DNA of 24,452 bases from Acidobacteriota bacterium (lineage in GTDB: Bacteria; Acidobacteriota; Thermoanaerobaculia; Gp7-AA8). The stretch is from positions 1 through 24,452 of the forward strand of contig JAXDJK010000597.1 in NCBI GenBank assembly GCA_034665665.1, written 5' to 3'. The position numbers were made by a program, and so were the translations under genes. The notes below the pieces were generated by a model. It did no database searches. It was given only the letters and a program-made list of their open reading frames with translations, and was not told where the DNA came from. This document shows, piece after piece, positions 1 through 24,452 of this stretch (its first letter is position 1; every line of letters starts with the position of its first letter).

Positions 1-194
1 CTTTGATTCTGCAAGCGGATCTCGAGGAGCACCGCGCTGTCAGCGGGCCATCCCCTGCGACTGCATCCACGTCCGGTACCGGACGACCGCCTTGGCGTTC
101 TTCCTCATCCACTCCCCGGTGCCTGCCAGATTCAGCGAGGACAGCGCCAGGCTGTCCAAGCCGTCGCAGATGCGCACTTACGGCCGGCCCGTCA

Positions 195-1910
195 TCAACT
201 CACATACAGCGTGACCGGCACGACGACGCTCTCGACACCCGTGCCGCTGATCGTGATCGAGCTCGTGTACGTGCCGCTCGCGAGGTTGCTCGTGTCCACC
301 GAAACCGTGACGGTGATGACACCGGTTTGCAGTTGCGGGTCGGAGAGCCGGAGCCAGGCGTCCGCGGCGGTGGTGCCGAGCGCGAGGCCGGGTCCGGCGG
401 AGAAGAGCAGCGCCTGCGCGGTGACGCCGCCGATGAAGACGAGCGACATCGGATTCGCGACGATCGTTCCGGAGAACGTCGGAGGGTTGTTGCTCGCGGT
501 GGCGCATAAAGACGACGTCACGCTCGGGGCGCTCCCATCGCGCTGCGTCAGCGAGGTGACTCCGTTCTGCGAGAGACCGAACGTCTCCCAAACCGTCTTG
601 ACGATGGAGGCATGATCGAACGGCGGATCGCTGCTGAGCGTCGCGCCGGCTGGGATGTACGGCGAAACCACGATCGCCGGCACGCGGCCTCCGTAGACGG
701 TGTAGCCGAAGCCGTGCGCCGCCGGATCGGTCCATGACGCCGCGAGCGGCACGGTGCCGGGCGGCGTTGCCGTCGGCGGCGGAACGTGATCGTAGAGGCC
801 GCCATGCTCGTCGTAGGTGATGATGAGCAGCGTGGAGTCCCAGTAGCTGCTCTGGCGAAGGAGGTTATAGACCTGCATCAGCAGCAGCTCGCCGCCAGCC
901 GCGTCGATCGGCGGATCGCTCGGATCGCTGTGTGTGAAGAGGCCGTAGTTTCCCGGTCCGGGATGATTGCTGTTCGGAGGCAGCTTGTTCGACGCGAACG
1001 AGCGGCTGTACCGCGGCTCGATGAACGAGAACGGCGGCAGCGTCTCATTGGCCACGTCCTCGGCGAACGTGGAGGGGACGGCGCCGAGCTGTTTCGGCCT
1101 GTCGCCGCCCCAATCCGAGTCGTCGAACGTGGCCACGTTCACGTTCGACGCGCTCGCCGCCGCGTCCGCGATGTACGGGATCGTCAGCACCGCGATCGAG
1201 TAGTCGTGAAAGTAAATCTTCCAGCTCGGACTCGACGTGCCGAGGACGAGGTCGAGCCGTTCGCAGATCGTCGGCAGCTTCACCACCTCGGATAACGGCC
1301 GGAGCGTCCGCGGATCGAAGAGGTATTGCTCATCATCGACGACGCTGTAGACCCGATCGAGCACCTGCAGGACCGCGGGCGCGGCGCAGAAGGCGAAGAG
1401 GCGGTTCGTGAACGTCTGCGTCGGCACCGACGCGAACCAGCGGTCGCAGACCGCGAACTCCTTGGCGAGGAACGCCGTCACCGGGAGCTGCGCCGCGGTG
1501 AGGTAGTTCATCACGTCCTGAATGTTGTGCGGCGACATGCCGGAGACCCGGCCGTAGTTGTTCATGAAGCCCTGCATCAGGCCCGCGGCATCGGCCGGTG
1601 GGTAGTTCGCGTACGGCGGCGCGTCGGTCACGACGTGATTGAGGAACTGCTCCGACATCGCGCTGAACTTCTCGCAGGGATCGATCATCGGAATCGTGGT
1701 GCCGGGCCACGTCTGGCCGTGACCCCCGATCTGCTGCGTCGGCTGGTTGAGCACCGTCTGGGTGCCGCCGTATGGATTCGGATTCGACTCGTTGCCGGTG
1801 AGACCGCCGCGCGCCCAGCCGAGGACGTTGTCGTACGAACGGTTCTCGAGCATGACCACGACAACGTGTTCGATCGGATTCGTCATGTTGAGGAGAGCCG
1901 CCGGAGGCAT
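195..1910 (-). CDS. Phosphoesterase / phospholipase C family protein (PlcN/AcpA-like, alkaline phosphatase superfamily) with a C-terminal BACON/Ig-like beta domain
   Basis: Family motifs EHVVVVMLENRSYDNVLG, FAVCDRWFASVPTQTFTNR, NHPG and TYDEHGGLYDHVPPP. C-terminal TVSVDTSNLASGTYTSSITISG...VPVTLYV resembles BACON-type repeats. Double TGA stop. No N-terminal signal peptide seen. Alternative start ATG at 1886. Confidence 0.9.
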   Translation of the reverse strand: MPPAALLNMTNPIEHVVVVMLENRSYDNVLGWARGGLTGNESNPNPYGGTQTVLNQPTQQIGGHGQTWPGTTIPMIDPCEKFSAMSEQFLNHVVTDAPPYANYPPADAAGLMQGFMNNYGRVSGMSPHNIQDVMNYLTAAQLPVTAFLAKEFAVCDRWFASVPTQTFTNRLFAFCAAPAVLQVLDRVYSVVDDEQYLFDPRTLRPLSEVVKLPTICERLDLVLGTSSPSWKIYFHDYSIAVLTIPYIADAAASASNVNVATFDDSDWGGDRPKQLGAVPSTFAEDVANETLPPFSFIEPRYSRSFASNKLPPNSNHPGPGNYGLFTHSDPSDPPIDAAGGELLLMQVYNLLRQSSYWDSTLLIITYDEHGGLYDHVPPPTATPPGTVPLAASWTDPAAHGFGYTVYGGRVPAIVVSPYIPAGATLSSDPPFDHASIVKTVWETFGLSQNGVTSLTQRDGSAPSVTSSLCATASNNPPTFSGTIVANPMSLVFIGGVTAQALLFSAGPGLALGTTAADAWLRLSDPQLQTGVITVTVSVDTSNLASGTYTSSITISGTGVESVVVPVTLYVS

Positions 1911-1937
1911 CAGTCCCTACCCGACGCGTGTGCCCTT

Positions 1938-3638
1938 TCACGACGCGATGCGATAGGGAAGCGCCATCGCCAGCGCGAATCCGTCTCGTCGCGCGGAGAT
2001 GTCGAGAGAAAACGCATCGCCGTACATCTGCTCCAAGCGCGCTCGCGTATTCGAGAGCCCCAGCCCTTCGCGCGCGGGCAGCTCGCTGCCATTTCCACGT
2101 CCGTCGTCCTCCACGGCGATGTGCAATCGGTCCTGTCGGACCGTCGCCTGCACGGACACGCACCCGCCGGTCTCGGGGAGGAGGCCGTGGCGCAGGGCGT
2201 TCTCCACGAGCGGCTGCAGCAGGAAGCTGGGCACGAGCGCGCCTCGTGCGTCGTCGCTCGCCTCGACGACCAGTTCCGCGCGTCCTGCGAAGCGGATGTT
2301 CTCGATGGCGACGTAAGCGGCGAGCGAGTCGAGCTCCTCACGGAGCGGCACTTCCTCCCGGTCCGAGCGCTCGAGCACGCGCACGACGAAGTGCCGCAGC
2401 TCCGCGACCATACGCTGCGCGGTCGAGGCGTCGTCCTCGAGCAGCGCGGCGACGGAGTTCAACGAGTTGAAGAGGAAATGAGGGTTCAGCTGCAATCGAA
2501 GAAGGGTCGCGTGCGTACGAAGCATCGACGTTTCCAGCTCCGCGACCTTCGCGGCGGCGGCTGCGGCCTCGCGGTAGCGCGAGTACGCCAGGGTAGCCAG
2601 CCCGACGCCGAGGAAGAAAACCGGATCTAACGGACCGAAGAGCGCACGGTCGGGGTCGCGGGGAGACCCGATGGCTCGCCACAGGCTCACCAGTGTTGCG
2701 CCCCACAGCCACGGAACGCCGGTTGCGACCAGGATGAGCGGCCACACCCGTTCCACGCGCCTGCCCAGCCATACCATGGCCAGCGTTACGGGAAAGAACT
2801 CTACTGCCAGCGAGGCAGCCCAAAGCACCGGGGCCCACGAAAGCGGTTGGTTTCTCCACACGGCAAACAGCGCCTGGAGGACGCTCCAGAGGAGCTCATA
2901 CGCGGGGAGGATGCTGAACAACAGCAGGAGCCGGAGCGGGAGCGACCATTGCCGCCCTGCTGGCGCAAGCTCTTCTTCCCATTCCGCTTCGTCCTGCGCA
3001 ACCTCGTCGATCGCTGCATGGACCGTGGCGACGTTCAGCGACTCACGAAGTGATGCGGCGAACTCCTCGATCATCAGTTCGGCGCGGTCGGTGTCGAGCG
3101 CGATGGTTCGTTCGATCTGCAGGAGCCGCTCGCTGACGACGTGGACCGGTAATTCGAGCCGCAGGCGATCCAGAGCCGCCTGCGCCAGCGACCGCTCCAG
3201 CGCGAGCCGTTCCTGTTCCCGCCGTGCTGACGCTCGCAGATAGAGAGACATCTGTGTGGCCACCACCGTCACGCCATAGACGAGGAAATCCATCAGCATG
3301 TGTGGCGGGATCCACCAGAGCAGAATCCTCCACAGCGATGGTCCCGGGGAAGGGGGGGCACCTCGAACGAGCACGAATGTGAGCGTGTAGATGGCCAGGT
3401 GAACGGCATGGAAGGCGAGAGCGGCGACCAGATGGACGCCGATGAATCGCCACGTCTGGCGGCGCCGGTACGGGACGGCGGTGGCCACGCGAACCACCAG
3501 CGGAGCGAGGACGATCCACTCCGCCCACCCGAACGCGAGCCAGGCCATGCCGGACGGCCAATCCAGACCGAATGCAAGTCGCACCAGTACCTCGAGCAGC
3601 AGCAGCGAGATGCCGGCGATGACTGCTACGTATCTCAC
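1938..3638 (-). CDS. LytS/YehU-family membrane sensor histidine kinase with a duplicated TM + DHp module
   Basis: H-box LRLQLNPHFLFNSLN, N-box LLQPLVENALRHG, G1 VEDDGRG and G2 GLGLSNTRARL. Two hydrophobic multi-TM blocks. GTG start at 3638 overlaps the LytTR TGA (GTGA coupling), so the longer 4409 ORF is an artefact. Confidence 0.92.
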   Translation of the reverse strand: MRYVAVIAGISLLLLEVLVRLAFGLDWPSGMAWLAFGWAEWIVLAPLVVRVATAVPYRRRQTWRFIGVHLVAALAFHAVHLAIYTLTFVLVRGAPPSPGPSLWRILLWWIPPHMLMDFLVYGVTVVATQMSLYLRASARREQERLALERSLAQAALDRLRLELPVHVVSERLLQIERTIALDTDRAELMIEEFAASLRESLNVATVHAAIDEVAQDEAEWEEELAPAGRQWSLPLRLLLLFSILPAYELLWSVLQALFAVWRNQPLSWAPVLWAASLAVEFFPVTLAMVWLGRRVERVWPLILVATGVPWLWGATLVSLWRAIGSPRDPDRALFGPLDPVFFLGVGLATLAYSRYREAAAAAAKVAELETSMLRTHATLLRLQLNPHFLFNSLNSVAALLEDDASTAQRMVAELRHFVVRVLERSDREEVPLREELDSLAAYVAIENIRFAGRAELVVEASDDARGALVPSFLLQPLVENALRHGLLPETGGCVSVQATVRQDRLHIAVEDDGRGNGSELPAREGLGLSNTRARLEQMYGDAFSLDISARRDGFALAMALPYRIAS

Positions 3639-4381
3639 TGCGGCGAGCCCTCCAGGCGCTCGCGGTACGCGCGCGACAGCTGCAGTTGCGTCCCGTCGTG
3701 CAGCACGACGATGTGGTCCCCGTGGGAGGCGGGGCGGGTGTCCCGGATGCGTTGCAGGTTGACGATGGTGGTGCGATGGATCCGTACGAATTGTGTCGGG
3801 TCGAGCTTCTCCTCGAGCCCATTCATCGTCTGTCTCAGCAGAAAGCGCTCGCTGCCGACGTGGAGGCGCACGTAGTTGCCGGCAGATTCGAACCAGTCGA
3901 TCTGCTCCACCGGGACGAGCCGCACGCGCTCTTTGGATTTCACCGCAACGTGCTGCATGAACGTCGTCCTCTGCTCGACGCGCTCGAGAAACGCCGTCAG
4001 GGACGGGTTCGACCTCGCCGCCACCAGTTCGCGCACACGCGTCAGCGCCAGCCGGAGCGGCTCTCTCTCGACCGGCTTCAGAAGGTACTGCACGGCTGCC
4101 GCGCGGAACGCCTCGAGCGCGTACTGCTGATGGGCCGTGACAAAGACGATCAGCGGCCGCGACTCCGGCGGGATGCGTCGTACCACCTCGAAGCCGTCCA
4201 TCCGCGGCATCTGCACGTCGAGGAACATCACTCGAGGCGCGCGCTCCTCGACGAGGCGCAACGCTTCTTCGCCGCCGGCGGCCTCGCCGACAACCGTCAC
4301 GTCGGACGCGGCGCGCAGGAGCCTGCGAATCCGCTTCCGCGCTAGCGGCTCGTCGTCGACGATGAGCGCGGTGATCTGCAT
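3635..4381 (-). CDS. LytTR-family DNA-binding response regulator
   Basis: REC: LIVDDEPLAR, FLDVQMPRMDG, FVTAHQQYALEAF, YLLKP. LytTR: IDWFESAGNYVRLH and FVRIHRTTIVNL. Start at 4381 (MQITAL); 4402 is possible. Confidence 0.95.
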   Translation of the reverse strand: MQITALIVDDEPLARKRIRRLLRAASDVTVVGEAAGGEEALRLVEERAPRVMFLDVQMPRMDGFEVVRRIPPESRPLIVFVTAHQQYALEAFRAAAVQYLLKPVEREPLRLALTRVRELVAARSNPSLTAFLERVEQRTTFMQHVAVKSKERVRLVPVEQIDWFESAGNYVRLHVGSERFLLRQTMNGLEEKLDPTQFVRIHRTTIVNLQRIRDTRPASHGDHIVVLHDGTQLQLSRAYRERLEGSPQ

Positions 4382-4448
4382 CGGGGAGCGAGTGTGGTGC
4401 ATGGAGCATGATGGTTCAAGACCCCTCGTGAAGCGGCGGTCACCGCGG

Positions 4449-4512
4449 CGTCCACCTGATCACAATGCCGTCACAAAGTCGCTCGACGAACGGTATGCCG
4501 CCGCGACAATTC
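4449..4512 (+). promoter_or_regulatory. Conserved promoter/operator cassette, copy A (TCACAA-N5-TCACAAAG ... GACAAT), upstream of the serine hydrolase
   Basis: Ungapped 47/64 identity to the reverse complement of 9372-9435. TCACAA at 4460 and 4471 (11-bp period). A -10-like GACAAT lies at 4505-4510. Confidence 0.7.
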
Positions 4513-4533
4513 ACGCAGCCTGCGGACCATCCA

Positions 4534-5637
4534 ATGAGACGAACACTCGTTGCCCTGCTGATCTTCGTACAGTCTCCTCTCGCCGCGGCGACGCGCACGC
4601 GACCTGTGCACGCGCCACCGGTGATCGCGCCAGCGGCGATCGTGACGGCGGCACATCAGGCGGTCGAAGCGGCATTGAATGCCGGCGTTCCGGCGGTTCA
4701 GATCGCGGTGTCACACGGCGGTCGGGTCATCTACTCTGAGGCATTCGGCGTGACCGATGTAGGGAGCGCGACGCCCGCAACATCGCGATCGCCGATGCAG
4801 ATCGGCTCGGTGACGAAACAATTCACCGCAGCGGCGATTCTTCGCCTTGCCGAACGCGGGGCTCTGACGCTCGACGATCGCATCGAAACGCTCGTACCGG
4901 AATTCGATCCACGAGGCAGGACGATCACACTTCGGAACCTCCTCAACCACACGTCAGGAATCGCTCGCGATTGGTACCCACCCGACGTTCCCGCTGACCC
5001 GACCTTGCCGGTCACGCGTGAGCACGTCCTCAAGAACCTCAACGAGCGACCCTTCCTGTTCGCGACAGGCAAGGGGTTCAGTTACAGCAACGCCGGCTAC
5101 ATGCTGCTCGGCTATGCGATTGAATCGATCACCGGCGGATCGTTCGCCGATTTCATCCATGGTGAATTCGCGGTGCCGCTCGGGCTCCTCGACACCGGCG
5201 TGTGCGGAACGCACAACCTGCCGCTGCCTGCAGGTTACGCGGTATTCACGACATCGAACGGACCGACGCCGATGGCGGCGTGGCACCGGTCGTGGCTGTG
5301 GTCGTCCGGTTCGCTTTGCTCCACCGCATTCGATCTTGCCCGCTGGTCGCACTTCCTCGCAAGCGGCGTCGTCATGCTGCCCGCTTCGTACGAGACGATG
5401 AAGACTCCCGTGCCACCCGCAACTCCCTATGGGTTCGGCCTCGTGGTGCAAAAAATCCTGGGACGGCCGGCCGTGTGGCACGACGGCGCCATCTACGGCT
5501 TCGTCACGTATCTCGTTTACTTCGCCGGCGAAGACGTAGCGGTTGCGGTCAACATGAATACGTTCCCCACTCCGGCCGGCGTCGACCTACAGGGCATCGC
5601 GCTGGCGGTGGCGAAAGCTGCGCTCAACACACAGTAG
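4534..5637 (+). CDS. Secreted serine hydrolase, beta-lactamase class C / DD-peptidase family
   Basis: SxxK (IGSVTKQFT), LLNHTSG, YxN (FSYSNAGY) and HxG (WHDG). Signal peptide MRRTLVALLIFVQSPLAAA from ATG 4534. Confidence 0.92.
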   Translation: MRRTLVALLIFVQSPLAAATRTRPVHAPPVIAPAAIVTAAHQAVEAALNAGVPAVQIAVSHGGRVIYSEAFGVTDVGSATPATSRSPMQIGSVTKQFTAAAILRLAERGALTLDDRIETLVPEFDPRGRTITLRNLLNHTSGIARDWYPPDVPADPTLPVTREHVLKNLNERPFLFATGKGFSYSNAGYMLLGYAIESITGGSFADFIHGEFAVPLGLLDTGVCGTHNLPLPAGYAVFTTSNGPTPMAAWHRSWLWSSGSLCSTAFDLARWSHFLASGVVMLPASYETMKTPVPPATPYGFGLVVQKILGRPAVWHDGAIYGFVTYLVYFAGEDVAVAVNMNTFPTPAGVDLQGIALAVAKAALNTQ

Positions 5638-5698
5638 CGATCATTCGTCCGCCGTCCGCAAGAACGGCTGCCGTTGCTCGAAGAGGGGATCACTACAA

Positions 5699-6628
5699 AT
5701 GTTCACGTCAAAACGCGTTTCGCTCGCTGTACTTTCCATGATGATGTTCGCCGCGGTAGCGACTGCCAGTACCTTTCGTGCAGCCGATATCGTCTACCTT
5801 CCCGCCGTCGCACGTCTCCCGGGCGGGTTCGGCGCCTTCTTCAAGACCGACGTGACGATCACCAACACGAACACTACGCGGGTGGTCGTCCAGGTAGCGT
5901 ACGTCGAGGGGAGCGCAGACAACTCCACTGCGCTGAACACGCTCATCACGCTTCCGACGTTCGTGCCCGGCGAGCGGCGCGAGCTGATCGACATCGCGCA
6001 GAGCGCGCTCGGACGTGAGTCGGCCAACGGCTACCTGATCTTCTTTTCCTGCCGCGAAGGCGGCAATTGCACGAGTTGCGATACCAACGCCGGTGACTGC
6101 CTCAACATCACCGTTCAGGGCCGCATCTACAACGACACACCGGGCGGCACGTTCGGCCAGTCGTTCCCCGGGATTCCCTGGTACAGCTACGCGGCGATGA
6201 CCTCGACCACGGGTACGGACCGTCTTTCGATCAACGGCGTTCGCAACAATGCGAACTACCGGACCAACATAGGACTCGTGAATGCGTCGCAATTCTCGTC
6301 GACCGTGCTCCGCCTCCGCCTCTTCAACAGCACCGGCACTCAAGTCGGCGAGATGGACCAGACGCTCGGACCACTCGGCCGGAGTCAGTTCCCGGTGGCC
6401 CAGATCGCCGCCGGCTTCACCGGCGACGGCTACGTCACCGTCGAACAGGTCAGCGCCACTCCTACGCCCGGTCAGGAGGACGCGGTGCCGGGCTTCTTCG
6501 CCTATGGTTCGCTTCTCGACAACCGCACAAACGATCCCACCACACTCGAGGCGGAATTCAATGTTCCGCTGCCCTTCGATTGCGTCTACGCCGCCAAGGG
6601 CCAGGGGCGCCGCCCAGTTCGCCGCTAA
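5699..6628 (+). CDS. Secreted hypothetical protein; unnamed beta-rich domain (PA..PG.FG.FF[KR]T[DE]V ... NYRxN[IV]G ... DNRTND)
   Basis: RBS GAGGG. Signal peptide MFTSKRVSLAVLSMMMFAAVATA. Motif-level paralogy with the C-terminal half of 7961-9214. Basic C-terminus GRRPVRR. Confidence 0.85.
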   Translation: MFTSKRVSLAVLSMMMFAAVATASTFRAADIVYLPAVARLPGGFGAFFKTDVTITNTNTTRVVVQVAYVEGSADNSTALNTLITLPTFVPGERRELIDIAQSALGRESANGYLIFFSCREGGNCTSCDTNAGDCLNITVQGRIYNDTPGGTFGQSFPGIPWYSYAAMTSTTGTDRLSINGVRNNANYRTNIGLVNASQFSSTVLRLRLFNSTGTQVGEMDQTLGPLGRSQFPVAQIAAGFTGDGYVTVEQVSATPTPGQEDAVPGFFAYGSLLDNRTNDPTTLEAEFNVPLPFDCVYAAKGQGRRPVRR

Positions 6629-6689
6629 CCTTGGCCGATGGCGACGCGCTGCGCCGGCATCGCCAGCGCTACCAGCAGCAGGAGCTCCT

Positions 6690-7901
6690 CTACAGCGAGT
6701 TGAGGAAGGCGATCAGCCTCGCCCGCGCCTGCGCGTCGAGGCCCTGATAGGCCTCGCGCGACGTGCGCGCCTGCCCGTCGTGCGCCGTGACCGCATCATT
6801 GATGTTGTCCGCACGGCCGTCGTGCAGGAGCGTGCGCTGCGCGCGCAGTCCCCACAGCGGCGCCGTGCGGAATTCGCGGCCGCTCGCTTCCCCCTGCACG
6901 ATGCCGTCGCCGAGCGCGCCCATGTCGTGCAGCAGGAAGTCGGAGTACGGCGAGTAGATCTTGTTCGACAGCGCGGCGATCGGATGCGAGCCGGTGGTCA
7001 GATTCGGGACGTGGCACTGATTGCAGCCGAGCTGCTGGAACACCTGCTCACCGGCCGTGACGTCGGCCGTGATCAGGCCGCGCGACGGAGCGCCGAGCAT
7101 GAGCATGAAGTCGGTCAGTTGGCGCACACCGCCGCCGGTGTCGTTCAGGCCCGGCGCCGGATTGCGCGCGAGGTCTTTGCAGTTGCCGTTCGCACAGTGC
7201 TCGTTCGGGAACTCGGGACTGGTGATGCCCAACTCGTTCAGGTCCGCTTCGCCCGCGAACTGGAACAGCGACGGCAGCTGAGCTTTCCAGCCGAACTTAC
7301 CGACGGTGCGCGTGCCTGCGACGAAGTTCGTCACCAGCGCGGCGCGGCCTGCCGTGGCGGGATTGCGCTCCGCCTGCTGCGCGGCGAGAGCGATGAACGT
7401 CGCATCGGGCGTAGCGTCGACGAAACCGAGGCCGAAGAGCGGTGTGGTGCGGCGCTGCGTGACGATCGTCGCCTGCGCGGGGGGCACGAACTCGCGTTGG
7501 AACGGAGGGATCCCCTGCTCAGGACCGAGCGCGTGTTCCTGCAGCAGCAACCCGCCGAGCGCCGTCAGTGGATCGAACACGCCGTTCGTCGTCCTGCCGA
7601 ACAGCGTCACCACACGCGGATTCGAACCGCCCGCGACCGGAACGCTGTGGCAGCGGAGACAGGAGCGGTCGTTGAAGATCGGCCCGAGGCCGCCGGCGGC
7701 GTCTTTGTCCTCGTTGAACTCGCCGCGGGCAGCCAGCCAGGCCCCGAGTTGCGCCGCAGTCAGACTGCGAACCGGATCGCCGAGGTTGCCGGTCGGCGCC
7801 GGTGCGGGCTGGGACGGATGCTGCGCGGCACGCCTGCGCGTCGCCGCGACGACAGAAAACTGCCCAAGCATCAGAAGGAGGGCCAGGATTGCTCGAGTCA
7901 T
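6690..7901 (-). CDS. Di-heme oxidoreductase family (DHOR-like) c-type cytochrome
   Basis: Two CxxCH motifs (CLRCH, CNQCH). Family motifs GLGPIFNDRSC, RRTTPLFGLG, GKFGWKAQ, YSDFLLHDMG, FRTAPLWGL and LLHDGRA. Signal peptide from ATG 7901 (7916 possible). Confidence 0.9.
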   Translation of the reverse strand: MTRAILALLLMLGQFSVVAATRRRAAQHPSQPAPAPTGNLGDPVRSLTAAQLGAWLAARGEFNEDKDAAGGLGPIFNDRSCLRCHSVPVAGGSNPRVVTLFGRTTNGVFDPLTALGGLLLQEHALGPEQGIPPFQREFVPPAQATIVTQRRTTPLFGLGFVDATPDATFIALAAQQAERNPATAGRAALVTNFVAGTRTVGKFGWKAQLPSLFQFAGEADLNELGITSPEFPNEHCANGNCKDLARNPAPGLNDTGGGVRQLTDFMLMLGAPSRGLITADVTAGEQVFQQLGCNQCHVPNLTTGSHPIAALSNKIYSPYSDFLLHDMGALGDGIVQGEASGREFRTAPLWGLRAQRTLLHDGRADNINDAVTAHDGQARTSREAYQGLDAQARARLIAFLNSL

Positions 7902-7960
7902 TTGATGGTCTTCCATACGAACACGCGCCCGCCTGCTGGCGTGACGCGCCTTCGCCGTTA

Positions 7961-9214
7961 TCAGCGCATGGTGAGCATCTTCAGGCTGCCGTCGTTGGTG
8001 CGGTTGTCGGTCGTAGCCGTATAGAAGGTTGCGGATCCGCCGCTCGTGATCTGGATGCGGGCCAGACCGCCGGCGGACGGCGTGACGCCGGCGAGGAACG
8101 CGCTCAGCGGGATCTGCTCGAAGTAATTGGCGGGGACCGTCCGCTCGGTTGTTTTACCCACCAGCGCACCGGTGGCGGTGTAGACCGTAACCAGGAACGT
8201 CGTGGACTCGCCGAGGGTGCGGATGCCCACGTTGACGCGGTAGTTCGTCAGATCGGCCGGGATCGTAAAGTCGGCGTATGCACCGCTCTGGATCGCCTCG
8301 TAGGATGTGACCACCTCTTCCGTGAACCCGGATGTCCCGGCGCTGCCGCCGTCGTCATAGACGCGCGTGGTGATCACGGGCGTGAAGCCGGTGGTCAGCA
8401 CGTCGATCGAGCCGAGGCCGGTCTGTCCCAGGGTGGCCACGATATCGGTGTAGGTCCGGCTTTCGTTCCCCACGAGGAGCGTGTTCCTTCTCGCATCGCC
8501 GGGCTCGGCGCTCCGGCCGGCGGGGTGAAAGACGAGCGCCACGCCCATCCCGAACGGGCTGGGGTTGGTGATCGTCACCTCGGTTCGGAAGAAGGAACCG
8601 AAGGCGCCGGGAGCGGAGCCAGCGGCGGGGATGACGCCGACCTGGCGGAACGCACCCGTGTGCGCGGCGGCGTTCAAGCGGAAGCCGGTACGGACGATGG
8701 TGTTGCTCGCGCTCAGCGCGCCGCCGTTGAAGTCAGCGCTCGTCTCGTAGAGGATGTCGTCGGGGCGGCCGGTCACGACGCCGGCACCACCGCAACCAGG
8801 CTTCATCTGTGTCACCGCCAGAACGTCGCCGCGCTTGACCGTGATGGCGGGAAACGACAGCCGGATGACATTGTTGTCCGGGAACACGCCGGGCGGTGCC
8901 GGGTTGGCCGAGGTAAACGGCCCGGCTGTGCCGACCAGTTCGAGCGCGCCCAGCGGCCCGCCAGCGCCGGGGCGGAAGAAGCGAAACTTGATTTGATCGC
9001 TGCATTGCGCATTGCTGATCCAGCGAAGCGTGACGTCCGTGACCGTTCCGTCCATGGTCACCGGCCGGGTGAAGTCGATGTACGTGAGCGGCCCGGAGGG
9101 AACTGCTTCACCGGGTTGCCAGATGAGATCTCCCGCCGTCGTCTGCGCGGCGAGCGGTGTGGAGGCGAGTGTGAGCAGCAAGAGCACACCGATAGCGGCG
9201 TAGCGTCGAGTCAT
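7961..9214 (-). CDS. Secreted hypothetical protein: N-terminal unknown beta domain plus a C-terminal domain paralogous to 5699-6628
   Basis: Strong RBS AGGAG before ATG 9214. Signal peptide MTRRYAAIGVLLLLTLASTPLAA. Motifs IPAAGSAPGAFGSFFRTEVTITN, NYRVNVG and DNRTND. Confidence 0.85.
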   Translation of the reverse strand: MTRRYAAIGVLLLLTLASTPLAAQTTAGDLIWQPGEAVPSGPLTYIDFTRPVTMDGTVTDVTLRWISNAQCSDQIKFRFFRPGAGGPLGALELVGTAGPFTSANPAPPGVFPDNNVIRLSFPAITVKRGDVLAVTQMKPGCGGAGVVTGRPDDILYETSADFNGGALSASNTIVRTGFRLNAAAHTGAFRQVGVIPAAGSAPGAFGSFFRTEVTITNPSPFGMGVALVFHPAGRSAEPGDARRNTLLVGNESRTYTDIVATLGQTGLGSIDVLTTGFTPVITTRVYDDGGSAGTSGFTEEVVTSYEAIQSGAYADFTIPADLTNYRVNVGIRTLGESTTFLVTVYTATGALVGKTTERTVPANYFEQIPLSAFLAGVTPSAGGLARIQITSGGSATFYTATTDNRTNDGSLKMLTMR

Positions 9215-9371
9215 GATTGTGTCTCCTGAGTGTCGAGAGATTGTGTTGCGCGGATGGTCGTGGGACGCGCGATGATGCGGTGACACCGTTTGCATGCGCG
9301 ACGAGAGGGAGTCGGCTGCGAGCAGGGTTCGTGACGCATTCGCTCTCGCTCGTCGGCTCCTCACGCTCGGA

Positions 9372-9435
9372 GAATTGTGACTGCGGCATCTCGCTCGGAG
9401 TACGGCTTTGTGATCACGTTGTGACCAGTTGGACG
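9372..9435 (-). promoter_or_regulatory. Conserved promoter/operator cassette, copy B, facing the 7961-9214 gene
   Basis: The reverse complement aligns ungapped to 4449-4512 (47/64). On the + strand, TTGTGA occurs at 9419, 9408 and 9375 (offsets 11 and 33, in phase). Confidence 0.7.
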
Positions 9436-9543
9436 GTCGACTCGACTGACGTTTCGACGGTGCACGAGACGTCTTGAACGATCCTTCGCCATGCACTGCG
9501 CTCCGGGATCCGCGGCCGAGACGGCCGCTCCATTCCGGCCGCC

Positions 9544-9597
9544 GTCACCAAAGGGTCACCATACCGTCAGGAGTTTTCGGGGGGTGCGCTCTAGCCT
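9544..9597 (+). promoter_or_regulatory. Three 11-bp-period direct repeats (GTCACC, GTCACC, GTCAGG) followed by a -10-like TAGCCT
   Basis: GTCA starts at 9544, 9555 and 9566. TAGCCT lies at 9592-9597, upstream of RBS AAGGAGG (9613-9619). The arrangement resembles OmpR/PhoB-type tandem boxes. Confidence 0.5.
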
Positions 9598-9624
9598 CGT
9601 CTGCAGTCAGGCAAGGAGGCAGTG

Positions 9625-12600
9625 ATGCACAGGCGTGTTCGAGGTGTGCTCAGCGTAGGGCTGATGCTGGTGTGTTCGTTCGTGGGCGCGCAGGAGAAGC
9701 GCGGCGACGGTTCGGTCTACGACAAGTACCCGCTGGTGAAACCGATCGCGGGGGAGGAGACGGAGGACTTCGAGAGGACGGCGGAGTTGTACAAGGAGAT
9801 GTTCTCCGAGGAGGGGGGCAAGCTGCGGGTGCAGGCTTATGGCGAGCTGACGGCGATGCGCCGGGCCCGCGGCCTGCGCCATCGTTCGGCGGGGAGCGGC
9901 TTCGACTTCGCGCGGCGGATGAAGCCTGATGCGCCGAACGAGACCGGGCCGAACGGCTGCGCGTGGGTCAGTGCCGGCCCGACCAACATCAACGGCCGGG
10001 TCACCTCCATCACCGTCGATCCCACGGACGGCAACAAGATCTACGCGACCACTGTGGGCGGCATCTGGCGCTCGCTCGACGCGGGGCGGCGCTGGCAGCG
10101 CGTCTCGGATGAATTTCTCTCCACCGTGTTCAGTTCCGTGGCTGTCAATCCGTCCACGCCGAGCGAGGTCCTGGCGGGTGGCGGAGACTCGAGCTATCAG
10201 AACAGCTACCGCGGCGGCATCGGCATCTGGCGCTCGAACAGCTTCGGCGCGCCGGGGACGTGGACCAAGGTCAGCACCCCGGACTTCGACAACAAGGTCA
10301 TCTACCGCATCCGCATCGACCCGGCCGCGCCGAACGACATCTACGTCGCGTCCACGCACGGGGTGTGGCTGGGCGTCCACAACGGCGGCAACATCACCTT
10401 CTCGCAAATCGGGAGCTTCAATGCCGACACGAGCGACCTGGTGGTCGACTTCTCCGCGATGCCGCGCAAGGTCTACGCGGGCGTGCGCGGCGGCAGCGTC
10501 AACTTCGCCAAAGGCATCTGGAAGTGGAACGGTTCGGCCTGGGCGAAGAAGGACGGCGGCATCCCGACCAACACCATCCAACTGGTCGCGCTGGCACTGG
10601 CCAAGTCGAGCCCCGCGACGCTGTATGCGCGCATGGTGGCCTCCGACGGCCAGCAGCAGGGCATCTACAAAACGACGGTGGCGGGCGAGGGGGCCAACGC
10701 ATGGTCCCTCCTGTCGAACGCGTCGATCGTCAATGACTCCGGCAGCGCCGCGTTCTGGTACTCCTGGTACAACAACGTCATCGAGGTCGACCCGACGGAC
10801 GCGAGCCGCGTCTACGCGGCCGGCCTCAATACCTTCCGCAGCGTCAACGGAGGCATGGACTGGGCGCAGATCTCGGCCGGCGCCGATCCCGATTATCCGT
10901 ACTGGACCCACGGCGACCATCACGCCTTCGCTTTCGATCCCGTCAATCCGAAGATCGTCTATGCCGGTAATGACGGCGGCATCGATAAATCGACCGATAT
11001 CTCCAAGCCCGTGTGGCACTGGCGCGACTCCTCGCACGGCATGGTCATGACCGAGTTCTATTACACGACCTCCAGCCACGAACATCCGACGCTGCTGGCC
11101 GACGGGTCGCAGGACAATGGCACGGATATCACGTTCGGCAACCGTACCTGGTACAACCCGGGCGGCTGCGACGGGTTCAATGTCGGTTCCGATGCGAAGA
11201 ATCCGGACACGCTTTATGCGAACTGCAATCACGGCGTGTACGAGATCGCCAACCCGGTTCCCGGTACCATCGGCGGGCAGGCGCAGATTGCCTGGGTCAG
11301 TCCCGTGCCGGTGCGCGAGCCGGCCATTACGGACCGCCTCTATGCCGGCGGTGCGCTCGCAGGCGGCGGCGATCTGTGCGGCAAGCACACCGTGCTCAAG
11401 ACCACCGACGGGGTAAATTGGGCTGCCACGAACACGAATTTTCCGCTCGGCGGGAAGGTCCGCGTCCTGGCCAGCGCCTCGGTGGCTACGTTCAAGACGT
11501 ACATGGCCGCCGTCGCCTACAACCCGCCGACACAGGTCGATTGCCCCGGTTTCCAGAGCGCGTTTTTCACCCCGACCGTCTATCGCACAGACGATGGCGG
11601 CGCGAGCTGGACAGCCAATGCCACCGGTCTGCCCGGGTCCATACCGGCGTCGATCGTCTTCGATCCGGCCGACAAGTTCCGCGTCTACATCTCCTACGGC
11701 AGCAGCGGTCTTTACATGACCACGAACGGTACGAATTACTACCCGATCGCCGGCAGCGGGCCGACAGGCCTGCCGCCGTCGGCGCAGGTGCGGGAAGTGG
11801 CCGTGGACCCGGCAGATGCGAACGTGATCTATGCCGCCACGGGCGTCGGTGTGTTCCGCGGCGTCATTACGCCCGGCGCGCCGCCGTCGGCGGTCTGGAC
11901 GCCGTTCGATGAAGGGATGCCGGACGGCACGATGATCAACGGCGTCTGGACCGATCCGAAGACCGGCAGCCTGTACGCCGGCACGTTCGGCCATGGCATG
12001 TACCGGCGCGACATCCGTCCGGAGGCCGCCTGCAAGGCGCGGATGCTGGTGGTGCGCGACAACGTCTATGACGACGGCGACGAGCCTTCGCCGTTCGGCA
12101 TCCCCGATGCCGAGCATCCGATCCCCGATCCGGTGCGGCCGCAGTTCTACAAGCCGGACGACACGGCCGGCGGCCGGACGTATTGGTGGACGTCGGGCGA
12201 CATCCGCGTGGATGTGCCTTCGGCGGCGCCGCTCAAGAATGCGATCGCCAGCGCGGATCACCTCGAGTTCGAGGTCTGTCCGACGGCCATTGCGGATTGT
12301 CCGGCCGGCACGATGGTGGATTCCGCGCCGCAGTCGGGGAAGATCGCCCGCGTCTACGTGCAGGTGCAGAACCGCGGCGTGGAGACGGTGGCGAACACGC
12401 GCGTGCTGGCGGTGTGGGCGCCGCTGTCGGCGGGTCTGCCGCCACTGCCTCCGTCGTTCTGGTCGACGACGTTCCCGGCCAACGGGCCGTGCGGCGCGCT
12501 CGATCCGAGCACGGGCTGGCAGCTCGTGGATCCCGTGAATCCCTGCCGGAACATCGCCGCCATCAATCCGGAGATCCCGGAGCTGGCGCGCTTCGACTGG

Positions 12601-13176
12601 AGTGTGCCTTTCGGCGTCGACGGCCACGCGTGCATCCTGACGGTGGTGGAGTCGCCGGAGGACCCGCTCGACCCGAAGATCCGGGCGCAGAACCTGGTCA
12701 AGCCGGAGGACTTTGTTCCGATCTCCCGCCACATCGCGCAGCGCAACTTGACAGTGAAGAGCTTCAAGCTCAAGTGGATCCCGATCCTCTTCCCGATCCA
12801 GATCATTAATCCGCCAGAGGAGCGGGGCTTCGAGCTGGTGCTGTCCAAGCCCGACCTGCGCGAGAACGTCCTGTTCGCGCTGCCGAAAGGGATGGCCGCG
12901 AAGGCCACGTTCGGTGCGGCGCGGCCGACGCGGATCGAAGATCCGGAGATGGCTCGCCAGGTCGAGGCCATGGGTCTCGATCCGAATAACGCCTGGGACT
13001 TCAGCGGCGATGAAGCAGGCCTGTTCGTGGAGATGCGTCCCGGCGAGCGCGCCACCATCGCCGTGATCGGCACCCCCGGCGCCGAAGGCACGTCGTCCCG
13101 TTTCTCCGTGGTCCAGCGCATCGGCCGCAAGGTCCTCGGCGGCAACGTGTATCTCTTCCGTCCCGAACCACAGTAA
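9625..13176 (+). CDS. Large secreted Asp-box/BNR beta-propeller protein (GH74/sialidase/Vps10-like fold) with a C-terminal beta-sandwich module
   Basis: RBS AAGGAGG and signal peptide. Motifs WVSAGPTNINGRVTSITVDP; Asp-box-like WRSLDAGRRW, FRSVNGGMDW, KTTDGVNW and YRTDDGGASW; HGDHHAFAFDP, AGNDGGI, GSQDNG and LYAGTFGHGMY. C-terminal RDNVYDDGDEP...VYVQVQNRG...GHACIL...AQRNL. Confidence 0.88.
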   Translation: MHRRVRGVLSVGLMLVCSFVGAQEKRGDGSVYDKYPLVKPIAGEETEDFERTAELYKEMFSEEGGKLRVQAYGELTAMRRARGLRHRSAGSGFDFARRMKPDAPNETGPNGCAWVSAGPTNINGRVTSITVDPTDGNKIYATTVGGIWRSLDAGRRWQRVSDEFLSTVFSSVAVNPSTPSEVLAGGGDSSYQNSYRGGIGIWRSNSFGAPGTWTKVSTPDFDNKVIYRIRIDPAAPNDIYVASTHGVWLGVHNGGNITFSQIGSFNADTSDLVVDFSAMPRKVYAGVRGGSVNFAKGIWKWNGSAWAKKDGGIPTNTIQLVALALAKSSPATLYARMVASDGQQQGIYKTTVAGEGANAWSLLSNASIVNDSGSAAFWYSWYNNVIEVDPTDASRVYAAGLNTFRSVNGGMDWAQISAGADPDYPYWTHGDHHAFAFDPVNPKIVYAGNDGGIDKSTDISKPVWHWRDSSHGMVMTEFYYTTSSHEHPTLLADGSQDNGTDITFGNRTWYNPGGCDGFNVGSDAKNPDTLYANCNHGVYEIANPVPGTIGGQAQIAWVSPVPVREPAITDRLYAGGALAGGGDLCGKHTVLKTTDGVNWAATNTNFPLGGKVRVLASASVATFKTYMAAVAYNPPTQVDCPGFQSAFFTPTVYRTDDGGASWTANATGLPGSIPASIVFDPADKFRVYISYGSSGLYMTTNGTNYYPIAGSGPTGLPPSAQVREVAVDPADANVIYAATGVGVFRGVITPGAPPSAVWTPFDEGMPDGTMINGVWTDPKTGSLYAGTFGHGMYRRDIRPEAACKARMLVVRDNVYDDGDEPSPFGIPDAEHPIPDPVRPQFYKPDDTAGGRTYWWTSGDIRVDVPSAAPLKNAIASADHLEFEVCPTAIADCPAGTMVDSAPQSGKIARVYVQVQNRGVETVANTRVLAVWAPLSAGLPPLPPSFWSTTFPANGPCGALDPSTGWQLVDPVNPCRNIAAINPEIPELARFDWSVPFGVDGHACILTVVESPEDPLDPKIRAQNLVKPEDFVPISRHIAQRNLTVKSFKLKWIPILFPIQIINPPEERGFELVLSKPDLRENVLFALPKGMAAKATFGAARPTRIEDPEMARQVEAMGLDPNNAWDFSGDEAGLFVEMRPGERATIAVIGTPGAEGTSSRFSVVQRIGRKVLGGNVYLFRPEPQ

Positions 13177-13260
13177 TGTGTTGGTTTGGAGGCCCTTCTG
13201 TGACTTCTGCCGTCCGGAGCGGAACTACATTCCTCGCATTGAATTAAGGAGGAGCCCGCC

Positions 13261-13485
13261 ATGTCATTGCGTTACACGGAGCTCGGTGTTCATCTCTCCC
13301 GCGAAGCATGTGGTCCCGCAACGAAAGATTTCTGCCCCACGGCCTCGGCCAGCATCCTCATCCACGCCTGCGGACAGGTGACGGCGTTCTGCCCGACCCT
13401 GTCGGCATCAGGCATGCCGCACAAGGCCACGGAAATCGACTTCGAGCCAGTCCGCGCGCAGCTGCGCGAGGCCCTCGGCCATTAA
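13261..13485 (+). CDS. 74-aa small protein with two Cys-containing internal repeats and an amphipathic C-terminal helix (RiPP-precursor-like or metal-binding)
   Basis: Strong RBS AAGGAGG at 13246-13252. Repeats ACGPATKDFCPTASAS and ACGQVTAFCPTLSAS. A perfect 12-bp hairpin lies immediately downstream of the stop. Confidence 0.75.
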   Translation: MSLRYTELGVHLSREACGPATKDFCPTASASILIHACGQVTAFCPTLSASGMPHKATEIDFEPVRAQLREALGH

Positions 13486-13496
13486 CCCGGATCCCC

Positions 13497-13524
13497 GCGG
13501 GCGCGTTCTCCGGAACGCGCCCGC
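13497..13524 (+). terminator. Perfect 12-bp GC-rich hairpin (putative terminator or mRNA-stabilising stem)
   Basis: GCGGGCGCGTTC-TCCG-GAACGCGCCCGC, 11 nt after the small ORF stop. Only a weak U-tract (ATTCT) follows. Confidence 0.55.
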
Positions 13525-13574
13525 ATTCTGAACGCGTTCGGCGTGCGTCACACCGGCAGCGCCTGTGGCTGTAC

Positions 13575-13613
13575 AAGAGCGGCGGGAAAGCGCCGCACTC
13601 CAAACGCTTCGCG
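13575..13613. repeat. REP-like imperfect palindromic element (AGCGGCG-GGAAAG-CGCCGCACTCCAAA)
   Basis: Stem GCGGCG (13579-13584) / CGCCGC (13591-13596) with a flanking ACTCCAAA tail. It resembles extragenic palindromes I recall from GC-rich soil bacteria (not verified). Single copy in the window. Confidence 0.45.
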
Positions 13614-13779
13614 TAGACTGCCGCGCTCGTTCGCACCAGGCTCGATGCTGCGGGCACGTTTGGCGCGACGCTCTGGCAGCACGGGTGTGTTCCAGGCGAG
13701 GCTCCGCAGCCCCGCGCTCCATGGCTGGCGTCCGCACGCGTCAGCGTGAGTCGAGTGCCCGAGCGACCCGCCGAAGCGT

Positions 13780-13964
13780 GATCCATGGATCTCGCCGGGA
13801 TGCATTCATCCCCAGAGGCTGACATCCATGGATGGCGACATTTGGAGTTTGGATGCACCAAGAGCCCATCCATGGATGCGATTCTGGATCGTTCCATCCC
13901 GACTCTGTGCCATCCATGGACGGCGCTTGCGCAGGTTCATCGCACATCGCGCCAGCCATGGATG
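13780..13964. repeat. Array of five 12-bp palindromes (consensus CATCCATGGATG) at a 42-44 bp period
   Basis: Units start at 13780 (GATCCATGGATC), 13823 (CATCCATGGATG), 13867 (CATCCATGGATG), 13911 (CATCCATGGACG) and 13953 (CAGCCATGGATG). Spacers are 31, 32, 32 and 30 nt. A degenerate sixth copy lies near 13718-13730. Confidence 0.85.
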
Positions 13965-14006
13965 TTGCCGGCGGCAGCGGCGCGCGCGGAGCGCACGACG
14001 GCGGCG

Positions 14007-14012
14007 TATCAT
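14007..14012 (+). promoter_or_regulatory. -10 element TATCAT, probable leaderless promoter
   Basis: TAnnnT hexamer 7 nt upstream of ATG 14020. No Shine-Dalgarno sequence. Confidence 0.4.
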
Positions 14013-14019
14013 CTGCGGC

Positions 14020-14760
14020 ATGGCCGATCTCGCCACGTTCAGCCTCGCGGATGTCGTTCGGTGCAGCTCGGAGCTGCGGGTATCGTCCGCTGGTGCCGCG
14101 TCCATGGAGGAGGCGGCGGTGCGGGTGGTCGGGCGGCTCTATGACACGCTCCTCGACGCCGCGACGGGCGAACGGGCCGTTGCGCTGATCCGGCTGTTCA
14201 AAACGCATCCGTACGGCGCGCTCGAGCCGGAGCAGCGCGTGTTCGCGGACCGGCTGCTCGGCGACCACCAGCCGGCGCCGTCGATGCGCTGCCTGACCCT
14301 GCTGGCTACACGCGGACAGGAACCGGAGTGGAACGACCGGCACGGCTCGCGCGGCCACGCGGCCATTCCGCTGCCGAGCGAGAAGATCGTCCAGAACGCG
14401 CCGATGATCTCGCAGCTCATCGCGCAGCTCGGCGTCGACATCTCGGCGCTGCTCCGTCCGGAGCCGAACGTCATCGTCGATCTGGCCCAGAAGAGCTACA
14501 ACGTCTTCCACGTGCCGGAGGCGAAGGGGAGTCCGTACATCCCCGCGCAGGATGACTTCGTGATTCCGTTCGGCATCCGTTCGGTCCTCGGGTTCGGCGG
14601 GATGCTCCCCTCGGGGAACCTGTTCGCCACGATCCTGTTCACGAAGACCGCGGTGCCGCGGGAGACGGCCGACCTCTTCGCGAACGTTGCATTGGCGGTC
14701 AAGCTGGCCATCCTGCCGTTCGACGGCGGTGCCACCTTTGCAGACACAGCCAAGGCGTGA
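14020..14760 (+). CDS. Conserved uncharacterised stand-alone sensor-like (probably GAF-related) protein
   Basis: Motifs [60 protein letters not shown] and [18 protein letters not shown] resemble a domain I recall fused to or upstream of histidine kinases. Translationally coupled (GTGA) to the downstream kinase. Confidence 0.8.
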
Positions 14761-16628
14761 GCGTCAACGAACTGACCGCGGTCAACGAGACCGACCTGCT
14801 CCGTGCCGAAGCGGCGACGCTGCAGCAGCTCATGGGCGTGCTGGAGCGGACCACCCTCGAGCAGACGCGAAAGCTCGAAGAGGCGATCCGCGACCGCACC
14901 GCCGCGGCCGAGGAACTGCGGCGACAGCTCGAAACCACGCGCGCGCTCACCGAGAGCATGGGCGAGGGCGTGCTCGCCTTCGGCGCCGATGCGCGGCTCT
15001 CGTTCGTCAACAGCGCGGCGCGGGAGATGCTCGGCGTCGACGAGCCGAGCGTCCAGGGAAAGCTGCTGCACGAGATTGGGCTGACCCGCCGTCCTGAGAC
15101 CATCGCCGCGATCTGGCGGGTCTTCGACGCCCGGACGACGGTGCGGAGCGACGACGACCTGTTTCTCACCGCCAGGGGCCAACAGCTTGCCGTGTCGTAC
15201 ACGGCCTCACCGATCATTGCGGGCGGCGAGTTCCTCGGCGCGGTGGTGGTCTTTCACGACATTTCGGCGCGCAAACGGGCGGACGAAGAGCGGCAGAAGC
15301 TGCTCGAGATCGAGCGCGAGGCCCGGGTTCAGGCGGAGCGCGCCCGGGAGACCAGCCGCTTTCTGGCCGAGGCCGGGTCGGTGCTCGTGTCGTCTCTCGA
15401 TTCGGCGGCGACGCTCGAGCGGGTGGCACGGCTCGCGGTCCCCTCGTTCGCCGACTGGAGCTTCGTCCATCTCCTCGACGCCACCGGAACCCTCCGCCGC
15501 GTCACCGCCGTGCATTCCGACCCGGCCCGGGAGGCGCTTCTGAACGCGGTGGAAGAGAGCTATCCGCCGTCGAACGACGATCCGTATGGGCCGAGCAAGG
15601 TGACGCGCACGGGCGTGAGCGAGATCGTCCCCGTCGTCGGAGAGGAAGTCCTCGAAGAGTCGGCCAAGGATGCGGCGCATCTCAATCAGTTGCGGACGTT
15701 CGGCTTCACGTCGTACGTCTCCGTTCCGCTCGTGGCGCGTACGCGGGCGCTGGGAGCGATGACCTTCGCCATGGCCGAGTCGGGCCGTCACTTCGGTGAA
15801 AGCGAGCTCCTGCTGGCGCAGCAACTGGTGGACCGCGCCGCACTGGCCATCGACAACGCCCGCCTGTTCACGGAGGTCGAGGAGGCGCGGCGCGATCTCG
15901 AGCAACGCGTGCTGGCCCGAACGGCGCAGCTCGAAGAAGCGAATCGCGAGCTGGAGTCGTTCTCCTACTCGGTCTCCCACGACCTGCGCGCGCCGATCCG
16001 TCACATCAGCGGCTTCGTGGACCTGTTCCGCAAGCGAGGCGGCGACGCGCTCGACGCCACCTCCGAGCACTACCTGCAGGTGATCGCCGGTGCGGCCAAA
16101 CAGGCCGGCACACTCGTCGACGACCTGCTGGCGTTCTCGCGCATGGGGCGGGCCGAGCTGGCCACGCAGCGCGTGTCGATGGATGCGATGGTGAAGGAGG
16201 TGCTGGGCCTGCTTCAGCCCGAGACCGGCTCCCGCTCCATCGAGTGGCGGATCGGTCCGCTCGGAGAAGTGACCGGAGACGCGGCGATGTTGCGGCTCGT
16301 CTGGCGGAACCTGCTGTCGAACGCCATCAAGTACACGCGGACGCGCGAGGCTGCCGTCATCGAGGTCGAGAGGACCGAGCTGGAGCGCGAGCACGTGTTT
16401 TGCGTAAGGGATAACGGCGTCGGGTTCGATATGAAATACGTCGGCAAGTTGTTCGGGGTGTTCCAGCGCCTGCACTCCGCCGACGAGTTCGAGGGCACGG
16501 GCATCGGCCTGGCCAACGTGCGCCGTATCGTCGGCCGCCATCGCGGCCGAGCCTGGGCGGAAGGGGAGATCGACCGTGGATCGACATTTTGCTTCGCGCT
16601 GCCGCGCGAACCGGAGGAGACGAATTGA
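14757..16628 (+). CDS. Cytoplasmic PAS-GAF sensor histidine kinase, phytochrome (Cph1)-type transmitter
   Basis: PAS ([22 protein letters not shown] ... [12 protein letters not shown]), GAF ([14 protein letters not shown] ... LAIDNARLF), H-box [42 protein letters not shown] and GTGIGLA. Confidence 0.95.
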
Positions 16629-17089
16629 GTGAGCTCAAACGAATTCTGCTCGTGGACGACAGCCCGCACGACGTGGAGTTGACCCTGGCGGCGCTCGAGC
16701 AGAATCGGCTGGCCAACGAAGTGGTCGTCGCGCGCGACGGCGAGGAGGCGCTCGACTATCTGTATCGCCGCGGAATCTTCAAGCTCCGCTCCGCCGGCCA
16801 TCCCGCGGTCGTGCTCCTCGATCTGAAGCTGCCGAAGGTCGACGGCCTGGAGGTCCTCAATCAGATCAAGAGCGACAACGACCTCCGTGCCGTACCGGTG
16901 GTGATGCTGACTTCCTCACGCGAAGAGAAGGATCTGGTGCAGAGCTACAACCTCGGCGTGAACGCGTATGTGGTCAAGCCGGTGGACTTTCACGAGTTCG
17001 TCGATTCCCTCAAGGAGCTGGGCCTGTTCTGGGCGGTGATCAATCAGCCGCCTCCGGGCAGCGTGAAACGGCCGGACGACCGGCGATGA
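16625..17089 (+). CDS. Single-domain response regulator (Rcp1-type)
   Basis: [38 protein letters not shown] and [13 protein letters not shown] start at 16625 with RBS GGAGGAG, overlapping the kinase stop. Confidence 0.93.
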
Positions 17090-18687
17090 ATTCCGGTGAC
17101 ACGGCCGAGGACTCGGAGCAGCTTCCGCACGATCTGGCGGTCCTGCTGCTCGAAGACAGTGTGCTCGATGCGGAGTTGACCTGCGCGAGCCTCGGCCTGG
17201 AAGGCAGCTGCCGGATCGAGCGGGTCGAGGACCAGCGTTCGTTCGAGAGCGCCCTCGCCGAGCGGCATTTCGATCTCATCCTCGCGGATTACTCGCTGCC
17301 GTCTTTCGACGGCATCTCGGCACTCGACCTCGCGCAGCAGTCGCATCCGGAGACGCCGTTCATTTTCGTCTCCGGCGCCCTCGGCGAGGAGCTGGCCATC
17401 GAGACGCTCAAGCGCGGCGCGACGGATTACGTCCTCAAGCATCGCCTCGAGCGCCTCCGCCCGTCCGTGCTGCGCGCGCTGCGCGAGAAGGAGGAGCGCC
17501 GCCAGCGGCAACTCGCGGAAGAGAAGCTCCGGAAGATGGCCGAAGACAATGCCCGCCTGTACGCGCAGGCGCGCCGCGCCAGCCTGGCCAAAGACGAGTT
17601 CATCGCCATGATCTCGCACGAACTGCGGACGCCGATGACGTCGATCCTCGGCTGGACGCGGCTTCTGAAAATGGGCGGTCTGTCGCAGGAGGAGAGTGTC
17701 ACGGCGATGGAGGCCGTCGAGCGAAGTGCCACCGTGCAGGCGCGCCTGATCGATGACCTGCTCGACATCTCCCGCATCAGCACCGGAAAGCTCGAGCTGA
17801 GTCTGGAGGACGTCGACCTGGCCAATGTCGTCACGACGACGGTGGAGGCGCTGCGGATCCCCGCCCGGGAGAAGCAGATCACGCTGCAGACGCAGATCGC
17901 CGCCGAAGGCTGCCTGGTACGCGGGGACCGCAACCGCCTGCAGCAGGTCGTCTCGAATCTCGTGCAGAACGCCGTGAAGTTCACGCCCGAGGGGGGATGG
18001 GTGAGCGTCGAGCTGGCCGGCAACAATGGGCGCGCCGAGCTGCGGGTGCGCGACAACGGCAAAGGGATTCGCCCCGAGGCGCTCGACCAGATCTTCGAGG
18101 CCTTCCGGCAGGAGCAGGGCTCGATGGAAGGCAAAGGCGGCCTCGGGCTCGGCCTGTCGATCGTCCGCCATATCGTGGAGCGGCACGGAGGATCCGTCAG
18201 CGCGGAAAGCGAGGGGCTCGACCGCGGTGCGACGTTCTGCGTCGCGCTGCCGTTGCTCGACGCGGCGGAGACGACCGGGAACCGCAGACCGTCTGCGGTC
18301 GATCAAATGCCGGACCTGCGCAACCGCACGATTCTCGTGGTCGAAGACGACACCGAAGCGCGGAATCTCATCGCCGCGATCCTGCAGCGCTGCGGCGCCG
18401 ACGTGCGCACCGCCGACTCCGTCTCCGGCGCCGTGGCCGTGCTTCCCCGCGCCACGTGGGACGCGATCGTGTCGGACATCAGCATGCCCGGGGCCGACGG
18501 CTACTCGCTGATGGCGCACGTGCAGGAGCTCTATCCGAACGGAACGGCGCCTCTGGTCGTGGCGGTCACGGCGTTCGGCGCCCCCGATGACCGCCGACGG
18601 ATCCGCGACGCCGGTTTCGTGCGCCACTTCGTCAAGCCGATCGATCCGCTCCTGTTCGCGCGCAGCATGGCCGCGATGTGGCAGTAG
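17086..18687 (+). CDS. Hybrid histidine kinase: REC-HisKA-HATPase-REC
   Basis: N-terminal REC (LILADYSLPSFDG, GATDYVLK), H-box [32 protein letters not shown] and C-terminal REC (VSDISMPGADG, FVKP). ATGA overlap with the upstream gene. Confidence 0.95.
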   Translation: MNSGDTAEDSEQLPHDLAVLLLEDSVLDAELTCASLGLEGSCRIERVEDQRSFESALAERHFDLILADYSLPSFDGISALDLAQQSHPETPFIFVSGALGEELAIETLKRGATDYVLKHRLERLRPSVLRALREKEERRQRQLAEEKLRKMAEDNARLYAQARRASLAKDEFIAMISHELRTPMTSILGWTRLLKMGGLSQEESVTAMEAVERSATVQARLIDDLLDISRISTGKLELSLEDVDLANVVTTTVEALRIPAREKQITLQTQIAAEGCLVRGDRNRLQQVVSNLVQNAVKFTPEGGWVSVELAGNNGRAELRVRDNGKGIRPEALDQIFEAFRQEQGSMEGKGGLGLGLSIVRHIVERHGGSVSAESEGLDRGATFCVALPLLDAAETTGNRRPSAVDQMPDLRNRTILVVEDDTEARNLIAAILQRCGADVRTADSVSGAVAVLPRATWDAIVSDISMPGADGYSLMAHVQELYPNGTAPLVVAVTAFGAPDDRRRIRDAGFVRHFVKPIDPLLFARSMAAMWQ

Positions 18688-18721
18688 CGGCGTCGCGAAT
18701 TTCTCTGCACCACTCTCGTCG

Positions 18722-20332
18722 CTAAGACGATGGCGAAACTGCTTCGCGCCGCCGCGCGAGGCGACTCACCTCGTGCGCCAGATCGATGGGATCGATCGGC
18801 TTCTGGCGGAAGAGATCGAATCCTGCCGCCGTGATGCGGGCCTGTTCGCCCGGCCGGCCGAGAACGGTCAGCGCGAGCGCCGGCGTCGTGGCGGCGTCGT
18901 CATTGCGCGCGCGCAACTGCGTGAGGAAGGCGCAGCCGTCGAGGTCGGGAAGGGCGATGTCGCAAACGAGCACGTCCGGCTTCCAGTTGCGGATCACGAC
19001 GAGCGCGTCGGCGGCCGTACCGGCGCATTCGACGCCGGCACCGCAATGGCGGAGCGCGGTGGCGAGCACTTTCCGATTGTCGACTTCGTCCTCGACGAGG
19101 AGGACGCGTACTCCATCGAGTCGCGGCAGCGCGGACGTGCGGGCGGTGGTGTCGCGCCGTGCGATGTCGGCAGCGGTGACGCTCTCGTGCAGTGGCATAC
19201 GCAGCGCGAACGTGGCGCCCTGGCCGTCGCCACGGCTCGACGCGACCACCGACCCGTGGTGCATCTCCACGATGTGGCGCGTGATCGACAAGCCCAGCCC
19301 GAGGCCGCTCTGGCGCTCGGTCGTGTCATTGTCGCCCTGACGGAAACGCTCGAAGATGTGCGGGAGCAACGCGGGCGAAATCCCGCGGCCGGTGTCGGAC
19401 ACTTCGATCACACCATAAGAGGCGTCGCGGGTGAGGCGCAGGTCGACCCGTTTCCCCTCGGGCGTGAACTTGATGGCGTTGGCGATGAGGTTCCCGACGG
19501 CCTGCTGCAGCCGCGCCGGATCGCCGAACACCTTGTAAGCCTCGTCGCCGCAATCCGCTTCGAGGATGATTTGTTTCGCGTCGGCGGCCGGACGCGCCAG
19601 CGACAGGGCACTGGCCACGACGTCGCGCAGGTCGAGGGCCCGCAGGTCGAGGCGGAGTTTGCCGGCGGCAATCCGCGATTCGTCGAGCAGGTCTTCGATC
19701 AGCTTGGCCTGGGCGAGCGTGCTCCGTTCCAGGGCGTCGAGAGCCTCGCGCTGCGTCGGTTCGTCGAGCCCGCCGAGCGCCAGCATGCGCGTCCAGCCGA
19801 GGATCGAGGTCATGGGCGTGCGCAGCTCGTGCGAGATGATGGCGATGAACTCGTCTTTGGCGCGATCTGCCGCGCGCATGGACTCCAGTTCGTCAGCGGC
19901 CTCGGCATTCTTCCCGGTGAGGTACTCCATCCTGGCGAGATGCGTGACGTCGTCCACCGCGTGAATGATGTACGCGACGCGGCCGTCGAGCACGATGGGC
20001 GTATTGACCGGCTTCCAGTACCGTTCCTCGAACCCGCCGCCATCCTCGGGCGGACGGCGAATGTCGTACTTCTGGACGGCCATGGCGTGAGGCTGACGCG
20101 TGGCCAGCACGTTCTCGAGCGACGCGCGCAGGTTGCGCGTGCCGGTGGCGTGCCGGTCGTGCGGATTGTCAGGAAAGACGTCGAAGAGCGCCCGCCCCAT
20201 GATCTCCTCGCGCACCGTCATGGTCGCGGCGAGGTAGGCCTTCGTCACCCCGACGATGGTGAGGTCCGTGTCCAGGATGAGGTAAGCACCCGGCGCCGCT
20301 TCGAGCAGATGAAGCTCGCGTAAGGAAGTCAT
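18722..20332 (-). CDS. Hybrid histidine kinase: PAS-HisKA-HATPase-REC
   Basis: PAS subtype (FDVFPDNP...[10 protein letters not shown]...QKYDI...[12 protein letters not shown]), [32 protein letters not shown] and REC ([14 protein letters not shown]). Confidence 0.95.
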
Positions 20333-20453
20333 CGCTGCCGTTGCAACACGAAGATCATCACGAAATGCCCGCCCTCCCGGCCGCGCCCGGTTGAGGCTTG
20401 CGGTCGATCCACACCGGGAATGGCCCGGTCGCGCGTAGACCTTTCACGCTTGT

Positions 20454-23400
20454 CTACGCTCGCACCGAAAGCCGCTGCACCGATTCCGCGAGCTCCGCGG
20501 GGTCGACTGGCTTCTTCAGGTAGCCGTCGAAGCCGGCGTTGAGCGCGTGGACCCGATCCTCGGGGCGGCCGAAGGCCGTCAGCGCGAGGATGGGGGTGGT
20601 GCGTAGCGCGTCGGGACGGGCCCGCACTTGCCGGAGAAATGCGTATCCGTCCTCGTCCGGCATGGCGATGTCGCAGACGACGATGTTCGGCTCGAGCTTC
20701 CGGAACAGCGGTAGGGCTTCGCGCACCGATGATGCTGTGTGCACCACCGCGCCGGTGCGGCGGAGGATGGCCGCGACGACCTCGCGCGTGAACTCCTGAT
20801 CGTCCACGACCAGCACGGTCAGGTCCGGGAGGGCCGGGAGCGTCGCCGAAGCCGAGCGCAGTACCGAGCTGTCCGCCACCGATGGCACGGCGATGGCCGG
20901 CGTAGCCTCCAGCACCGGAAGGTCGAGGGTGAACGTCGCCCCGCGGCCCTTGCCCTCGCTGTCCACGCGGATGCTCCCGCCGTGCAGCTCGACGAGCGAC
21001 CGTACGATGGCCAGGCCGAGCCCGATGCCGCCATGCGGCCTGGTGGCGGAGTTGTCGGCCTGCCGGAACGGCTCGAAGACGTACGGCAGGAATGCGCGGT
21101 CGACGCCCTCACCAGTGTCGGTAACGGTCAGCCGGACGATCGAGCCCCGGTGGGAGACGCGGAGCGTGACCGTGCCGCCGCGCGGGGTGAACTTGATGGC
21201 GTTGGCGAGGAGGTTCCAGATGATCTGCTGCAGCCGTCCTTCGTCACCGACGATCGGCGGCAGCATGGGGGCGATGCTGGTGAGGATCTCGATTCCCTTG
21301 GCCGCCGCGGCGGGGTGGACGGTGGTCATGGCCGCCTGCGCGACGGTACGCAAATCGGTGGGCCGCGGGTCGAACGTGAGCTTGCCGGACATGATCCGCG
21401 ACACGTCCAGCACGTCTTCGATGAGCTGCGCCTGCGCGCTGGCGCTCTGCTCGATCGCGTCGATGGCCACCTGCGCCTCCGCCTGGCTCAGGCCGAGCTT
21501 GAGCATGCGAGACCAGCCCAGGACCGCGGTCAGCGGCGTTCGCAGCTCGTGCGACAGGGTGGCCAGAAACTCGTCTTTGGCGCGATTCGCGGCTTGTGCG
21601 GCGCTGTAGAGGCGTGCGTTCTCGATGGCGATCGACGCACGGTGCGCCAGTTCCTCGGCCTGGGCGAGGTCCTGCTGCGAAAAGCGCCGGTCCGACGCCA
21701 CGAGCGTGATGGCACCGACCGCCTCGCCACGCGAGCGGAGCGGCACGATCATCACCGACATGATGCCCAGCTCCTGCATCATCCGCAGATGCTCCTCGCC
21801 GCGCGCAGCGCCGGCGAGCATCTCGGCCGAAACGAACGGAACGAGCTCCGAGACTCCGGTACGCATGACCCGGAAGACGGCGTCGGTCTTGGGATCGGGC
21901 GGAAACTTGCGGGAGAATTCCGCGGCCAGCGCGATCTTGGCAGGGTCGGCGTGCGCCACGGCGATGCGGTCGCGCAGCGTCTCCCCGGTGGAATCGGTGA
22001 TGTCGACCGCACACCAGTCGGCGATGCGCGGCACGGCCAGGAATGTGACGTTCTTGAGCGTCTCGCGATAGTCGAGCGACGAGGCGAAGATCTCGTTCGC
22101 GCGCGAGAGGAATTCCAGTCCTTCGCGGGCGGCGTGCTGCTGGTGAACGTCGGTGGCCGTACCGATCCACTCCTCGACCTGTCCGTCTTCGCCGAAGACC
22201 GGCACGGTCTTGTCGGCGAACCACCGGTAGGAACCGTCCGCCTGACGGAGCAGGTACTCGTCTTCGTAGACGTTGCCGCTGGTAATGGCCGCGTCCCACG
22301 CCCGCGCGACGCGTTCGCGGTGGCTCGGGTGAATGACGTCCAGCCAGCCGCGCCCGTGCATCTCCGCGGCGGTCTGGCCGGTGATCTCCATCCACGAAGG
22401 GGAGGCCTGCACGACCAGTCCATCCGCATCGTTGATGGCGATGGCCTGCCGGGTGGGCGTGGCAAGGACCAGGGAGCGATAGCGCCGCTCCTCCTTCCGC
22501 AGTGCCGCGCGGTCGCGTTCCAGCGACTCATAGAGCCGCACGTTGTCGATGGCGACCGAGGCATGCCCGGCGAGGGCCTCGGCAACTTTTTCTTCGGTTT
22601 CACCAAACACACCTTCCTCGGCGTGACCGAAGAAGAGACCGCCGAGAATCTCGCCGGTGCGCGACTTGACCGGGACGGCGAGGTAACTCACGACGGGCAG
22701 GTGCCCGGCCGGCATCCCGTGATACGGCGCGTTTTTGCCGTAACGGGGATCGGCGTGGATGTTCGCGCTGCGCACGATTCCTTCGCCGGCGAAGGTCGGC
22801 GCGAAGACCTGGGTGTTGCGCGGCATGGGGAACTTCTCGAAGTGCTCGCGCGGTACGCCGGAGATCGTGTAAAGCGTGTACGCCTCGCCGTCCGCCCGGA
22901 TGACGTTGTAGAAGAACGCACCGAACTGTGCACCGGTGAGCTCGGTGGCCGCGTCGGTGATGCGTTGCACGACGGCGTCGAGATCGAGCCGTCCGGCCAC
23001 GTCGCGGGCGATGTCGGCAAGCCGGTCGTAGCGCTCGGACGAAAGCGCCATCGACGCCATCCGGCTGAATGCCTCGGCGGCGTCGAGCTCCAGCTCCCCG
23101 ATCTCCCTCTTCGCCGACCGGTAGTAGCAGGTGATGGTCCCGCCTGTTTCGCCGCGGATGTTCAGGGGGAGCACGAGAAACGACGCGATGCCCTCGCCGT
23201 CGTACAGCTTCCTCCGGTCATCGACGACCGGCCAGGCGCGGACGTCGGGAACGAGGAGCGGTGAGGGGAGCATGGCCGCTACGTCGGATTCCCGCGGTGC
23301 CGGAAGGGTGAAGGACGAGTAGTCGGCGGACAAGCCGGCGGAGGCGGCGATCCGCCAGATTCGCTCGCGCGACTCGAGCCGCCACAGCGCCACGGCGTCG

Positions 23401-23576
23401 GCACCGAAGAAGATGCGCGCGTGCTCGACGATGCGGTCGCGCAGCTCTTTTCCGGTGATCTCCGCTGCCGTCAACGTGGAGAGGTCACGGAGTCCGCGCA
23501 CGATCGCCGCTGCCGACGCTGCTTCGCTCAGCGCAGACACGGCGCCTTCCTCGTGGAGGGGTTCGGAGACCGACAT
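20454..23576 (-). CDS. Hybrid histidine kinase: GAF-GAF-PAS-GAF-HisKA-HATPase-REC
   Basis: RBS AAGGAAGG before ATG 23576. GAFs (ASFLVLPL; SYLAVPV; SVMIVPL), PAS ([12 protein letters not shown] ... YRWF ... WIGTATDV), [26 protein letters not shown] and REC ([15 protein letters not shown]). Confidence 0.95.
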
Positions 23577-23617
23577 CGCTACCCTTCCTTGCAAGAACCG
23601 GCGCCAACGGTTCCGCC

Positions 23618-24196
23618 TCAGCCTTTCGGCTTGTCCGGGATCAGCCGGTCGATCCGCCTGCCTTCCGCCGACGTGGCGATCAGCTCCCCGAGGCGGCGTT
23701 CGCGCGTTTCTTCCTTCTTCGCGGACATCACCCAGTAGGTGACATTGCGGCGGTACCAGGGGGCTTCGGACTGAAAGTAGGTCCAGGCCTTTTTCTGTTT
23801 ACGGAAGGTGCGCTCGTATTCGGGCGAGAGGGTGGTGGGGCGCGCTTCGTAGGCGTATTGCTTCGACGGCACGCGCTCGTCGAAGACTTTGCGTCCGGCG
23901 GGGGTCATGCGGCCGAGCTTTGTCAGCTCCGCGACGCGGGCGATGTTGATCTCGCTCCAGTTGCTGCGCGGTTTGCGGGGGGTGAAGCGGATGGTGTAGC
24001 GCTGGTCGTCGACGCGGCGGCGCACGCCGTCGATCCAGCCGAAGCAGAGCGCTTCGTCGACCGATTCGGGCCAGGTCATGCTGGCCTGGCCGCTGTCGCG
24101 CTTCCAGAAGCCGACCAGCAGCTCCCTCTCGGTTTGGTGATGCTGCTCGAGCCAGGCGCGGAACTGGGCGGGCGATGAGAAGTAGATGGCCTGCAT
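23618..24196 (-). CDS. YdeI/OmpD-associated (OmdA, bacteriocin-protection) family protein
   Basis: [60 protein letters not shown] and [15 protein letters not shown]. Start ATG 24196. Confidence 0.92.
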
Positions 24197-24217
24197 GACA
24201 GTCGGTATTATCGTGGC

Positions 24218-24452
24218 GTGAGCAGTGGCACGGGCAGGCGCACGGGCGGGGTGGGCCTGCTGTTGTTCGGGTCGGGTCTGTGTGCGCTCGTGTATCAGAC
24301 GGTCTGGCTGCGCGAGTTCCGGCTGATCTTCGGCGCGTCGACGGCTGCGTCCGCGGCGGTGCTCGCGATCTTCATCGGCGGCCTTGGCGCCGGCGGACTG
24401 CTGCTCGGCACGCGCATCGATCGCCATCCGCGGCCGCTGCTCTTTTACGCCA
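24218..24452 (+). CDS. Fused MFS/spermidine synthase-family membrane protein, N-terminus only (runs off the window)
   Basis: GTG 24218 reads MSSGTGRRTGGVGLLLFGSGLCALVYQTVWLREFRLIFGASTAASAAVLAIFIGGLGAGG..., matching the SG..AL.Y[EQ].VW.R.F...FG motif. Not in the supplied ORF track because it is truncated. Confidence 0.8.
   Translation, partial: MSSGTGRRTGGVGLLLFGSGLCALVYQTVWLREFRLIFGASTAASAAVLAIFIGGLGAGGLLLGTRIDRHPRPLLFYA

Follow-up and report, generated by a model that had tools for sequence, protein, structure and literature searches.

In the prochlorosins of cyanobacterial hosts, one synthetase, ProcM, serves many scattered ProcA precursors that carry common recognition sequences and differing cores. 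ProcM is a class II LanM with a three-cysteine (CCG) zinc site, and the ProcA leaders are of the NHLP/Nif11 type and come with no follower. Class IV enzymes that have been characterised bind the leader through their kinase domain, in a manner described as RRE-independent, and class IV and class III clusters mostly have no dedicated protease (PMC8341899). The zinc ligands of the cyclases NisC and SgbL are Cys-Cys-His (PMC8341899). The small peptide investigated here is encoded in a 24,452-nt stretch of DNA from an Acidobacteriota bacterium (the window, i.e. the whole stretch that was analysed) and is very probably a homologue of the precursors of a cassette that consists of a protein termed X and a kinase-LanC enzyme. 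Neither the cassette nor the peptide family was found described in the literature searched; new are the orphan CPTASA/CGQATA subfamily and a C-x3-S/T rule.

The Shine-Dalgarno sequence, the ORF of 74 aa and the perfect hairpin that a sequence-only reading of this DNA had pointed out are all present in the sequence, the ORF starting with the ATG at position 13261 (Table 1). The same holds for the two near-identical Cys units proposed there, which occupy residues 16-31 and 36-50. Pair 1 reads A-C-G-P-A-T-K-D-F-C-P-T-A-S-A-S with the spacing C-x7-C, and has Thr or Ser at +4 of both Cys17 and Cys25; because it is absent or truncated in many homologues, it was regarded as the variable part. Pair 2 reads A-C-G-Q-V-T-A-F-C-P-T-L-S-A-S with the spacing C-x6-C, and holds C44-P45-T46 and S48-A49, which are invariant columns of the family alignment. 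In total the core comprises four Cys and eight Ser/Thr residues, with four Cys-x3-Ser/Thr units within residues 16-50. Folding of the strand gave a dG of -30.2 kcal/mol for the hairpin (z = -4.15 vs shuffles). No U-tract was present 3' of its stem, and a promoter and simple terminator scan around the ORF called nothing, the hairpin included; it is likely a transcript-end or stabilising structure.

Table 1. Features of the peptide gene and its flanks, in positions of the window
Feature	Position	Strand	Description and basis
Shine-Dalgarno AAGGAGG	13246..13252	+	8 nt 5' of ATG; read from sequence
74-aa ORF, stop included	13261..13485	+	precursor-type peptide, CPTASA/CGQATA family; homologues, dN/dS
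Leader-like segment, residues 1-15	13261..13305	+	alignments of family
Core unit pair 1, residues 16-31	13306..13353	+	CGPAT then FCPTASAS
Core unit pair 2, residues 36-50	13366..13410	+	CGQVT then FCPTLSAS
Follower, residues 59-74	13435..13482	+	amphipathic helix, invariant R65 and R69; AlphaFold2, alignments
Perfect hairpin, 12-bp stem, 4-nt loop	13497..13524	+	3' of stop codon; folding

AlphaFold2 modelling of the peptide with the family alignment resulted in a mean pLDDT of 53.5 and a pTM of 0.25, with pLDDT values below 50 over residues 13-48. The sole confidently modelled element was a helix at residues 62-72, in agreement with the C-terminal amphipathic helix proposed before; the peptide is likewise devoid of a hydrophobic signal sequence, as had been noted. 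Pfam and NCBIfam searches with the peptide yielded no family match and no NHLP leader match, and a search of the ESM Atlas yielded no usable match.

A word-indexed search revealed 16 close homologues of 63-92 aa, and an exhaustive search together with a second profile search extended the family to 94 members of 55-177 aa, the window's peptide counted. All members derive from metagenomes or MAGs of uncultured soil Acidobacteria, for the most part Thermoanaerobaculia-like, and several are labelled Thermoanaerobaculia by their source. Four large proteins obtained in the profile search (P0025, P0028, P0031 and P0034) were rejected as compositional or Cys-repeat matches. Pairwise dN/dS values against homologous loci with DNA ranged from 0.28 to 0.60, and the N-terminus and the start context are conserved; the peptide gene is real and not a chance ORF. 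The leader follows the consensus M-[SA]-x-[RKQ]-x-x-[DE]-L-x-[IV]-x-L, in which M1 and L8 are invariant throughout the family; within residues 1-15 of the window's peptide, R4 is nearly invariant as well. The follower helix retains its two arginines across the family. In the core, the only invariant positions are the five named above for pair 2, and the number of Cys units varies. Conserved flanks with variable cores had been proposed as the check for a precursor family, and this is the pattern that was found: leader and helix are kept, while the Cys units vary in type and in number (1 to 8).

Two types of unit could be distinguished, CG(Q/P/E)xT(A) and (F)CPTxSA, both of which obey C-x-x-x-[ST]. 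Ser or Thr is located at +4 of 84% of the cysteines of the family and at +2 of 54%, compared with an overall Ser+Thr content of 14%. All members (94/94) possess the CPTxSA unit at least once. The minimal members P0022, P0023 and P0026 have one Cys each, and a subgroup of 159-177 aa has 5-8 strict CPTxSA units, or up to about nine if degenerate copies are counted, and ends in a long tail of coiled-coil-like character.

The distribution of the family among genomes is sparse. A narrow profile gave no match in 40 relatives, one of which is a 100%-complete genome from the same genus. A wider profile, applied to 400 genomes of the class, gave clear members only in the window's genome (G000), which has a single copy, and in G019; three genomes, all from one different genus, yielded distant members among their small ORFs. 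Pattern scans of GTDB genomes and JGI metagenomes yielded one locus each, which is an undercount because these scans rely on two fixed patterns; in the GTDB scan, G041 was the only other species genome with a close family member.

About 17 neighbourhoods of family members or relatives were examined, and in six loci (L016, L040, L013, G369, G279 and G365) the X and kinase-LanC cassette was found beside them. In L016, the stop codon of the 66-aa member P0032 overlaps the start of X, here a protein of 330 aa with no Pfam match; next comes the gene of a 623-aa kinase whose C-terminus is weakly LanC-like. The 108-aa member P0060 precedes X and kinase-LanC in the same order in L040 (genome G019). 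In L013, the nine-unit member P0076 clusters with a 396-aa homologue of X (37% identity, E = 1e-54) and with a Pkinase+LANC_like gene whose product is 47% identical to the L016 enzyme. In G369, G279 and G365 the peptide lies 6-7 kb from X. The gene order in G369, a complete genome, is STK-PD40, a 101-aa precursor, X, kinase-LanC, a giant STK-PD40 and an 86-aa precursor, the last of which carries two CGQATA units. X and kinase-LanC were adjacent in all loci examined (L016, L013, G041, G005, G001, G019 and G369).

Immediately 5' of X, G005, G001 and G041 each have an ORF whose leader and follower are of the type of the window's peptide and whose Cys/Thr core is unrelated; the leader common to these ORFs is M-x-K-[IV]-[KR]-[DE]-L-G-[IV] and their follower L-x-Q-Q-L-R. 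More small ORFs with the same leader and follower motifs and entirely different Cys/Thr-rich cores could be observed in L012-L014. The genome G001, which belongs to the same genus as the window's genome, possesses the cassette, and profile searches found no CPTASA-type peptide in it. Directly upstream of X in this genome (L038:7892-8599) is a 235-aa precursor-like protein with the shared leader, about seven tandem Cys-rich units of about 19 residues (GCSDCTQQAFSICGTT...) and a long coiled-coil tail. A 195-aa neighbour of this protein has repeats of the CGCTNITNPC type.

Repeated modules were also seen in L012:6528-20480, L013:49-11727 and L046:153-10638, in which a giant Ser/Thr kinase with a Tricorn/PD40 propeller is followed by a small peptide about 40-120 bp downstream. 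The kinases are about 1100-1190 aa long and often have two kinase domains, and the peptides have common leader and follower motifs with a different core each. Four of these modules follow one another in L012.

The family of X comprises at least 452 proteins, mostly from MAGs of Thermoanaerobaculia/Acidobacteria and without exception annotated as hypothetical; X itself has no Pfam domain above threshold. Two lyase models were tested on X (PF17914 and PF25816). RamC_N is the lyase domain of class III synthetases, and HopA1 is the class V lyase family. Among 41 homologues of X, four faint matches to RamC_N (best E 4.7e-4) and two to HopA1 (best E 0.0066) were obtained, all of them below the cut-off. 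Sequence and profile searches of the PDB with X found nothing, the AlphaFold2 fold of X (pLDDT 59) was too weak to be classified, and its AFDB neighbours are proteins of about 30% identity that were automatically named 'winged helix DNA-binding'. These faint matches would fit a stand-alone phospho-Ser/Thr lyase. A domain common to X and the N-terminus of the enzyme was considered and rejected (hhalign probability 6.7%, not significant), and an apparent fusion of X and the enzyme in G041 turned out to be an over-extended ORF call, X being a separate gene in another frame.

The cassette enzyme has a central kinase domain (Pkinase, 47.8 bits in the L016 enzyme) and a C-terminal LanC-like domain (LANC_like, 88.9 bits in the G041 enzyme). 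The best curated NCBIfam match was class IV LanL (NF038150), and class III LanKC was matched as well; the scores against the LanL and LanKC models were 67-132 bits against a cut-off of 650. These alignments start only at model positions 237-334, past the lyase region (LanL positions 237-814 were aligned). No canonical OspF-like lyase domain was detected in the enzyme, and its first 190 residues gave no match to a lyase domain even at E values up to 10. In the LanC-like domain, GIAHGW and GWCNGSAG are conserved and WCNG and LCCG invariant. The third zinc ligand position is thus occupied by Cys (CCG), where the canonical site has His; a three-Cys zinc site is the ProcM-type variant.

To obtain a model of a cognate complex, the L016 trio of X, residues 1-380 of kinase-LanC and P0032 was folded together. 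The trio reached a score of 0.74, while the best of three controls scored 0.00; with the enzyme chain replaced, the score fell to 0.00. In the calibration, 58 of 80 solved complexes attained this mark, as did 2 of 110 mismatched pairs; these counts apply only roughly here because own alignments and three chains were used. The model runs agreed in at least 55% of the contacts, and the partner pLDDT was at least 54. Confident contacts connected residues 1-14 and 49-64 of P0032, the equivalents of the window's leader and follower, with residues 3-96 and 308-315 of the enzyme; residues of X were not among the confident contacts of the trio. The model supports a docking of both conserved ends on the N-terminal domain of the enzyme, with the core left free.

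None of this machinery was found around the window's peptide. The larger ORFs of the window were assigned by Pfam/NCBIfam to a phosphoesterase, a LytS-type kinase, a beta-lactamase-fold protein, an OmdA-domain protein, a di-haem oxidoreductase (DHOR) on the minus strand and several PAS/GAF histidine kinases; four ORFs had no family match. Directly upstream of the peptide is a secreted, sortilin/BNR-like propeller of 1184 aa. No known RiPP maturase was among the annotated larger ORFs, and the Pfam/NCBIfam scans bear out the earlier statement that the window has no YcaO, LanM/LanKC, radical SAM or MNIO gene. A 310-aa ORF without Pfam/NCBIfam match (13828-14760) shares 4 nt with the 5' end of a PAS-GAF histidine kinase gene (14757-16628), after which come a hybrid kinase and an ORF of 578 aa without family. 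By BLAST, the propeller, the 310-aa ORF, the histidine kinases and the unannotated ORFs were unlike the cassette and unlike the neighbours of other members. The suggestion that the neighbouring propeller or the DHOR might be the modifying enzyme was therefore dropped; moreover, the propeller is syntenic only in the closest relative, and the DHOR occurred in no context examined.

This orphan situation is shared by most close relatives of the window's peptide, and by all of the closest ones. Ten of the neighbourhoods had unrelated neighbours (the window, the P0005 contig, L004, L007, L005, L008, L009, the P0011 contig, L015 and L048). The P0005 contig is the only one that shares the upstream propeller, which an additional gene of 256 aa separates from the peptide there. 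The neighbours in L004 and L007 are an M4 peptidase and AraC, and an M28 peptidase is present on the P0011 contig. These are secreted-type Zn peptidases that are divergent from the orphan members, the M4 enzymes being thermolysin-like (L004:8785-9912 and L007:8767-9882). General Zn peptidases have been reported to be borrowed for leader removal by class III and IV lanthipeptides (PMC8341899); their position next to orphan members may be a coincidence. In L009, an operon beside the member (2907-7875) encodes ThiF (E1-like), UQ_con (E2-like), Prok-RING, a JAB deubiquitinase-like protein, FHA and a YukD ubiquitin-like protein, and has the appearance of a ubiquitination-like system of bacteria.

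The assembled part of the window's genome was queried with the cassette sequences of L016, L013, G041, G001 and G019. No orthologue of X or of kinase-LanC was found in it, the matches being to generic kinase domains. Since this genome is 58.5% complete (median contig 4.3 kb) and no cassette was found in it, the enzyme link of the window's peptide is one that we infer; the enzyme pair would have to lie elsewhere, and the peptide would therefore be modified in trans. A comparable arrangement is seen in G041, where a member (L007/L010) is an orphan and X and kinase-LanC lie on a different contig, beside two different precursors. X was present in all five peptide-bearing genomes tested, a co-occurrence of weak statistics because three of the five belong to one genus, and a homologue of kinase-LanC was present in 4 of 40 relatives. 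At the level of the family, the proposal of a precursor processed in trans is supported by the six loci in which a lanthipeptide-type cassette is accompanied by peptides that keep these flanks around unrelated cores.

Other lanthipeptide-type genes were encountered in the same two genomes. Contig C486 of the window's genome (5.3 kb; L027:243-2408 on the plus and 2775-5333 on the minus strand) carries a class II LanM convergent with an NHLP-type, peptidase-containing bacteriocin ABC exporter. The LanM (TIGR03897, 849 bits) has a CHG zinc motif and has lost its N-terminus at the contig end, and no precursor gene was visible on the contig. On contig C10 of G041 (L031:32-1096 and 2185-4209), an LxmK-like kinase adjoins a protein of 675 aa in which LANC_like is matched strongly (198 bits). 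The kinase scored 108 bits with the model of the class V lanthionine synthetase subunit, which is below the cut-off; from its domains, this may be a second, class V-like lanthipeptide locus.

By analogy with the chemistry of class III, IV and V lanthipeptides, we infer how the window's copy would be modified and which rings would be formed. Leader and follower would jointly dock on the N-terminal domain of kinase-LanC, and the kinase domain would phosphorylate Ser and Thr residues of the core. The stand-alone X, as probable lyase, would eliminate the phosphate to give dehydro-amino acids, to which the LanC-like domain with its CCG zinc motif would add Cys thiols, resulting in thioether rings. 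Because the spacing within the units is invariant, small rings inside each C-x-T-x-S unit are suggested. An enzyme pair located away from the peptide would act in trans, as one synthetase acts on the scattered prochlorosin precursors. That the window's peptide is such a trans-processed precursor of a lanthipeptide-type RiPP system is moderately probable. Reverse polarity means that the Cys is N-terminal to the dehydro residue. A more far-reaching picture is tentative and rather doubtful as a whole: a lyase-less kinase-cyclase with a three-Cys zinc site, an added docking domain and X as a separate protein, which would clamp both ends of its substrate and form C-x3-S/T rings of reverse polarity in products from peptides of about 30 residues to coiled-coil proteins of 235 aa, the orphans being dispersed substrates and possibly parts of receptor-kinase signal-sensor pairs instead of antibiotics.

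With ten orphan neighbourhoods among about 17, the orphan subgroup could hold a different role. RiPP cores are usually hypervariable; the CPTxSA unit, by contrast, is invariant across the family and looks more like a fixed modification or recognition site. Together with the protein-like appearance of the long members with coiled-coil tails, and with the position of the L012-L014 and G369 peptides, each immediately downstream of a giant PD40-propeller Ser/Thr kinase, this would fit a precursor-derived small protein that is now unmodified or merely phosphorylated. Such a protein could be a substrate, decoy or adaptor in Ser/Thr-kinase signalling, with P-T-x-S as phospho-acceptors and the C-terminal helix as interaction module. 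We consider this unlikely: the members in L016 and L040 are translationally coupled to X and kinase-LanC, the Cys at -4 from Ser/Thr would be superfluous in a pure phospho-site, and the docking model puts both flanks on the LanC-fusion enzyme. The sequence-only reading had offered a metal-binding or redox mini-protein as its other possibility. The four cysteines of the window's copy, with their spacings, and the lack of a modifying enzyme nearby are compatible with it, but only C44 is invariant and members range from a single Cys to about nine. The number of units varies freely and no Pfam/NCBIfam family was matched. The single-Cys members and the predicted disorder of the Cys region conflict with this claim: they speak against a folded Cys4 site and favour a core that is unstructured and resembles a substrate. 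We regard the mini-protein as very improbable.

The LanM of contig C486 could be thought to modify the peptide, whose Cys/Ser/Thr content is that of a lanthipeptide core, and it adjoins an exporter of the peptidase-containing type. The exporter, however, is of the NHLP/Nif11-leader type, and the window's leader matches neither NHLP nor any other NCBIfam model; the LanM has an ordinary CHG motif, and the family is linked to X and kinase-LanC. As none of the contexts examined has a member next to a LanM, this is a minor and quite improbable rival. Repeated Cys-x3-Asp motifs are known from freyrasin, and the tandem Cys-x3-X repeats of the family would by analogy also suit a radical-SAM thioether peptide of the ranthipeptide or sactipeptide type. 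A radical SAM/SPASM gene is indeed located 3 kb from the member in L004 (13141-14250), but it is absent from the syntenic site in the closely related L007 and from all other contexts, so that such a maturase is near one of about 17 neighbourhoods, and the recurrent neighbour of the family is the kinase-LanC cassette; this origin is extremely improbable. Substrates of YcaO (azoline/azole RiPPs) or of MNIO (DUF692) enzymes were rejected, no such Pfam family being present in any context listed.

If the preferred reading, a lanthipeptide-type precursor processed in trans, is true, soil Acidobacteria would have a lanthipeptide-type chemistry with an enzyme layout and a two-ended recognition that are absent from the characterised classes. 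Precursor genes could then sit far from their enzymes, and genome mining among the neighbours of synthetases would miss them. The invariant and tandemly repeatable C-x3-S/T unit would be a handle for finding the substrates and for studying the ring chemistry. The recurrent pairing of precursors with receptor-type kinases hints at a role in signalling and not at one as antibiotics.

In comparison with the described systems, the cassette is most readily set beside class IV LanL (VenL, SgbL) and class III LanKC, which likewise have a Ser/Thr-kinase-like domain fused to a LanC-like cyclase, and the zinc-ligand positions of class IV are retained in the cassette enzyme too (PMC8341899). The LanA peptides of both classes are, like the window's family, leader-dependent with a Cys/Ser/Thr-rich core. 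Unlike these enzymes, the cassette enzyme has no detected OspF-like N-terminal lyase domain and is always adjacent to a separate X, and its zinc motif is CCG instead of CHG. The peptide family adds a conserved C-terminal follower, and its cores are tandem C-x3-S/T units. The leader, bound by the kinase domain in class IV, is placed together with the follower on an extra N-terminal domain in the cassette model. Class V (LxmK kinase, LxmY/LanY HopA1-like lyase, LxmX cyclase) resembles the cassette in its split synthetase and in having a stand-alone lyase candidate; the cassette, however, has its kinase fused to the cyclase, a LanC-like domain that carries zinc ligands, and X lies below every Pfam threshold. 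With the prochlorosins, the family shares the logic of one enzyme for many precursors and the CCG motif, whereas the type of enzyme, the leader, the follower and the hosts are different.

Follow-up and report, generated by a model that had tools for sequence, protein, structure and literature searches.

The question raised by the locus

Directly 5′ of a signalling operon in an uncultured soil member of the Acidobacteriota (Thermoanaerobaculia; Gp7-AA8), short palindromes recur at nearly constant intervals, with a repeat and spacer geometry that recalls a CRISPR array. What such a row is for, and which molecule recognizes it, is the question addressed here. The window, by which we mean the whole stretch of DNA that was analysed, is 24,452 nucleotides long and makes up an entire contig (24.5 kb) of a metagenome-assembled genome (G000) that is 58% complete and has 66% GC. 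A preliminary description of the locus, made from the letters of the window, had offered three options: (a) a phased operator or nucleoid-organizing array, with about four helical turns per unit, for a dimeric DNA-binding protein, (b) a structured or processed non-coding RNA, and (c) a degenerate cluster of the BIME/REPIN type.

Geometry and conservation of the array

The unit coordinates bear out the geometry that had been described. Five 12-bp palindromes of the CATCCATGGATG type follow each other at periods of 43, 44, 44 and 42 bp, separated by spacers of 31, 32, 32 and 30 nt, and a degenerate sixth copy (TCCATGGC at 13718) lies 64 bp upstream. The hairpin in spacer 1 and the ten occurrences of GGATG/CATCC in 13780 to 13964 (5 + 5) are likewise present, and weaker GGATG/CATCC copies fall in spacers 2 and 3 (13851 and 13895). 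The sites are listed below, with centres counted from the A of the ATG at 14020.

13718..13725, no strand: outlying degenerate site TCCATGGC, 64 bp 5′ of unit 1, equal to three steps of a ~21.3-bp lattice; centre −298.5
13780..13791, no strand: unit 1, GATCCATGGATC; centre −234.5
13797..13812, no strand: everted half-site pair GGGATG-CATT-CATCCC in the middle of spacer 1, near a half-lattice position; putatively functional
13823..13834, no strand: unit 2, CATCCATGGATG; centre −191.5
13867..13878, no strand: unit 3, CATCCATGGATG; centre −147.5
13911..13922, no strand: unit 4, CATCCATGGACG; centre −103.5
13953..13964, no strand: unit 5, CAGCCATGGATG, with the core GCCATGGA; centre −61.5

The six units can be aligned end to end, giving as the unit consensus a 20-bp palindrome, GCGCCATCCATGGATGGCGC. 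Core positions are retained at 46 of 48 over the six units, and the mid-spacers are near random. This combination points to purifying selection on the cores at the window locus, and continuing selection of this kind would imply a binder acting in trans. The spacers had been taken as mostly dissimilar, which is correct, but they are not unrelated, as their mean pairwise identity is 0.39 compared with 0.26 for shuffles (p ~4e-4). Together with the whole-length alignment of the units, this residual similarity suggests an old tandem duplication of a ~43-bp unit of which the core alone was retained. The arms in the window are mostly decayed compared with the longer palindromes found elsewhere; the right arm of unit 3, GCGATTC, has retained the nnnATTC arm of the array family, and the flank of unit 1 has a 20-nt match to units of an array in another genus.

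The row is the single cluster of its kind in the assembled genome. In the 3.99 Mb of G000 there are 38 copies of TCCATGGA, CATCCATGGATG is found at the array alone, and the one chain of at least three CCATGG at 40–46 bp spacing is the array itself; the Poisson expectation for at least four cores in any 200-bp window is ~2e-8 genome-wide. A sixth exact TCCATGGA at 14101–14108 covers the codons S-M-E within the gene for a 246-aa protein; it lies 146 bp from unit 5, does not fall on the lattice and is probably a coincidence. Among the public contigs from four soil runs, the array is covered by the source sample only, and a literature search for the motif returned no relevant report.

Genomic setting of the array

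The array sits in an 844-bp gap between 13176 and 14020 and is non-coding, as had been proposed. The downstream gene, which starts with the ATG at 14020, is the first of a signalling operon.

Ends at 13176: gene for a 1184-aa BNR/sortilin-like protein, the upstream border of the gap
14007..14012, plus strand: −10-like hexamer TATCAT, 7 nt 5′ of the ATG at 14020
14020..14760, plus strand: first operon gene, 246 aa, without a Pfam or NCBIfam family
14757–16628, plus strand: PAS-GAF histidine kinase (assigned by Pfam); the remaining operon spans 14757..18687
16589–17089, plus strand: response regulator of the operon
17086–18687, plus strand: hybrid kinase of the operon

The position of TATCAT, 7 nt before the ATG, would imply a leaderless transcript, and the operon would then have its transcription start at 14020; scanning for sigma-70 promoters and for terminators gave no match. 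Homologues of the 246-aa protein were found at 64 metagenome loci (44–90% identity) and at five in the genomes of the family, and the protein may be an uncharacterized sensory or accessory module of the operon kinases.

Three other elements share the gap. A 74-aa ORF at 13261–13485 has high GC3 and no Pfam family, and a perfect GC-rich hairpin follows it at 13495–13526. At 13550–13618 lies a GC-rich palindromic element of ~66 bp with GTAG, which has 309 BLAST matches in G000, often as inverted pairs in the manner of REPINs, and whose summed depth is >4000x in the source soil metagenome and ~280–420x in another soil run. This element is the real REP-type repeat of the genome and is unrelated to the TCCATGGA array.

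The locus was compared with orthologous loci. The closest operon orthologue, a metagenome locus (L159) with 90% amino acid and 81% nucleotide identity, aligns with the window from 14016, which is 4 bp 5′ of the ATG, to 17755; further upstream the sequence is unrelated, the neighbouring gene is another one, and there is no array. This orthologue, too, has a −10-like hexamer of the TAYCAT/TATCCT type 6–7 nt before its ATG. The array is also missing upstream of the five family homologues of the 246-aa gene (46–58% amino acid identity) and of the 63 further metagenome homologues, and a genome of the same genus (G001) is without orthologues of the genes that flank the array. The absence of the array from an orthologue 90% identical indicates that the operon as such does not depend on it and that it is not the ancestral operator. 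Judging from the breakpoint in the alignment, the entire regulatory region was probably exchanged at the start codon of the operon.

Arrays in related genomes

Arrays of the same kind occur in relatives of the source organism. When one genome per species was scanned for three TCCATGGA cores 39–49 bp apart, many of the matches were coding tandem repeats, and a distinct set of non-coding arrays came up in Thermoanaerobaculia/Acidobacteriota MAGs, with periods of 42–44 bp and spacers ranging from near-identical to diverged. Adjacent TCCATGGA pairs at 41–45 bp were then found in 8 of 35 and, in the larger set, in 24 of 124 genomes of the window's family, compared with 0 of 115 genomes from other families of the class, and controls with the reversed pattern gave 0–1. 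The complete (100%) genome G001 of the same genus has arrays at at least four loci and another relative (G161) at at least five; the related complete genomes have 1–26 unit pairs each, one of them being a 6.6-Mb genome in a single contig. The related genomes and loci are not all independent, as several loci are orthologous, and gene calls at these loci rest on a crude GC3 heuristic with Pfam spot checks.

Every array examined is intergenic. Many units elsewhere form longer palindromes of the type GAAnnnnn-TCCATGGA-nnnnnTTC, and the complementarity of the arms is specific to the unit, as shown when own arms are compared with those of other units (z = 6.7). Unit subtypes are common to different loci within one genome, and some related arrays have spacers that are 83–97% identical. 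At three loci (the −203.5 site of L263, L275 and L271) the central AT is changed to CG in some units (ATCCCGGGAT), a double change that leaves the palindrome perfect; core centres that are not self-complementary occur at background level.

Regular TCCATGGA arrays were also found in other phyla. Those in Segatella, Tannerella, Polyangiaceae, Lysobacterales and Coriobacteriaceae have no homologous HTH gene adjoining them, and we treat them as look-alikes picked by the search pattern and not as the same system. Several arrays found elsewhere have features of their own. Segatella maculosa (L014, L019 and L102) and Tannerella MAGs (L034 and L045) have palindromes of the CGTCTTCCATGGAAGACG type with a 41–42-bp period and flanks of A- and T-runs at several loci per genome. 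In a Polyangiaceae MAG (L099), a TCCATGGA array with a 42-bp period and units ~85–90% identical (1970–2230) lies directly 5′ of an ORF for a Cas4-family PD-(D/E)XK nuclease (2435–3097). An 8.8-kb contig labelled Denitrobaculum (L103, 43% GC) consists almost wholly of a 43/44-bp satellite in which ~95 TCCATGGA cores are spaced by multiples of 43 bp; its composition is odd for the labelled organism and may point to a contaminant or a satellite.

Small Xre-type proteins next to the arrays

One array locus is kept across three genera, and the gene adjoining it encodes an 89-aa Xre-type HTH protein (HTH_31/HTH_3 in Pfam). We searched for this protein in the 124 family genomes and matched the coordinates of its homologues to those of the arrays. 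Among ~32 distinct arrays, defined by the DNA pattern alone, an Xre HTH homologue lies within 4–265 bp at 18, which are reduced to about a dozen once orthologues are collapsed. The HTH gene (~85–100 aa) reads away from the array in 18 of 18 cases, one of which (G001:C50) belongs to the window's genus. All 24 array-bearing genomes contain an HTH homologue, compared with 76 of the 124 genomes overall.

The association also holds when it is approached from the protein. Nearly all of 30 HTH loci picked by protein alone have [TG]CC(AT|CG|GC)GG[AC] motifs within 450 bp upstream, and the centres of TCCNNGGA there are AT in 43 cases, CG in 7, and each other type in at most 3. The form of the core follows the HTH subclade. 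A subclade with the recognition helix MNPTYLGF has five to eight copies of GCCATGGA and no TCCATGGA, the core in the NATW clade is ATCCATGGAT, and that in the NPTH/NQTH clade is GCCCGGGC or TCCGCGGA. The comparison of cores and subclades includes one locus (L286) from an unpublished genome (G215), and no claim depends on that row alone. This co-variation suggests, indirectly, that the HTH proteins may bind the array cores in a sequence-specific manner.

Each HTH gene forms a monocistronic unit, in most cases with a convergent gene behind it, and no restriction or methylase genes come after the HTH genes. The proteins have in common the motifs MPRxR, which is a conserved N-terminal arm, DAVRFG and MN(A/P)xYLG. 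The family is unnamed: it has weak NCBIfam matches to antitoxins and to the RstR type, and it falls into a generic Atlas cluster that is commonest in Acidobacteriota. The nearest solved structures by sequence are those of C.AhdI and C.BclI, with a weak match (E ~1e-4), and no relatives were found in viral contigs. Beside one HTH-linked array (G225:C63) ends an ORF for a SymE-toxin-like protein of the AbrB fold (L253:2387-2725), which was not seen at other loci.

A helical lattice and its possible register with the promoter

The distances between neighbouring cores are restricted to few values. Among 176 such distances from all family loci, 117 are at 41–44 bp, 5 at 21–22, 12 at 63–64, 25 at 83–87 and 13 at 125–128. 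They are multiples of ~21.3 bp, or two helical turns, so that a single face of the DNA would present all the sites. The 63–64-bp class in the related arrays matches the 64-bp step from unit 1 to TCCATGGC in the window. Because the half-steps cannot be produced by copying a 43-bp unit alone, they argue for a constraint imposed by protein binding on the face of the helix.

The lattice may also be in register with the promoter. The HTH genes have a −10-like hexamer, TAYCAT or TATCCT, 6–7 nt before the ATG, a position that suggests leaderless mRNAs. Common positions of the sites at the HTH loci are −18.5, ~−61.5, ~−147, ~−190 and ~−234 from the ATG. The window sites from −61.5 to −234.5 fall on the same lattice, a fit that has a ~14% chance of being accidental, and the −18.5 site, which lies within the promoter, is absent from the window. 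Beyond units of 16–21 nt, the upstream region in the window has no promoter-level homology to the upstream regions of the HTH genes.

The window array as an orphan

In relatives the sites lie directly before the regulator's own gene, which is not the case in the window. No HTH homologue or relic was found on the contig by tblastn (E ≤ 10) or by Pfam on the minus-strand ORFs, and the window array is for this reason regarded as an orphan, or a target in trans, rather than an autoregulatory site. The best HTH match in the assembled 58% of G000 (C278) is N-terminally truncated and without an array; it lies at G000:C278:3859-4014, has 62% identity over 50 aa, and may be a decayed module. Other Xre proteins in G000 are distant and also without arrays.

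About a dozen other orphan arrays are known from the relatives. Most of them lie just 5′ of a gene reading away from the array, and among the products of these genes are an SDR, a DUF4350 protein, a PilB-type ATPase and an MFS transporter. At least two (L011 and L130) are flanked by convergent genes, a setting in which a promoter would not be expected.

Alternative explanations

It could be argued that the arrays are palindromic minisatellites similar to REP, BIME or MIRU elements, selfish or structural, in which case the HTH link would reflect a shared mobile or duplicating module and the window copy would be a decaying relic. The multiple loci in G001 and G161, the unit subtypes common between loci, the range from near-identical to diverged arrays, the arm complementarity within units and the two arrays between convergent genes all agree with this explanation, and the gap in the window is a site that accepts repeats, as it contains a true REP-like element of high copy number as well. 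However, one locus in G000 and the 1–26 unit pairs in the related genomes are far below the copy numbers of REP elements, and a search around the 15 Y1_Tnp loci of G000, G001 and G161 (flanks of ~1.5 kb where the contigs allowed) found no TCCATGGA beside any Y1/RAYT gene. The presence of Y1_Tnp does not discriminate either, as it is found in 57 of 61 family genomes, with or without arrays. In addition, it is the centre of the palindrome that is conserved and not a stem-base GTAG, the cores are kept in randomized spacers on a lattice that holds half-steps as well, the orientation of the HTH gene is invariable, and the core variants track the HTH subclades. We consider the minisatellite explanation unlikely. 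With respect to option (c), the dispersal at a few loci per genome agrees with a BIME/REPIN-like cluster, but there is no link to RAYT, and the real REP element of the genome is a different one.

A role as a centromere-like or nucleoid-organizing platform, serving segregation, domain organization or insulation in the manner of sopC and not promoter control, has in its favour that sopC of the F plasmid (PMC3177203) likewise has a 43-bp period and a single inverted repeat in each unit, that the sites lie on one helical face, and that some arrays are outside promoter regions. We give it little credence, considering that no ParA/ParB-type genes adjoin any array examined, that the arrays are chromosomal (including those in the 6.6-Mb single-contig genome) and occur several per genome at unrelated places, and that the tight, oriented link to a small Xre gene and the promoter-proximal −18.5 sites are typical of autoregulation. 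A structured or processed non-coding RNA whose units pair with each other would account for the fold of the region, which on both strands is more stable than that of shuffles (z = −4.3 and −4.6), with nested pairing of units. The excess stability is strand-symmetric, though, as expected of any row of palindromes; quantization by helical phase has no meaning for RNA, the array is probably 5′ of the transcription start, and the absence of promoter and terminator matches noted above counts against it as well. An Rfam scan of 13000–14300 (E ≤ 10) gave a best E value of 0.4, with unrelated miRNA models at 12–24 bits against thresholds of 40–100. Option (b) therefore found no specific support, and an RNA function seems very improbable. 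The same has to be said even more firmly of a CRISPR-like or otherwise spacer-acquiring array, which we practically dismiss. The regular geometry and the mostly dissimilar spacers invite the comparison, but the spacing is quantized by helical turns and related arrays have near-identical spacers. The conserved core is 8–12 bp, compared with near-identical repeats of ~23–55 bp in CRISPR, and is flanked by palindrome arms that have degenerated; the spacers are diverged copies of the unit, homologous to each other, and not unrelated foreign DNA. When all large ORFs of the 24-kb contig were scanned with Pfam, none had a Cas domain, in agreement with the earlier statement that cas genes are absent, whereas the CRISPR-like character proposed from the geometry was not upheld.

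Comparison with known systems

In their presumed function, the arrays with their HTH genes are closest to the C proteins and C-boxes (C.PvuII, C.AhdI and C.BclI), where a small Xre regulator has palindromes directly 5′ of its own gene. The C-protein circuits consist of small Xre autoregulators with palindromic operators and leaderless mRNA, and the operator variants track recognition-helix subgroups (PMC2175313). However, C-boxes have two sites 15 bp apart on opposite faces, whereas the arrays have 2–10 sites on a 21.3/42.6-bp lattice with all sites on the same face. Here there are also no restriction-modification genes, many paralogues occur per genome, and orphan arrays are found at other genes.

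In geometry, the closest system is sopC of the F plasmid, which has tandem 43-bp units with one inverted repeat each and a dimeric HTH protein. It comprises 12 units of 43 bp, and SopB binds the 16-bp inverted repeat that each of them contains, which gives rise to a nucleoprotein complex over many sites (PMC3177203). In sopC, which is plasmid-borne and found downstream of sopAB, the units are near-identical from end to end, whereas here the spacers are diverged, the arrays are chromosomal and without a ParA/ParB partner, and the sites appear to be in register with a promoter. The arrays belong neither to the C-box nor to the sopC systems.

Two further groups have features in common with the arrays. 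Repressors of the Xre/CI class, such as RstR of CTXphi with its ig-2 operators and CI of coliphage 186, are small proteins of the Cro/CI type that bind several spaced operators cooperatively 5′ of their own gene. Compared with these, the arrays are longer and differ in lattice and core, no phage context was found, with no relatives among viral contigs, and the NCBIfam match to RstR is weak. Like REP/BIME elements and MIRU minisatellites, the arrays are intergenic tandem palindromes at several loci that expand by duplication of units; they differ in low copy number, the lack of RAYT, conservation of the centre instead of the stem base, strict phasing and the oriented link to a regulator.

Proposed mechanism and implications

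Taken together, the array with its conserved cores, the family-wide link to the HTH genes, the helical lattice and the breakpoint at the start codon are established by the comparisons above. We suggest that the array is probably a phased multi-site operator for the Xre HTH family and that the operon acquired it through an exchange of its regulatory region. Option (a) is in this form the best supported of the three, owing to the candidate binder family, the small Xre HTH proteins that adjoin such arrays in relatives; the part that did not hold is that the array would be a conserved feature of the operon, as the orthologue with 90% identity is without it. Several observations have to be set against the operator reading. 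The contig has no HTH homologue and the best one in G000 is truncated, the closest operon orthologue is without an array, and at least two orphan arrays are flanked by convergent genes. In addition, a classical HTH dimer, whose half-sites are one turn apart, would need more than the 8-bp core, and the unit-specific complementarity of the arms would also fit an element that forms hairpins.

In relatives, rows of 2–10 sites lie directly 5′ of the regulator's own, apparently leaderless, gene, on a ~21.3-bp lattice of which mostly every second step is filled (42–44 bp), which places all of them on one side of the helix. According to the mechanism that we propose, dimers on adjacent sites would repress transcription when one site is at −18.5 inside the promoter, and dimers at −61.5 and further upstream would modulate it. 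The arrays would grow by tandem duplication of the ~43-bp unit followed by divergence outside the core. The row in the window probably arrived when the whole upstream region was replaced, and a regulator whose gene lies elsewhere in the incomplete genome would then have gained control of the operon in trans. Since the occluding −18.5 site is absent, the window array probably modulates transcription from upstream positions; the regulatory effect and its direction are deduced from the arrangement of the sites.

The finding also carries a caution for genome scanning, because diverged operator minisatellites can mimic CRISPR-like geometry. If the inference holds, the arrays would represent a regulatory architecture not described before, in a soil lineage that is uncultured and little studied, with long phase-locked rows of operators tied to multi-copy, tiny Xre regulators and with orphan rows that recruit operons. 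As a concrete DNA motif with a protein family, they would offer a natural system for relating the number of sites and their helical phasing to promoter output. More speculatively, and with considerable doubt on our part, the soil Thermoanaerobaculia might contain a network of at most 20 homologous loci per genome, in which leaderless mini-regulators polymerize on phase-locked, copy-variable rows (21.3-bp lattice, 2–10 or more sites) and cassettes of array plus promoter are transplanted before other operons, in the window with the exact start codon as the point of joining. If this were true, the network would be a modular, minisatellite-like way to rewire and tune transcription that has not been described previously.
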